Origin: an uncultured Acidimicrobiia bacterium
GTDB lineage: Bacteria; Actinomycetota; Acidimicrobiia; Acidimicrobiales; AC-14
Length of the DNA: 64,000 nucleotides
Assembly: GCA_963836205.1 (NCBI GenBank)
Contig: CAWIIV010000019.1
Span: 1 to 64,000, forward strand
Reading direction: 5' to 3'
How positions within the stretch are numbered: position 1 is the stretch's first letter; each line of letters begins with the position of its first letter. This document shows, in pieces, positions 1 to 64,000 of this stretch. The notes beneath the pieces were generated by a model. The model did not search any database. It saw only the letters and a list, made by a program, of their open reading frames with translations, and had not been told where the DNA came from. The position numbers and the translations under genes were made by a program.

Positions 1-64
1 ACACTCCGGCGAGGCCGACCGCAGTAGCGCTCCTACCTGGTGGCGAGCGTTGATTCGTGGCGAC

Positions 65-394
65 TCAGGCGTCGCACCCGGCGGCGATGGTGAGGGCGCG
101 GCAGGCAGCATGCATGGTGTCGTCACTCGCTCGCCCGAGACGCCGAAGGAGGCGCGTACGGGCCAGCAGGAAGGTGTTGTCGAAGTTGGCCACCGACTCG
201 GCGGCCAGGCCCGCTTCCTGGCCGACCGGCACCTCGGTGGCCAAGTCCCTGATGGTGGACGTGATCGGCGCGCAGATCACCGAGTGAAGGATGCGTCCCA
301 TCGGGTCGCGGGTGAGGACCAACACCGGCCGACGCTTGTCGCCGGGCACCTCGGCGAACCACACCTCGCCCCGACGGGCAGCGGGCACCGTCAC
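65..394 (-). CDS. PemK/MazF-family toxin
   Basis: RRGEVWFAEVPGDKRRPVLVLT and APITSTIR motifs typical of MazF/PemK; overlaps upstream antitoxin. Confidence 0.9.
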   Translation of the reverse strand: MTVPAARRGEVWFAEVPGDKRRPVLVLTRDPMGRILHSVICAPITSTIRDLATEVPVGQEAGLAAESVANFDNTFLLARTRLLRRLGRASDDTMHAACRALTIAAGCDA

Positions 395-654
395 GGCGAA
401 CCCCTGTAGAGCGCGTCGTAGTCGACCTCGTCATCGTCGAGATCGAACGTGACCGCGAGGTCGGCGATACCGAGCTCGGCCCGGTCCTGCGGGTGGCGCG
501 TGTAGGTCTCGACGTCGCGCCGGAGGCGTTCGGTCCGAATCAGGCGGTCGAGGGCCACGTCGATCACCTCGGACATGGACTGCCCACCGATCAGGAGGCG
601 GGCCTCCTCGACCTTGTCCCGATCGAGCGTAACGGTCGCCTTCTGCCGTGCCAT
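391..654 (-). CDS. Antitoxin (RHH-like N-terminus, acidic tail) cognate to MazF-like toxin
   Basis: MARQKATVTLDRDKVEEA...; 4-nt overlap with toxin; start taken at ATG 654 within ORF 391..813. Confidence 0.75.
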   Translation of the reverse strand: MARQKATVTLDRDKVEEARLLIGGQSMSEVIDVALDRLIRTERLRRDVETYTRHPQDRAELGIADLAVTFDLDDDEVDYDALYRGSP

Positions 655-691
655 ACCAGGCATACTACCGCCGGGTGGTATTCGTCGTCCG

Positions 692-1090
692 TCAGGCCGG
701 CGACTCGACCACGAGGGAGAGGGCGGTGGCCGCGTCGGCCATCCGACGGTCGTAGGTGACCACGGCCCGCAAGTCGGCGCCGATTGAGCTGGCCGACGCC
801 AGATGGATGGCATCCAGGGACCGAAGGACCGTCCCCGGTGCGAGCGTGGCCGCCTCGTCGAGCAGGGCGCGGTCGATGTTGACGAGGTCCACGCGGGCGA
901 GCTGCCGCCTCGCCTGGGCGACCGCTGCCGGGCCGCCGGCAGCCACGGCCCGCACCACCTCGACCCGGGCGAGGGCGCTCGTCACCCGACCGTCGGTGGG
1001 ATGGCGGCGAAGGAAGCGGCGCAGCGCGCCCGACTCGGGTTCCAGCTTGACCAGCTTCACGAGCGCGGAGGAGTCCAGGTACAACCTCAC
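692..1090 (-). CDS. vapC: VapC PIN-domain toxin
   Basis: LYLDSSALVKL, LRSLDAIHLASA, VVTYDRRM PIN motifs; GTG start overlaps antitoxin stop. Confidence 0.9.
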   Translation of the reverse strand: MRLYLDSSALVKLVKLEPESGALRRFLRRHPTDGRVTSALARVEVVRAVAAGGPAAVAQARRQLARVDLVNIDRALLDEAATLAPGTVLRSLDAIHLASASSIGADLRAVVTYDRRMADAATALSLVVESPA

Positions 1091-1353
1091 CGTTCGTCGG
1101 CGCGCATCTCGGCAAGGACTGCGGATGCGTCGACGTCGTAGTTTTCGGGCGCCTCGTCGGCCACGTCGGTGTCGTCCTCGGCGGGCGTGACCCGGCCGCT
1201 GGCAATCATGTCGGCCCAAGCATCGGAGGTGATGGGGACAAGGCGCGCCACCGGGCGCCCCCGGTCGGTGACCTCGAGGCTCTCGCCGTGCGCGACGCGG
1301 TCCAAGTAGCGGCTGGCGTGCTGGCGAAGCTCTCGAACCCCGATACGGTCCAT
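1087..1353 (-). CDS. Phd/YefM-family antitoxin
   Basis: IGVRELRQHASRYLDRV...EVTDRGRPVARLVP. Confidence 0.9.
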   Translation of the reverse strand: MDRIGVRELRQHASRYLDRVAHGESLEVTDRGRPVARLVPITSDAWADMIASGRVTPAEDDTDVADEAPENYDVDASAVLAEMRADER

Positions 1354-1370
1354 GTGCTACACAATAGCAC
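1354..1370. promoter_or_regulatory. Palindromic autoregulatory operator of Phd-VapC pair
   Basis: GTGCTA-cacaa-TAGCAC abutting the antitoxin ATG. Confidence 0.65.
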
Positions 1371-1502
1371 TAGGGTGAGGGAGTGGCAGGTCCGTCGCTC
1401 TCCGGCTGTGCTCGGCCTTGACCACACGGGCCTCACCGATGACGAGTGGCTCACATTCGAGCATGCGCTGGCTGATCGGACTACTACCACGGGCTGACGG
1501 TT

Positions 1503-1513
1503 TCGTAGTACGA
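1503..1513. promoter_or_regulatory. Palindromic operator overlapping a -10 element of the third TA pair
   Basis: TCGTA-g-TACGA overlapping TACGAT about 10 nt before the GTG start (leaderless-like). Confidence 0.5.
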
Positions 1514-1522
1514 TTGCTCGAT

Positions 1523-1762
1523 GTGGATGTGCGCCCCTCAGCGCTCAAGCACGGAGTCCTCGTCGAGGAAATCGAACACGCTGTGCGAAACGCCATGGTG
1601 ATCGAGGACATGGACGACGACCTGCGTCTCTACCTCGGACCGAGCCGGAGCGGCACGCTGCTCGAAGTCATCGCCCTGATGAGGAGCGAGAGCCAGACGG
1701 AGCTAGTGATTCACGCCATGCCGATGCGAGCGAAGTATCGACCGCTGTTGCCCGGAGGCTGA
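1523..1762 (+). CDS. Putative toxin (BrnT/RelE-like, toxin-first TA pair)
   Basis: SALKHGV..EEIEHA...LYLGPSRSGTLLEVI...VIHAMPMR; coupled to downstream RHH gene. Confidence 0.7.
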   Translation: MDVRPSALKHGVLVEEIEHAVRNAMVIEDMDDDLRLYLGPSRSGTLLEVIALMRSESQTELVIHAMPMRAKYRPLLPGG

Positions 1763-2040
1763 TGATGACCGACGACCTTGGAAGGACCCGTAGCGGCGAG
1801 CCGATCACCGCGGAGCTTCTCGAAAAGCTCACGGCCCAGGCGGAGGAGGGCTTCGACGTCGAGGAGATCCTCCGTCGCCGAGGTGGGCGGCCACCGATGG
1901 GCTCGTCGGCTGCGGCGGTGGAGTCGGTACGGCTCGACCCGGAGCTCAGCCAGGCGCTTCACGATCAAGCCCACCGCGAGGGGCGCACGAACTCGGATTT
2001 GATACGCGATGCGCTCCGGGCCTACCTCCAGGCGAGCTGA
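1762..2040 (+). CDS. CopG/RHH-domain antitoxin
   Basis: RRGGRPPMG...SVRLDPEL..AL...A..EGRTNSDLIRDALRAYL. Confidence 0.8.
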   Translation: MMTDDLGRTRSGEPITAELLEKLTAQAEEGFDVEEILRRRGGRPPMGSSAAAVESVRLDPELSQALHDQAHREGRTNSDLIRDALRAYLQAS

Positions 2041-2314
2041 CCCTCAAGCGCCGCGGACGACCGCCACGAACTCCCATATTCCCTCAGATCTTCTTCGAGC
2101 TGAGGACTCTAGATGAGAACTGGAGGGGTCCGCTAAGCTGCATAACTGCAGGTCAGCCCTATTTGGAGTTGTGTCCCGCCGACAGGTCGGCTGAGCACCA
2201 CAACCCCTGTTGATCCGGTCGCGTCAGGCCAGCCAGATTGCCAGCGTCCATGGCGGTACTGCTGTCCGCTCGGCCACCACCGCTCGAACTGTCGCTCCCG
2301 GGCGGTGGATCAGG

Positions 2315-3910
2315 TCAGGTGGGCGCGCCGGATGGGGCCGGCGTTGGTTCGGCCGGTGGGGGTTGCTCGGCTCGGATCGCCTCCAACTCGTCCCAGATGC
2401 GGACGTTGCGGGTCTCCTTCAGCGCGATCATGCCCACGATGAAGGTGATGGAGGCGACGAGGATCGGATAGGCCAGACCCCAGTACATGCTCCCGGTGGC
2501 CGAGTTCACATAGAGCCCGATCAGTGGGAGCAGTCCTCCGAAGACGCCGTTGCCGAGGTGGTACGGCAAGGAGAAGGACGTATATCTGACCTTGGCCGGG
2601 AACGCCTCCACCAGAAATGCGGCGATCGGCCCGTAGACCATGCAGACGAGCAACATCTGCAGGAAGATGAAGAACACCAGCAAGGCGAAGTTGGTGTCGA
2701 CCTTCTGGGCGTCGAAGAACTTGCTGACGCCGGGCCGGATCTCCTCGGTGTTCTCGATGTTCGTCTTGTAGGCCGTATCGGTCTTGGCCGTCACGATCTG
2801 GCCCTCGGAGTTGATGGCCGAGAGCTTCGGCTCGTCGGTGATCGGATCGTGGGTGGCGGACAGGCCCACCACGTCGGTCTTGGCCGCCGACTGCATCCCG
2901 TGGTAGATCGGGATGTAGGAGAGCGCGGCCAGGAGGCAGCCGGTCATGATGATCCGCTTCCGGCCGATTCGGTCGGACATGGCGCCGAAGATGGTGAAGA
3001 ACGGCATGCCCAGCAACAGCGCCACGGCCACCGTGATGCGGGCCGCCTCCGTCTCCACCTTGAGAATGGTGGTCAGGTAGAAGAGGGCGTAGAACTGGCC
3101 CGTGTACCAGACCACCGCCTGCCCCGCGGTAGCCCCGAACAGGGTCAGCAGGATTCGCTTCCAGTTCTCCCAGCCCTTGAGGGCATCGGTCAGCGGCGCC
3201 TTCGACGTCTTCCCCTCCGCCTTGAGCGTGGCGAAGATGGGGGATTCCTTCATCTTCATCCGGACATAGAGCGAGAGGCCCAGGAGGATCAGGGACAGAA
3301 GGAACGGGATCCGGTAACCCCAGTCGGTGAAGCTCTCGGGACTCATCGACCGCTGGGTGATGACGACCACCAGGATGGCCAGGAAGAGACCGCCGGTGGC
3401 CGTGATCTGGATGAAGCTCGTGTAGAAGCCCCGCTTGTTGTCGGGGACGTGCTCGGCGACATAGATGGCCGCCCCGCCGTACTCCCCGCCCAGGGCAAGG
3501 CCTTGGAGCACTCTGAACAGGATCAACAGGGCCGGTGCGGCATAACCGATCGTCCCGTAACCCGGTAGGAGGCCGACTCCGGCGGTGGTCACGCCCATGA
3601 TGATCAGCGTCACCATGAAGGCGTACTTCCGGCCGACGAGGTCGCCGATGCGGCCGAAGAAGATGGCGCCGAAGGGGCGCACCACGAAGCCGACGGCGAA
3701 TGTCGACAGGTACAGCAGGAGCTGCACCGTCTCGTTGCCGGGAGGGTAGAACCTCGGGGCCAGGGTCGCGGCCAGCGTCCCGAAGATGTAGAAGTCGTAC
3801 CACTCGATCACCGTGCCGGCCGACGAAGCGCCGATCACGTTCCAGATCTTGTAGTCCCGCCTCGCTCGCTCTTCGGCTGAACCGGGAAGTGGAGTCTCCT
3901 TCGTCGCCAT
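2315..3910 (-). CDS. MFS transporter, metabolite:H+ symporter (MHS) family
   Basis: SSAGTVIEWYDF, GRIGDLVGRK, LQGLALGGEYGGA motifs; extra hydrophilic loop. Confidence 0.9.
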   Translation of the reverse strand: MATKETPLPGSAEERARRDYKIWNVIGASSAGTVIEWYDFYIFGTLAATLAPRFYPPGNETVQLLLYLSTFAVGFVVRPFGAIFFGRIGDLVGRKYAFMVTLIIMGVTTAGVGLLPGYGTIGYAAPALLILFRVLQGLALGGEYGGAAIYVAEHVPDNKRGFYTSFIQITATGGLFLAILVVVITQRSMSPESFTDWGYRIPFLLSLILLGLSLYVRMKMKESPIFATLKAEGKTSKAPLTDALKGWENWKRILLTLFGATAGQAVVWYTGQFYALFYLTTILKVETEAARITVAVALLLGMPFFTIFGAMSDRIGRKRIIMTGCLLAALSYIPIYHGMQSAAKTDVVGLSATHDPITDEPKLSAINSEGQIVTAKTDTAYKTNIENTEEIRPGVSKFFDAQKVDTNFALLVFFIFLQMLLVCMVYGPIAAFLVEAFPAKVRYTSFSLPYHLGNGVFGGLLPLIGLYVNSATGSMYWGLAYPILVASITFIVGMIALKETRNVRIWDELEAIRAEQPPPAEPTPAPSGAPT

Positions 3911-4146
3911 GTCCCCCCCAAGTCATGAACGGATCGGCCCGATGCTCACCAGGCCGCCGTCGCCCGGCCCAGGCCGATTGAGATGGTAAGCCTCGAGCGA
4001 CCGCGATTCCATGGTGACAACGAGGGCGTCCCGGTTCATGTGGACGGTTCGACGAGAGTCCGTCGAGACGATCAGGTACCGCGCTCCCGCGCCGACACCG
4101 ACTGCGACCGCGTGACGTCCTCGGGCTCGACCGCGCCCGGCGATGG

Positions 4147-5448
4147 TTACTCGGGGAAGTCGACGATGGCGAGGACCAACGGAAGTTGCTCGGTGCGGGG
4201 TTCCGCCGCGGGCGGTGCGGCGGGCAGGAACGTTCCGGTCAGGAAGTCGTCTGCGTCCAGGATCGAGGTCGGTCCGACCTGGCCGACGTAGGTGAGCTCG
4301 TCGATGACGTACGGGAGCCCGTCGGCACCGAGCAGTGACGGCCCGTCCATCAGCTGGAAGTGCATGTGGGAGGCGTTGGAGTTGCCGGTGTTGCCCAGCT
4401 CGGCGATGACGTCGCCCTTCTTCACCTGGTCACCGACCTTCACCTTCAGGCTGCCCTTGAGCAGGTGGGCGTACATGGCGTACGCGCCCCCGCCGATGTC
4501 CTGGACGATGTGGTTGCCGTCGACGTTCTCGACCGTGAGCCTCGCCCTGAGCACCGGATCGGCGGCGGGAAGCACGCCGGGGGCGTTGGCCTCCTCGGTG
4601 TCGAGCGTGCCGACCACGGTGCCGTCGGCCACCGCGTAGATGGCCGAGCCGTAGTCGACGTAGCTCTCGTTCCTGGTCCTGTCGCCCACGTAGAACCGGC
4701 CCTGGTCGTCGAGCTGCTTCCAGTCGATGGCGAAGCGCTGGCTGTTTCCGAGCTTCCCGTTGAGCGAGGCGAGCGAGGTGCGGTGGGGCCAGCCGACGTC
4801 GCAGCAACTGTTGAGCGCGACCCAGTTCTTGCCCTTCACCGGCGGACCGATCACCCGAGGCGTCCCCGCCGAGATGTCGAAGGGGGCGGCCAGGAAGTCG
4901 ATCGGCGTGGGGGTGCTGGCCGGCGGCGAAGCGGCGCCGGTGCCGTAGACGTGGTGCAGCACCGCCCTGGGCGCCTCCGCCAGGGAATCGAACGCGATGT
5001 CGACCAGCACGGCACGCGACTCCTGGGGCGGGATGGCGGAGTCGGGTGCGTCGGTCGACGGGAGCCGGCGCAGGCGGTTGCAATCGCCCGCGAGACAGGT
5101 CGGGTCGACGAGCCGGGCCCCGGACAACGAGGCCAGCACCTTGGCCGGGTCGAGCCCGTCGACGACGTCGAGCTTGTCGAGCGTGGCGGGGACGCTCGAG
5201 GCGTTCGTGACCTGGAGGTCGTAGGTGACGTGGAACCTCTGATCGGTGCCGAGGAACGGGAACGTGGCCCCGCTGATCGGCACGAGCGTGAGCGCGGTGA
5301 ACTCGTCGGGCACGGTCACCCCGTCGAGTGATCCGCCGGTCGCCGGGCCGGCGGTGTCGGGTTCGCCGGCCGATGGCGAGGTCGACGAACATGCCCCCAG
5401 GACGAGCAGGAAGGCGACAACCGCGGCGGAGACAAAGGGACGGCGCAC
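4147..5448 (-). CDS. M23-family metallopeptidase lipoprotein
   Basis: Lipobox LGAC; YAHL and GNTGNSNASHMHFQ motifs. Confidence 0.85.
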   Translation of the reverse strand: MRRPFVSAAVVAFLLVLGACSSTSPSAGEPDTAGPATGGSLDGVTVPDEFTALTLVPISGATFPFLGTDQRFHVTYDLQVTNASSVPATLDKLDVVDGLDPAKVLASLSGARLVDPTCLAGDCNRLRRLPSTDAPDSAIPPQESRAVLVDIAFDSLAEAPRAVLHHVYGTGAASPPASTPTPIDFLAAPFDISAGTPRVIGPPVKGKNWVALNSCCDVGWPHRTSLASLNGKLGNSQRFAIDWKQLDDQGRFYVGDRTRNESYVDYGSAIYAVADGTVVGTLDTEEANAPGVLPAADPVLRARLTVENVDGNHIVQDIGGGAYAMYAHLLKGSLKVKVGDQVKKGDVIAELGNTGNSNASHMHFQLMDGPSLLGADGLPYVIDELTYVGQVGPTSILDADDFLTGTFLPAAPPAAEPRTEQLPLVLAIVDFPE

Positions 5449-5553
5449 GTCGATGACTCCCCTCTGAAGCGTGGCCGGATCCTAAACGCCGCGTTCCTCC
5501 TCGCGCCGACGGCGTCGGCGGGGCGGCGGCGTCATCGTCACCCGGCGCAAGCC

Positions 5554-6010
5554 GTGAAGCTGCTCATGACCGCTTCCCAGATCAACGGCCTGCCCGTGGT
5601 CACCGTCCCTGGGGGGGACGACGTGGCCGAGGTGCGCGATGTGATCTACGACCCCGAGGCCGGGCGCGTCGTCGGCCTGACGCTCAACAAGCGAGGGTTG
5701 CTCGCAGGGCGGCGGAAAGAGGTCCGGCCGGCGGACGCGATCCACGCCATCGGCCGCGACGCCGTCATGATCCTGGACGACTCCAGTCTCACCGCCCCCG
5801 AGGACGCCCCCGACGAGGTCGGACACCCGGCCACCGATCGCAACCTCATCGGCGCGACGTGCTCACCGAGGGGGGCAAGAGCCTGGGCGTCGTGCACGAC
5901 CCGGCCATCCTGGTAGGTAGCACCGGCGAGGTCGTCGGGTACCAGATCGAGAAGCCCACCGGGGGCCACGGGTACATCCCCCTGCCGGCCCAGCTGGCGG
6001 TGTCGGGCGC
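5554..6010 (+). pseudogene. PRC-barrel domain protein, frameshifted and 3'-truncated
   Basis: ASQINGLPVVT..DVAEVRDVIYD..HAIGRDAVMI; second barrel continues in another frame (LTEGGKSLGVV) then collides with the opposite-strand gene. Confidence 0.7.
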
Positions 6011-6461
6011 CGCCACCACTCGTGTCGGCCGGGGGGCGAGGAGCAGGCCGAACGTGGACGCCGTCACCACCCACTGCCCGACACAGAAGGGGCAGGTCAC
6101 CAGTTCGCCGACGGCTTTCCGGGCCCCGTCCCCCGCACCTCCTCCTCGAGCTCGGCCGGGCCCGACGATCCCTCGAAGCGGGTGAACGGGACCCGCAGCG
6201 GCTGGTGACCGGGTCCTTCGTCAGCAACCGGCTCAGCTTGTGGGTGGCCACCGCCGTCAGCGCGACATCGGACTACGCCAGGCGCTCGGGCAAACCCTGG
6301 CGCCGGACCGCCAGCCCACCCGCCCCGACCACGGCCCCGTAGGCGGCCATGAGGACGACGAAAGGTCCGAGGGGACGGCCCTCCCCGTGGTCGTAGGCCC
6401 GGGCCTCGCCGGCCACCGTCGACCTGAGCCGGCCGTTGACGTCCTCCGCGATGTCGGTCAT
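6005..6461 (-). pseudogene. DUF1360-like membrane protein, disrupted
   Basis: Fragments ...LPERLA* (TAG 6273-6275), VATHKLSRLLTKDPVTS and TCPFCVGQWV lie in different frames; 3' end missing. Confidence 0.7.
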
Positions 6462-6976
6462 GGATCTCCTCCGGGATCGCCGACAGGGGCCGGCCACAGG
6501 CGGAGGACTGCCATGGCCAGGGCCACGCCCACTGCGTCGCCGGCCAGGATGTCGGAGACGTAGTGGCTGCGCTCCCGCCACAACGACCAGTGCGAGGCCG
6601 TGGTCAGGGCCAGCATCGGCATCGCAAGGACCGGAAGGGCCCGGGCCACGATCAGGGCGAAGGCCGTGTCGCAGGCGGCGTGGCCCGACGGGAACGACGA
6701 CGTGGGCGGGCGGATCAGCTTCCCGGCGCCCGGCGGCCGCTCGCGACCGAACATGGGCTTCAAGATCAGGTTGGCCACCACGCCCGCCGATCCGTAGCCG
6801 ACGAGAGCCTGGGCCGCGGTCCGCCGGCTCCCGTCGGCGCCCCGGCCCGCGGCAGCCACTCCACCGGCGACCGCGACCCAGAAGGGTGGCTGCTTGGCCA
6901 CCCGCCCGGACACGTCGAGGACGGTTGCGAGCTTGGACACCGAGCGGTTCCTTACCCCACTCCGCTCGCCCGTCAC
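6458..6976 (-). CDS. PAP2-family phosphatase
   Basis: K..F.RERP, SSFPSGH, R..HYVSD motifs; start approximate. Confidence 0.8.
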   Translation of the reverse strand: MTGERSGVRNRSVSKLATVLDVSGRVAKQPPFWVAVAGGVAAAGRGADGSRRTAAQALVGYGSAGVVANLILKPMFGRERPPGAGKLIRPPTSSFPSGHAACDTAFALIVARALPVLAMPMLALTTASHWSLWRERSHYVSDILAGDAVGVALAMAVLRLWPAPVGDPGGDP

Positions 6977-7120
6977 CCATGGATCGGGCAGACGGCGGGC
7001 GGGTAAGAGCCGGCGGAGACCCGAACCACCAGGAGCCCGGCCCATGACCCCCACGCCCCATCCCCATCCCCATCCCCGGGTGATCGCCCGAGCGGCCGCG
7101 GCCGACCGTGGAGGACGACG

Positions 7121-8119
7121 ATGACCCGCCCGCCGAAGGTCGTCGTGGTGACGGGGGCCAGCTCGGGTGTCGGGCGGGCGGCGGTGCGGGCGTTCGCCGA
7201 GCGGGGGGCCGACGTCGCCCTCATCGCCCGGGGTCTGGACGGGCTCGAGGGCGCGGCCAAGGAGGTGGAAGCGGCGGGCCGGCGGGCCCTCGTCCTCCCC
7301 CTCGACGTGGCCGACGCCGAGGCCGTCGACCGGGCCGCCCAGCAGGTGGAGGACGAGCTGGGTCCGATCGACGTGTGGGTGAACTCGGCCATGACCGCGG
7401 TGCTGGCCCCGGTGATGGAGACGTCGGCCGCCGAGTTCGCCCGGGTGACCGAGGTGACCTACCTGGGTCAGGTCCACGGGATCCTCGCCGCCCTGGCCCG
7501 GATGGTGCCCCGCGACCGGGGCGTGATCATCCAGGTGGGGTCGGCCCTCAGCTACCGGTCGATCCCCCTGCAGGCCACCTACTGCGCGGCCAAGCACGCG
7601 GTCAAGGGATTCACGGAGTCGCTGCGGTGCGAGCTGCTCCACGACCACAGCCGGGTGCGGATCACGATGGTGCACCTTCCGGGGCTGAACACGCCCCAGT
7701 TCGACCGGGTGAAGACCACGCTCCCCCGCCACCCCCGACCCGTCGCTCCCGTGTACCAGCCGGAGGTGGCGGCCAAGGCCATCGTGTGGGCGGCCGAGCA
7801 CCGGCGGCGGGAGGTGATGGTGGGCGGGCCCACGCCGCTCACCGTCTGGGCCGGACGACTCGCCCCCGGGCTGGTCGACCGCTACCTGGCCCGCACCAAC
7901 TACCAGGGCCAGCAGACCGACGAGCCCATCCCGCCCGACCGCCAGTCGTACCTGTGGGAGCCGGTGCCGGGCGACCCCGGAGCCCACGGCGACTTCGACG
8001 CCGAGGCCCACGACTCCAGCCTGCATTTGGCCCTGACCACCCACCGCCCGCTGGTCGCGGCCGTTGGCGGCGCCGCGGCCGCGGCGTCCCTCGCCTGGTG
8101 GTCACGCCGGACGCGGTAG
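7121..8119 (+). CDS. SDR-family oxidoreductase
   Basis: TGASSGVG, YCAAK. Confidence 0.92.
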   Translation: MTRPPKVVVVTGASSGVGRAAVRAFAERGADVALIARGLDGLEGAAKEVEAAGRRALVLPLDVADAEAVDRAAQQVEDELGPIDVWVNSAMTAVLAPVMETSAAEFARVTEVTYLGQVHGILAALARMVPRDRGVIIQVGSALSYRSIPLQATYCAAKHAVKGFTESLRCELLHDHSRVRITMVHLPGLNTPQFDRVKTTLPRHPRPVAPVYQPEVAAKAIVWAAEHRRREVMVGGPTPLTVWAGRLAPGLVDRYLARTNYQGQQTDEPIPPDRQSYLWEPVPGDPGAHGDFDAEAHDSSLHLALTTHRPLVAAVGGAAAAASLAWWSRRTR

Positions 8120-8135
8120 GCACCCGCATCGAGCG

Positions 8136-9314
8136 TCAGGCCACGTTGGGCGACGCCGGCCACCCCGTCCGGGTCGAGGCCTGGGCCCTGGTGACTCCGA
8201 CGGCCACCGCGGCCATGGCCACGCCGGCGAGGAGCACGACCGCGAGGCCGACGACGACCGGGTCGAGGCCGTCTTCCACCGCCACTGCGGCGACCGGACC
8301 AGGTCCTACCACGGTGGGATCGACCGGCGGGGCGACCACCGGCGGAGTGGCGGCGGCGCCCGCCCGCAGGTGGCCGCGGCAGCCCTCGCCGCAGGCCGGC
8401 GCCTGGTCGAGGGTGCCCAGCAGCCGGTCGACCGCGGCCTGGGGCGTGAGCCCCTCGCTCAGCAGCAGGGCCAGCGTCCCGCTCACGTGGGGGGCGGCGA
8501 ACGAGGTGCCCGCCACCGACCAGTAGCGGCCGCCGGGGGCCGTGGTGACGATGTCCTCCGCCACGCCGTCGCCGATCCCGCCCGGCGCGACCATCCCCCA
8601 GACGGCGTTGCCGAGGGCGGTGGAGTAGTCGGGAACTGCCCCCGACTCGTCGGTGGCGCCGACCACGACCGCGTGCAGGTCGCCGTAGTTGGGGCTCAGC
8701 CCGGTGACGCCCTCCTCGTAGTTCCCCGCGGCCAGCACGGTGACCGCGCCCCGGGTCCAGGCGTACTCGATGGCGGGGCCGAGGGGAGTGCCCAGGATCG
8801 ACGTCACCACCACCCGGGGGTCGCCCAGGCTGAGGTTCACCACCTGGGCCCCGTGGTCGACGGCCCAGATGATGGCGTTGTTGATGTCCTCGGTGCGGCC
8901 GGAGCCGTCGTCGGCGAGCGCCTTGGCCACCACCAGGTGGGCGTCGGGGGCCACCCCGGCGATGCCGACGCCGTTGCCGGTGATGGCCGCGGCCACACCG
9001 GCCACCGCGGTCCCGTGGCCATCCGAGTCGGGGGCGCTCCCCTCCCGGCAGGGACCGTCGACGCAGGTGGCGACGGCGTCGATCTTGCCGGCCAGGTCGG
9101 GGTGGTCGACGTCGACCCCGCTGTCGACGATGCCGATGACGACGCCCTGCCCGGTGGCGTGCGACCAGGCGTCGGTCGCCCCGATCTCCTCCAGGGCCCA
9201 CTGCCGCTCGAACAGGGGGTCGTCGGCCGTGAGCGAGGCGGCCGAGGGCGCGGCCCCGACCGCCAGCAGCAGCCACGAGAGGGCGGTGGCCAGGAGCGTC
9301 AGCCGGCGGACCAT
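8136..9314 (-). CDS. Membrane-anchored S8 (subtilisin-like) serine peptidase
   Basis: Signal peptide; DSG, HGT and GTSFAAPHV catalytic motifs; C-terminal TM helix. Confidence 0.9.
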   Translation of the reverse strand: MVRRLTLLATALSWLLLAVGAAPSAASLTADDPLFERQWALEEIGATDAWSHATGQGVVIGIVDSGVDVDHPDLAGKIDAVATCVDGPCREGSAPDSDGHGTAVAGVAAAITGNGVGIAGVAPDAHLVVAKALADDGSGRTEDINNAIIWAVDHGAQVVNLSLGDPRVVVTSILGTPLGPAIEYAWTRGAVTVLAAGNYEEGVTGLSPNYGDLHAVVVGATDESGAVPDYSTALGNAVWGMVAPGGIGDGVAEDIVTTAPGGRYWSVAGTSFAAPHVSGTLALLLSEGLTPQAAVDRLLGTLDQAPACGEGCRGHLRAGAAATPPVVAPPVDPTVVGPGPVAAVAVEDGLDPVVVGLAVVLLAGVAMAAVAVGVTRAQASTRTGWPASPNVA

Positions 9315-10438
9315 CAGATGTTCCCGAAGTTGGAGCCGCAGACGCCGAGGCCGTAGCCGTCGAGTCGTGCGTCGGCGGTGGTGCCGAGGGTGGTGATCTC
9401 CCGGAGGGCGACGATGACGCCGGACTGGTCGGCGTTGCCCACTGCCTCCGTCAGCGCCCGGGCCTTCGCCGTGACCTGGTCGAGCGCGGCCAGCATCTCC
9501 GCCACCGTGGCCTCGTCGCCGGGCGGTACGGGGAGGGCCCGCAGCCCGTCGCCGACCCGCACCTGGATGACGAGGGCGGCCTCGAGATAGTCGTGCAGGT
9601 CGTCGAGATCGTCGGTGCTGGGGTCGCCGAGCTCGTCGAACTCGTCCGACGCGGCCCGGCACAGGGCGTCGGCCCTGGCCACCAGGCCGGCCTTGACCAC
9701 GGACTGGGCGCCCTGGCTCAGCGTCTGCACGGTCGGCAGGAGCCCGCTGCCGCAGGCCGTCATCCCGTAGGCGCCCGACGCCCCGGCGGTGTCGGCGGCG
9801 GCGGTGGACAGCTGCTTCATGGCCGCCACGGTGGCAGCGTCGTCCTTCTGGACCGCGGCCTCGTGCAGACCGCGGGCGGCGGCGGTGGTGGCGGCGAAGT
9901 CGTCGACGACGGTGCGGGCCTCGGCACCGGCGCTGCCGCCCGGTTGGGGGACCTGGCGCAGCTGGCCCAGCTCACCCTCGGCGGCAGTGGAGAAGATGGT
10001 GGCGGCGGTGGCCAGCTCGGGGTAGCTGGAGGGCCGGGTGATCGCCAGCATGGCGTCGGCCGGGCGGCAGATGGCGTCGGCCCGGGCGATGAAGCTGCCC
10101 CGGGACGCTCCGCCGCCGCGACCGGCGAGCAGGTAGCCGACGCCGCCGGCCAGGACCAAGGCGCCGACGACCACGGCGACCATCGTGCCCACGCCGAATC
10201 TTGGCTTCCCGGCCGGGGACTCGGGCGCGGGCGCCCGCCGGGACCGTGTTCGAGGAGGGGGCGGCGGGGGCGGAACCGGGCGGGCCGCCGCCAGTTGCTC
10301 CTCCCGTTGGCGCCACAGGTCGGCGATGGTCTCCGAGGCCGAGGCCGAGGGCGAGGCGGGCGTGGACGACCGGTGGGCGGAATGGTCCCCCCCGTCGCCG
10401 TCGTCCCCGCTGTCGTCGTCGTCCGTCGTGTTCGCCAT
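9314..10438 (-). CDS. Single-TM protein with two tandem Cys-bracketed helical repeats
   Basis: Pro-rich N-terminus, TM segment, then twice ARADAxC...YGxxxCGS; coupled to S8 gene. Confidence 0.7.
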   Translation of the reverse strand: MANTTDDDDSGDDGDGGDHSAHRSSTPASPSASASETIADLWRQREEQLAAARPVPPPPPPPRTRSRRAPAPESPAGKPRFGVGTMVAVVVGALVLAGGVGYLLAGRGGGASRGSFIARADAICRPADAMLAITRPSSYPELATAATIFSTAAEGELGQLRQVPQPGGSAGAEARTVVDDFAATTAAARGLHEAAVQKDDAATVAAMKQLSTAAADTAGASGAYGMTACGSGLLPTVQTLSQGAQSVVKAGLVARADALCRAASDEFDELGDPSTDDLDDLHDYLEAALVIQVRVGDGLRALPVPPGDEATVAEMLAALDQVTAKARALTEAVGNADQSGVIVALREITTLGTTADARLDGYGLGVCGSNFGNI

Positions 10439-10553
10439 CGTTCCATCCCCCGGTCGGTCGGCAGCCCGGCGATGGAAACCCACTCCTCGCCGTCCTCCTG
10501 GTATCGACCGTGCGGGGACGCCGATTGAGGCATTTCCGGGCAAGCTCTGGGCC

Positions 10554-10967
10554 ATGGCGTGGACCTGCCCCCACTGCCGGCGCCAGTTCCGCCGGGCCCG
10601 CCAGTCCCATGAGTGCGCCCCCGCGATGACGCTGGAGGAGTACTTCTCGACCGGCCCGGCTCGGGAGCGGCCCATCTTCGAGGCGGTGATGGACGCCCTC
10701 GACGAGGTCGGACCGGTGCACGTGGAACCGGTGTCGGTGGGGATCTTCCTGAAGCGGGCGGGCTCGTTCGCCCAGCTCCGGCCCATGCAGCAGTGGGTGG
10801 CCCTCTCGCTCGGGCTGCGGCGGGTGGTGTCGCACCGGACGATGACCCGTCGGGTGCAGCCGTGGAGCGGGCGCCAGTATCACGTGTTCAACCTCCGGGG
10901 CCCGGACGACGTCGACGCCGACATCCGGGCCTGGCTGGTCGAGGCCTATCTGGACGCACCCGAGTAG
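10554..10967 (+). CDS. DUF5655-like protein with N-terminal Zn-ribbon
   Basis: WTCPHC...HEC, C-terminal DVDADIRAWLVEAY. Confidence 0.75.
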   Translation: MAWTCPHCRRQFRRARQSHECAPAMTLEEYFSTGPARERPIFEAVMDALDEVGPVHVEPVSVGIFLKRAGSFAQLRPMQQWVALSLGLRRVVSHRTMTRRVQPWSGRQYHVFNLRGPDDVDADIRAWLVEAYLDAPE

Positions 10968-10985
10968 TCCTCGCCCGGGTGGGTA

Positions 10986-11216
10986 GTGTCGGACCCGATG
11001 CCGAGATGCGAGAACTGCGGGCTGCGGCTGGAGGACGAGACGGCCACCCTGTGCCCGTCGTGCGCCTACCGGCGCAAGAAGCTGGCCCAGCAGGCGGCCC
11101 AGGCCGGCACCGCGGTCGAGGCACCCAAGGCCCCGCCGCAGGCGCCCGACCGCGACGCCCTACGGGAGCGCATGCGGGTGGTCGAGGAGACCCTCAAGGA
11201 GCCCCCGCCGGCGTAG
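10986..11216 (+). CDS. Small CxxC...CxxC protein
   Basis: CENC...CPSC; coding-like codon usage. Confidence 0.6.
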   Translation: MSDPMPRCENCGLRLEDETATLCPSCAYRRKKLAQQAAQAGTAVEAPKAPPQAPDRDALRERMRVVEETLKEPPPA

Positions 11217-11236
11217 GCCGCCCGGCGGGGATCACC

Positions 11237-11275
11237 TCCCGGTCGGCTCCCGGCCTCCTCCCAGCGGTTTCCCAG
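11237..11275 (+). promoter_or_regulatory. Four 11-bp-phased direct repeats (OmpR-family box)
   Basis: TCCCGG/TCCCGG/TCCCAG/TCCCAG at 11237, 11248, 11259, 11270. Confidence 0.6.
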
Positions 11276-11298
11276 GTTTTCGGTCGATGATGGAGGGC

Positions 11299-12020
11299 AT
11301 GAGCTCAGACCTCGCACCGATCGACGACCCTTCACCGTTCCCGTTTCCGTCCCCGTCCCGCCGCCAGGTCCTCATGGCCGGCGCGGGCGCGCTCGCCGCC
11401 ATCGTCCTCGCCGCCTGCGGCAGCGACGGCGACTCTGCCAGCTCCGCCCCCGACACCACCACCGGCGCACGTCCGCCACCACGCCGTCCACCGGCGCACC
11501 GGCGGGAGGCGCCACCGCCACGACCCTGGCGCCCACGCCGTCGTGCAACGACGACGACGACCCCACGCCCGAGCAGACCGAAGGCCCCTACTTCAAGGCC
11601 AACTCGCCCGAGCAGACCGACCTGCGGGCCGGTGCCGGCGGCGGCACAGCCCTCGACCTGTCGGGCACGGTGGTCACCACCGCCTGCCAGCCGCTCGCCC
11701 AGGCCAAGATCGAGTTCTGGCAGGCCAACGATGCCGGCGAGTACGACAACACCGGCTACACGCTGCGCGGCCACCAGTTCACCGACGCCCAGGGCCGCTA
11801 CGCGGTGAAGACGGTGATGCCCGGGCTGTACCCCGGCCGCACCCGCCACATCCACGTCAAGGTCCAGGCTCCGAACTCGTCGGTGCTCACCAGCCAGCTC
11901 TACTTCCCGGGCGAGCCCGGGAACTCGTCCGACGGCATCTACCGGGACGAGCTCCTCCTGGCCATCAAGGACGCGGCCGCCGGCAAGAACGGGACGTTCA
12001 CCTTCGTCCTGAACGGGTAA
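11299..12020 (+). CDS. Tat-exported intradiol dioxygenase-like lipoprotein (apparent frameshift near 11470)
   Basis: SRRQVL Tat motif, LAAC lipobox; EGPYF, WQAND.GEYD, YPGRTRHIHVKV in the second frame. Confidence 0.8.
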
Positions 12021-12029
12021 CGACCTGGC

Positions 12030-12557
12030 GTGACCCCGGGCATCTCGACCCTGCCGCCCCCGCCTGACATCAGGCAGGTGCGGAGGGGCCGGTTCGGCCG
12101 GCGGGTGTTCACCGTCGTCCTCGTCGTCTTCCTGGGCCTGGGGCTGCTCGGCCTCTACGGCGTGCGCACGGGTGAGACCCAGGCCACCGGCGGCGGGTAC
12201 GAGCTGACCGTCACCTACACCAAGATCACCCGTCCCGGCCTGGCCACCCCGTGGGCGGTCGAGATCCGCCGGGCGGGCGGCTTCGGTGACGACCAGGTCG
12301 TCGTCGCCGTCACGTCGTCCTACTTCGATGCCTTCGACGAGAACGGCCTCGACCCTGATCCGGCCGAGTCGGTGAGCGACGGGGAGCGGAGCATCTGGAG
12401 CTTCGATCCCCCGCCGGGCGACGTGATGTCCGTCAGCTTCGACGCCCGCATCGAGCCCGGCGTGCAGCTGTCCCGGGTCAAGGGGGAGGTGTCGGTGCTC
12501 GATGCGTCCGGGGCCGACGTGGTCACCGCCGCCTTCCGCACGCTGGTCCTGCCGTAA
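12030..12557 (+). CDS. Hypothetical membrane-anchored protein
   Basis: N-terminal TM followed by beta-rich domain; coupled to DUF421 gene. Confidence 0.65.
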   Translation: MTPGISTLPPPPDIRQVRRGRFGRRVFTVVLVVFLGLGLLGLYGVRTGETQATGGGYELTVTYTKITRPGLATPWAVEIRRAGGFGDDQVVVAVTSSYFDAFDENGLDPDPAESVSDGERSIWSFDPPPGDVMSVSFDARIEPGVQLSRVKGEVSVLDASGADVVTAAFRTLVLP

Positions 12558-13039
12558 TGGAACTGATCATCCGGGCCACGTTCCTCTACTTCTTCCTGTG
12601 GCTGGTCGCCCGGGGCACCGGCAAGCGCGAGCTGTCGGAGCTGACCGCCTTCGAGCTGATCCTGCTCGTCACCATGGGCGACCTCATCCAGCAGGGCGTC
12701 ACCCAGGAGGACATGTCGATCATCGGCGCCTTCCTGGCCGTCGGCACCCTTGCCTTCTGGATCCTCGCCTTCGGGTACCTGGGGTGGAAGTTCCCCCGGT
12801 CCCGGCCCGCCATCGAGGGCGTCCCGGTGGTGGTGGTGCGCGACGGCAAGCCGCTGGACGAGGTGCTGAAGCTGGAACGGTTGGTGCTCGACGAGGTGTG
12901 CGAGAGCGCCCGCAACCAGGGCATCTCCGACCTGGCCCAGGTGAGGATCGGGGTGCTCGAGCCCGACGGGAAGTTCTCCTTCATCCGGACCCACGACACC
13001 GAGAACGGGCCCCGGTCGCCCGAGAAGCACATCTCCTGA
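12557..13039 (+). CDS. DUF421 (YetF) family protein
   Basis: GKRELSELTAFE, EGVPVVVVRDG, VLEPDGKFSFI. Confidence 0.9.
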   Translation: MELIIRATFLYFFLWLVARGTGKRELSELTAFELILLVTMGDLIQQGVTQEDMSIIGAFLAVGTLAFWILAFGYLGWKFPRSRPAIEGVPVVVVRDGKPLDEVLKLERLVLDEVCESARNQGISDLAQVRIGVLEPDGKFSFIRTHDTENGPRSPEKHIS

Positions 13040-13051
13040 GCCCGTCGGCGT

Positions 13052-13684
13052 TCAGGCGGGGGCGGAGCGGTCCTCGATCTCCCAAGCGTGGTCGAGGACG
13101 TGCCAAGCAATGCGGCGGGCGGCGTAGCGGGGCAGCCACCCCTTGCCGGGCACCGGCCGGGAGCCGTCGGACGCCCGGAGAACGTCGACGATCAGCCGGC
13201 GAACCTCTGGCTGCCTACTCTCGATGGCGAGGGTGCGGGCGTAGCTGACCTCGGACTCCTCCACGTGGGCGACGATCCGGTCGCGGTCACGGCCCCCGCC
13301 CCGGGGTCCTTTCCGCAGCTCGGCGGGGGCGCCGGCCACGACCCGGTCGAGGACGACCCAGGTCGCCGCCACCAGGGCCGCCATCCGCTCGGCGGCGGCC
13401 GGGTCGAGAGGTTCGTCGTCGCGGGCGGCGGCCTTGTCGGGCGCGCCGAAGTCGGTGGTGGCCGAGCCGGGGATGCGCTCCACCACGTGGAAGTCGGCCC
13501 CCCACCCGGGCGGGAGGGCGATCCCGGCCTGGGCCGCCACCGGCGCGTACCGGACGGCGCTGGCGGCCAGGGCCTCGACGGCGGCCTCGTCGCCTTTCCC
13601 GGCCCGGCACCATCCGGGCCAGTCGAGGGCGCAGGCAAAGACCTTTTTCGACCCCTGCTCGAGGTAGATCTCGATCGGGGTCAC
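13052..13684 (-). CDS. Conserved actinobacterial protein, DinB-like C-terminus
   Basis: FACALDWPGWCR...WHVLDHAWEIEDRS; GTG overlaps upstream stop. Confidence 0.7.
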   Translation of the reverse strand: MTPIEIYLEQGSKKVFACALDWPGWCRAGKGDEAAVEALAASAVRYAPVAAQAGIALPPGWGADFHVVERIPGSATTDFGAPDKAAARDDEPLDPAAAERMAALVAATWVVLDRVVAGAPAELRKGPRGGGRDRDRIVAHVEESEVSYARTLAIESRQPEVRRLIVDVLRASDGSRPVPGKGWLPRYAARRIAWHVLDHAWEIEDRSAPA

Positions 13685-14844
13685 GGGGCCCAGGCCAGGG
13701 AGGCGTCCAGGCCCAGGAAGGCGGCCACCCGGGCCACCTCGGCGTCGAGGAGGCGGAGGTGGGTGGGGCCGAAGGTGGTGGTCGGTTCGACGGTGATCCG
13801 GAGGTGGCGGCCCGTGGTCCTGCGCCACCAGAGCCCGCCGACGACCCCGTCGACCAGCACCACCGACACGCCCACCACGTGCTCCAGTCTGCCCTTGGGA
13901 TCCCGGGCGATCCGCGCTTTGGCCGCAGGCGGGACCAGACGCTCCCGCTGGCGGTGTCCGAGGACGTAGCTGTCGTACTGGGGCAGGAGCCGGAGCGTCG
14001 GCGTGGAGGACGGTGGCGGATCGACGGCGGTGGCGGCGGCGCGCTCCCCCGCCATCCGCCACCGCCGGCGCCCGTCAGCCTCGATCGTCACCTCGTCCAG
14101 CTCGAGGCGGAGGGCCTCCACGTTGCGGATCGCGTCGACCGGCGCCGTCCCCAGCCAGGCCGCGACCTCGGCCTCCGAGGCCGGGCCGTAGGCGGCCAGG
14201 AACCGTCGGACCAGCTCGATGGTCGCCGCTTCCGGGTCGGTGGGCGCCGACGGCCACCCGTCGACCCACTGGTCGGCCCGCACGAACGTCACCCGGCTGC
14301 CGACGCTGGGCCCGAAGCACAGGACGCCGGCGAAGGCGGCCGGGCGCAGCAGGCTCCCCCAGTTCGACCGAGCCCGCTCCTCGACCTCGGCCCCCAGCCG
14401 GAGGCCGACGGCGGTGGCGAGCTCGTCGCGGGTGAGGCGGCGACCGTCGAGGGCGTCGGCGAAGGCGTCGACGAGAGCGCTGGCGCTCACCCCGTCGAGG
14501 CCGAGGGTGGCGAGGAGGGCGTCGCCCCGCCAGAAGGGATGGTCGCCCACGGCCGCCATGTACAGGGGCACGTCGGCCGCGGCCAGCAGGTGGATGGTGC
14601 CCCGGGGCCCGTAGGTCTTCACCAGCGACCGCTCCTCCCACAGGGCGGCCCGGACGTCGGCCACCCGCAGGTCGGGGATGCGGGCGCTGAGGGCCAGCTC
14701 GGCCGCCGACAGCACCTGGGCCTGGATCCCGCACGCCCGGCTGACCACGGGGGCCAGGTCGGAGGGGGTGGCGGGCACGGTGAGGTGGTTGGTGGCCAGC
14801 CGGCGGGCGTCGACCTCGTCCCAGGTGAGGTTGGCCGTGGTCAG
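13681..14844 (-). CDS. AlkZ/YcaQ-like (HTH_42) DNA glycosylase family protein
   Basis: GIQAQ motif, RGTIHLL, RRFLAAYGPAS, LLPQYDSYVLGH; probable CTG start. Confidence 0.85.
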   Translation of the reverse strand: MTTANLTWDEVDARRLATNHLTVPATPSDLAPVVSRACGIQAQVLSAAELALSARIPDLRVADVRAALWEERSLVKTYGPRGTIHLLAAADVPLYMAAVGDHPFWRGDALLATLGLDGVSASALVDAFADALDGRRLTRDELATAVGLRLGAEVEERARSNWGSLLRPAAFAGVLCFGPSVGSRVTFVRADQWVDGWPSAPTDPEAATIELVRRFLAAYGPASEAEVAAWLGTAPVDAIRNVEALRLELDEVTIEADGRRRWRMAGERAAATAVDPPPSSTPTLRLLPQYDSYVLGHRQRERLVPPAAKARIARDPKGRLEHVVGVSVVLVDGVVGGLWWRRTTGRHLRITVEPTTTFGPTHLRLLDAEVARVAAFLGLDASLAWAP

Positions 14845-15299
14845 CCTTCATCTCCGGCGCCGTCGGCGGCCAGGAGCTTGCGCAGCAGGTCGCGCAGGGT
14901 GCGCTGCTCGTCGTCGGTGAGGGCGGCGAAGAACGGGGGCGGCTCGCCGAGACGGCCGAGGAGCTCCTGGCGCGCCTCCATCCCCTCCGGCGTGAGCGCC
15001 ACCACCCGTGACCGCCGGTCGCCGGGGTGGGCCTGGCGCTCGACCCATGCCCGCTCCTCCAGGTCGTCGACCATGACGGTGACGTAGGACGCGTCGCAGT
15101 GCCACTCCACGGCCAGATCCTTCATGGGCCGGGCCGGTCCCGGGCCCATGGTGACGAGAGCCCGCATCTGCCCGGGCGTGATGCCGAAGTGGTCGCAGAT
15201 GGCGGCCATGCGCCGGCGGTTGGCCTCGCTCGTCATGAGCTCGAAGAAGCAGGCCCAGGCTTCGTGGGCCACCGACCCCTGCGCCACTTCCGGCCCCAT
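14841..15299 (-). CDS. MarR-family regulator
   Basis: MKDLA..WHCDASYVT.MVDDLEE...DRRSRVVALT. Confidence 0.9.
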   Translation of the reverse strand: MGPEVAQGSVAHEAWACFFELMTSEANRRRMAAICDHFGITPGQMRALVTMGPGPARPMKDLAVEWHCDASYVTVMVDDLEERAWVERQAHPGDRRSRVVALTPEGMEARQELLGRLGEPPPFFAALTDDEQRTLRDLLRKLLAADGAGDEG

Positions 15300-15329
15300 G
15301 CGGGAAGGGTAGCAGGGTAGACCTCCGTC

Positions 15330-15375
15330 ATAAACTGTTTAGTTGACTCAAGAAAATGCTTGATCGCACTCAACT
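15330..15375. promoter_or_regulatory. AT-rich divergent promoter with probable MarR operator
   Basis: TTGA-N6-TCAA at 15360-15373 between marR and ABC genes. Confidence 0.45.
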
Positions 15376-15394
15376 TCGGCGCGACGATCACGGG

Positions 15395-16399
15395 ATGAGC
15401 GATCCCGCCATCCTGGTGGAGGGCCTGGTCAAGCGCTTCGGCGAGGTGGTCGCGGTCGACGGGGTCAGCTTCGAGGTCCCCCCGGCCACCATCCTCGGAC
15501 TCCTGGGGCCGAACGGCGCCGGCAAGACCACCACCGTCCGCATCCTGACCACGATCCTCCGCCCCGACGAGGGCCGGGCCGTCGTGCTCGGCCACGACGT
15601 CGCCCGTCAGCCGGCGGCGGTGCGGGAGATCATCGGTCTGGCCGGCCAGTTCGCAGCGGTCGACAACAACCTCACCGGCCGGGAGAACCTGCGCATGATC
15701 GGCCGCCTCACCCACCAGCCCAAGGCGGTGGTGGCGCAGCGGGCGGGCGAGCTGCTGGAGCGCTTCGGGCTGGCCGACGCCGCCGAGCGCACGGTGCGAA
15801 CCTACTCGGGCGGCATGCGCCGGCGGCTCGACCTGGCCGCCGCCCTCGTCCACCGGCCGCCGGTGCTCTTCCTCGACGAGCCGACGACCGGCCTCGACCC
15901 CCGCGGCCGCAGCGACCTGTGGGCGGTGATCTCGGAGCTGGTCTCCGACGGCACGACGGTGCTGCTCACCACCCAGTACCTGGAGGAGGCCGAGCGGCTG
16001 GCCGACGACGTGGTCGTGATCGACGGGGGCAAGATCATCGCCCACGGCACGCCCCACGACCTCAAGGCCACCGTGGGAGCGACGATCGTCGAGGTCCGCC
16101 TGGCCGACGCCGCCGACGCCCGCCGGGCCGCCGACCGGCTTTCGCCCATCGGGCCGACCGAGACCGGCTCCGACGGGCGCACGGTGTCGGTCACCGTCCC
16201 CGACGCGGGCCGGGCCGTGCTCGACGCGGTCCGCGTTCTCGACGGCGCCGGGCTGGTGCCCGAGTGGCTCACCGTCCGCGAACCCACCCTCGACGACGTG
16301 TTCCTCCAGCTCACCGGCCACCGGGCGGAGGCGCCGGACGAGGCCGAGGGCGACGCGGAGGCCGTGCCCGTCGGCGGCCGGAAGCGGGGTGCGGCATGA
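15395..16399 (+). CDS. DrrA-like ABC exporter ATP-binding protein
   Basis: GPNGAGKTT, YSGGMRRRLDLA, LDEPTTGLDP. Confidence 0.92.
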   Translation: MSDPAILVEGLVKRFGEVVAVDGVSFEVPPATILGLLGPNGAGKTTTVRILTTILRPDEGRAVVLGHDVARQPAAVREIIGLAGQFAAVDNNLTGRENLRMIGRLTHQPKAVVAQRAGELLERFGLADAAERTVRTYSGGMRRRLDLAAALVHRPPVLFLDEPTTGLDPRGRSDLWAVISELVSDGTTVLLTTQYLEEAERLADDVVVIDGGKIIAHGTPHDLKATVGATIVEVRLADAADARRAADRLSPIGPTETGSDGRTVSVTVPDAGRAVLDAVRVLDGAGLVPEWLTVREPTLDDVFLQLTGHRAEAPDEAEGDAEAVPVGGRKRGAA

Positions 16400-17199
16400 C
16401 CGCCACCACCCTCCCCCTGCCCGCGGAGCACAAGTCGAAGCTGGGCTGGGCGGTCAGCGACGCCCTCACCATCGCCCAGCGCAACCTCATCTCCCTGTTC
16501 CGGGTGCCGACCACCCTCGTCTTCTCGACGATCCAGCCGGTGATCTTCGTCCTCATGTTCCGCTACGTCTTCGGAGGGGCGATCAACGTCCCCGGCCTGC
16601 GCTACGTCGACTTCCTGATGGCGGGGATCTTCGTCCAGACCGTCACCTTCGGGAGCGTCAACACCGGGGTGGGGCTGGCCGAGGACCTGTCCAAGGGCCT
16701 GATCGAGCGCTTCCGGTCACTGGCCATGGCCCGCTCCGCCGTCCTCGCCGGCCGCACCCTCGCCGACACCCTCCGCAACCTCATGGTGATCGTGCTGATG
16801 CTGCTGGTGGGCTTCGGCGTCGGCTTCCGGGTCCACACCAACCCCTTCGCCCTGCTGGGTGCCGTGGGGGTGATGTTGCTGTTCGGCTTCGCCATGTCGT
16901 GGGTGATGGCCAACCTGGGGCTGCGGGCAGGCACCGCCGAGGGGGCACAGGCGGCCGCCTTCCCGCTCATGGCCCTGCTGGTCTTCGCCTCCAACGCCTT
17001 CGTCCCCACCGCCACCATGCCCGGCCCGCTACGGGCCTACGCCAACCACCAGCCGATGACCGCCGCGGTCGACGCGGTGCGAGCTCTCACCATCGGGGGG
17101 CCCACCGCGGGCAAGGTGTTCACGAGCCTGGCCTGGTCGATCGGGATCGTCGCCGTGTTCGCACCGCTGGCGGTGCGGCGCTACCGGCGGACAGCCTGA
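16396..17199 (+). CDS. DrrB-like ABC-2 permease
   Basis: Six-TM pattern, IERFRSL, SNAFVP. Confidence 0.9.
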   Translation: MTATTLPLPAEHKSKLGWAVSDALTIAQRNLISLFRVPTTLVFSTIQPVIFVLMFRYVFGGAINVPGLRYVDFLMAGIFVQTVTFGSVNTGVGLAEDLSKGLIERFRSLAMARSAVLAGRTLADTLRNLMVIVLMLLVGFGVGFRVHTNPFALLGAVGVMLLFGFAMSWVMANLGLRAGTAEGAQAAAFPLMALLVFASNAFVPTATMPGPLRAYANHQPMTAAVDAVRALTIGGPTAGKVFTSLAWSIGIVAVFAPLAVRRYRRTA

Positions 17200-17318
17200 C
17201 GCGTCTCCACCCGCACCCGGACAAGCTGGGCCTGTACGCGGGCCCGCTCGGCGAGGGCCATCCGGAGGATCAGTGTCGACGCCAGCGCCATGGCGCCGAA
17301 CTGCATCATGAGGTCCAT
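17181..17318 (-). CDS. 45-aa small membrane protein (not in ORF track)
   Basis: MDLMMQFGAMALASTLILRMALAERARVQAQLVRVRVETRQAVRR*; high third-position GC. Confidence 0.45.
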   Translation of the reverse strand: MDLMMQFGAMALASTLILRMALAERARVQAQLVRVRVETRQAVRR

Positions 17319-17833
17319 GACGGCTGTATCGGCTGTTTGAGCCGCCAAGTTGAGGATTGGGCTCGGGGTGGTGGCGTCCTCGTCGATTGGCGGATCTGCT
17401 CCGCGCCTGTGACGGCGGCCGGGTCCGACGTCGCTGAAGCCGACCGGTCCGGCGGCCGGCTGGCCCGGGAGCCCGCGGCCCGATCGGAGCGCCGCGGAGG
17501 CGCTCCCCCTTGGGTACGGGTCGCCCGACGCGCCGGTCGCACGGCTCTATCGTCTTGCCGGGTTGCCTTCCAGCTGACAGCCACCGAACAGGCGCAGGTC
17601 GCCGGAGACCGGCAGGGACCAATGGGGGATCCGTTCGGGGTCGGTAGGCGTCCACGGGCCTCCCTCGCCTCCAGCAACCGGGCCCCGAGGCGCCGGCGGC
17701 GGCGTTTGATCTGGTGGCTGAAGTCGATCACGGGTCCCGTTCCGCGGCGCGGGACGGTCGGCAAGCGACCCACGCGGGCCGGAGGGGCGAAAGTCCGCGG
17801 GCGCGGCGGAGGTCTCCGCCGTAGGCTCGGGGC

Positions 17834-18202
17834 ATGGACTGGAAGCTTGAGCTGGTGGCGGTGCCCGTGTCCGACGTCGACCGGGCCAAGGCCTTCTATA
17901 CCGACCAGGTCGGCTTCGTCGCCGACCACGACCACCGGGTGAGCGACACCATGCGCTTCGTGCAGCTGACGCCGCCCGGTTCGGCCTGCTCCATCGCCAT
18001 CGGGACCGGGATGTCGGACACCGTCGCCGGCTCGGTGAGCGGATTACAGCTGGTGGTGGCCGACATCGACGCCGCCCACGACGAGCTCGCCGGGCGAGGG
18101 GTGGCCGTCAGCGACGTCCAGGACTTCCCGTGGGGCCGGTTCGTGTTCTTCCAGGACCCGGACGGCAACGGGTGGGCCGTCCAACAGATCCCGGCCCGCT
18201 GA
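17834..18202 (+). CDS. VOC/glyoxalase-family protein
   Basis: VPVSDVDRAKAFY...FQDPDGNGW. Confidence 0.9.
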   Translation: MDWKLELVAVPVSDVDRAKAFYTDQVGFVADHDHRVSDTMRFVQLTPPGSACSIAIGTGMSDTVAGSVSGLQLVVADIDAAHDELAGRGVAVSDVQDFPWGRFVFFQDPDGNGWAVQQIPAR

Positions 18203-18217
18203 AGCCGGGCCAACCGC

Positions 18218-19189
<972 letters not shown>

Positions 19190-19191
19190 GC

Positions 19192-19434
19192 CTACTGCTT
19201 GTAGCCCTCGACGGTGGACTCGGGCCTCACCTCGGCGTCGTCGGGATCGAGTCCCGCCGCCCGCCGGGCCCGGCGCTGGCGGAGCAGGTCCCAACACTGG
19301 TCGAGGGCGACTTCCAACCGCCGCAGCTCGTGGGCGTCCTCCGGGGGCAGCCCCTGGCCGACGTGCTGTTCCTCCAGCTTGTGCTCCTTGGCCACCAGGG
19401 CCGCGATGCGATCGAGAACCTCGTGATCGTCCAT
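19192..19434 (-). CDS. DUF2630 family protein
   Basis: [17 protein letters not shown]...[10 protein letters not shown]. Confidence 0.88.
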
Positions 19435-19519
19435 GGGCGCCTCCTGGGGAGAAGCCTAGATATCCCAAGGGCGGTAGCGGTCAAGCAACCGCTCCTTCCG
19501 TCGTCCGAGCCATTCCCGC

Positions 19520-20949
19520 GGTCACGTCCACGGACGTGGTGTATGACCACCACCACGTCAACCTCGGGGACTTGTTTACCCCACCTTGGCCAGGTCGGTG
19601 TCGTTGGTCGTGTCATCGAGCCCTCCGTCGATGACGATCATTCGGGCCTTGGCCAGCAGCTCGGGGGACATGTAGCGCCGGGCGACGGCCCACTCGTCGT
19701 TCTGCTCGGCCAGCACTGCCCCCACGAGGCGGATCACGGCGGCCCGGTTGGGGAAGATGCCGACCACGTCGGTGCGCCGGCGCAGCTCCTTGTTGAGCCG
19801 CTCCTGGGGGTTGTTGGACCAGATCTGGCGCCAGTGCTCCTTGGGGAAGGTGGTGAAGGCCAACAGGTCCGCCCGGGCGTCGATGAGCATCCCGGCGGCC
19901 TCGGGGTACTTGGCCACCAGCTGTTCCACCACCCGGGCGTGCTGAGCGACGACCTGGGTGGCATCGGGCTGCTCGAAGATGGTGCGCACCCCCGTGGCCA
20001 CCATGGTCTGGGCCGAGCGGGGCACCTTGGAGAGCAGGTTGCGCACGAAGTGGGTCCGGCAGCGCTGCCAGGTGGCGCCCGGCAGCACCCCCGCGATGGC
20101 GGCCTTGAGGCCCTCGTGGGCGTCGGAGACGACGAGGCACACCCCCGACAGGCCCCGGGCCACCAGTCCCCGCAGGAACGTCGTCCAGCCTGCTCCCGTC
20201 TCGGTGGTGAACACGTCCATGCCCAGGATCTCCCGGTGCCCGTCGGCGTTGACGCCGCAGGCCACGGCGCAGGCGATGTTGACGATGCGGCCCTCCTCCC
20301 GCACCTTCTGGGTCAGCGCGTCGATGGCCACGTAGGCGTAGGGCCCGGCGTCGAGGGGCCGGGAGCGGAAGGCGTCGACGGCGGCGTCGAGGCTGCGGGC
20401 CATCTCCGAGACCTGGGACTTGGAGATCCCGTCGATGCCCATGGACTGCACCAGGGCGTCCACCCGCCGGGTCGACACGCCGGCCACGTAGGCCTCGGCC
20501 ACCACCGCCACCAGGGCCTTCTCCGCCCGCCGGCGGGGCTCGAGCAGCCAGTCGGGGAAGTAGCTGCCCGAGCGCAGCTTGGGCACGGCCAACTCGATGG
20601 TGCCGGCCCGGGTGTCGAAGCCACGGCCGCGGTAGCCGTTGCGGGAGTTCACCCGCTCCGGGCTGCGCTCGCCCCAGGCCGCGCCGCAGGCGTTGTCGGC
20701 CTCGGCCGACATGAGCTGCTCGGCGAAGACCTTGACCATGTCGCGGATGACGTCGTTGCCGCCCTCGCCGTCGATGTGCTTGCGCAGCCAGGCGAGTGCG
20801 CTAAAGGTGTCAGGGACCACCGTGTTCCTCCTCAGTTGGTTGCTTGGTCTCTTCCTTCTGAGGTTGACGCGGTGGTCGTCGCGTCGGGGGGATGGTCAGG
20901 CCGTCAGGCCCTCAGCGCCGACTCGTACACCACGTCTGTGGACGCAACT
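19520..20949 (-). mobile_element. IS256-family insertion sequence
   Basis: 24-bp imperfect terminal IRs (GGTCACGTCCACGGACGTGGTGTA vs AGTTGCGTCCACAGACGTGGTGTA); 9-bp duplication CATTCCCGC at 19511-19519 and 20950-20958. Confidence 0.92.
19576..20820 (-). CDS. IS256-family DDE transposase
   Basis: RNGYR, GVSTRRV, SDAHEGL, WQRCRTHF, NPQERLNKELRRR. Confidence 0.95.
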   Translation of the reverse strand: MVPDTFSALAWLRKHIDGEGGNDVIRDMVKVFAEQLMSAEADNACGAAWGERSPERVNSRNGYRGRGFDTRAGTIELAVPKLRSGSYFPDWLLEPRRRAEKALVAVVAEAYVAGVSTRRVDALVQSMGIDGISKSQVSEMARSLDAAVDAFRSRPLDAGPYAYVAIDALTQKVREEGRIVNIACAVACGVNADGHREILGMDVFTTETGAGWTTFLRGLVARGLSGVCLVVSDAHEGLKAAIAGVLPGATWQRCRTHFVRNLLSKVPRSAQTMVATGVRTIFEQPDATQVVAQHARVVEQLVAKYPEAAGMLIDARADLLAFTTFPKEHWRQIWSNNPQERLNKELRRRTDVVGIFPNRAAVIRLVGAVLAEQNDEWAVARRYMSPELLAKARMIVIDGGLDDTTNDTDLAKVG

Positions 20950-21031
20950 CATTCCCGCCCGACCTGCCACCGGCAGAATGACCCTCGTTCGCCGGTAGGG
21001 TCGAGGGCGTTCAGCGACGGAAGGAGCGGCA

Positions 21032-21892
21032 ATGCCGGAGCGTGACGGATACATCCCGGGCGTCCCCTGTTGGGTCGACACCAACCAGCCCGACCCCGAA
21101 GCCTCCCTGCCGTTCTACCGCGGCCTGTTCGGATGGGAGTTCGAGGACCGGATGCCGGAGGGGGCGCCGGGCAGCTACTTCATGGCCAGCATCCGTGGCG
21201 GTGACGTGGCCGCCATCGGATCGACACCCCCCGGTGCGCCGCCGAGGCCGACGTGGAACACCTACATCTGGGTCGACAGCGCCGACGAGACGGTCGCCAA
21301 GGCCCGCGAAGCCGGAGGCGGCGTGGCCATGGAGCCCTTCGACGTCATGGACGCGGGGCGGATGGCGGTCCTCGTCGACCCCGAAGGCGCCGTGATCTGC
21401 GTCTGGGAGGCGGGGGCGAGCAAGGGCGCCCAGGTCGTCAACGAGCACGGCTCGCTGAACTTCAACACCCTGGCCACCCGCGACCCCGAGGGGGCCAAGG
21501 CGTTCTACGGCGCCGTGTTCGGTTGGGACACGCTGGCGCTGCCCGGCATGCCCATGTGGACGCTGCCCGGCTACGGCGACCACCTCGAGGAAGGTTCGCC
21601 GGGCCTGCGAGAGCAGATGGCGCAGATGGGTGGGCCCGACGGCTTCATCGACGTGGTCGCGGCCCTCAACCCGATCGCAGCCGACGACGCCGACACGCCG
21701 GCTCACTGGAGCGTCACCTTCGCCGTCGACGACGCCGACGCGGCCGCGGCCAAGGCGGTCGAGCTGGGAGGAGAGGTCGTCGCCGGCCCCTTCGATGCCC
21801 CGTGGACCCGGATGGCGCTGGTCAAGGACCCGCAGGGCGCGACGTTCATCGCCAGCCAGTTCGTCCTCGAGAACAAGGACCTGGGGGCCTAG
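21032..21892 (+). CDS. Two-domain VOC/glyoxalase protein
   Basis: GVPCWVD..FY..LFGW; two DPxGA motifs. Confidence 0.88.
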   Translation: MPERDGYIPGVPCWVDTNQPDPEASLPFYRGLFGWEFEDRMPEGAPGSYFMASIRGGDVAAIGSTPPGAPPRPTWNTYIWVDSADETVAKAREAGGGVAMEPFDVMDAGRMAVLVDPEGAVICVWEAGASKGAQVVNEHGSLNFNTLATRDPEGAKAFYGAVFGWDTLALPGMPMWTLPGYGDHLEEGSPGLREQMAQMGGPDGFIDVVAALNPIAADDADTPAHWSVTFAVDDADAAAAKAVELGGEVVAGPFDAPWTRMALVKDPQGATFIASQFVLENKDLGA

Positions 21893-21957
21893 CCCGGCCA
21901 ACTCGGGGCCGCTGCGCACCGCTGCCCTTTGCGATCCATCGGCGCCCGGTCCCCCGC

Positions 21958-22098
21958 TCCGGCGAGCGAGTGGCGCGAGTGGGCCCAAGGAGGGACCGGT
22001 AGTGCCACCGGCTCGGACGGCTGGCGGCCCGGGCCCCGGTCCGGCGAGCGAGTGGCGCGAGTGGGCCAGCGGAGGGACCGGTAGTGCCACCGGCTCGG
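21958..22098. repeat. Two 59-bp direct copies of an imperfect palindrome (REP-like)
   Basis: Copies at 21958-22016 and 22040-22098, 82-bp period. Confidence 0.85.
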
Positions 22099-22216
22099 CT
22101 CCCCGCGACGACGGGCAGTTCGCCGACTCTGCCGGGCGGCCTGCGCCGCTCGCAGGTGCCTGCGTCCCAGGAAATCCGTCCCCCCCGACGGGTTCGGTCG
22201 GGCACGATGGGCCGCC

Positions 22217-23050
22217 ATGGCGGCGATGGACGTGTGTTCGAGCGGGGACCCCGGTGAGGCCCTCGACGCGGCCGGCGGGTTCCTGCTGGCCGAGCCGGTC
22301 CGGAACAGCATCTTCTTGACCATGCTCCACGAGGGGGTCGCGGGCCGGTATTGGTGGGCGGCGGTGGACGCGGCGGTGGTCGGGTTCGCCATGCAGGCGC
22401 CGGCCGGGTTCAGCACCGGGGTCGCCCCGGCCGGACCGGAGACCATCGACGCCCTGTGCGACCGGCTCATGGTCGACGTGCCCGACCTGCCCGGCGTGAT
22501 CGCGGAGGCGGGGGTGGCGGCCCGGTTCGCGGGCCGGTGGGCCGAGCGCCTGGGCGTGCCCGCCCGGCCGGTCGAGGCGCAACGGGTGTACCAGCTGGAC
22601 ACCGTCGTCCCGCCCGCTCGCCGGGCCGAGGGCCGGTTGCGGCTGGCCACCGCCGACGACCGTGACGCCCTGGTGCCGTGGGCCGCCGGCTTCCTCGCCG
22701 ACGTCGGCGGCCTGCCCGAGCACGACCCGGCGGCCGTTGTCGACCGCCATCTGGCCGCCGACCGGCTGTGGCTGTGGGACGACACCGGGCCGGTGACGAT
22801 GGCGTCGGCGACCGCACCGCTGGGCGGTGTGAGCCGGGTGGGCCTCGTCTACACGCCTCCGGGCCTGCGCCGCAGGGGGTACGCCACCACCTTCGTGGCC
22901 GCCCTGTCGGAGCGGCTCCTGGCCGACGGGGCCGACCGGTGCATGCTCTACGCCCAGCTCCACAACCCCACGTCGAACGGGATCTACGTCCGGATGGGCT
23001 ACCGAGCCGTCAGCGACATCGTGTTCTACCGCTTCGGGCCGGCCGCGTAG
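22217..23050 (+). CDS. GNAT acetyltransferase
   Basis: VYTPPGLRRRGYA, NPTSNGIY.RMGY. Confidence 0.9.
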   Translation: MAAMDVCSSGDPGEALDAAGGFLLAEPVRNSIFLTMLHEGVAGRYWWAAVDAAVVGFAMQAPAGFSTGVAPAGPETIDALCDRLMVDVPDLPGVIAEAGVAARFAGRWAERLGVPARPVEAQRVYQLDTVVPPARRAEGRLRLATADDRDALVPWAAGFLADVGGLPEHDPAAVVDRHLAADRLWLWDDTGPVTMASATAPLGGVSRVGLVYTPPGLRRRGYATTFVAALSERLLADGADRCMLYAQLHNPTSNGIYVRMGYRAVSDIVFYRFGPAA

Positions 23051-23055
23051 GACTG

Positions 23056-25170
23056 TCAGCCGGTCGCCGTGGCCAGGTCGTGGGCGATGCCCGCGGTGAG
23101 CGTCGCCGCGCCCGACAAGCCGGGAACGGCCACGGGCGAGGGGTGGTCGGTGAGGGTGCCGTCGCCGAGCTGCCCGAGGTTGTTCCAACCCCATGCCCAC
23201 ACGCCTCCCCCGGGACCGAGGGCGAGCGAGTGGTAGCCGCCGGCGGCCACCGACGTCACCCCGGCCGGACCCGGCACCGGCACCAGAGCGGGCGACGACG
23301 AAGGTGACGCGGCCGTCACCGCCCGGCCCAGCTGGCCGGTGTTGGCCAATCCCCACGAGCGAACCGTGCCGTCGATCCCGAGGGCCAGGCTGTGGCCGAC
23401 CCCCGCCGCCACCGAGGCCACGCCGGTGAGCCCGGGCACGGCCGCCGGGGTGGACCTGTCGGCCGTGGTCCCGTCGCCCAGCTGGCCCCAGACGTTCCAG
23501 CCCCAGGCCCACACCGCGCCCCCAGGGCCGACCGCGAGGCTGTGGTAGCCACCGGCGGCGATGGCGGTCACGCCCGTCCCGACCGCGGCCACCCGGGCCG
23601 CGTCCAACGGCGATCCGCCCCGGCCCAGCTGGCCGACGGCGTTGAGGCCCCACGACCACACCGAGCCGTCGGCGGTACGGGCCAGGCTGTGGGTGGCCCC
23701 GGCGGCGATGGCCGTCACCCCGGTGAGGCCGGCCACCCGAACCGGCTGCCAGCGGTCGACTGCGGTGCCGTCGCCCAGCTGGCCGTGGGCGTTCCAGCCC
23801 CACGCCCAGACGGTTCCGTCGGACTTCAGCGCCAGGGAGTGGAACACGCCCGCCGACACCGCCACCACGTCCGCCAGCCCACCCACTACGCCCGGCGAGG
23901 AGGCGTCGCCCGGCCAGACCCGTCCGAGTTGGCCGACGTGGCCCAGTCCCCACGTCCACACCTGCCCGTCGGCGACGGCCAGCGAGTGGAACCCGCCCGC
24001 GGCCACCGCCTCGACCCCGGTCAGGGCGACCGGCACCGGCCGCGCCCGGTTGCCGGCGGCGCCGTCGCCCAGTTGCCCGTAGGCGTTGAAACCCCAGGTC
24101 AGGCCCGGTGTCGCGGTGGGGTCGCCGGTGCCCAGGAACACGCTGTCGGCCACGTTCCAGTGGGTGGCCAGCCAGCTGCCGGGGACGGGGTTGGTGGAGA
24201 AGTAGTCGTCGTGGTTGCAGTCGAAGAGGTGCTCGGCCGCCAGCGGGCACACGTAGCGCAGGGGGGTGCCCGTGCCGTCGTCGCCGCACATGCGGTCGAA
24301 CTCGTCGGTGCAGTGGTAGCCGATGGTGGCGTGGGGGGCCGACGGCTGGACACCGCCCAGGATGTGCATCAGCTCGTGGGCCTCGGTGGAGTGGGCCAGT
24401 CCCCAGCAGCCGTTGTCGACCCGGGCGATGGTGCCGGCGACCGCGCCGCCGTTGTTGACATTCACCGCGCCCGGCCGGTCGTCGCCCAGCATCGACCCCA
24501 GCCCGCAGTACACGTTGGCGTCGACGTACACCAGGTAGCGGCGGTCGGTGCGGTTGTAGCCCTGGGCCCACAGGTCGCGCACGGTGGCGTTGAACGTGTC
24601 GTCGCCGGAGGTGGTGAGCACCACCCGGCCGATGGCCAGGTTGCAGGCGGGATCGGTGAGGAAGCGGACGTGGCGGACTCCCCCGGTGGCGGCCGCGCTG
24701 GCCGCCACGGTGTGCTCGACCCGGGCCGTCCACGCCTCGAAGGAGGCGGCGTAGGCGGCGAAGCGGTCGGGGACGTCGGCCGCCCGGGCGTAGAGGACCT
24801 GGACCCGCATCCCATCCGACCCGTCGCCGAAGCAGGCGAAGGGGCTGGGTCCCTCGGACGCGGTCGGCGCCCGTTCCGGGGCCCGGCGCTGGCGGACGTC
24901 GACGCCGTCGGGGGCGGGGTCGGGGCCGTGGGTGCAGACCGGCGGACCGTCCCCCGGGACCTCGAACATCCCGGCGCAGGCACCCCCGGTGGCGGCCGGC
25001 GCCAGCCCCTCGTGGACCACGCCCCGGCGGACGTCGTCGGGCGGTCCCGGGCGGGCGGCGGCGCCGGTGGCCGGCCCGGTCGCGGTGAGCACGGCGGCCA
25101 CCGCCAGCACCACCGTCCCCAGGCCTCGGTGGACTCGGCGGGCGCGGCGGGCGGCCCCGGCCCTGGTCAC
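23056..25170 (-). CDS. Secreted Cys-rich HExxH metallopeptidase-like domain plus RCC1/BLIP-II propeller (paralog 2)
   Basis: Signal peptide, EAHELMH, HCTDEFD, repeated WGxNxxGQLG...AGxxHSLA. Confidence 0.85.
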   Translation of the reverse strand: MTRAGAARRARRVHRGLGTVVLAVAAVLTATGPATGAAARPGPPDDVRRGVVHEGLAPAATGGACAGMFEVPGDGPPVCTHGPDPAPDGVDVRQRRAPERAPTASEGPSPFACFGDGSDGMRVQVLYARAADVPDRFAAYAASFEAWTARVEHTVAASAAATGGVRHVRFLTDPACNLAIGRVVLTTSGDDTFNATVRDLWAQGYNRTDRRYLVYVDANVYCGLGSMLGDDRPGAVNVNNGGAVAGTIARVDNGCWGLAHSTEAHELMHILGGVQPSAPHATIGYHCTDEFDRMCGDDGTGTPLRYVCPLAAEHLFDCNHDDYFSTNPVPGSWLATHWNVADSVFLGTGDPTATPGLTWGFNAYGQLGDGAAGNRARPVPVALTGVEAVAAGGFHSLAVADGQVWTWGLGHVGQLGRVWPGDASSPGVVGGLADVVAVSAGVFHSLALKSDGTVWAWGWNAHGQLGDGTAVDRWQPVRVAGLTGVTAIAAGATHSLARTADGSVWSWGLNAVGQLGRGGSPLDAARVAAVGTGVTAIAAGGYHSLAVGPGGAVWAWGWNVWGQLGDGTTADRSTPAAVPGLTGVASVAAGVGHSLALGIDGTVRSWGLANTGQLGRAVTAASPSSSPALVPVPGPAGVTSVAAGGYHSLALGPGGGVWAWGWNNLGQLGDGTLTDHPSPVAVPGLSGAATLTAGIAHDLATATG

Positions 25171-27296
25171 GGGGCGGCGGTGAGGACGTGGGCCACGCCG
25201 GCCGACGCGGCGTAGGTGCCGGTCACGCCGGCGACCGTCACCGGCCCCGACCGGTCGATCATGGTGCCGTCGCCCAGCTGGCCGAAGACGTTCCATCCCC
25301 AGGCCGAGGCCGCGCCTCCCGCGCGCACGGCCACGCTGTGGTAGCCGCCGGCGACGACCGCAGTGGCGCCGGTCACGCCGGGGACGATGGCCGGGCTGGC
25401 CGACTGGCCCACCACCGGCCGGCCGAGCTGGCCCGATGCCCCCAGGCCCCACGACCGCACCAGGCCGTCGGCGCCGAGGGCGAGGCTGTGTCCGGTGCCG
25501 CCGGCCACGGCGACCACGCCGGTGAGGCCGGGGATGCCGACCGGTGCCGGACGGCTGGTGGTGGTCCCGTCGCCCAGCTGGCCCCACGAGTTCCATCCCC
25601 AGGTGGCGACGGCCCCCCCGGCCACGACCGCCAGGCTGTGGTAGGCGCCGGCCCCGATGGCGGTCACGCCGGTGAGTCCAGGTACCTGCTGCGGGAGGGT
25701 CGCCTGGGCCGGGCTGGCCGATCCCAGCTGGCCGACGCCGTTGGCGCCCCAGGTCCACACCGTCCCGTCCCCCTTGAGGGCCAGGTTGTGGAGGCCGCCG
25801 GCGGCGATGGCGACGACGTTGGAGAGGCCGACGACGGGCCCGGGCAGGCTGCGGTCGACGATCGTGCCGGTACCGAGCTGGCCGTAGGCGTTCCAGCCCC
25901 ACGACCACACCGTCCCGTCACCCTTGAGGGCGAGGGAGTGGAAGACGCCGGCGGACACGGCGGTGACCCCGCTCAAGGCCCCCATGACCGGTCCGGGGAT
26001 GCCGAGGCTGACGGTCGAGCCCCGCCCGAGCTGGCCCACGTGGCCCAGGCCCCACGACGACACCGTCCCCCCCGACAGGACGAGGGAGTGGAAGCCGCCG
26101 GCGGCCACCGAGTCGACCTTGGTCGGGGTCAGCAGGGTCGCCGTCGGCCGGCTGATCAGCGACGCGTCGCCCAGCTGGCCGTAGCCGTTGAACCCCCACG
26201 ACCGGGCCGGGAAGGGCTCGACGGTGGCCAGGAAGGCGCTGTTGGCCGTGTTCCAGTGGGTGGCCAGGTAGCCGAGGGCCGGGGTGAGGGTGGAGAAGTA
26301 GTCGTCGTGGTTGCAGTCGAAGCGGTTCTCGTGGGACGCGGCGCACGGGTAGGTCAGCACGACTCCGGCCCCGTCCTCGTAACACATGCGGTCGTACTCG
26401 TCGGTGCAGTGGGCGTTGGCGGTGACGTGGGGGGCGGTGTCCTGCACTCCTCCCAGGTTGTGCATCAGCTCGTGGGCCTCGACCGAGGCCGGGCGGCCCC
26501 AGCAGCCGTTGTCGACCCGGGCGACCGTCCCCGGCACCTCCAGGTGGCCGTTGTTGTAGTTGACGCCGGGCGTGGTCGAGGGCCGGTCGTCGTAGTAGAT
26601 CTCGCCGATGCCGCAGTACACGTTGGCGTCGACGTAGACCAGGTACTTCCGGTCGGTGCGGTCGTAGCCCTGGGCGACGAGCTCGTCGATGGTGGTCCCG
26701 AACTGGTCGTCGCTCGACGGATCCATCGTCACCCGGGCCACCGACAGGGAGCAGCCGGCCCCGGTGACGAACCGGATGTGGCGGGTGCCGCCGGTCTCGC
26801 CCGCGCTGGCGCTGACCACGATGTCGGCCGCGAGCGACCACTGCACGAGGGAGGCGGCGAGGGCGGGGTAGCGGTCGGGGACGTCGGACGAGCGGGCGAA
26901 GATCACCTGGACCCGGTAGCCGCTGGTCCCGTCGCCGTAGCAGGGCACCGGGGGGGCGGCCTGGGCGTCGGCCGAGGCCCCGCGGCCGGCGGCGGCGGCC
27001 GGCACCAGCTCGGCCGTCGAGCGGGACAGGCGCACGTCGACGCCGTCGGGGGCGGGATCGGGGCCGTGGGTGCACGAAAGGGGTCCGGGACCGGCCGGCG
27101 CCCGGGTCGCGACCTGGAACTGGCCCTTGCAGGCGGCGGTCGGGAGCAGGCCGTCGAGCACGATCCCCTTGCGGGCGTCGGTGGCCGGGGGCGGGGCGGC
27201 GGTGGCGACGGCGGTGGTCACCGGCGCGATCGTCAGGAACAGCAGCGCGACGACGACACCGACCCTCCGGGACACAGCAGTAGATGTCGTCCTCAA
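25167..27296 (-). CDS. Secreted Cys-rich HExxH metallopeptidase-like domain plus RCC1/BLIP-II propeller (paralog 1)
   Basis: Same architecture; start may be GTG 27275. Confidence 0.85.
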   Translation of the reverse strand: MRTTSTAVSRRVGVVVALLFLTIAPVTTAVATAAPPPATDARKGIVLDGLLPTAACKGQFQVATRAPAGPGPLSCTHGPDPAPDGVDVRLSRSTAELVPAAAAGRGASADAQAAPPVPCYGDGTSGYRVQVIFARSSDVPDRYPALAASLVQWSLAADIVVSASAGETGGTRHIRFVTGAGCSLSVARVTMDPSSDDQFGTTIDELVAQGYDRTDRKYLVYVDANVYCGIGEIYYDDRPSTTPGVNYNNGHLEVPGTVARVDNGCWGRPASVEAHELMHNLGGVQDTAPHVTANAHCTDEYDRMCYEDGAGVVLTYPCAASHENRFDCNHDDYFSTLTPALGYLATHWNTANSAFLATVEPFPARSWGFNGYGQLGDASLISRPTATLLTPTKVDSVAAGGFHSLVLSGGTVSSWGLGHVGQLGRGSTVSLGIPGPVMGALSGVTAVSAGVFHSLALKGDGTVWSWGWNAYGQLGTGTIVDRSLPGPVVGLSNVVAIAAGGLHNLALKGDGTVWTWGANGVGQLGSASPAQATLPQQVPGLTGVTAIGAGAYHSLAVVAGGAVATWGWNSWGQLGDGTTTSRPAPVGIPGLTGVVAVAGGTGHSLALGADGLVRSWGLGASGQLGRPVVGQSASPAIVPGVTGATAVVAGGYHSVAVRAGGAASAWGWNVFGQLGDGTMIDRSGPVTVAGVTGTYAASAGVAHVLTAAP

Positions 27297-27345
27297 ACCA
27301 GGGCAACTTGAGGTCGGGCCGGAGCCGCCGTGCTAGCACTGGCGC

Positions 27346-28336
27346 ATGCGATTTCAACCACGGCGGATCGCCCTCGCCTCCGCGTTCCTCCTCGCTCTCA
27401 CCACCGCCGCCTGCAGCTCGGGCGACGACTCCTCCGAGTCCACCGGGCCGGGCGACGACTCGGCCGCCGCCGCCACGTCGACCACGGCGCCGACCACGAC
27501 CGGGCTCGGCCACCACGGTGGTCCTCGACGATCCCGGTGCCGAGCCCCGGCAGCCCCTCGTCCTGCGCCTGACCGCCGGGAGCCGGGCCCAGGTCGCCTT
27601 CCAGACGGGCCTCGACATCGAGATGAACCTCGACGGCACCGAGCTGCCCACGGGTGTGTTGCCGGCCACGTCGATGGTGTTCGAGGAGGTCATCGATGGG
27701 GTCGACCCCGACGGCACCGTCCACTACTCGCTGACGTTCCGGGAGGTGAAGGCGGTGGCGACGGCCGAAACCGACCCGGAGCTGGTGAGCCAGACCCAGG
27801 CCAGCCTGGACGAGCTCGAGGGGCTATCCGGCACGGGGACCTTCGACCTTCACGGCGGCGCCCAGACCGCGACCTTCGACACCGGCGCCCTCAGCTCGTC
27901 GCTCGCCTCGACCCTCAACTCGATCTCGTCCCAGGTCGGGAACCTGGCGGCGCCGTTCCCGGTCGAGCCGGTGGGGGTCGGCGCCCGGTGGACGACGACC
28001 GCGTCGGCGAACATCAGCGGCATCACCATGAACACCACGACCCACTACACCCTGCGCAGCCGCACCGGTGACCAGTACGAGCTCGACCACACCACGGAGG
28101 CGGACGCGCCACCGGGCGCGGCCAGCTTTCCCGGCCTGCCGTCGGGCACCCGCGCCTCCATCACCCGGTTCACCCTGCAGAGCACGGGCCGAACGACCGG
28201 CGACCTCACCCGGCACCTGCCGCTGACCAGCTCCGGGAGTGGCAGCGGCGACGGCATCTTCACCGTAGGCGTCGGCGCCCAGCAGTCCGAGCTGGTCCAG
28301 CACCTCACCGTCGAGCTCACCCTGGGCCCGGCCTAG
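27346..28336 (+). CDS. Beta-rich lipoprotein (apparent frameshift near 27510)
   Basis: Lipobox TAAC, Ser/Thr linker; body (DPGAEPRQPL, FPVEPVGVGARW) in another frame. Confidence 0.7.
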
Positions 28337-28349
28337 CCCGCCGGTCGCC

Positions 28350-28913
28350 ATGGACGACGAGCGCAGCCAGAAGGAGCGGATGCTCGCCGGCGACCTGTAC
28401 AACGCCGACGACCCCGAGCTGGCGGCCGAGGGGCTGCGGGCCATGGGCCTGCTGGAGGCGTACAACCGCAGTCCGGCCGCCGACCCCGCCGGCCGGCGCC
28501 GGATCCTCGACGAGCTGCTGGGGGCGTTCGGCGCCGGCAGCGAGATCCGGCCCCCGTTCTACTGCGACTACGGCTCGCACCTGCGCATCGGGGCCCGGGT
28601 GTTCGCCAACTTCGGCCTGATGGCACTCGACGTGGCCCCGATCACCATCGGCGACGACGTCCAGATCGGGCCCAACGTCCAGTTGCTGACGCCCACCCAC
28701 CCCACCGAGCCCGGCCCCCGGCGGGACAAGTGGGAGGCGGCCCGGCCCATCGTGGTGGGCGACAACGTCTGGCTGGGCGGCGGGGCGATCGTCCTGCCCG
28801 GCGTCACCATCGGCGAGAACACGGTCGTGGGCGCGGGCGCGGTCGTCACCCGCGACCTGCCGGCCGACGTGGTCGCCGTCGGCAACCCGGCCCGGGTGGT
28901 GCGAGGGCTGTAG
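28350..28913 (+). CDS. Sugar (maltose-type) O-acetyltransferase
   Basis: KERMLAGDLY, PFYCDYG, hexapeptide repeats, GNPARV. Confidence 0.92.
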   Translation: MDDERSQKERMLAGDLYNADDPELAAEGLRAMGLLEAYNRSPAADPAGRRRILDELLGAFGAGSEIRPPFYCDYGSHLRIGARVFANFGLMALDVAPITIGDDVQIGPNVQLLTPTHPTEPGPRRDKWEAARPIVVGDNVWLGGGAIVLPGVTIGENTVVGAGAVVTRDLPADVVAVGNPARVVRGL

Positions 28914-28928
28914 CCCCGCCCACCCGTT

Positions 28929-29164
28929 CGAACCGGTGACGTTTCGGTCCTGTGTGGCGACCCTTTCCGTCACCGGTTCGCCGAGGTGTGCGATCCCGGC
29001 CCCGCCCAACGGATCGAACTGGTGACGTTTTCGGTCCTGTGTGGCGACCTTTTCCGTCACCGGTTCGACCGAGGTGTGCGCCCCCGGACCCGCCCAACGG
29101 GTCGAACTGGTGACGGTTTCGGTCCTGTGGCGACCTTTCCGTCACCGGTTCGCCGAGGTTGTGC
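28929..29164. repeat. Three tandem hairpin units (86-88 bp period)
   Basis: CGAAC(C/T)GGTGACG...CGTCACCGGTTCG at 28929, 29015, 29103. Confidence 0.9.
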
Positions 29165-29170
29165 GCCAGC

Positions 29171-29198
29171 TCACAGAGGGCACTCAGCATGCTCACAG
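29171..29198 (+). promoter_or_regulatory. PhoP/MprA-type direct-repeat box
   Basis: TCACAG/ACTCAG/TCACAG at 11-bp period upstream of htrA-RR-HK. Confidence 0.65.
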
Positions 29199-29220
29199 GA
29201 AGCGGGGGCTTACTCTGGGC

Positions 29221-30441
29221 ATGAGCACCGTGGACACGCCCCCCTCACCCTGGAGCCGGTCGGCTCCCAGCCCGTCCTTTCCCGAGCCGGAGCTCGACGC
29301 CGACCCGACCGTCCCGTTCACCCCCCCGCCGATCCGGCCCCGGCCCTCGCCCTACACCCCGCCCCCGCCCCCCGCCCGCCGCAGCCGGGCCCCGATGTGG
29401 GTGGCGGCGGCGGCCGCGGTGGCCCTGTTCACGGGCGTCGTGGGCGGCGTGGTGGGAGCCAACCTGGCCAACGACGACGCGCCGGTGACCGCCGCCGGCA
29501 CCGCCGGCACCGCCGGCACGTCGACCACCCCCGCCGCGTCGGGGCCGTCGGCAGCCGTGGGCGGGCCCGTGCTCGACGTGGCCGCAATCCTGAACAAGGT
29601 CGAGCCGGCGGTGGTGGCCATCCAGGCCAGCGGGCGACTGGGGACGGGCCAGGGCACCGGCGTCGTCATCAGCGCCGACGGCGAGGTGCTCACCAACGCC
29701 CACGTCATCGAGGGGGCGACCAGCATCCGGGTCACCATCACCGGTCAGACCCAGTCCCGGGCCGCCACCCTCGTGGGCGCCGACAGCTTCAACGACGTCG
29801 CCCTGCTCAAGATCACCGGCGCCTCCGGGCTGGCCACGGCCGACCTCGGCTCGTCGGCCGCGGTGAAGGTGGGAGACGACGTGGTCGCTGTCGGCAACGC
29901 CCTCGGCCTGCGGGGCGACCCCACCGTCACCCGGGGCATCGTGTCCGCCCTCAACCGTTCCCTCGACACCCTCACGGGCATGATCCAGACCGACGCCGCC
30001 ATCAACCCCGGCAACTCCGGCGGCCCCTTGGCCGACAACAAGGGCCAGGTCATCGGCATCAACACCGCGGTCGCGGGCCGGGGCGGGCAGAACATCGGCT
30101 TCGCCATCCCCATCGACTCCGCCCGCACCATCCTCGACCGGCTCCGTTCGGGCCAGGCCCCCCAGGCCGTGGGGTACCTGGGCGTGAGCACCCGCGACCC
30201 GGGCGACAACAGCCAGGGGGCCGAGATCGTCGACCTGGTTGCCGGCGGTCCCGCCGACCGGGGCGGCATGGAGATCGGCGACCTGGTCACCGAGGTCGAC
30301 GGCAAGGAGGTCGTGGGCTCCGACGGGCTGGTCGGCGTCCTCCGCCAGCTCTCCCCTGGCACCCGGGTGTCGGTCACCGTCGAGCGCGACGGCAGGTCCC
30401 AGAAACTCACCGTCACGCTGGGCGAGCGGCCGGCCAACTAG
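29221..30441 (+). CDS. Membrane-anchored HtrA-like protease with PDZ
   Basis: LTNAHV, DVALLK, INPGNSGGPL, PDZ domain. Confidence 0.93.
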   Translation: MSTVDTPPSPWSRSAPSPSFPEPELDADPTVPFTPPPIRPRPSPYTPPPPPARRSRAPMWVAAAAAVALFTGVVGGVVGANLANDDAPVTAAGTAGTAGTSTTPAASGPSAAVGGPVLDVAAILNKVEPAVVAIQASGRLGTGQGTGVVISADGEVLTNAHVIEGATSIRVTITGQTQSRAATLVGADSFNDVALLKITGASGLATADLGSSAAVKVGDDVVAVGNALGLRGDPTVTRGIVSALNRSLDTLTGMIQTDAAINPGNSGGPLADNKGQVIGINTAVAGRGGQNIGFAIPIDSARTILDRLRSGQAPQAVGYLGVSTRDPGDNSQGAEIVDLVAGGPADRGGMEIGDLVTEVDGKEVVGSDGLVGVLRQLSPGTRVSVTVERDGRSQKLTVTLGERPAN

Positions 30442-30443
30442 CC

Positions 30444-31145
30444 ATGTCCCCGAACACGAGTGAAGGGGGACGCGTGCTCGTCGTCGACGACGAGCCCAGC
30501 ATCACCGACCTGGTCAGCACCGCCCTGCGCTACGTCGGCTTCGAGGTGGCGGTGGCGGCCAACGCCCGGGAGGCCCTGGCCGCGGCCACCACCTTCCGGC
30601 CCCAACTGGTCCTGCTCGACGTCATGCTCCCCGACCTCGACGGCTTCGAGGTCACCCGCCGGCTGCGGGGCGAGGGGGTACGGGTGCCCATCCTGTTCCT
30701 CACCGCCCGCGACGCCACCGACGACAAGGTCACCGGGCTCACCATCGGCGGCGACGACTACGTCACCAAGCCCTTCAGCCTGGAGGAGCTGGTGGCCCGG
30801 GTGCGGGCCCTGCTGCGCCGGGCCGAGGGGCCCACCCAGACCACCTCCAAGCTCACCTTCGCCGACCTCGAGCTCGACGAGGACACCCACGAGGTGTTCC
30901 GGGCCGGGATCCCGATCGTCACCACGCCCACCGAGTTCAAGCTCCTGCGCTTCCTGCTCCTCAACGCCCGCCGGGTGCTGTCGAAGTCGCAGATCCTCGA
31001 CCACGTCTGGCACTACGACTTCGACGGCGACGCCAACGTGGTGGAGACCTACATCAGCTACCTGCGCAAGAAGGTCGACCAGGTCGAGCCCCGCCTCATC
31101 CACACCGTCCGGGGCGTGGGGTACAGCCTGCGCCTGCCCAGCTAG
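30444..31145 (+). CDS. OmpR-family response regulator (PhoP/TcrX-like)
   Basis: VVDDE, LDVMLP, GGDDYVTKPF, ILDHVWHYDF..NVVETYISYLRKK. Confidence 0.93.
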   Translation: MSPNTSEGGRVLVVDDEPSITDLVSTALRYVGFEVAVAANAREALAAATTFRPQLVLLDVMLPDLDGFEVTRRLRGEGVRVPILFLTARDATDDKVTGLTIGGDDYVTKPFSLEELVARVRALLRRAEGPTQTTSKLTFADLELDEDTHEVFRAGIPIVTTPTEFKLLRFLLLNARRVLSKSQILDHVWHYDFDGDANVVETYISYLRKKVDQVEPRLIHTVRGVGYSLRLPS

Positions 31146-32602
31146 ATGTGGCGCCTCCGGTCCCTGCGGGGCCGGCTGGTGGCGGGCCTGCTGGCGGTGG
31201 CCGCGGTCGGCGTGCTCGTGCTCGGCTTCGGCACCTACCGGGCCCTGGCCGGCTTCCTCCAGTCCCGCACCGAGCAGCAGCTCCGTGACTCGCAGGACCC
31301 GGTCTACCGGGAGCTGGCCCGGGCCGCCTACCCCGGGCCCTCCCACCGCCGGGCCAGCGGCGAGTCGGTCATCCTCACCGGCACCTTCGCCGAGCTGCGC
31401 CGCCCGGGGGGTCCGGTGGCCACCTACAGCACCAAGGGGTGGATCGTGCCCGAGCTGGCCGACGCCACCACCATCGACGAGGACCGTTACTACGACGCCC
31501 CCGCCGTGTCCGGCGGCGGGTCGTACCGGGTGCTGGCCTCGGTCCTCGACGACGGCAGCGTCTTCTCGGTGGCCCTTCCCCTCGACGACAACCGGGCCAC
31601 GCTCCGCCAGCTGCTGGGCATCGAGGCGGGCATGGGGGCGGGCGTGCTCGTCGCCGTGGCCGCCCTGGGCTGGTGGGTCGTGCGCCTGGGCCTGCGCCCC
31701 CTCGACCACATCGGCGCCACCGCCGAGGCCATCGCCGCCGGCGACCTGAGCCGGCGGGTGGAGCGGGCCGAGGACCGCACCGAGGTGGGCCGCCTGGGGC
31801 TGGCCCTCAACCGCATGCTGGGCCAGATCGAGTCCGCCTTCGACGAGCGGCGGGCGACGGAGGACCGCCTGCGCCGCTTCGTCGCCGACGCCAGCCACGA
31901 GCTGCGCACGCCCCTCACCTCGATCAGGGGCTACGCCGAGCTGTTCCGCCGGGGGGCGGCCGACCGGCCCGAGGACCTGGCCACCGCCATGCGCCGCATC
32001 GAGGAGGAGTCGGCCCGCATGGGGGTCCTGGTGGAGGACCTGCTCCTGCTGGCCCGCCTCGACCAGGCCCGGGTCGACGAGGCCGACCGGCCGCCGGCGG
32101 TCGCCGGTCGACCTGGCCCGCCTGGCCGCCGATGCCGTGGCCGACGCCCGGGCGGTGTCGCCCGACCGACCCATCACCTTCACCGACGGGTCGCCGGTGA
32201 TGGTGTTGGGCGACGAGCTCCGCCTGCGCCAGGTGGCCGGGAACCTGCTCGCCAACGCCCAGGTCCACACGCCCCCGGGCACGGCGGTGCGGGTGACGGT
32301 GGCCGCCCACGGCGACCGGGCCCGCCTGGAGGTGAGCGACGACGGCCCCGGCCTGGCCCCCGAGGCCGCGGAACGGGTCTTCGAGCGCTTCTACCGGGTC
32401 GACAAGGCCCGCAGCCGGGCCACCGGGCGGTGCCGGGCTGGGACTGTCGATCGTGGCCGCCATCGCCGAGGTCCACGGCGGCTCGGCCCGCCTGGAGCCG
32501 CCCGCGCCCGACCGCCGGGGCGCCACGTTCGTGGTCGACCTCCCCCTGCTGGTCGAGGCCGATGCGTCGTCCGCGGAATCGGTCGGTCCGAAAATCGGTT
32601 GA
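31146..32602 (+). CDS. HAMP sensor histidine kinase (apparent frameshifts near 32100 and 32430)
   Basis: ADASHELRTPLT; N-box and G1 in a second frame; GLGLSIV in a third. Confidence 0.85.
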
Positions 32603-32648
32603 CTTTCCCAACGGTCGAACGCGATCGTCTGGCCGGAAAGGGGCGTGG

Positions 32649-34251
32649 ATGACCGACGACGGGCGAATGGACGACGGGCGGGTGGACGACGGGCGGGTGG
32701 ACGACCGGCGCTGGTGGACCCTCGGGATCCTCTGCCTCAGCCTGGTGATGATCATCGTGGGCAACACGGTGCTCAACGTCGCCCTCCCCACCCTGATCCG
32801 GGAGATCGACGCCTCGTCGACCGACCTCCAGTGGATGGTCGACGCCTACGCCCTCGTCTTCGCCGGCCTCCTCCTCACCGGGGGTGCGCTGGGCGACCGC
32901 TTCGGGCGCAAGGGCGCCCTCACCATCGGCCTGGTCGTCTTCGGGGCGGCGTCGATCCTGGCCGCGGTGTCCGACTCCGCCAGCCAGGTCGTCGTCACCC
33001 GGGGGATCATGGGCCTGGGCGCGGCGCTGGTGATGCCGGCCACCCTGTCGATCCTGGTCACCGTCTTCCCGCCCCACGAGCGGGGCCGGGCCATCGGCGT
33101 GTGGGCCGGCCTGGCCGGGGCGGGGGCGGCCGTCGGGCCCATCGCCGGCGGCTGGCTGCTGGAGCACTTCTGGTGGGGCTCGGTGTTCCTGGTCAACATC
33201 CCCGTGATCGCGGTGGCCCTGGTGGGCGGGCACTTCCTGGTCCCTACCTCCCGCGACCCCCGCAGGCCCCCGCTCGACCCGGTCGGGGCGGGACTGTCGA
33301 TCGTCGGCCTGGGGTCGGTGCTCTACGCCATCATCGAGGCCCCCACCCACGGCTGGACCGGAGGCCCTACCCTCGTCGCCGCCGGCATCGGCGTGGCGTT
33401 CCTGCTCCTGTTCGCGGCCTGGGAGCTGCGCACGCCCTTCCCCATGCTCGACCTGCGGTTCTTCAAGAACCCCCGGTTCAGCTCGGCCGCGGCGGCCATC
33501 ACCCTGGTGTTCTTCGCTCTCTTCGGCACGTTCTTCCTGCTCACCCAGTACCTGCAGCTGGTGCGGGGCTACTCCGCCCTCGGGGCGGGGGTGCACTCCC
33601 TCCCCGCTCCCCTCACCATCATGCTCATGGCCCCCATGAGCTCGAAGGTTGTCGACCGCTTCGGCGCCCGGTGGGTGATCGCGGCCGGCCTCTCGGTCGT
33701 GGCCGTCGGCCTGGCGCTGGCGTCCACCCTCGGCACCGACACCCCGTACGCCCTGCTCGCCGGGTGCCTCGTGATCCTGGCCACGGGGTTGGCCATGTCG
33801 ATGGCGCCCGCCACCACCTCGATCATGACGTCGCTGCCGCTGGGCAAGGCCGGCGTCGGCTCGGCCGTCAACGACACCACCCGCGAGCTCGGCGGTGCCC
33901 TCGGGGTGGCGGTCCTCGGCAGCCTGGTGGCGTCGCACTACGCATCGTCGATCGGGGCCGTCCCCGGCTTCGCCGGCGTCCCCGGCGACCTGGCCCGGCG
34001 GTCGCTGGGCACCGCCCTCCAGGTGGCGGCGTCGGCCGGCGAGGACGGCCCGCGGTTGGCGGCGGCGGCGAGGGCGGCCTTCGTCGACGCCATGTCGCTC
34101 GCCTTCGTCGTGGCGGCGGCGGTGACCCTGGGCGCGTCGCTGCTGGTCGCCCGCTTCATGCCCGGCGGACGGCCGGGGTGTCGTCCCTGGCCTCGTCCTC
34201 GGTGGCACGGCTCCGCCGGAGCCCGCCCCCGAGGTGCCGGCGCCCCTGTAG
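32649..34251 (+). CDS. DHA2-family MFS efflux transporter (3' end frameshifted)
   Basis: LNVALP, LGDRFGRK, WWGSVFLVNIP, SAVNDTTRELG; likely stop TAG 34249-34251. Confidence 0.88.
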
Positions 34252-34271
34252 CGCCGACGCCCGCCCGCCGC

Positions 34272-35798
34272 TTACACCGACGCCTGGGAGAAGCTGGCGC
34301 TCTTGCGCAGGTAGAACGCCCACGTCACGACGGCGAACACCAGGTAGGAGACGAGGAACACCCACAGGGCGGGCACCGACCAGTCGGCGTGGGCGGCGGC
34401 CACGGCCACCTTCTCGGCCGGAGTCGCGGCCGCCTTCACCAGGGCCGACACGTCGAGGCTCGCCTGGCGCAGGACCACCTGGATCAGGAAGCCGCCGAAA
34501 GCGCCGATCGCCCCCGCGATCCCGATCACCGCCGCCGCCCGGCGCTTGAACTCCACCGCCACCGACTTCGGCTCCAGCCCCTTCGCGCCCGCTTCCCGCC
34601 GCCCGAGCAGGGCGAAGATCGACGGGATCATCTTGTAGGTCGAGCCGTTCCCCATGCCGGCCAGCAGGAAGACGACCATGTAGGAGCCGAAGAACAGCGG
34701 GAAGCTGCGCTCCTGCACCCCGACGATGGCGGTGCCGGTGGCGATGGCCATGCCCAGGAACACCGCGAGCGTGACCCGGGCCCCGCCCACCTTGTCCGAC
34801 AGCCAGCCGCCGACGGGCCGGGCGACCGAGCCGATGAGGGCACCGACGAACCCGAGGCCGGCGAGGTAGGTGGCGATGAACGGGTGCCCGCCGAGGAATT
34901 CCGGGAACGTGTTCTTGATCACGAGCGGCAGGGCGAAGGAGAAGCCGATGAACGAGCCGAACGTGCCGATGTACAGGAACGCCATGATCCACGTCTGGCC
35001 GTAGCCGAGCGCCGCCACGTAGGAGCGCTTGTCCGCCTTGACCTGCGTCAGGCTGTCCATGTAGAGCCAGGCGCCGATGGCCGCGATGGCGATGAGGGGC
35101 ACCCACATCAGGCCGGCGTAGGCCAAATGGACGTCGTGGACCGGGAGCTTCACCGCTGCCGCGGGGATGCCGATGATGATCGCCAGCGGCACCAGGAGCT
35201 GGGCGGTGGCGACGCCGAGGTTGCCGCCGGCCGCGTTCATCCCCAGGGCGAAGCCCTTCTTCCCCTCGGGATAGAAGAACGAGATGTTGAACATCGAGGA
35301 GGAGAAGTTGCCTCCTCCGAAGCCGGCCGTGGCCGCGCAGGCCAGGAGGATCCACAGCTGGAGGTCGTGGGACTGGTCGGCCAGCCAGCCGCTCGGCACC
35401 ACGATGGCCAGCAGCAGCACCGGGATGAACAGGAACGAGGCGCTGATGGCGGTCCACGCCCGTCCGCCGAAGCGGGGCACGGCGAACGTGTAGGGGATGC
35501 GGAGGAACGATCCGACCAGGTTCGGGACAGCGGTGAGCATGAACAGCTCCGACACCGACAGCGTGAGCCCGATGTTGGCCAGGTTGATGACCACGATCGT
35601 CCACAGCACCCAGATGCTGAAGCCCATGTGCTCGGCGATGATCGAGAACACGAGGTTCTTGGCCGCGATCCGCTTGCCGGTCTGTTCCCAGAAGATCGGA
35701 TCCTCCGGCTCCCAGTGGTCGATCCAACGGCCTCTCCGACTGAAGTCGCCGGTCGAGGCGCCTGGTGATGGAGCGGTGATGGTGTCGGTCGTGCTCAA
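34272..35798 (-). CDS. narK: Nitrate/nitrite transporter
   Basis: WEPEDP.FW, GGGNFSSSM nitrate signature, FGSFIGFS, GNGSTYKMIP. Confidence 0.92.
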   Translation of the reverse strand: MSTTDTITAPSPGASTGDFSRRGRWIDHWEPEDPIFWEQTGKRIAAKNLVFSIIAEHMGFSIWVLWTIVVINLANIGLTLSVSELFMLTAVPNLVGSFLRIPYTFAVPRFGGRAWTAISASFLFIPVLLLAIVVPSGWLADQSHDLQLWILLACAATAGFGGGNFSSSMFNISFFYPEGKKGFALGMNAAGGNLGVATAQLLVPLAIIIGIPAAAVKLPVHDVHLAYAGLMWVPLIAIAAIGAWLYMDSLTQVKADKRSYVAALGYGQTWIMAFLYIGTFGSFIGFSFALPLVIKNTFPEFLGGHPFIATYLAGLGFVGALIGSVARPVGGWLSDKVGGARVTLAVFLGMAIATGTAIVGVQERSFPLFFGSYMVVFLLAGMGNGSTYKMIPSIFALLGRREAGAKGLEPKSVAVEFKRRAAAVIGIAGAIGAFGGFLIQVVLRQASLDVSALVKAAATPAEKVAVAAAHADWSVPALWVFLVSYLVFAVVTWAFYLRKSASFSQASV

Positions 35799-35876
35799 TG
35801 TCGCCTCCGGGGCAGGCTGGCTCGGATCGGCAAATAGCCCGTCGTCCGAAACCTAGGAGTCGATGCCTTCGGGGCC

Positions 35877-35892
35877 GTTTCCGACCCGTCAC
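35877..35892 (-). promoter_or_regulatory. GlnR box upstream of narK
   Basis: GTGAC-N6-GAAAC on minus strand matches gTnAc-n6-GaAAc. Confidence 0.75.
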
Positions 35893-35909
35893 CGGTTGAT
35901 GAAGGCTCG

Positions 35910-35937
35910 CTCACACGCCCGCCCCGGCCGCTGTGCG
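35910..35937. promoter_or_regulatory. Candidate NnaR site upstream of narK
   Basis: CTCACA-N16-TGTGCG inverted repeat. Confidence 0.6.
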
Positions 35938-36129
35938 GTCCCGTTCACGTTGTCCGCGACGACGGTGTGCGGCTACGCCCGGATGGTGATCGTGGCCGAC
36001 GAGATGCCGGCCGGGTCGTCTGGGTGTTCCGCGAGGCGCAGGAGCAGCTCATGGCCTGGATGGCTGCGGAGGAGGAGGCCGCTGCCGCTGCCGCCTGGTC
36101 GGTCGTTTCGCGGCGGCCGTTGCGGCGGC

Positions 36130-36168
36130 GGCAGGGCGGTGGCAAGGCGCTCGCAGGGTTGTGGCAGG
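36130..36168 (+). promoter_or_regulatory. Four 11-bp-phased direct repeats (SARP/OmpR-type)
   Basis: GGCAGG/GGCAAG/CGCAGG/GGCAGG at 36130, 36141, 36152, 36163. Confidence 0.6.
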
Positions 36169-36230
36169 GGTGGAGGCGGACGATGCGGTTGTCGGACACA
36201 CCGGCCACCGATCCCGAAAGGACCCCTCCC

Positions 36231-36638
36231 ATGTTCAGGAAGACCCTCGCCGCCATCGCCGTCGCCGGGAGCCTGCTGGTCATGGCGCCCCGCGCCGCCA
36301 TCGCCGAAGAGACCGCCACCCGCCCCGCGGCGACCGCCGAGGTCGAGTTCGGGGCCAAGAGGGACGCCATCGCCCAACAGGCGCTGAGCGACATCGAGAG
36401 GCGTCTGGCCGGCGACCCGGCGCTCGTACGGCAGATCCAGGGGGCGGCGGCGAAAGGCGACACCGTCCGGGCGTCGAGCCTGTTGGCCGTCGACGGCGCC
36501 GAGGTCGTCTCCGTCGGCACCGAGGCCGCCGAGTACGAGACGAACCGGTTGACGATCCGGGTCCGGGTCACGGTCTGTGTCACCGTCTGGGGAACGACCT
36601 ACTGCGGCACGATCATCGTCACGATCAATCTCGACTGA
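36231..36638 (+). CDS. Secreted 135-aa protein with C-terminal Cys-bridged beta-hairpin
   Basis: SD GAAAGGA, signal peptide ending AIA, tail RLTIRVRVTVCVTVWGTTYCGTIIVTINLD. Confidence 0.8.
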   Translation: MFRKTLAAIAVAGSLLVMAPRAAIAEETATRPAATAEVEFGAKRDAIAQQALSDIERRLAGDPALVRQIQGAAAKGDTVRASSLLAVDGAEVVSVGTEAAEYETNRLTIRVRVTVCVTVWGTTYCGTIIVTINLD

Positions 36639-36781
36639 CCTGGGCGGCTCGCCGACGGGCGGTGAACGCGGCCCTCAGGGCCGTGTTCCCGCGTCGGCAA
36701 AGGTACCGTCACGGCCACTGGCAATCGCGGGGGCCACGTCGGTAGCGCCAAGGCACGGCGGCGGCGGCGACGGCGGCGGCG

Positions 36782-37035
36782 CGGCTCGGTGCCTTACCTC
36801 CCCCTGGGGCTCAGCCGGCAGCGAAGGTGAACGCGACGTCGACGGCGGCGTCGACGGCGAAGTCGGTATCGGACGTCCGGCTCGGTGCCCACCTCCCCCT
36901 CCTGGGTACCCAGCCGGCGGCGGGGTGAACGCCACCTCGACGGCGGCGGCACGCGGTATCGGAGGTCCGGCTCGGTGCCATACCTCCCCCTGGGGCTCAG
37001 CCGGCAGCGAAGGTGAACGCGACGTCGACGGCGGC
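36782..37035. repeat. Triplicated 3' end of SIMPL gene (about 93-bp units)
   Basis: 36782-36849 nearly identical to 36968-37035, with a diverged copy between them. Confidence 0.85.
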
Positions 37036-37641
37036 CTCGACGGTCATCTCGTCCGGGGTGACGTCGATGACTTCGGGCTCCGCGGCACCGGCGACCGCCA
37101 TACGCGCCATCATCGGCGTGAAGCCGACGGCGTCGGACGGCTGACGGAGGCCCGGTTCCGCCACCCATCGCACGCCCGTCACCCGGAGGCCGAGGGCGGC
37201 CGCGTAGGCGTCGGCTCGGGTCCGGGCGTCGGCTGCGGCCAGCCGGCGAACCTCGGTGTGGACGCCGTTGGTCGGGTCGAGCTGCCACGTGGGCCCGTCG
37301 ACGGCGGCACCGGCGGCGGCCAACTCGGCCAGGAGGTCGCCGAGGACGGCGAAGTCGACGACTTCGACCACCGACGTCCGGCTCGCCCGCCACCCGGTGC
37401 GGACGCTCTCGCCCTTCTTCCAACGGGTCCGTGGGTGCACCACGAGCGAGGTGGTGATGACGCGGTCGGTGGCGGCCTGGCGGTTGGCGACGGCGGCATC
37501 GACCTGTCCGGCCAGCCGGGCCGCCTCCCGGTAGGCGTCGTCGCGACCGGATCCGTCGGCCTCGACCGTAACTGTGACGACCGCCCGGTCGGGCAACGCC
37601 CGGGCCTGCCCCCCGCCCCGCACCACGATCGCCTCGTCCAC
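36997..37641 (-). CDS. SIMPL (DUF541) domain protein
   Basis: VVRGGG..ALPDRA...AAADARTRADAYAAALG...VEAAVDVAF. Confidence 0.85.
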   Translation of the reverse strand: MDEAIVVRGGGQARALPDRAVVTVTVEADGSGRDDAYREAARLAGQVDAAVANRQAATDRVITTSLVVHPRTRWKKGESVRTGWRASRTSVVEVVDFAVLGDLLAELAAAGAAVDGPTWQLDPTNGVHTEVRRLAAADARTRADAYAAALGLRVTGVRWVAEPGLRQPSDAVGFTPMMARMAVAGAAEPEVIDVTPDEMTVEAAVDVAFTFAAG

Positions 37642-37925
37642 AATGACGACGCTAGCCAGCCGGCCGGGCGCGGGCCCGTCGCGTGGGTGGGACGCGTGGG
37701 ATGGGTGCGGGACGCGGTGCCGGCCGAACTCGAGATCCGACGGGAGATGCTCAGGCAGCGCGGTGGAGGCGGCGCTGACCGGTGTGCTCGGGGCCGCTTC
37801 GCGGCGTGAGCGCACGAAGGTACGGGCAATGCCGGCGGGTCCCATCAGCGAAAGGCCGTGTCCTGGCAGACATCGAAACATTTGGGAGGCGAGCACTTGC
37901 ATTGCCCTGGGGAGGTGGTAGGATA

Positions 37926-37939
37926 CGAACACCAGTTCG
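37926..37939. promoter_or_regulatory. LexA (SOS) box
   Basis: CGAAC-ACCA-GTTCG immediately after -10-like TAGGAT. Confidence 0.8.
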
Positions 37940-37983
37940 CTGGGCTCGCTTCCCCCTCCATAGTCGTTCGGTCGACAACGGGC

Positions 37984-39409
37984 ATGGCTATGGGCGTAGG
38001 GATCGCGGAGCTGCGGGAGTCCTTGAGTGGGTATGCCGCCGGCTTCGACGCGGCCGTGCTGTCGGCGGTGCAGGCCGCGGTGGTCGTCGACGAGGCGTCC
38101 CGGATCGAGAAGATCGCCGCCACCGTCAAGGCCCTGGCCGCGGCCCGGGTGGCCGATGCGGGGACGTGGCGGGCCGAGGGCGATCGTTCGGCAGCCCACA
38201 TGCTGGCCCGGCGCACGGGCACCAGCGTGGTCCAGGCCGCGGCCGCCCTCGACACCGCCCGCCGGCTCGACGCATTGCCGCAGACGTCGGCGGCCGCTCG
38301 TCGGGGTGAGCTGTCGGCTGAGCAGGCATCGGCGATCGTCGACGCCGCCTGTTCCGACGCCGAGGCCGAGTCGCCGGCTGCTCGAGGCGGCCCGGCGCTC
38401 GCCGCTGGCCGAGCTGCGGGAGCAGTGCGCCCGCACCAAGGCCACCGCCCACGTCGACACCGAGGCCCGCCGTCGGCGCATCCACCAAAGGCGGTCGCTG
38501 CGCTCCTACACCGATTCGGAGGGCGAGTGGCATCTCCACTGCCGCGACAACCCCGAGGTGGGCGCCCGCATCATGGCCGCCCTCGAACCGATCCGGGAGG
38601 CGATCTTCCGCCGGGCGAGGGCCGAGGCCCGCCACGAACCACCCGACGCCTACGCCGCCGACGCCCTGGCCGAGATGGCCCGCCGGTCAGTGTGCCGGCG
38701 AAGTCGCCGGGATCGCCGCCCGAGGGCCGGCGGAACCACGGGGGACGACGGGCCGATCGGGGTCGGCGAAACCGATGGGGCGAGCGGGGTCGGCGGGAAT
38801 GACCAGACTCGTGCGCCCGACGGGCAGGTCGACGTCGACCGGGCCCCGGAGCCGAGCGGCGTCGCCGTAGCGGGTGACCGGCCCGTCCGGCAACGGGCGC
38901 CGGTGCCGCGGGTGGGTCCGCCGAAGATCATCGTGCGGGTCGACCTCGAGGCACTGTTGCGAGGCTTGCCGACCGAGGGGGAGGTCTGCGAGATCGCCGG
39001 GTTCGGGCCAGTGGCGGTGTCCGCGGTGCGGGAGATGATCGACACCGATGACCCCTTCCTCACCGCAGTTGCCACCCGGGGCCAGAAACTTGTCGGAGTG
39101 GCCCATCTGGGGCGGCGGCCCAACGCCTTGCAGCAGACGGCCCTCCAGTGGCTGTACCCGAGCTGCGCCAACGAGGCCTGCAGCGCCCAGGCCCGCCTCG
39201 ACTACGACCATCGCGTCGACTGGTCCCGCACCCACTTCACCGTGCTCGACCTGCTCGATCGCCTCTGTGGGCACTGCCACGCGCTCAAGACGCGGCAGAA
39301 CTGGTCCCTGGTCGAGGGCCGGGGCAAACGGGCGCTGGTCCCACCCGAGGATCGGCGGCATCCGAGGAACGCTGTGGACGTCAGGGACAATGGCCCGCCG
39401 GCAGCGTGA
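37984..39409 (+). CDS. DUF222/HNH endonuclease (13E12-like), apparent frameshift near 38370
   Basis: CEIAGFGPV, CxxxxC..LDYDH...LCGHCH.LKT. Confidence 0.82.
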
Positions 39410-39639
39410 GCGATCGGGACGCCCGGCGGAGCCCGGGAGGATGCGTGCGCTCTGAGCCCGGCCCGACAGCGGCCGGCGACGGGCCCGACGGCGGCGGGCG
39501 GCGGGCCGGCGGCGCGGCGGCGACGGCGGCGCGGCGGCGCGGCGGCGGACGATCGTTGGTACCGAACGGCCGGGGGCCGCTTGGGCGAGCGGCGGGCAGT
39601 GCCTCGGGCGGCCGCTGACGCGCAACAGCGGGCGCCAAG

Positions 39640-39830
39640 GACGACGTGACGGACAGCGGACAGCGGGCGCCACGGGCGACGGGCGACGGGCGACGGACGA
39701 CGTGCGGTGGACGACGTGCGGTGGACGACGGACGACGGGCGACGGACGACGTGCGACGGACGACGTGCGACGGACGACGTGCGGTGGACGACGGACGACG
39801 GACGACGGGCGACGGACGACGGGCGACGTG
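39640..39830. repeat. Degenerate 7-bp tandem repeat tract
   Basis: GGACGAC/GGGCGAC/GTGCGGT/GTGCGAC units. Confidence 0.8.
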
Positions 39831-39951
39831 ACGGAGCGCGGGAGGTGGGCGGTGGGCGAGCTCGCGCTGGGCAGGCTGGACGCGGTGGGCGCGGTGGGCG
39901 AGAGCGGGGGGCGGGGGGGGCGGGAGACGGGGCGGTCGGCGAGAGCGGGGG

Positions 39952-42078
39952 TTAGGGCTTGGACATGGGTTCTAGGTGGACGGCGGATTGTTTGTAGTTG
40001 GGCTCGCGGGAGATGGGGTCGAACTCGTCGACCGTGAGGCGGTTGACGCAGAGCTCGTCGTAGTGGAAGGGCATGAAGACCTCGCCCTCGCGGATGGTGG
40101 CGGTGACGCGGACCGGGACGCCTTCGACGATGCCGCGGCGGGAGACGAGGCGGACCCGATCACCGGCGGCCACGCCCAGTCGCACCGCGTCGGCGGGGTT
40201 GACCTCGACCCAGCCCTCGGGGGCGAGGTGCTCCAGCACGCCCACCCGGCCCGTCTTGGTGCGCGTATGCCAGTGCTCGACGGTGCGGCCGGTGTTCAGG
40301 AGGAACGGGAACCGGTCGGTGAGGGCGTCGGCGATGGGCTCGGGCGACACGCACCACAACCGAGCCCGGCCGTCGGCAGTCGGGAACACCCCGTCCTCGT
40401 AGAGCCGAACCGACCCCCCCACGTCGGCGGTCGACGACGAGCACGGCCACTGCACCCCGCCGGCGGCGTCGATGCGGTCGTAGGTGATCCCCGAGTAGTC
40501 GCACAGCCGACCGGCCGACACCCGCCCCCACTCCCGGAAGGCGTCCTCCGGCCCCTTCCACCCGGGGAACAACGCCTCCCGCACCCCCAGCGCCTCCCCC
40601 ACCGAGAGAAAGATGTCGAAGTCGGACCGGGCCAGCCCCGGCGGAGCCACGGCCGCCCGCACCCGGGACACCCGCCGCTCGGCGTTGGTGTAGGTCCCGT
40701 CCTTCTCGCCCCAGATGGCGGCCGGCAGGACCACGTGGGCCAGGGCGGTGGTGGGCGTCTCGAACCCGTCCTGCACCACCAGCAGGTCGAGGTTGGACAG
40801 CGCCCGCTCCAGCCGGCCCCGGTTGGGGAACGACACCGGCGGGTTGGTGGCGATGATCCACAGCCCCTTGATCGTCCCGTCGTAGACCCCGTCGATGATG
40901 TCGGGGTACGCCCGCCCCCGGGTCACCGGCAGCCGGTCGACGGGCCAGTCCCACAGGCCGGCGATCTCCTCCCGGTCGGCGGCCGAGTCCCACGCCCGGT
41001 AGCCGGGGATGGAGGCCGTCGCCCCCGCCTCCCGGGTGCCCATGGCGTTGCACTGGCCGGTGATGGAGAACGGCGACGCCCCCGCCTTGCCCACGTTGCC
41101 CGTGATGAGGCACAGCGTGTTGAGCAACGTCACCGTCTCCGTGCCCTGGGTCGAGTGGTTCACGCCCATGGTCCACGCGGCGGTGGCCGACCCCGCCCGC
41201 CCGAAGGCCAACGCCGCCGCCCGGATGAGGTCCGCCGAGACCCCGCACTCGGCCGCCACCCGATCGAGGTCGTAGGACGCCACATGCGCCGCCAACTCCT
41301 CGAACCCCGACGTGTGGGCATCCACGTACGCCCGGTCGACCAGGCCCTCGTCGATGAGGATCTTGATCATCCCGTTGAGCAGGACGATGTCGGTGCGGGC
41401 CCGCACGGCCAGGTGGAGGTCGGCCATCATCGCCGTCTTCGTCACCCGGGGGTCGACCACGATCACCGTGGCGGTGGTGTTCCCGATGACCCGGGGCGCC
41501 AGCAGCGGGTGGTTGTCGGCGATGTTGGCCCCCACCAGGAGGATGCAGTCGGCCACCTCCAGGTCGGCGTAGGCCCCCGGCGGCCCGTCGCTGCCGAACG
41601 TGCGCTTGTAACCCGACACCGCGCTGGCCATGCACAGGGTGGTGTTGCCGTCGTAGTGGCGCAGGCCGAGGCCCAGGCGGGCCAGCTTGCCCAGGGCATA
41701 GAACTCCTCCGTCACCAGCTGGCCGGTGGACAGGACGGCCACCGAGTCCGGTCCGTGCTCGTGGAGCAGGCGGCGGAAGCCGACCACCATCGACCCGATG
41801 GCGGCGTCCCAGGTCACCGGCTGACCGCCGAGCAGCGGTGTGGTCAGCCGCCCGTCGACGTCGATCGTCCGGTGCTCCGACAACCCTTTGGGGCAGAGCC
41901 GGCCCTGGTTGACAGGGTGGGCGGGGTCGCCCATCACCGTCACCGCCTTGCCCCCCTTGACCCCGAGCAGCATCCCGCAGCCCACCGAGCAGTAGCCACA
42001 GGTGGTACGCACCCACTCGTCGGGCCGCACGTCCTCCCGCATCACCCCGTAGGTGTCGTCGGGGACGTACGTCGTCAT
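39952..42078 (-). CDS. nasA: Assimilatory nitrate reductase catalytic subunit (Mo-bisPGD, no Tat signal)
   Basis: CGYCSVGC..LCPKG, NTTLCMASA, TGQCNAMG.RE, WHTRTKT, DPISREPNYK; gene context. Confidence 0.88.
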   Translation of the reverse strand: MTTYVPDDTYGVMREDVRPDEWVRTTCGYCSVGCGMLLGVKGGKAVTVMGDPAHPVNQGRLCPKGLSEHRTIDVDGRLTTPLLGGQPVTWDAAIGSMVVGFRRLLHEHGPDSVAVLSTGQLVTEEFYALGKLARLGLGLRHYDGNTTLCMASAVSGYKRTFGSDGPPGAYADLEVADCILLVGANIADNHPLLAPRVIGNTTATVIVVDPRVTKTAMMADLHLAVRARTDIVLLNGMIKILIDEGLVDRAYVDAHTSGFEELAAHVASYDLDRVAAECGVSADLIRAAALAFGRAGSATAAWTMGVNHSTQGTETVTLLNTLCLITGNVGKAGASPFSITGQCNAMGTREAGATASIPGYRAWDSAADREEIAGLWDWPVDRLPVTRGRAYPDIIDGVYDGTIKGLWIIATNPPVSFPNRGRLERALSNLDLLVVQDGFETPTTALAHVVLPAAIWGEKDGTYTNAERRVSRVRAAVAPPGLARSDFDIFLSVGEALGVREALFPGWKGPEDAFREWGRVSAGRLCDYSGITYDRIDAAGGVQWPCSSSTADVGGSVRLYEDGVFPTADGRARLWCVSPEPIADALTDRFPFLLNTGRTVEHWHTRTKTGRVGVLEHLAPEGWVEVNPADAVRLGVAAGDRVRLVSRRGIVEGVPVRVTATIREGEVFMPFHYDELCVNRLTVDEFDPISREPNYKQSAVHLEPMSKP

Positions 42079-42088
42079 GCGCTCACCA

Positions 42089-43570
42089 TTAGGGCCGGGT
42101 CCGGAAGAAGCTCCCTGCCACCCGGAACGGAACCACGGTCACGTAGAACAGCCACCGCCCCAGCAGCTCACCGGCTGTCACCACGACCAGCGCCGCCCCC
42201 AGCCGCCCGCCCGCGGCCCCCCCCGCCAGGGGCTCGATCAGGGCACCGGCCAGCAGCAGGAGCGCCATCCCGGCCAGGGCCATCCGGCCCTGGAACCGAC
42301 CCCCGAAGCGGTCGAGGAGGAGGAAGGCGGTGCCCTGGTGCTGGCGGTCAGTACGGTGCCGCACCGCCTTCGCCAGGTGGACCTGGACCGCCACCTGGGC
42401 CAGCGTCCCGAAGGCGGCGGCTATCACCAGTCCCACCAGCCAACCGTTGCCCACCCGGGACCGGTCCAGCATGAAATAGGCCAGCAGGGGGCCGGTGGCG
42501 GCGGCGGTGGCGAAGAAGGCGACGGGGGTCCGCCACGAGTTCCACACCGGCCGGGCCGGCACCAGGTAGAGCCGGCCGCTGGCGTAGACCCCCGCCACGC
42601 CGGCCACCACCGCCAGCACGCCGACGACCGGGTTCAACCCGGCTGCGTAGCCCAGCGACAACCCGGAGAACAGCGAGAAGAGGGCGACCTCCCGGCTCAG
42701 CCACGACGTGCGCACGTTGCGCAAAGCCTTCAACGCCCGCGCCGGCTTGCCCAGGTGGAGCAGCGAGGCCCCCAGGGCCACCGCCCCGGCCACGAAGGCG
42801 CCCACCGCCGCGCCCCCCATGACGGCCCGGGTGGCGGCGCCGGCCAGTTGCAGCACGACGGTGGCCGCCACCGTCCCCAGGGAGAGCTGGGTGAGCAGGG
42901 TGAGGGCCACGAGGGGCCAGTGGGCGTCCTCCGGCTCGACCCGGTAGTCGTCGGCCGCGGTCATGGTCGACAGGTCGCCCGGCGGCAGGACGATCCGGGT
43001 GGACGACATGGTGATGGCCACCGGGGGCAGCCCGGGCGCGTCGCCGGCGGAGGGGTCGGCCCGCCAGGCGGCCACGTCGACCGCCTCCAGGCCGATGGCG
43101 AAGGTGGGGCACGACTGCACGCAGGCCGGGGTCTGGCCGGCGTCGATGCGGGGTCGGCACATGTCGCACTTGGAGACGATCTTGCGGGCCTTGTCGTAGA
43201 CCGGCACCTCGTAGGGGCAGTTCCACATGCAGTACTGGCAGCCCACGCACTCGTCGGGGTGGTGGACGACGATCCCGTTGCCGAGCTTCTCGTAGGCCTT
43301 GGTGGGGCAGCCCGACAGGCAGGTGGGGTCGAGGCAGTGGTTGCAGGCCATCGACAGGTTGAAGCGGCGGGTCTGGGGGAAGCTCCCGCTCTCCAGCTCG
43401 CCCACCCGTCGCCAGGCCTCGTCGACCGGCGTCCCGTTCTGCTCGGCGCACGCCACCTCGCACGAATGGCAGCCCACGCACGAGTTCATGTCGAACGTGA
43501 ACCGGTACTGCTCACCGTCCTCCAAGGGCAGGAGGGCCGGGATTCCGAGCGTGGTGAGGCTGAGGGTCAT
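42089..43570 (-). CDS. Fused DmsB-like 4Fe-4S protein plus DmsC/NrfD-like membrane anchor
   Basis: Four Cys clusters (CVGCHSCEVAC; CNHC..PTC..GCP; CVGCQYCMWNCP; CDMC..PACVQSCP), then HLGKP.RA, SWLSRE, ELLGRWLFY. Confidence 0.9.
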   Translation of the reverse strand: MTLSLTTLGIPALLPLEDGEQYRFTFDMNSCVGCHSCEVACAEQNGTPVDEAWRRVGELESGSFPQTRRFNLSMACNHCLDPTCLSGCPTKAYEKLGNGIVVHHPDECVGCQYCMWNCPYEVPVYDKARKIVSKCDMCRPRIDAGQTPACVQSCPTFAIGLEAVDVAAWRADPSAGDAPGLPPVAITMSSTRIVLPPGDLSTMTAADDYRVEPEDAHWPLVALTLLTQLSLGTVAATVVLQLAGAATRAVMGGAAVGAFVAGAVALGASLLHLGKPARALKALRNVRTSWLSREVALFSLFSGLSLGYAAGLNPVVGVLAVVAGVAGVYASGRLYLVPARPVWNSWRTPVAFFATAAATGPLLAYFMLDRSRVGNGWLVGLVIAAAFGTLAQVAVQVHLAKAVRHRTDRQHQGTAFLLLDRFGGRFQGRMALAGMALLLLAGALIEPLAGGAAGGRLGAALVVVTAGELLGRWLFYVTVVPFRVAGSFFRTRP

Positions 43571-43920
43571 GCCGGGTTCGAGACCTCGACCCGGCCGTCG
43601 ACCACCCGGACCCCGAAGACGGGCACCGACACCTCGGCGTCGTCGAGGCACTGGCCGGTTCGGAGGTCGAAGGACTGCTTGTAGATCGGCGACGCCACCT
43701 TCAGCCGCTCGCCCCGGGAGCCCACGATCCCCCGGGACAGGACGAACGCCTGGCTGAAGGGGTCGAAGTTGGACAGGGCGAACACGTCGCCGTCCACCAG
43801 GAACACCGCGACCTGATGTGCTCCCACCAGCGCGGCCACCCCCCGGCCGGGAACGAGGTCGCCGACGGCGCAGACGTCGACCCACACCGTCGTCGAGGAG
43901 GCCGTGCCGGGACCCTTCAC
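43567..43920 (-). CDS. nirD: Nitrite reductase small subunit
   Basis: N.DPFS.A.VLSRGIVG, VASPIYKQ.FDL.TG.C. Confidence 0.92.
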   Translation of the reverse strand: MKGPGTASSTTVWVDVCAVGDLVPGRGVAALVGAHQVAVFLVDGDVFALSNFDPFSQAFVLSRGIVGSRGERLKVASPIYKQSFDLRTGQCLDDAEVSVPVFGVRVVDGRVEVSNPA

Positions 43921-46535
43921 CGTCCGCCTGCGGCCAGCAGGGCAGGGTCGGGCTTCTCCTCGCCCGGCCGGGCGGGCCGGGGCTGGCCCCGCTCGGTGAC
44001 GAACACCACGTTGGGGTCGACCTGGTCGGAGTTCACGAACGACCGGAAGCGCTTGACCCGCTCGGGGTCGTCGATGGTGGCCTTCCACTCGCACTCGTAC
44101 GTGGTCACGTGGCGGGCCATCTCCGCCTCCAGTTCGGCGCAGATCCCCAACGCGTCGTCGATCACGACCCGCCGGAGGTGCTCGATGCCGCCCTCCAGCT
44201 TGTTGAACCACACGTTGGTGCGCTCCAGCCGGTCGGCGGTGCGGATGTAGAACATCAGGAAGCGGTCGAGGTACCGGAACACCGTCTCCCGGTCGAGGTC
44301 GGCCGCCAGGAGCACCGCGTGCTGGGGCTTCATGCCGCCGTTGCCGCACACGTAGACGTTCCAGCCCTTCTCGGTGGCGATGACCCCGAAGTCCTTGCCC
44401 TGGGCCTCGGCGCACTCCCGGGTGCAGCCCGACACCGCCGCCTTGAGCTTGTGCGGCGCCCGCAGGCCCCGGTAGCGCAGCTCGAGGTCGATGGCCAGGG
44501 TGACCGAGTCCTGCACGCCGAACCGGCACCAGGTGTTGCCCACGCACGACTTCACCGTGCGCAGGGCCTTGCCGTAGGCGTGGCCCGACTCCATGCCCAC
44601 GTCGACCAGGCGGCGCCAGATGCGCGGGAGCTGGTCGACCCGGGCCCCGAAGAGGTCGATGCGCTGGGCGCCGGTGATCTTGGTGTAGAGCCCGAACTCC
44701 TTGGCCACCTCGCCGATGGTGATGAGCTGGTCGGGGGTGATCTCGCCCCCCGGCACCCGGGGGATCACCGAGTAGGTGCCGTCGCGCTGGAGGTTGGCGA
44801 GGAAGTGGTCGTTGGTGTCCTGGAGGGTGGCCTGCTCACCGTCGAGGATGTAGCCCCCGCCCATCGACGCCAGCATCGACGCCACCGCCGGCTTGCAGAT
44901 CTCGCAGCCCTTGCCCTTGCCGTGGCTGGCGATGAGCTCGGAGTACGACGTGATGCGATGCACCCGGACCAGGTCGAACAGCTCCTGGCGGCTGTAGGCG
45001 AAGTGCTCGCAGAGGTTGTTCGACACCTCCAGGCCCAGCCGCTTCATCTCGAACCGGAGAAGCTCGGTCACGAGCGGCACGCAGCCGCCGCAGCCGGTGC
45101 CGGCCGCGGTGCACTCCTTCATGTCGGAGACGGTGTGGGCGCCGCCGCCGATGGCCCCACAGATGACGCCTTTGTCGACGTTGTTGCACGAGCAGATCAC
45201 GGCCGTGTCGGACAGGCCGCCGACGCCCATGGTGGGCGGACCCGCCCCGGTGCGGGCGGGGAAGATGAGCTCCTCGGGGTGGTCGGGCGTGGGCATGTCG
45301 CCCCGGACCATCTGCACGAGGGTCTGGTAGAGGGTCGCGTCGCCGACGAGCATCCCGCCGATGACGGTGCGCCGCTCCTTGCGGTCGGGCGGCCCCACCA
45401 CCAGCCGCTTGTAGACGTTGGCCAGGGGGTCGCTGTAGGTCACGGCCTCGGCGCCGGGTGAGGTGGCGAAGGCGTCGCCGAAGCTGGCCACGTCGATGCC
45501 GAGGAGCTTGAGCTTGGTCGACATGTCGGCCCCGAGGAACTCGGCGTCGCCCCCCAGGATGCGATCGGCGACCACCCGGGCCATGTGGTAGCCGGGCGCG
45601 ACCAGGCCGTAGATGCGGCGCCGGGCCACGCTTCCGTCGGGGGCGAGGGCGCACTCGCCGATGGCGTAGATCCTGGGGTCGGACGTGCGGCAGGCCTCGT
45701 CGACGATGACGCCGCCCCGCTCCCCCATCCGCAGCCCGGCCGCCTTGGCCAGCTCGTCCCGGGGCCGGATGCCCGCCGAGAAGACGACCATGCCCACCCG
45801 GAGGTCGTCGATCGGACCACCATCCGGTCCGTCGTTGGCGAAGTGCATGCCGTTCACCCGGCCCCGCCGGTCGCGCAGGATCTCCTCCGTCCGCATCCCG
45901 GTGTGGATCGTCACGTCCAGCTCCTCGATGCGCCGTCGGAGGGCGGAGGAACCGGCGTCGTCGACCTGCATGGGCATGAGCCGGTCGGCGAACTCGACCA
46001 CGTGGGTCTCGAGGCCGAGGCAGTGCAGGGCGTTGGCCGCCTCCAGCCCGAGCAGGCCGCCACCGACCACGGCCCCCGCCCGGCAGCCCTTGGCGTACTC
46101 GCGGATCGCCTCCAGGTCGTCGAGGGTGCGGTAGACGAAGCAGCCGGGGGCGTCGTTGCCGGGCAGCGGGGGGACGAACGGGTACGAGCCGGTGGCCAGC
46201 ACGAGGGCGTCGTAGGCGATCTTGATCCCGTTGCGGGACGTGACCGTGGCCGCCTTGGTGTCGATCGACGCCACCGCGTCGCCCACGTGGACGGAGAGGC
46301 CGAAGCGCTCGAAGAACCCGGGCTGGACGAGGGAGAGCTCCTCGGCCGAGGTCCCCGAGAAGAACGAGCTGAGACCGACCCGGTCGTAGGCCAGGCGGCC
46401 TTCCTCGCAGAAGGTGACGATGTCCCACTCGGCGGTGGCGCCCCGGTCGAGGAGGACCTCGAGCAGCTTGTGGCCGACCATGCCGTTGCCGACGACGACG
46501 AGCGTGCGCCGGGGGGAGATCTCGAACGCGTTCAT
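43917..46535 (-). CDS. nirB: NADH nitrite reductase large subunit
   Basis: GNGMVG, GGGLLGLE, CSCN/CGGC, KSCVG..WC, SGCTREC. Confidence 0.95.
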   Translation of the reverse strand: MNAFEISPRRTLVVVGNGMVGHKLLEVLLDRGATAEWDIVTFCEEGRLAYDRVGLSSFFSGTSAEELSLVQPGFFERFGLSVHVGDAVASIDTKAATVTSRNGIKIAYDALVLATGSYPFVPPLPGNDAPGCFVYRTLDDLEAIREYAKGCRAGAVVGGGLLGLEAANALHCLGLETHVVEFADRLMPMQVDDAGSSALRRRIEELDVTIHTGMRTEEILRDRRGRVNGMHFANDGPDGGPIDDLRVGMVVFSAGIRPRDELAKAAGLRMGERGGVIVDEACRTSDPRIYAIGECALAPDGSVARRRIYGLVAPGYHMARVVADRILGGDAEFLGADMSTKLKLLGIDVASFGDAFATSPGAEAVTYSDPLANVYKRLVVGPPDRKERRTVIGGMLVGDATLYQTLVQMVRGDMPTPDHPEELIFPARTGAGPPTMGVGGLSDTAVICSCNNVDKGVICGAIGGGAHTVSDMKECTAAGTGCGGCVPLVTELLRFEMKRLGLEVSNNLCEHFAYSRQELFDLVRVHRITSYSELIASHGKGKGCEICKPAVASMLASMGGGYILDGEQATLQDTNDHFLANLQRDGTYSVIPRVPGGEITPDQLITIGEVAKEFGLYTKITGAQRIDLFGARVDQLPRIWRRLVDVGMESGHAYGKALRTVKSCVGNTWCRFGVQDSVTLAIDLELRYRGLRAPHKLKAAVSGCTRECAEAQGKDFGVIATEKGWNVYVCGNGGMKPQHAVLLAADLDRETVFRYLDRFLMFYIRTADRLERTNVWFNKLEGGIEHLRRVVIDDALGICAELEAEMARHVTTYECEWKATIDDPERVKRFRSFVNSDQVDPNVVFVTERGQPRPARPGEEKPDPALLAAGGR

Positions 46536-46600
46536 GCCCCGGCCGCGTCAAAGCCCTTGGGATGCATGGGGCCAGTCAACCGGCAACGGGTGTTCGTCGG

Positions 46601-46616
46601 GTTGCGTCCCGGTGAC
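46601..46616 (-). promoter_or_regulatory. GlnR box upstream of nirB
   Basis: GTCAC-N6-GCAAC on minus strand. Confidence 0.65.
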
Positions 46617-46635
46617 GGGCGCGAGACAAGGTCCT

Positions 46636-46661
46636 CTCACCGGCCGCGGCGGCGCCGTGAG
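46636..46661. promoter_or_regulatory. Candidate NnaR site upstream of nirB
   Basis: CTCAC-N16-GTGAG perfect inverted repeat. Confidence 0.65.
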
Positions 46662-46674
46662 GCTGGAGGTGGGG

Positions 46675-46890
46675 CTACACCGGCACCAGGTCGACGTGGA
46701 CACCTGCGGCCGCCGCCAACCGGCGGAGGTCGTCCGGGTGCGAGGTGAGCGACTCGAGCTCCGCCTGCCGGCGCATGGCCTCGTTCACCCTGGCGCTCAC
46801 GCTGTCGGCCCGGCCGGCGGCGACTGCCTCCCGGGCGGCGGCCAAGTGCACGGGGTCGACCGAAGCCGTGAGCCGAACCTTCTCCTGCAT
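46675..46890 (-). pseudogene. Internally deleted TA module (antitoxin N-terminus fused to PIN-toxin C-terminus)
   Basis: KVRLTASVD..AVAAGRADSVSA.VNEAM joined to LTSHPDDLRRLAAAAGVHVDLVPV. Confidence 0.6.
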
Positions 46891-46921
46891 ACGAACAGCG
46901 TACGCCTTGATGACGATCCTC

Positions 46922-47764
46922 CTACTTGGCGGCCGACCGGCCGAGGAGGCCGAGGCGGTGGAGGACGGCCACGCACCGGCGGGCGACGCCCGAGCCCGCG
47001 GCCCGCTTTACCTCCCGGAGCAGGGCGTGGAGCTCCGGGCGCCCGTCCATCACCCATCGCGAGAAGGCACCGGCGTCGCACCAGGCCGCGTCGAGAGGGC
47101 CCAACGGGGGTGCCGACCAGCGTCCCTCGACGGCCTCCCATCGCAAACGCTCCCAGTCGAGCGCCCGGGCCAGGGCCTTGCCGGCGGCGACGGGATCGTC
47201 GGCCCCCTCGATCGGTTCCTCCCCGGCGGCGGCGAGCATCCTCACCGCCGGGTGCATCGCCCTGGCCTCGGCCCACGTGAGCGCTCCCCTGCGCTCCCGG
47301 GCGGCCCCGACCACGCTCTCCAGCCAGATGGCGGCGAAGAGATGCCCGGTGCTGACCTGCGGGGGCGCGGTGGGCAGCCCGAGGGCCCGCTGGAGGCCGT
47401 CGAGGGTGAGTCCGAACGCGGGCGGCTCCCGGTGGACCTCACCAGCTACCCGCAGCCGGCTCACCACCTCGCCCGAGCGGTGGACGAGCAGGGCCAGCGC
47501 GGTTCGCCTCCGGTCGCGGCCGCCGGTGGACATGGCGTCGAGCGGGCGGGCCCAACCGTGCACGGCGACGCCCAGCGCCACCCAGTCGTCGGGGGCCACC
47601 ATGCCCAGGAGAACGTCGGCCGGCGCCTCGCCCACGAGGTCGAGGAAGCCCACGCTCGCACCGTCGGCGGTGGCCACCACGTGGACGAGCAGGTCGTCGT
47701 CGTCCTCTTCCGCGGCACACAACTCGTCGGCCAACTGGCCGAGGAACTCCAGGATCTGCGCCAT
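46922..47764 (-). CDS. Hypothetical protein
   Basis: Long ORF with coding-like codon usage; LQRALGLPT and WCDAGAFSRW segments. Confidence 0.7.
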   Translation of the reverse strand: MAQILEFLGQLADELCAAEEDDDDLLVHVVATADGASVGFLDLVGEAPADVLLGMVAPDDWVALGVAVHGWARPLDAMSTGGRDRRRTALALLVHRSGEVVSRLRVAGEVHREPPAFGLTLDGLQRALGLPTAPPQVSTGHLFAAIWLESVVGAARERRGALTWAEARAMHPAVRMLAAAGEEPIEGADDPVAAGKALARALDWERLRWEAVEGRWSAPPLGPLDAAWCDAGAFSRWVMDGRPELHALLREVKRAAGSGVARRCVAVLHRLGLLGRSAAK

Positions 47765-47894
47765 CGCACTGCCTTCGGTCGTGAGACTCGAAAGGCCGTC
47801 GTCGATCCGACGGCGAGGCACCGGCTGCCCGGGCGCACAGACTCTGGCCCGCCCCTCCGCGGTCGTCAAGAGGCCAGAAGCCAGTCAGGTTGTC

Positions 47895-47932
47895 TTCACC
47901 GAGCCGATACGGCGAACGTACGGTCCCGTCAC
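47895..47932 (+). promoter_or_regulatory. GlnR-type box upstream of nnaR
   Basis: TTCAC-N6-GATAC-N6-CGTAC-N6-GTCAC. Confidence 0.6.
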
Positions 47933-47946
47933 GGGGCCGGGGGACT

Positions 47947-49083
47947 ATGTCACCCATGACCCCGATCACCTGTCTGGGGCCACTCGAGGGCTTCGTGGTC
48001 GGCATCACCGCCGACCGGCGATGGGAAGAGCAGGCCGAGCTTCTACGTCGGCGGGGCGCCACCGTCGTCCACGGCCCCTGCATGGACACCCTCTACCTGG
48101 CCGACGACGACGACCTCAGGCGGGCCACTGTCGAGGTCATCGACCGCCCGCCCGACGTGGTGGTGGCCACCACCGGCATCGGTGTGCGGGCGTGGTTGGA
48201 GACGGCCGAGGCCTGGGGCATGGGGCCCGCGCTCATGGCTGCCCTCACCGAGGCCCGCATCCTGGCCCGGGGACCCAAGGCCGCGGGCGTGGTCATCGCC
48301 GCCGGGTTGCCGGTGTGGGCCCGGTCGGAGACCGAGCAGATGGACGACGTGCTGGCCAAGCTCCTGGCCGACGGGGTGGAGGGGCGGCGGATCGCCCTCC
48401 AGGAGTACGGCATGGAGAGCCCCGAGTTCATCGCCGCCCTCGAGGCGGCGGGGGCCACCGTGCTCCGGGTACCGGTGTACCGCTGGCGCTACCCGGCCGA
48501 CACCCGCCCCGCCCTGACCATGATCGACGCCGCCCTCAACGGCCGGGTCGACGCCATCACCTTCACCAGCGCCCCCGCGGTGCGCAACCTGTTCATGATC
48601 GCGGCCGAGCAGAAGGTCGACGACGACCTCCGGCGGGCCTTCAACCACGGCCTCACCGCCGCCTGCGTGGGTCCGGTGTGCGCCCAGGCGGCCAAGGACA
48701 TGGGCGTCGCCGCTCCGATCGAGCCCACGGTGGGTCGATTGGGGCTGCTGGTCCGGGTCTTGAGCGACGAGCTGGCCGCCCGCCGGCAGACGTTCACCGT
48801 CGGGGACAAGGAACTCGTCGTGCAGGGGTCGGCCGTCCAGGCCGACGGGGACAGCTCGACCCTCTCCGGCCGGGAGCGGGCCGTGTTCGAGGCCCTGGCC
48901 GCCCGTCCGGGCGTGGTCGTCGACCGCACGGCGCTGCTGGAGCGGATCTGGGGCTCGCCCGACGTCGACCCCCACCTGCTCGAAGTGGTGGTCGGCCGGC
49001 TGCGGCGCCGGCTCGGACGGTGCTCGGCCGCGGTCGAGGTCACCCGGTCCCGGGGCTACCGTCTGGTGGTCGAGCCCAGGTAG
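47947..49083 (+). CDS. nnaR: NnaR: HemD-like domain plus OmpR-type winged helix, nitrate assimilation regulator
   Basis: GITADRR, ARGPKA, FTSAPA, C-terminal wHTH; next to nirBD. Confidence 0.85.
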   Translation: MSPMTPITCLGPLEGFVVGITADRRWEEQAELLRRRGATVVHGPCMDTLYLADDDDLRRATVEVIDRPPDVVVATTGIGVRAWLETAEAWGMGPALMAALTEARILARGPKAAGVVIAAGLPVWARSETEQMDDVLAKLLADGVEGRRIALQEYGMESPEFIAALEAAGATVLRVPVYRWRYPADTRPALTMIDAALNGRVDAITFTSAPAVRNLFMIAAEQKVDDDLRRAFNHGLTAACVGPVCAQAAKDMGVAAPIEPTVGRLGLLVRVLSDELAARRQTFTVGDKELVVQGSAVQADGDSSTLSGRERAVFEALAARPGVVVDRTALLERIWGSPDVDPHLLEVVVGRLRRRLGRCSAAVEVTRSRGYRLVVEPR

Positions 49084-49110
49084 CCGGGTCGGCCCGGCGG
49101 CTCGCCTCAC

Positions 49111-50094
49111 TCAGTGGATGTGCTTGGACGCCTCCACCGAGAGGTCGTGGGCGACCATCATCTCCACCAGCTCGGGGAAGGCGACCTTGGGCTTCCAGCC
49201 CAGCCGGTCGCGGGCCTTGGACGCGTCGCCGGTGAGGATGTCGACCTCGGCCGGGCGCATGAACCGCGCGTCCTGTTCCACCAGCGGGGTCCAGTCGTCG
49301 ATGCCGACGGCGGCGAAGGCGGCGTCGAGCAGGTCACGGATGGTGTGGGTCTCGCCGGTGGCGATGACGTAGTCGTCGGCCTCGTCCTGCTGGAGCATCA
49401 TCCACATGGCCTCGCAGAAGTCGCCCGCGAAGCCCCAGTCGCGGGCCGCGTCGAGGTTGCCGAGGGCGAGCTTGTCCTGCAGGCCCAGCTTGATGCGGGC
49501 CACGCCGTTGGTGACCTTGCGGGTGACGAACTCAAGGCCGCGGCGGGGGCTTTCGTGGTTGAAGCAGATGCCCGAGCAGGCGTAGAGGCCGTGCGCCTCC
49601 CGGTAGTTCACGGTGATGAAGTGGCCGAACACCTTGGCCACGCCGTAGGGCGAGCGGGGGTGGAACGGGGTGGCCTCTGTCTGGGGGGTCTCCCGCACCT
49701 TGCCGAACATCTCCGACGACGACGCCTGGTAGAAGCGCACCGGATTGCCGGCCCCGCCCACCACCCGGATCGCCTCCAGCATCCGCAGCACGCCCAGGCC
49801 GGTGATGTCGGCGGTGAGCTCGGGCTGGCGGAACGACAGGGCCACGAAGCTGATGGCGCCCAGGTTGTAGACCTCGTCCGGCTGGACGTGCTCGACCGCC
49901 GCGATCAACGACGACAGGTCCTGGAGGTCGCCATCGACCAGTTCCAGCTCCGGGGTCTCCTCCTGCACCATCTGGGCCTTGGGGTTGTTCTGGCCCCGGA
50001 CCAGCCCGAAGACGTCGTAGCCCTTGGCCACCAGCAGCTGGGCCATGTAGCGGCCGTCCTGGCCGGTGATTCCTGTGACGAGAGCGCGAGGCAC
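49111..50094 (-). CDS. gmd: GDP-mannose 4,6-dehydratase
   Basis: [42 protein letters not shown]. Confidence 0.93.
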
Positions 50095-50164
50095 GCCCTG
50101 CAAGGTAGTGCGCCCGGGTGAGTGAGTCGGGAAGGGGGGACCGATCTCGTACCCTGGTGCGACG

Positions 50165-52413
50165 ATGGCCGAAGGGAGCGAGGTGGGCGGTCCGACGGAC
50201 GCGGGACAGTTCGCGCCCCGGCACCTGCCCCCGACCCCACCCCCGCCCCCGCCGAATCGGGCGCCCGCCGACGGCGACTCCGACGGCACCGCGGTCATGC
50301 CGGTGACGAAGGCCCGCGTGATCGCCCGACCTCCCCGCCAGGCCCGGGCCCCCCGCCCGCCGCGCCTGGCCCGGACCCCCTCGCCGCCCGGGTCTGAGGG
50401 GGGCGGGGCCGGCGGCTCCGGCGGCGGGTCGGAAGGCGACGGGTCTGCCCGGTCCGGCCGGTCCGGCCGGCCCGGCGGCGGGCCTGAAGGCGGCGGGTCT
50501 GCCCGGTCCGGCGGCCTGCGGCGGTCCGGCGGGTCCGGCGGGTCTGCCCGGTCCGGCCGGCCCGGCGGCGGGTCTGAAGGCGGCGGGTCTGCCCGGTCCG
50601 GCGGCCTGCGGCGGTCCGGCGGGTCCGGCGGGTCTGCCCGGTCCGGCGGCCTGCGGCGGCGGGCGCTGGTGGGTCTGGGCCTCTTCGGGGTCCTGGTGGG
50701 CGTCGTACTGGTGCTGTGGCTGCTCGACGGCCAGTCCCACAAGGGGGTCGTGGCCCGCAACGTCGTCCTCGTCGATCGCAACATCGGGGGGATGAACCGG
50801 GCCGAGGTGGAGGCCGCCATCACCGACCTGGCCGACCGCTACCGGGCGGCCGACGTCGAGGTCAAGGCGCCCGACGGAGGCTTCCGGGCCACCGCCCCCG
50901 AGCTGGGCATGTCGGTCGACGCCGACCGCACCGCCGACGCCGCCCTCGAGGTCGGCCACCGGGGCTTCCCCCTGGCCCGGATGTGGAACTGGGCGACCGG
51001 CTTCGTGGTCTCCCGGAAGTCGCCCGTCACCCTCGTGGTCGACGAGGGCGCGGTGCGCAGGCTGGTGGCCGAGCGCGACCCCCTCCGGGAGCCGCCGGTG
51101 GAGCCGAACATCACGCTCAAGGACGGCCGCATCGTCGCCGTCGAGGGCAAGCCCGGACGGGGCATCGACCCCGCCACCGTGCTGCGGGCCCTGCGGTCGG
51201 ACGCCGGGCAGCAGTTCCCGCTCCAGGTGTCGGTGCCCCGGCGGTCGGTCCCCCCCAGTACGGCATCGCCGACGCCGAGCGGCTGGCGGCGGAGGCGGAG
51301 GCGCTGGCCATCGGCGAGCTGCCGGTGTCGATCGAGGGTTCCACCGCCACCGTCCCCGCGGCCACCGTCCGCACCTGGCTGCGGGGTATCCCTTCCGACC
51401 AGGGCCTCCGCCTGGGCGTCGACGCCAACGGGGCGGCCGACGCCCTGGCCGAGCTGTTCCCGGAGGCGGGCAAGCCCGCGGTCGACGCCGGGCTGGCGAT
51501 CGTGGGCGGCGAGGTGGTGGTGACACCGGCCGAGACGGGCACCGCCTGCTGCGCACCGGAGGCGGCCACCGCCATCGAGACGGCCCTCCGCACCCGGCGC
51601 CCGGGCGACCCCGCAGTCGTCCTCCCCCTGAAGACGATCCCCGCCACCCGCGACGAGGAGTCGGTGCGCAAACTGGGCGTCAACGAGGTGGTGGGCAGCT
51701 TCACCACCAACCACGCCGCCGGCGAGCCCCGGGTCACCAACATCCACCGCATCGCCGACCTCGTCGAGGGGGCCATCATCGAGCCGGGGGGCACGTTCTC
51801 CCTCAACGACCACGTCGGCCGGCGCACGATCGAGAAGGGGTTCGTGGAGGCACCGGTGATCGATGCCGAGTACAAGTTCTCCAAGGACGTCGGCGGCGGG
51901 GTGTCGCAGTTCTCCACCACCCTGTTCAACGCCGCCTTCTTCGCCGGCCTCGACATCCCCACCTACGGGATGCACGGGATCTACATCTCCCGCTACCCCT
52001 ACGGTCGGGAGGCCACCCTCGACTACCCCAGCCTCGACCTCAAGGTCCGCAACTCCACCCCCTACGGCGTGCTCATCTGGCCCTCGTACAGCGCCACGTC
52101 GATCACCGTCACCCTCTACTCCACCCACACGGTGGAGGGGGAGCAGACGGCCCAGACCACGGAGGACATCCCCACCACCCAGGTCGTCGAGGTGCCCACC
52201 ACCGTCACGACCACCCCACCCGACCCCGACCCCTCCGCCCCCACCACCGAGGCACCGCCCGTCACCGAGCCGCCCCCGCCGCCCGAGCCCAAGTTGTACC
52301 TGTGCACCCGGGTCGTCACCGAGCGCACCCGCACCTACACCGACGGCCGCACGTCGGTCGACAAGTTCTACGCCCTGTACGCGCCCCAGGAGGGCGTGGT
52401 CTGCCCCCGATGA
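50165..52413 (+). CDS. VanW-family protein (apparent frameshift near 51255)
   Basis: TM helix, PG-binding-like region, [30 protein letters not shown]. Confidence 0.85.
50441..50655 (+). repeat. In-frame 90-bp tandem duplication (GSARSG units)
   Basis: GGGTCTGCCCGGTCCGGC at 50441, 50495, 50541, 50585, 50631. Confidence 0.8.
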
Positions 52414-52793
52414 ACATCGACGCGAGGGCCACCGCCAAGGCGATCGCAGTGGGGCGGATGGCGCTGGGGGCCGGCTACTGCCTGGCGCCGGGCTTGGCCC
52501 TGCGGCTGTGGCCGGGGCAGGGCTCCGACGCCGACCCCTCGGCCCGCTTCCTGGCCCGGTCCACCGGCGTGCGCGACCTGGCCATCGGCATGGGCACCCT
52601 CTTCGCCCTCCGGAACGACGGTCCCGCCCGGGGCTGGATGGAGGCGGGCATGCTGGCCGACGCGGGCGACGCCCTCGCCGTCGTCCTCGGTGCCCGCTCG
52701 CTCCCCCGGCGCCGGGCCGTGCTCGCCTTCGCCGCCGCCGCGGGCACGGTCGTGGTCGGCCGGCGCCTGGTCGGCGCCCTGGGCAAGGGATAG
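52410..52793 (+). CDS. Small membrane protein (DUF4267-like)
   Basis: GVRDLAIG, ADAGD. Confidence 0.65.
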   Translation: MNIDARATAKAIAVGRMALGAGYCLAPGLALRLWPGQGSDADPSARFLARSTGVRDLAIGMGTLFALRNDGPARGWMEAGMLADAGDALAVVLGARSLPRRRAVLAFAAAAGTVVVGRRLVGALGKG

Positions 52794-52804
52794 GACCGCC
52801 GCCC

Positions 52805-54025
52805 ATGGCCGTGGCGCCCGTCGACGTGGTGGTGGTCGGGGGTGGCCCGTCGGGGGCGGCCGCCGCCATCGTCCTGGCCCGGGCCGGGCGCGACGTGGTC
52901 CTGGTCGACAAGGCCACCTTCCCCCGCGACAAGTGTTGCGGCGACGGCCTCACCGCAGCCGCCCTGCGCGAGCTCGAGTGGTTGGGGCTGCGGCCGGAGT
53001 CGGTACCCGACTGGCAGGTGGTCGACCAGGCGTGGGTGCGGGGACCGACGGGGCGTACCGTCCGCTTCCCCCTGCCCGCCGACCGGGGCCAGTACGCGGT
53101 CTGCGCCCCTAGGGCCCAGCTCGACGCGGCCCTCCTCGACGTGGCCCGGGCTGCGGGGGTGAAGGTCCACGACGGCCATGGGGTCACCGGCGCCCGGGAG
53201 GTCGAGGGAAACCTCGAGCTCGACGTCGACGGCCTCGGTCCCCTGGTCGCCCGCTTCGCCATCGGGGCCGACGGGATGTGGTCGCCGCTGCGGAAGGCCC
53301 TCGGCGCGGCCCCGGCCGGGTACCTGGGCGACTGGCACGCCTTCCGCCAGTACTTCTCCGGCGTGGGACCGGAGGCCGACGGGCTGTGGGTGTGGTTCGA
53401 GCCCGACCTCCTGCCCGGCTACGCCTGGTCGTTCCCCCTGCCCGGGGGGCGGGCCAACGTCGGGTTCGGGATCCACCGGGGGGCGGGTATCCCGACCCGT
53501 GACATGAAGCGCATGTGGCCCGAGATCCTGGCTCGCCCCCACATCCGCCAGGTGCTGGGCGAGGGGGCCGTGCCCGAGGGCGTCCACAAGGCGTGGCCCA
53601 TCCCGGCCCGGGTCGACGACACCCCCCTCACCGCCGGCGGGGGGCGGGCCCTCTTCGTGGGCGACGCCGCCTGCGCCACCGACCCCATGACCGGCGAGGG
53701 CATCGCCCAGGCCCTGCTCAGCGGCCGGTGGGCGGCGGAGGCGATCCTGGCCCGCTCTACCGACGAGGAGCCGGCCGCGGTCGGCGCCGCCTACGAGAAG
53801 GCCATGCGCCGGGGCCTGTTCGCCGACCACCGCATGTCGATGCGCCTCAGCCGCACCCTCTCCCACCGCAAGGGCGTCAACGCCGCCCTCCGCCTGGCGG
53901 GCTCGTCCGACTGGTCCCGCCGCCACTTCGGCCGCTGGCTGTTCGAGGACTGTCCCCGGGCCGTGCTCGTCACTCCCCGCCGGTGGGGCCGGGACGTCCT
54001 CTCCAGCCCGGGCGCCTACCGATGA
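52805..54025 (+). CDS. Geranylgeranyl reductase-family FAD oxidoreductase
   Basis: GGGPSG, FPRDKCCGDG, GYAWSFP, DPMTGEGI. Confidence 0.9.
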   Translation: MAVAPVDVVVVGGGPSGAAAAIVLARAGRDVVLVDKATFPRDKCCGDGLTAAALRELEWLGLRPESVPDWQVVDQAWVRGPTGRTVRFPLPADRGQYAVCAPRAQLDAALLDVARAAGVKVHDGHGVTGAREVEGNLELDVDGLGPLVARFAIGADGMWSPLRKALGAAPAGYLGDWHAFRQYFSGVGPEADGLWVWFEPDLLPGYAWSFPLPGGRANVGFGIHRGAGIPTRDMKRMWPEILARPHIRQVLGEGAVPEGVHKAWPIPARVDDTPLTAGGGRALFVGDAACATDPMTGEGIAQALLSGRWAAEAILARSTDEEPAAVGAAYEKAMRRGLFADHRMSMRLSRTLSHRKGVNAALRLAGSSDWSRRHFGRWLFEDCPRAVLVTPRRWGRDVLSSPGAYR

Positions 54026-54651
54026 ACGTCGATGTCGAACGGGTGCGCACCGCGGGCGTCTTCTCCCTCGACGGCCAGGACTTCGAGGTGGAGAACAACA
54101 TCTGGCTGGTCGTCTACGGCGACGACGTGGTGATCGTCGACGCCGCCCACGACGCGTCCGCCATCGCGGCCGCGGTCGGCGGCCGCCGGGTGACGGCCAT
54201 CGTGTGCACCCACGGCCACAACGACCACATCAACGCCGCCGTCGACCTGGCCGATGCGGTGTCCGCCCCCATCGCCCTCCATCCCGACGACCGGATGCTG
54301 TGGGACGTCATCCACCCCGGCCGGGCCCCCGACCTCGACCTGGCCGACGGGGCGACGGTGCCGTTGGGACCGGTGCCGCTCACCGTCCTCCACACGCCGG
54401 GGCACTCCCCCGGCGGCGTCTGCCTGTTCGCCGAGGAGTCGGGCGTGCTCTTCAGCGGCGACACCCTCTTCCGGGGCGGACCGGGCGCCACCGGGCGGTC
54501 GTTCTCCGACTTCGGCACCATCGTCGAGTCGATCCGCCGCCGGCTGCTCGTCCTGCCGCCGACCACCGTCGTCCACACCGGCCACGGCGACGACACCACC
54601 ATCGGCGAGGAGGCCCCCCACCTCGACGAGTGGATCGCGAGGGGGCACTGA
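54022..54651 (+). CDS. MBL-fold metallo-hydrolase
   Basis: THGHNDH, TPGHSPG, SGDTLF, GHG. Confidence 0.92.
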   Translation: MNVDVERVRTAGVFSLDGQDFEVENNIWLVVYGDDVVIVDAAHDASAIAAAVGGRRVTAIVCTHGHNDHINAAVDLADAVSAPIALHPDDRMLWDVIHPGRAPDLDLADGATVPLGPVPLTVLHTPGHSPGGVCLFAEESGVLFSGDTLFRGGPGATGRSFSDFGTIVESIRRRLLVLPPTTVVHTGHGDDTTIGEEAPHLDEWIARGH

Positions 54652-55151
54652 TCGGCCCGCCGGTCCGCGCCGGCCGCCCGTTCATGCCCGGCTACGGCGT
54701 CGTGGGCCCGGGCGAGGGGTCGGGACTGCTGCCGTGGTCGTGGGCCGAGGAGCGGCTGACGACGTCCCGCCAGTACTGGGTGGCCACCACCTGGCCCGAC
54801 GGCCGCCCCCATGTCATGCCGGTGTGGGCGGTGTGGGACGCTGGCTACCTATGGTTCAGCAGCAGTCTGGGCTCACGCAAGGCCCGCAATCTTGACGCCG
54901 ACCCCCGTCTCACGGTGACCACCGACAACGCCCTCGAGCCGGTGGTGGTCGACGGCACGGCCGAACGGGTCGTCGATCTCGACGCCCGCAGCCGGTTCAT
55001 CGGCCTCACCAACGCCAAGTACGGCACCGAGTACTCGGTCGACTTCCTCGACCCTGGCGTCAACGCCACCTACCGGGTGGTACCCGTCCGGGTCATCGGG
55101 CTGGTCGAGGCCGACTTCGCCGGCTCCCCCACCAGGTGGTTGTTCCCATGA
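54648..55151 (+). CDS. Pyridoxamine 5'-phosphate oxidase-like protein
   Basis: MPGYG..LLPWSWA..DGRPHVMPVW..KARNL; start CTG 54648 or ATG 54684. Confidence 0.85.
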   Translation: MIGPPVRAGRPFMPGYGVVGPGEGSGLLPWSWAEERLTTSRQYWVATTWPDGRPHVMPVWAVWDAGYLWFSSSLGSRKARNLDADPRLTVTTDNALEPVVVDGTAERVVDLDARSRFIGLTNAKYGTEYSVDFLDPGVNATYRVVPVRVIGLVEADFAGSPTRWLFP

Positions 55152-55181
55152 CTGGATCTCTCCGATGACTGGGGTTCTCCA

Positions 55182-56372
55182 ATGACGATGCCGATCATCG
55201 ACACCAACCGGTTCCGGCGCGAGATCCAGCTCATCTGCAACGTGGCGTCCGACATCCCCACGCTCTTCGCGTCCCTCCGGGTCACCCTCGACCGCAACAT
55301 CGAGTACGAGGGCTGCTCGTGGTTCACGTTCGACCCCACCACCGGGCTGCCGACGTCGCACACGCCGTTCCGGTCGCTGCCCATCGAGGACTCCACCCGG
55401 TTCCTCGAGCACGAGTCCACCGTCGACGACGTCAGCCGGTTCGTCCACCTCGGGCGCGACCGTCCCAACGTGAGCCTCCTGTCCGACGCCACCGGCGGCA
55501 AGCTCGACACCAGCGCCCGCTACCGCGACTTCCTCCAGCCCAACGGCTTCGAGCACGAGCTGCGGGTGGCCTTCGTGCGGGAGGGGCTGTGCTGGGGCGG
55601 GGTGGCCTTCTACCGCAAGGACGACGCTCCCGACTTCATCAAGCCCGAGCTCAAGGCCCTGGCCGGGGTGGTTGAGTTCCTGGGGGAGGCCATCGAGCGG
55701 GCCCACCTCACTGGCGTGCTCAACCGGGAGGACGACGGCAGCCGGGCGCCGGGCATCATCGTGCTCGGGCCGGCCAACCGGGTCGACCTCATCTCCCCGC
55801 CGGCTGAGGTGTGGCTCACGGGCCTGGGTGTGGAGCTGGGCGACGCCTGGTCGACGGTGCTGCCGGGCGAGGTCTACGCCATCGCCAGCCACGCCCGCCG
55901 CACCGGTGCCGGCCACTTCGACGCCGGCCCCGCGGTGGCCCGGGCCAACACCGCCTCCGGCGACAAGGTCGACCTCCACGCCGCCCTCCTGGAGGGCGAG
56001 CCCCAGGGGCCGGTGGCGGTCATCGTCGAGCCCGTGCGGACGACCGCGGTGGCGGAGCCGATCGTGGCCGCCTACGGGCTGTCGCCCGACGAGGCGGCCG
56101 TCCTCAGCCTGGTCCTGCGCGACCGGCCCACCGACGACAGTGCGCCGGTGCTGGCCAAGATCGGCGCCGCCGACCGCCACGAGGCGGTGGCGAAGGTCTA
56201 CACCGACCACTACGCCTCCCGCCTGGAAGAACGCCAGGGCGTGGGCGCCGACGGCTGGTTCGACGGCATCCCCCACCCCCTCCCGGTGGACGACGACGAG
56301 GAGGCCGACGGCGACGGCGAGGACCCGGCCGAGGGCGGTCAAGGGGCCCGTCGAGGCGGGCCTGCCGGCTGA
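55182..56372 (+). CDS. GAF-like sensor plus degenerate LuxR-type C-terminus
   Basis: FDPTTGL, HELRVAF..CWG, AAYGLSP.E; HTH core shortened. Confidence 0.75.
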   Translation: MTMPIIDTNRFRREIQLICNVASDIPTLFASLRVTLDRNIEYEGCSWFTFDPTTGLPTSHTPFRSLPIEDSTRFLEHESTVDDVSRFVHLGRDRPNVSLLSDATGGKLDTSARYRDFLQPNGFEHELRVAFVREGLCWGGVAFYRKDDAPDFIKPELKALAGVVEFLGEAIERAHLTGVLNREDDGSRAPGIIVLGPANRVDLISPPAEVWLTGLGVELGDAWSTVLPGEVYAIASHARRTGAGHFDAGPAVARANTASGDKVDLHAALLEGEPQGPVAVIVEPVRTTAVAEPIVAAYGLSPDEAAVLSLVLRDRPTDDSAPVLAKIGAADRHEAVAKVYTDHYASRLEERQGVGADGWFDGIPHPLPVDDDEEADGDGEDPAEGGQGARRGGPAG

Positions 56373-56458
56373 CGATGACGATGACGATGACGAGGCCGCG
56401 GACGCGGACCGCGGACGGCGGCGGCGGCGGCGGCGGGGAACCCGCCGAGGGCGGCTCT

Positions 56459-56833
56459 CTAGGGGCCGTCGAGGCGGGACAGGGCGAGGCGCACCGCGGA
56501 GAGGGCCTCCCCGTGGTCGACACCCAGTTGCTGGACGGCCACCGCGAAGGCCCGGGCCCGATCCTGGAGCTGGCGGGGGTCGGCGGCCGGTAGCCGGTGA
56601 CCCCGCACGAACGTGCCGTGGCGGCCCCGGCTCTCGATGACACCGGCCGTCTCCAGCTCCCGGTAGGCCCGGGCCACGGTGCCGTTGGCCAGGCCCAGGT
56701 CGGCCGCCAGCTGGCGGATGGCGGGGAGACGGGTGCCGACCGGGAGCACGCCGGTGACGGCCATCGTGGTCACCTGGTCCCGGATCTGCTCGTACGGCGG
56801 GACGGGCGACGAGGTGTCGACCTCGATGATCAC
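56459..56833 (-). CDS. GntR (YtrA-like) regulator
   Basis: PPYEQIR, LPAIRQLA.DLG, TVARAYREL, RHGTFV. Confidence 0.92.
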   Translation of the reverse strand: MIIEVDTSSPVPPYEQIRDQVTTMAVTGVLPVGTRLPAIRQLAADLGLANGTVARAYRELETAGVIESRGRHGTFVRGHRLPAADPRQLQDRARAFAVAVQQLGVDHGEALSAVRLALSRLDGP

Positions 56834-57705
56834 GCCGGCCGCTCCCGGACGGCGTTCCGGCGCACCCTCCAGCCGCCCGGCTCGACCAGGATGCGCCAGC
56901 CGCCGTAGGCGAACCCGAGGGCACACAGACCGAACATCCACCCTGTCCAGCGCAGGATCTCGACATCGGTGAGGGAAACGGCGAACAGCTCCACCGCCAG
57001 GCTGACCAGCACGATCACGACCGCGGCCGCTACCACCGCCCGGGCGCCGGCCGAACGGACGGCGTCGTCGGTGGCGATCTGGAGGGGTGTGCCCGCCGGC
57101 TGCGGCCGATGCAGGAGCAGGCGGGCGAGGCGGGGGGCGGCGAAGGCGAAGGCCACCGCCCCGACCGGGGGCACGACGGCCACCACCGCCCGGCCCACGG
57201 TCGCGCGGTCGTGCATCGGGAGCAGGAGGAAGGCGACCCCGGCGACGACCGACGCTCCCGCGCCCCACGCCAACCAGAGCCGGGCCACGGGCGGTACGTA
57301 CTCGTCCAGCTCTCGGGGCGACAGGCTGGCGACCCGCCGCACCGTGCCCGGCGGTCGCCCGCCGGCGAGCTCGCCGGCGAGGACACCGGCCAGATACCCC
57401 AAGGCCACCGCCCAGAAGTCGAGGAAACCGATGTTGCCCCCCGGACGCGGGGCCTGGTACACCCGCACCTCCAACTCCGGCACCAGGATGGCGACGCTCA
57501 GGCCCACCAGGGTTCCCGCCGCCCGCCACCGCCCGGCGCGCCGCAGGTGGTCGCCGAGCATCTCCTCGTTCTCGGCCGTCACCTCGAGCCCCTGGGCGGC
57601 GGCCCACGCCCGCACTCGATCGGGCCGGCCCGCGGTCAGGGCTCGGTAGGTGGGGCGGGGAACCAACACCAGGAACCATGCCAGCCCGAACAGGATGGAT
57701 ACCAC
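56830..57705 (-). CDS. Multi-pass membrane protein
   Basis: Several TM segments; coupled to gntR. Confidence 0.75.
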   Translation of the reverse strand: MVSILFGLAWFLVLVPRPTYRALTAGRPDRVRAWAAAQGLEVTAENEEMLGDHLRRAGRWRAAGTLVGLSVAILVPELEVRVYQAPRPGGNIGFLDFWAVALGYLAGVLAGELAGGRPPGTVRRVASLSPRELDEYVPPVARLWLAWGAGASVVAGVAFLLLPMHDRATVGRAVVAVVPPVGAVAFAFAAPRLARLLLHRPQPAGTPLQIATDDAVRSAGARAVVAAAVVIVLVSLAVELFAVSLTDVEILRWTGWMFGLCALGFAYGGWRILVEPGGWRVRRNAVRERPA

Positions 57706-57723
57706 CGCCCCACCTCCAGATCA

Positions 57724-57745
57724 ATGTATCAGTACATTGATACAT
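57724..57745. promoter_or_regulatory. YtrA/GntR operator
   Basis: ATGTATCA-gtacat-TGATACAT palindrome upstream of the membrane-protein/gntR operon. Confidence 0.75.
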
Positions 57746-57761
57746 CGATCGGAGGCGGGCG

Positions 57762-58580
57762 TCAACCGTCCTGGCGGGAGGTGGTCTGGCGGGAGGTGGT
57801 ACGGAAACCGACGACGAGGGCGATGTTGGCCGCGAACAGCCACAGGCCGAGGAGCACCACCGCGGCCAGGGCCGTCGAGGCGTAGCGGCGCTCGAAGTTG
57901 GCACCCAGCCGCAGATAGGCCACGTAGGCGGCGGACAGCACGGAGATGATGGCGGCTGCCACCAGCGCTCCCCGCACCGTCGCCGGCCAGGTCGGGGCGT
58001 TGCGCGGGAACACCTTGTAGATCACGGCCACCGTTGCCACCGTGGCCGCGAACCCGCTGACCAGGGCCAGCACCAGCCCCAGCGCGATCTCCGGCCCCGA
58101 GTCGCCCAGGGCGGTGGCGCCGGCGTAGCTCGCGACCAGGCTGCCGAGCATGAGCACCGGCACCAGGCAGACGAGCACCAGGGCCGTGCCCCGGCTGCGC
58201 AGGCTGTTCACCGCCCGGTCGCCCGCCACCCGGTCGAGGACGCGCACCAGCGCCGACCCGTAGGCGGTGGCCGGCCACAGCGCCGCGACCAGGGCGGTGA
58301 GGCCGAGGGTGGCGCCCAGGTTGGCGACCTGCTCCAGGGCCCGGTCGGCCCCGAGGGAGGGCGGCGCCAGGCGCCCCAGCTCGTCGGCCACCTGGTGGAC
58401 CTGGTTGTCGCTCACCAGCAGGCTGGTGACCCACAGGGCCACCACCACCAGCGGGGCCACCGAGACCAGCCCGTAGAACGCCAGCGCGGCCGAGTAGAGG
58501 AAGACGTCGTCGGCCCGGGCGGCGACGACGGCCCGGTGGGCGCGCCGGACGGCGGCCTGGACCGCTCCCATCCCCTTCAA
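57762..58580 (-). CDS. YihY/BrkB family membrane protein
   Basis: SAALAFYGLVS.APL, IYKVFP, VVLLGLWLF. Confidence 0.85.
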   Translation of the reverse strand: MKGMGAVQAAVRRAHRAVVAARADDVFLYSAALAFYGLVSVAPLVVVALWVTSLLVSDNQVHQVADELGRLAPPSLGADRALEQVANLGATLGLTALVAALWPATAYGSALVRVLDRVAGDRAVNSLRSRGTALVLVCLVPVLMLGSLVASYAGATALGDSGPEIALGLVLALVSGFAATVATVAVIYKVFPRNAPTWPATVRGALVAAAIISVLSAAYVAYLRLGANFERRYASTALAAVVLLGLWLFAANIALVVGFRTTSRQTTSRQDG

Positions 58581-58705
58581 CCGTGCTTGGGGACGACCAG
58601 GAGGTCGAGGACCTCGCCGATGGTCCGCTCCCGGCCGATCGAGCTGCGCCGCGGGAGGTGCTCCTGGATCGTGTACCGGTTGCGACGGCCGTCCCTCATT
58701 CTCAC
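58577..58705 (-). pseudogene. C-terminal remnant of a winged-helix protein
   Basis: RDGRRNRYTI..HLP.R..IG.ERTIGEVLDLL without its N-terminal HTH. Confidence 0.55.
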
Positions 58706-58707
58706 TG

Positions 58708-59175
58708 TCAGTCGAGGAGGCCGGCGGGGGGGTCGATGACGAGGCGGCCGGCGGTGGGACCGCTCACCACGAAGACGAGGGGCACCAGCTTGCCGCCGGG
58801 GAGCACGAGCAGGTCGGACGCGGGATTGGCCTCCACCGACTCCACCGTCCCGTAGGCCCGCCCGTCGACTCCCACCACCTCCGCCCCGATGAGCTCGTGG
58901 ATCCACAGGGTGTCGTCGTCGTCGCCGCCCGCCAGCGGTTCGGCCATCAGCACCGTGCCCCGCAGCGCCTCCGCCCCGTCACGGTCGCCGACGCCGGCGA
59001 AGGCCACGATCCACCGCCCCTGGTGGGGCGTGGCCCACAGGAGGGTGAGGTCGCCCCGGTCGGTGGCGAACACGAACCCGGACGCCAACCGCTCCTCGGG
59101 CCGGTTGGTGATCATCGAGACGATGACCTCGCCCTTCAGCCCGTGAGGCTTGACGATCTGCCCGACCTCCAGCAT
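58708..59175 (-). CDS. rimM: 16S rRNA processing protein
   Basis: VGQIVKPHGLKGEV, AEALRG, ANPASDLL, IDPPAGLL. Confidence 0.93.
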   Translation of the reverse strand: MLEVGQIVKPHGLKGEVIVSMITNRPEERLASGFVFATDRGDLTLLWATPHQGRWIVAFAGVGDRDGAEALRGTVLMAEPLAGGDDDDTLWIHELIGAEVVGVDGRAYGTVESVEANPASDLLVLPGGKLVPLVFVVSGPTAGRLVIDPPAGLLD

Positions 59176-59246
59176 CGAGCGGCCCTAACTGGTGACGGTC
59201 AAGGTCCCCACAGGACCTTCAGCGTCACCGGTTCGAGTAGGTGGGC

Positions 59247-59733
59247 TCAGTCGACGATGTCGACGGACGTGTCGACGCCTTCACGGGCGCCGGCGGCCCG
59301 CACGACGGTGCGGATGGCCTGGGCCACCCGGCCCCGGCGGCCGATCACCCGTCCCATGTCGGACGGCGACACGTGCAGGCGGAGCGTCACCGACCGGCGA
59401 CCCTCCTCCACCTCGATGTCGACCGCGTCCTCCTCGTCGACGATCGAGCGGGCCAGGTAGTCGAGCACACCGGCGGACAGCCCTCCGACCACCCGGTTGC
59501 CGTCGACCTCGTCCTCCTGGTCGTCGTCGTCATCGTCGAGGTCGTCATCGTCGAGGTCGTCATCGTCGAGCTCGTCGTCGTCCTCGTCGTCCAACTCGTC
59601 CTCGACGACCGGCCCGTCGTCGATGACCGCCCCCTTCGACCGCCCCGCCTTCATCCTGGTCGTCGAGGTCGGGCCCGTCGTCAACGACGTCGTCCTCCTC
59701 GTCGAGGTCGGCGTCGGCGTGGACGTCGCTCAC
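59247..59733 (-). CDS. khpA: KH-domain RNA-binding protein with long acidic N-terminal extension (apparent frameshift near 59635)
   Basis: [19 protein letters not shown]; position between rpsP and rimM. Confidence 0.85.
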
Positions 59734-59993
59734 GTGGTGCCCTTGTACTCGCCCCAGGCGCCGGAGATCTCCAGGAGCTTGCGGGCGGGGTCGGACGGCT
59801 GGGCGCCCTGACGGAGCCAGCCCACGGCCTTCTCGTTGTCGATCCTGACCACCGACGGCTCGGCCCGGGGGTCGTAGAAGCCGACGATCTCGATGAACCG
59901 CCCGTCGCGGGGCGACCGGGCGTCGGCCGCCACCAGGCGGTACGTCGGCTGCTTCTTCTTGCCCATCCGCATGAGGCGGAGTTTCACTGCCAC
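59730..59993 (-). CDS. rpsP: 30S ribosomal protein S16
   Basis: [29 protein letters not shown]. Confidence 0.96.
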
Positions 59994-60003
59994 GCTTGCT
60001 CTC

Positions 60004-61329
<1,326 letters not shown>

Positions 61330-61391
61330 GCCCGGACCAGGGTACTTGGTCGAACGGGTCCACCCTCCGACCCCCGGGCCGACCGTCGGAG

Positions 61392-61796
61392 TCAGCTACG
61401 GAGACTGCTGGCGACTTCCGGCCGGGCCTCCTCGGGCCGTCGTGCCGGGCGATTCTGGAGCCCCAGCGCCAACGCCGCGCAGGCGATGGCGACGTTGCGG
61501 AAGAGCACCTCGAAGGCGTCGACGTTGGCCGCCATGATGCCGACGAGGGTGGCCGCGGCCAGCAGTGACGCGGCGTAGGTGAGGCGGGGCGTCAGGAGTG
61601 ACAGCGCCAGGAGGAGCTCGAAGACGGCGAACGCCGGGAGCAGGCCCGCCGCCCAGTCCTCCGGAAGGAACGACGGGGAGTACCGGGCGAACGTCGTCGG
61701 GTGCTGGAAGGACGCGGTGGCCGCGTAGAGGAAGACGAACGACAGTCCCGCCCGCAGCAGCCATACCGGAAGCTGGTCGGAGGTGGTCGGTCGCAC
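61392..61796 (-). CDS. DoxX-like membrane protein
   Basis: LLRAGL.FVFLYA...FELLL...FRNVAIA. Confidence 0.65.
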   Translation of the reverse strand: MRPTTSDQLPVWLLRAGLSFVFLYAATASFQHPTTFARYSPSFLPEDWAAGLLPAFAVFELLLALSLLTPRLTYAASLLAAATLVGIMAANVDAFEVLFRNVAIACAALALGLQNRPARRPEEARPEVASSLRS

Positions 61797-61903
61797 CGGT
61801 GGCGGGCCGATCCCGCCTCGCGCAGCCCAGCCCCGCCGGCGTCGCCCATCTCGCTCCATGCCCTTTGGGGTACGGGTGAACCGCTCCCGCGGATTGGCCC
61901 GCC

Positions 61904-63105
61904 TCAGGAGAACAGGGCGTCGACGAACTCGTCGGGGTCGAAGGCGACGAGGTCGGCGGCGGTCTCGCCCAGGCCGACCAGCTTGATGGGGATGCCCAGG
62001 TCGCGTTGGATGGCGAGGACGATGCCGCCCTTGGCCGTGCCGTCGAGCTTGGTGAGGACGACGCCGGTGACGTCGACCGCCTCCAGGAACTGCTTGGCCT
62101 GCACCAGCCCGTTCTGGCCGGTGGTGGCGTCGATGACGAGGAGGACCTCGGTGACCTTGCCCGGCGGCTTGTCGGCCACCCGGCGCACCTTGCGCAGCTC
62201 CTCCATGAGGTTGACCTTGGTGTGCAGGCGGCCGGCGGTGTCGGCCAGCACCAGGTCGACGTTGCGGGCCGCGGCCCGCTCGACCGCATCGAAGACGACC
62301 GCGCCGGGGTCGCCGCCCTCGTTGCCCCGCACCAGCGTCGCCCCCGCCCGCTTCGACCACAGCTCCAGCTGCTCGGCGGCCGCCGCCCGGAACGTGTCGC
62401 CCGCGGCCATGATCACCGTCCGCCCTTCCGACACCTGCTGGTGGCCGACCTTGCCGATGGTGGTGGTCTTGCCCACGCCGTTCACGCCCACGAACAGCCA
62501 CACGTTGGGCGGGCCCGGCTCGTAGCGCAGGGACCGGTCGGCCATGGTGAGCTGCTTCTTGAGGTCGTCCTTGAGCGCCTCCACCAGCCCGTCGGCGGTG
62601 GTGATGCCCTCCGCCTTGACCCGGGTGCGCAGTTGGTCGAGGAGGGCGGTGGTGGAGCCGACACCCACGTCGGCCCGCAGCAGGGCCTCCTCCAGCTCGT
62701 CGAACGTCTCGTCGTCGATCTTGTCCCGGGTGCGCATGGCGCCCAGGTAGCCGCTGAACAGGCCCCGGGCCTTGCCCAGCCGGTCGCGGAACCGGGGCTT
62801 GGCCGGTGGCTCGGGCTCGACCGGCTCGGGCGCCGGGGCCGGCTCCCCGGGAACCGCCTCGGGCTCGGGCTCGGGCTGGGCTGGGCGGCGGCCAGCACCG
62901 CCTCCGCCTCCGCCACCAGCTCGGCCGCCTGGCGGTCGAGCTCCACCTCGGACGGGATCTTCCGCCGCTTCCTGGGCGGGGCCTCGGGAAGGGCCGACGC
63001 CGGGGGCGGATCGAGGTCGGTTCCCCGGCGGGGGCGGGCGGCGAGAACGGCGGCGACGATGCCGGTGACCACCAGCAGCGCCAGGACCAGGAGGACAAGT
63101 TCCAT
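61904..63105 (-). CDS. ftsY: SRP receptor (apparent frameshift near 62880)
   Basis: GVNGVGKTTTIGK, DTFRAAA, DTAGRL, TKLDGTAKGG; N-terminal TM in another frame. Confidence 0.93.
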
Positions 63106-63163
63106 TTGCCCTCAATGTAGGTGACCCCTGTCACCCTCCCCTCAGGCGGCCCGCCTTCCGGCG

Positions 63164-64000
63164 CTAGGCCGGGGTGCGCACCTTCTCCGACACGACCTTG
63201 GACGAGCCGCCCGGCTGCAGGGTGACGCCGTAGAGAGAGTCGGCCGCCTCCATGGTGCGCTTCTGGTGGGTGACCACCACCAGCTGGGCCTCGTCGCGGA
63301 ACTGGTGGAGGAGGTCGATGAAGCGGTGGAGGTTGACGTCGTCGAGGGCGGCCTCGACCTCGTCGAGGAGGTAGAAGGGCGACGGCCGGCTGCGGAAGAC
63401 GGCGAACAGGAAGGCGATGGCGCACAGGGCCCGCTCCCCGCCCGAGAGCAGGGACAGCTTGCGCACGTTCTTGCCCGCGGGCCGGCAGTCGAGCTCGATG
63501 CCGGCGTCGAGGACGTGGTCGGGGTTGGTGATGTGCAACCGCCCCCGCCCGCCCGGGAAGAGGGTCTCGAACAGGTCTGCGAAGTGCTCGGTGACGTCGG
63601 CCAGGGCCGCGGTGAGCAGCTCCGCCATCTCCGCCTCCACCGCCCGGATGATCTTGACCAGCTCCCGGCGGGAGCCCTTGATGTCGTCGAGCTGGGTCGG
63701 TGAGGAAGTCGTGGCGCTCCTGCAGCGCCTCCAGCTCCTGGAGGGCGAGGGGGTTGACGGGGCCCATGAGGCGCAGCTCCCGTTCGAGGTCTCGGGCCCG
63801 GGCGGCGGCGTTGGTGCCCGGCGCCAGCGTCGGGCAGGAGGCGACCATGGCGTCCGACGGCTCGCAGTCGAGCTCCCGGCGCACCGCCTCCTCCGCCGTC
63901 TCCAGTCGCAGGCGGGCCTCGGCCGTCTCCAGCTCCACCCGTCCGGAGCGTTCCCGCAGCTCGCCCAGGCGCCGCTCGGACGCGTGGCGGCGGCTGCGGA
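63164..64000 (-). CDS. smc: SMC chromosome segregation protein, C-terminal part (apparent frameshift near 63695)
   Basis: MGPVNPLA, LSLLSGGE, LDEVEAALDD, THQKRTME. Confidence 0.93.
   Translation of the reverse strand, partial: SAAAATRPSGAWASCGNAPDGWSWRRPRPACDWRRRRRRCAGSSTASRRTPWSPPARRWRRAPTPPPGPETSNGSCASWAPSTPSPSRSWRRCRSATTSSPTQLDDIKGSRRELVKIIRAVEAEMAELLTAALADVTEHFADLFETLFPGGRGRLHITNPDHVLDAGIELDCRPAGKNVRKLSLLSGGERALCAIAFLFAVFRSRPSPFYLLDEVEAALDDVNLHRFIDLLHQFRDEAQLVVVTHQKRTMEAADSLYGVTLQPGGSSKVVSEKVRTPA

Follow-up and report, generated by a model that had tools for sequence, protein, structure and literature searches.

The nasA gene in the stretch of DNA analyzed here (64,000 nucleotides from an uncultured Acidimicrobiia bacterium, called the window below) probably encodes the catalytic subunit of a two-protein, membrane-bound nitrate reductase that faces the cytoplasm, is fed by quinol and acts in the assimilation of nitrate to ammonium. 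We assign this reading a probability of roughly 0.65. The second protein is a fusion of a DmsB-type iron-sulfur domain with a DmsC-type membrane anchor, and together the two would form a complex iron-sulfur molybdoenzyme with a catalytic subunit of the Nas type, which is widespread and apparently uncharacterized. The data suggest that the electrons for nitrate assimilation are taken from the quinone pool and not from NADH or ferredoxin, in this bacterium as in members of numerous other phyla. The quinol donor, the membrane location, the physical association with NasA, the electroneutrality of the reaction and its physiological benefit are what we infer from the evidence given below. A first-pass annotation of the window had proposed a cytoplasm-facing membrane Nas using menaquinol, and had named topology prediction, modeling of the complex and co-occurrence across genomes as checks; topology, quinol site, synteny, docking and the presence of menA and menB support the proposal in silico. 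Calling the enzyme a hybrid between assimilatory and respiratory designs, as the annotation does, is fair.

The operon is encoded on the minus strand in the order nirB, nirD, DmsB/DmsC fusion gene and nasA. The first gene, nirB (43917-46535, minus strand), codes for the large subunit of an NAD(P)H nitrite reductase (872 aa), which scores 1195 bits with NF011565 (cut-off 883) and 1061 bits with TIGR02374 and carries FAD/NAD, BFD-type 2Fe-2S (Fer2_BFD) and siroheme/4Fe-4S domains according to Pfam. Its stop codon overlaps (GTGA) with the GTG start codon of nirD (43567-43920, minus strand), which encodes the small subunit of the nitrite reductase (117 aa; TIGR02378 109 bits, cut-off 74.65). The stop codon of nirD in turn overlaps (ATGA) with the ATG of the gene for the fused electron-transfer and anchor subunit (42089-43570, minus strand; 493 aa), and 10 nucleotides separate the stop codon of the fusion gene from nasA (39952-42078, minus strand), coding for an assimilatory-type Mo-bisPGD nitrate reductase catalytic subunit of 708 aa. 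The tight coupling of the four genes had been pointed out before, and coordinates and gene content are confirmed here. A longer open reading frame for the fusion (598 aa, starting with GTG at 43885) was rejected because its first 105 residues, rich in Arg, are a translation of the nirD region in a different frame and are missing from the relatives, whose alignment to the fusion begins at approximately residue 10 of the 493-aa form. A longer N-terminus of NasA was likewise rejected: the 20 in-frame codons upstream contain no start codon and overlap with the end of the fusion gene.

A separate gene for an NADH diaphorase is absent from the window open reading frames scanned, which bears out an observation of the first-pass annotation; NirB carries its own FAD/NAD(P)H domain, so that diaphorase function is not missing from the operon. 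In the genome (88.6% complete) the N-terminus of NirB has its nearest relative at 28% identity. The FAD/NAD and Fer2_BFD domains of NirB could in principle supply an FeS chain, and this leads to an alternative in which the fusion binds NasA, the FeS chain receives cytoplasmic electrons (for example from NAD(P)H via the FAD and BFD domains of NirB, or from a ferredoxin) and the DmsC domain is a tether or relic. The translational coupling of nirB, nirD and the fusion gene in the window would fit such a supply, as would the order nirB-nirD-fusion-nasA, which is seen again in 15 loci from four phyla. We consider it unlikely. NirD lacks the Rieske CxH/CxxH ligands (the whole sequence contains two Cys and one His), thus a relay of the Paracoccus NasG type is unavailable, and further evidence against a cytoplasmic supply comes from the anchor domain and from the related loci, as described below.

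NasA has Pfam matches to Molybdop_Fe4S4 (PF04879, E 2.8e-19), Molybdopterin and Molydop_binding. The last of these domains reaches residue 697 of 708, and Pfam detects no FeS or flavin extension at the C-terminus, in agreement with the earlier statement that NasA has neither an FeS nor a diflavin extension there. Thirty-three NasA sequences all share the FS0 ligands C27, C30, C34 and C62, and C149 and M150 of the Mo-ligand motif are likewise invariant in alignment A2. NasA TTLCMASAVSGY aligns with Desulfovibrio desulfuricans NapA PRLCMASAVGGY; the CMASAV motif matches that of NapA, whereas FdhF has ARLCHAPTVAG at this position, that is Cys-His rather than Cys-Met. The scores with the models NasA_Halo (530 bits, cut-off 1000) and NasC (512.5 bits, cut-off 1100) are both below the cut-offs, and the Fdh-alpha model gives a similar value (523 bits). 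On sequence grounds NasA is therefore best classed as a divergent member of the Nas/Nap clade that belongs to neither of the two modeled equivalogs. Scores under the NCBIfam equivalog cut-offs and an about equal Fdh-alpha score could also point to a molybdoenzyme with a substrate other than nitrate, and PMC11521347 describes such a case, an oxidase that resembles NapA and has a DmsB-like partner (antimonite oxidase NaoABC). For the window enzyme this is highly improbable, because the Cys-Met motif is exactly the one found in NapA and unlike the Cys/Sec-His of formate dehydrogenases, and because the operon and its regulatory setting, here and in most related loci, are those of nitrate assimilation.

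The fusion protein matches Fer4_11 (E 2.6e-22) and DmsC (PF04976, 74.6 bits, gathering cut-off 22.3) in Pfam. Its AF2 model has a pLDDT of 93.2 and a pTM of 0.91, and Foldseek retrieves ArrB, PsrB and FdnH with the N-terminal half and ActC and PsrC with the C-terminal half. The DmsB-type four-cluster ferredoxin domain (approximately residues 20-165; 43076-43513, minus strand) contains 16 Cys that are invariant in the 36 sequences of alignment A1 (C31/34/37/41, C76/79/84/88, C108/111/114/118 and C135/138/150/154), a number predicted to suffice for four [4Fe-4S] clusters. E. coli DmsB is 35% identical to it (E 1e-37), and with TIGR02951 the domain scores 150.3 bits, under the equivalog cut-off of 214.1; it is a relative and not an orthologue of DmsB. 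The DmsC-type 8-helix membrane domain (approximately residues 218-481; 42128-42919, minus strand) has eight long helices in the AF2 model, as many as the two four-helix bundles of DmsC/NrfD-like anchors comprise, and is 31% identical to E. coli DmsC across 276 aa (E 4e-13). Residues H65, S82, E87 and R271 of DmsC correspond to H272, S289, E294 and R472 of the fusion, which are invariant in all 36 sequences of alignment A1. According to PMC8076601, H65 and E87 of E. coli DmsC are needed for quinol oxidation or binding, and S82 and R271 are conserved across NrfD-like subunits. We regard H272, S289 and E294 as a putative quinol site and R472 as a putative mid-membrane residue. A mere tether would not need these four residues to be invariant, which argues against the cytoplasmic supply set out above. 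FqoABC, a formate:quinone complex tentatively named in PMC8076601, was rejected as the identity of the fusion family, because FqoC has an Asp where the fusion family, DmsC and SoeC have a His.

The distribution of charged residues in the loops indicates how the fusion is oriented in the membrane. In the 36 family members a mean of 14.0 Lys and Arg is found on the side of the FeS domain and of 0.8 on the opposite side; the bias has this direction in every one of the sequences (17 versus 3 in the window fusion) and is reversed in E. coli DmsC (about 4 versus 7, counted on its sequence). With the positive-inside rule, which is a statistical one, this supports a location of the FeS domain on the cytoplasmic side, inverted relative to E. 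coli DmsC, and the topology check thus gives an inside position for 36 of 36 proteins. A Tat motif was found neither in NasA or the fusion nor among the 64 partner NasA N-termini examined. In window NasA 15 residues come before the one that pairs with residue 2 of mature NapA from D. desulfuricans in the alignment, and they contain no RR motif, so the earlier claim that NasA has no Tat signal holds.

Relatives of the fusion form 734 clusters (50% identity) at E<=1e-30. Fusions of this kind had been suspected in other phyla, which is true, and they are very common there. The 80 related loci that were kept span at least eight phyla according to the record titles, with Actinomycetota, Acidobacteriota, Campylobacterota, Myxococcota, Planctomycetota, Verrucomicrobiota, relatives of Leptospira and others represented. 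One of the Myxococcota loci is from Sorangium cellulosum So0157-2. For the co-occurrence check 71 of the loci were usable, having 1000 nt or more of sequence beyond the fusion gene; in 63 of them a NasA homologue (40-76% identity) starts on the same strand within 800 nt downstream, in three NasA is located farther away and in five none is found in the flank. Loci more similar to the window in the fusion tend to be more similar in NasA too (Spearman 0.81 between the two identities, n=56). Among 300 sampled genomes of the window's phylum, there were four full-length matches to the fusion free of internal stops (G052 has two, G110 and G190 have one apiece), and each of them adjoins a NasA match. 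The closest fusion-less NasA homologues examined in this phylum (two, 43-45% identical) both carry a C-terminal diaphorase with Pyr_redox_2, Rubredoxin_C and Fer2_BFD domains, an alternative, flavoprotein-type design. Since the fused diaphorase replaces the fusion in both, the NasA core has interchangeable donor modules.

An assimilatory-type nitrite reductase gene is present in the flank of 53 of the 80 loci (NirBD in 23 and NirA-type in 30), and the pairing of fusion and NasA is kept with either type. A NirA-type reductase has no NAD(P)H module and stands in the place of NirB in its 30 loci, and loci without any nitrite reductase gene in the flank still keep the pair; both speak against electrons reaching the fusion from NirB. 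In two loci (L024 and L060) the fusion gene directly follows a NirA-type gene and the flank contains no NasA, therefore NasA need not be the sole partner of the fusion, and the module may feed NirA-type nitrite reductases also. Together with three Campylobacterales loci in which the fusion is an orphan, these loci would agree with a different arrangement, in which NasA is a soluble NarB-type enzyme using ferredoxin or flavodoxin and the fusion serves the nitrite reductase or an unlinked enzyme. With 708 aa and no extension, NasA also has the size of cyanobacterial NarB (PMC7331816). This arrangement is nevertheless very unlikely because the fusion gene directly precedes nasA in 63 of the 71 usable loci and the two proteins co-vary in identity, and the predicted complex likewise argues for a partnership.

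Models of NasA with the fusion reached an ipSAE of 0.95 in three runs, the best of three controls being 0.00; the runs share at least 85% of the contacts, and the partner pLDDT is 86. The pair thus passes a mark that 116 of 157 solved complexes attain, as do two of 215 mismatched pairs. In the modeled interface residues 57-67 of NasA, around the FS0 ligand C62, lie against residues 30-46 of the fusion, which include the first cluster motif. This is a predicted canonical FS1-FS0 interface, in which the first FeS cluster of the fusion would dock on the [4Fe-4S] cluster of NasA, and it is the outcome of the complex modeling proposed in the first-pass annotation. The Mo-bisPGD subunit is where the four-cluster protein of known complex iron-sulfur molybdoenzymes docks, and this, too, is at odds with a NasA that works without the fusion. 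The score may stem from the model's memory of solved complexes of a catalytic subunit with a four-cluster protein (FdnGH, ArrAB, PsrAB and HDCR); it shows likeness to them and not binding. The conservation of the 48 NasA positions in the predicted interface favors neither view: in 21 distant fusion-linked loci identity is 0.336 at the interface versus 0.436 elsewhere (ratio 0.77), and in seven fusion-less NasAs the same positions show 0.325 versus 0.437 (ratio 0.75).

The regulatory surroundings of the operon are those of nitrate assimilation. The sequence GTNAC-N6-GNAAC, the GlnR box consensus, has two matches in the 64 kb, where 0.99 are expected by chance. One match (GTCAC-n6-GCAAC; 46601-46616, minus strand) lies 66-81 nt upstream of the nirB ATG, the second (35877-35892, minus strand) 25-40 nt upstream of a narK-type nitrate/nitrite transporter gene (34272-35852, minus strand), whose product scores 283 bits with TIGR00886, below the cut-off of 311.7, and 297 bits with NF011608. 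A gene for an NnaR-type regulator is located at 47785-49083 (plus strand), its real start probably being later than 47785. The protein combines a uroporphyrinogen-III synthase-like HEM4 domain (E 8e-37) with an OmpR-type DNA-binding domain (Trans_reg_C, E 8e-14) and scores 377 bits with NF005568. The GlnR/NnaR-like promoter sites reported earlier are thus matched by a GlnR-like site in front of nirB and an NnaR-type gene nearby. Genes menA and menB are found above the cut-offs in the 88.6%-complete genome, which encodes menaquinone synthesis, the two genes belonging to the classical pathway; the futalosine pathway marker PF02621 was not found in it. The same genome contains a single DmsC-family gene and no NarG above the cut-off.

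That no NarG was found in the 88.6%-complete genome is also compatible with a use of the same route, from quinol via the FeS clusters to NasA, that is chiefly dissimilatory or redox-balancing and re-oxidizes the quinone pool. A quinol-oxidizing nitrate reductase can serve as an electron sink. PMC5900883 reports two Acidobacteria strains that turn nitrate into nitrite and in which nasA-type genes alone were found; two Granulicella loci (L013 and L047) have the module, and the fusion module could explain this nitrate-to-nitrite reduction. As the main role in the window organism such a use is quite unlikely: the genes lie behind nirBD and near an NnaR-type regulator, GlnR-box-like sites precede nirB and narK, a nitrite reductase gene of assimilatory type flanks the module in 53 of 80 loci, and a quinol site on the cytoplasmic side would leave the step non-electrogenic.

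The proposed quinol-fed assimilatory enzyme resembles several known systems in part. E. coli DmsABC has the same four-[4Fe-4S] DmsB-type module (35% identity) and heme-free 8-helix DmsC-type anchor (31%), and its residues H65, S82, E87 and R271 are conserved in the fusion. It differs in that DmsAB faces the periplasm and is Tat-exported (PMC8076601), whereas NasA and the fusion have no Tat motif and an inverted charge bias; moreover, DmsB and DmsC are separate proteins and not one polypeptide, and the catalytic subunit is DmsA instead of a member of the Nas/Nap clade. The sulfite:quinone oxidoreductase SoeABC of Allochromatium vinosum and Aquifex aeolicus is the sole NrfD/DmsC-type complex that a 2021 review (PMC8076601) describes as oriented toward the cytoplasm (N side); its anchor is said to be inverted and to have a His65/Glu87 site like that of DmsC. 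For the fusion, an inversion of the anchor is supported by the charge bias. Unlike the fusion complex, SoeABC oxidizes sulfite and reduces quinone, consists of three separate subunits and has a catalytic subunit of another clade.

NADH-dependent Nas enzymes are Klebsiella NasCA, Bacillus NasBC and Paracoccus NasBGC. They have in common with the window system a cytoplasmic Nas-clade Mo-bisPGD subunit, clustering with nirBD-type genes and an assimilatory role. However, they are soluble and receive electrons from NADH via an FAD diaphorase (in Paracoccus, described in part in PMC6618116, also via the Rieske-type NasG), whereas window NasA has no 2Fe-2S tail and the donor-like gene codes for a membrane FeS protein. 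The NarB/NasA enzymes of cyanobacteria, Azotobacter and Haloferax are likewise approximately 700 aa long (size from PMC7331816) and contain only FS0 and Mo-bisPGD. They are soluble monomers with a diffusible donor, whereas here the gene for a dedicated membrane partner is conserved immediately upstream. NarGHI has its quinol site on the outer face and is therefore electrogenic. Mycobacterium tuberculosis assimilates nitrate with this enzyme (Malm et al. 2009, as cited in PMC13332983). As proposed for the window, quinol electrons reduce nitrate in the cytoplasm there and NirBD completes the assimilation, but the catalytic subunit is of the NarG clade and the anchor is a di-heme b protein. NapGH and NapC are the quinol dehydrogenases of periplasmic Nap. 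They provide a similar route from quinol to FeS clusters toward a Nap/Nas-clade subunit, which in their case is periplasmic, and NapH and NapG are architecturally unrelated to a DmsC-type anchor.

In the proposed mechanism two electrons from quinol would travel through the chain of four [4Fe-4S] clusters in the DmsB-type part of the fusion for the reduction of nitrate by NasA, and NirBD would reduce the resulting nitrite to ammonium with NAD(P)H. The protons of the quinol would be freed on the side where nitrate reduction uses protons, thus the step itself should be electroneutral. Electrons from NADH, succinate, H2 or sulfide would arrive via the quinone pool, so that the upstream dehydrogenases could conserve energy, and this routing would spare low-potential reductant.

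The textbook electron sources of bacterial assimilatory nitrate reductases are NADH via a flavoprotein and ferredoxin or flavodoxin. Our full-text literature searches, which covered papers outside subscription-only access, returned no description of a Nas with DmsB/DmsC-type subunits; the first-pass annotation, too, had known of no characterization. In a family-wide phylogeny no member of the NasA/NapA/AioA/cytoplasmic-Fdh clade has canonical four-cluster or membrane-anchor subunits (PMC7331816), and a 2021 catalogue of NrfD-like complexes contains no nitrate-assimilation enzyme and names SoeABC as the only inward-facing complex (PMC8076601). We see an even chance that NasA and the single-polypeptide FeS-wire/DmsC-anchor protein represent a third widespread class of assimilatory nitrate reductase, a heterodimer oxidizing menaquinol at the cytoplasmic face.

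Fusion and NasA stay associated across eight phyla or more, among them groups that abound in soils and the sea (Acidobacteriota, Acidimicrobiia, Planctomycetota, Verrucomicrobiota and sulfur-oxidizing Campylobacterota). If the proposal is correct, the annotations "formate dehydrogenase iron-sulfur subunit" and "DMSO reductase anchor" given to the fusion would need revision, and the fusion would provide a second natural inverted DmsC-type quinol site, one that is easily tested in cultured hosts. Nitrogen assimilation would be linked directly to the respiratory chain, where complex I, or dehydrogenases for sulfide, H2 or succinate, could conserve energy before the electrons reach nitrate, and estimates of what nitrate assimilation costs these organisms in energy and reductant would change. 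Chemolithotrophs such as Sulfurimonas could then assimilate nitrate without reverse electron flow.

Four genes lie head to tail at 39952-46535 on the reverse strand of the window, which has a G+C content of 70-75%. The first, nirB (43917-46535), encodes 872 aa with the Pfam domains Pyr_redox_2, Fer2_BFD, NIR_SIR_ferr and NIR_SIR and reaches 1195 bits with NF011565 (cut-off 883). It is followed by nirD (43567-43920; TIGR02378, 109 bits, cut-off 74.65), by the gene for a 493 aa protein with Fer4_11 and DmsC domains (42089-43570), here called the fusion, and by nasA (39952-42078; Molybdop_Fe4S4, Molybdopterin and Molydop_binding). The nirB stop overlaps the GTG start of nirD (GTGA), the nirD stop overlaps the ATG start of the fusion gene (ATGA) and the fusion stop is separated from the nasA start by 10 nt, which bears out the tight coupling described in the first-pass annotation. 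NasA had also been described there as lacking a Tat signal and a C-terminal FeS or diflavin extension, and a separate NADH diaphorase gene as absent. In NasA, residue 2 of mature D. desulfuricans NapA has its aligned counterpart after only 15 residues, and a twin-arginine motif is absent; the protein ends 11 residues past the last Pfam domain, with no flavin or 2Fe-2S tail, and no diaphorase gene was found among the window ORFs scanned. Gene content, coupling, NasA domain ends and the missing Tat motif therefore confirm this description. A 598 aa ORF was rejected as the form of the fusion gene; residues 1-105 are rich in Arg and arise from translating the nirD region in a different frame. Alignments with relatives begin only at about residue 10 of the 493 aa form.

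The gene for an NnaR-type regulator (HEM4 and Trans_reg_C; 47785-49083, forward strand) is divergent from nirB, and a NarK-type transporter is encoded at 34272-35852 on the reverse strand. The sequence GTNAC-N6-GNAAC, which we take to be the actinobacterial GlnR box, matches exactly twice in the 64 kb (0.99 matches expected by chance). Both matches are on the reverse strand, one at 46601-46616, 66-81 nt upstream of the nirB ATG, and one at 35877-35892, 25-40 nt upstream of narK. Together with the nearby NnaR-type gene they agree with the GlnR/NnaR-like promoter sites noted previously, and the location of both matches to this assumed consensus just 5′ of narK and nirB suggests a small GlnR/NnaR regulon in the window. 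Between the nirB promoter and the NnaR-type gene are two reverse-strand ORFs of 110 aa (46675-47007) and 320 aa (46922-47884) with high third-position GC, for which no Pfam or NCBIfam match was found. Because the 320 aa ORF overlaps the annotated 5′ end of the NnaR gene, the starts of these two frames are uncertain. In a stop-free forward frame of 1540 codons (31146-35768), a HAMP/HisKA sensor-kinase part is followed some 220 codons later by a DHA2-type MFS efflux pump (TIGR00711, over cut-off), and the frame continues across the opposite-strand narK. It probably represents two genes and a stop-free stretch typical of high G+C.

Among solved structures, NasA is closest to HDCR FdhF and D. desulfuricans NapA (approximately E 1e-133 each). 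At the Mo-ligand position NasA has Cys-Met (LCMASAV), the same as NapA, whereas FdhF has Cys-His; the Cys-Met is invariant in 33 partner NasAs. NasA misses the cut-offs of both NCBIfam Nas equivalogs (530 versus 1000 and 512.5 versus 1100) which makes it a divergent member of the clade. The operon and its regulatory surroundings favour nitrate as the substrate, and we regard it as extremely improbable that the molybdoenzyme acts on another one. Searches of the whole genome (4.05 Mb in 25 contigs, 88.6% complete) revealed one NasA, one DmsC-family gene, menB and menA, and no NarG over cut-off; the nearest relative of the NirB N-terminus in this genome is 28% identical. A second molybdoenzyme is located on genome contig C7 (159118-162751, reverse strand), with an open frame of 1171 aa, matching parts 29-33% identical to NasA and an adjoining gene for a four-cluster FeS protein. 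No DmsC-type gene was found beside it, and it is probably a formate-dehydrogenase-like enzyme.

The N-terminal half of the fusion is a DmsB-type ferredoxin domain (Fer4_11, E 2.6e-22), and the protein scores 150 bits with TIGR02951, under the cut-off of 214. In an alignment of 36 family members 16 Cys are invariant, and their grouping into four motifs would suit four [4Fe-4S] clusters. The membrane half matches DmsC (PF04976, 74.6 bits versus 22.3) and can be aligned with E. coli DmsC from end to end (276 residues, 31% identical, E 4e-13). DmsC residues H65, S82, E87 and R271 are aligned with H272, S289, E294 and R472 of the fusion, all of which are invariant in the 36-member alignment. According to the available text of a 2021 review (Calisto and Pereira, PMC8076601), substitutions of H65 stop quinol oxidation, E87 is important in quinol coordination, every quinone-interacting NrfD-like subunit retains S82, and R271 is the conserved mid-membrane arginine. 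The AlphaFold2 model is confident (pLDDT 93.2, pTM 0.91), with the FeS domain followed by eight long helices, and Foldseek matched the first half to ArrB, PsrB and FdnH and the second half to ActC and PsrC. Source annotations of the family read "DmsC/YnfH family molybdoenzyme membrane anchor subunit", "formate dehydrogenase iron-sulfur subunit" or similar. A distant branch (33-37% identical; proteins P0151-P0203 and others, loci L050-L080) carries an N-terminal extension of about 50 residues ahead of the FeS domain with a conserved LTAVERF(A/S)..H, and its partner NasAs have an N-terminal motif of their own, DG.LT..L....G.FGLG.VP.

To compare loop charges, the helix boundaries of the window protein were transferred to the alignment of 36 sequences. 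Lys+Arg residues are on average 14.0 on the side of the FeS domain and 0.8 on the opposite side; the bias is present in 36/36 sequences (17 versus 3 in the window protein). E. coli DmsC, the partners of which face the periplasm (PMC8076601, available text), shows the reverse tendency, with by hand count about 4 on the termini side and 7 on the other. No Tat motif was present among the 80 fusion-family N-termini inspected. Since the charges are biased and neither NasA nor the fusion has a Tat signal, both the FeS domain and the loop with the quinol site (272-294) are expected at the cytoplasmic face, as judged from sequence; a cytoplasm-facing enzyme had been proposed previously.

A complex of NasA (33-row alignment) with fusion residues 1-215 (36-row alignment) was predicted with an ipSAE of 0.95 in three runs, and the best of three controls reached 0.00. 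The runs share at least 85% of contacts, with a partner pLDDT of 86. The score mark is passed by 116/157 solved complexes and 2/215 mismatched pairs, counts that apply only roughly here because the alignments were supplied by us. NasA residues 57-67, around ligand C62 of its [4Fe-4S] cluster, are placed against fusion residues 30-46 with the first cluster motif, which is the arrangement of solved pairs of catalytic subunit and four-cluster protein. Because FdnGH, ArrAB, PsrAB and HDCR are solved, the high score may reflect likeness to these and is not proof of binding. A check on conservation lent no further support: the predicted interface was no better conserved in distant fusion-linked NasAs than in fusion-less NasAs.

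The fusion family comprises 11376 cluster representatives at E<=1e-3 and 734 at E<=1e-30. When one genome was scanned for each species, 598 relatives were found, and 80 of these loci were retained. According to phyla assigned by us from record titles, 23 belong to Acidobacteriota, 18 to Campylobacterota, 11 to Actinomycetota (one, labelled Bifidobacterium, looks mis-binned), eight each to Myxococcota (including three Sorangium genomes) and Planctomycetota, seven to Verrucomicrobiota/Kiritimatiellota, one to a Leptospira relative and four to other groups; similar fusions do exist in other phyla, as had been suspected previously. Synteny was counted in the 71 loci that extend 1000 nt or more downstream past the fusion (nine shorter loci were left uncounted). 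A NasA homologue (40-76% identical) starts on the same strand within 800 nt downstream in 63/71. It lies further off in three (L041, 852 nt; L017, 2425 nt; L056, 5834 nt) and is absent from the flank in five (L016, L024, L031, L033 and L060). A NirB-type gene is found in 23 loci, 15 of them with the order nirB-nirD-fusion-nasA as in the window, and a NirA-type gene in 30. In Campylobacterota and some Verrucomicrobiota the NirA-type (double NIR_SIR) gene is immediately 5′ of the fusion. The nitrite reductase gene thus varies between loci, and the pair of fusion and NasA is the constant unit. The closer a fusion is to that of the window, the closer its NasA tends to be to the window NasA (Spearman 0.81 between the identities, n=56), partly due to shared descent.

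This synteny makes it very unlikely that NasA acts as a free enzyme of the NarB type, with the fusion serving another partner, although NasA may not be its sole client, as pairs of nirA and fusion in L024 and L060 indicate. In the flanks of these two a NirA-type gene is beside the fusion and NasA is missing, which is why the fusion might also pass electrons to NirA. Alternatively, the FeS chain could be fed from NirB or another cytoplasmic donor, with the anchor serving as a tether only; NirA-type loci and the invariant quinol-site residues speak against this, and we consider it unlikely. NirA-type genes adjoin the fusion at L024:3929-7517 and L060:7034-10368 and also in L010, L017, L032, L040, L057 and L080. 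Three Sulfurimonas/Campylobacterales loci (L016, L031 and L033) have orphan fusion copies: no NasA or nitrite reductase gene is found over distances of up to 9 kb, and the genes nearby relate to chemotaxis, c-di-GMP and efflux.

By their labels, the best relatives found for the fusion in the database point to Acidimicrobiales (Actinomycetota). In a sample of 300 genomes of the same phylum (tallies include five flagged as unpublished, on which no claim is based), full-length fusion matches were rare; G052 has two, and G110 and G190 have one each. All four have a NasA match beside the fusion. G203 and G229 have partial matches (residues ~21-363 only). G052 has two pairs, one in reversed order, nasA then fusion, with an in-frame TGA in the matches (G052:C1:3790317-3793958). 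The best fusion-less NasA homologues examined in this sample (2/2, 43-45% identical) have a C-terminal Pyr_redox_2, Rubredoxin_C and Fer2_BFD diaphorase. The same catalytic core is therefore combined with different donor modules, the membrane FeS protein occupying the donor position in the window. NasA homologues of about 1210 aa from the phylum, with a C-terminal diaphorase resembling the NirB N-terminus (L091:1357-5019 in G210; L095:1318-4941 in G300), would be single-polypeptide NADH-nitrate reductases.

Cytoplasm-side charge bias, invariant quinol-site residues, synteny and the complex model support the menaquinol-fed, membrane-bound Nas that the first-pass annotation had proposed. Menaquinol would be oxidised by the DmsC-type domain at the cytoplasmic face, electrons would pass through the fusion to NasA, and NirBD would complete nitrite reduction with NAD(P)H as donor; we give this whole chain a probability of roughly 0.65. 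The same chemistry could have a dissimilatory or redox-balancing role, which we think decidedly unlikely here but which may apply in other lineages; Acidobacteria with only nasA-type genes are reported to turn nitrate into nitrite (PMC5900883, available text). For the assimilatory chain, the quinol:nitrate step is expected to be electroneutral, because protons would be released and consumed on the same side. The benefit would lie upstream: any quinone-reducing dehydrogenase could fund nitrate reduction, and complex I could conserve energy en route to nitrate.

Judged by its parts, the window system belongs to the complex iron-sulfur molybdoenzymes. It would operate as an inside-out DmsABC, an arrangement proposed likewise for SoeABC, the only complex with such an inverted anchor in the available text of the 2021 review (PMC8076601). 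It differs from both in that the catalytic subunit belongs to the Nas clade, electron-transfer and anchor subunits are one polypeptide, and the context is assimilatory. In the available text of the respective surveys, the clade of NasA/NasC, AioA, NapA and cytoplasmic formate dehydrogenase is described as having no canonical four-cluster or membrane-anchor subunits (Wells et al. 2020, PMC7331816), no such Nas partner is mentioned (Wells et al. 2023, PMC10100899) and the catalogue of NrfD-like complexes has no nitrate-assimilation member (PMC8076601). Full-text literature outside subscription journals yielded no description of the arrangement. The fusion-NasA system is widespread and apparently uncharacterised, and it is readily testable.
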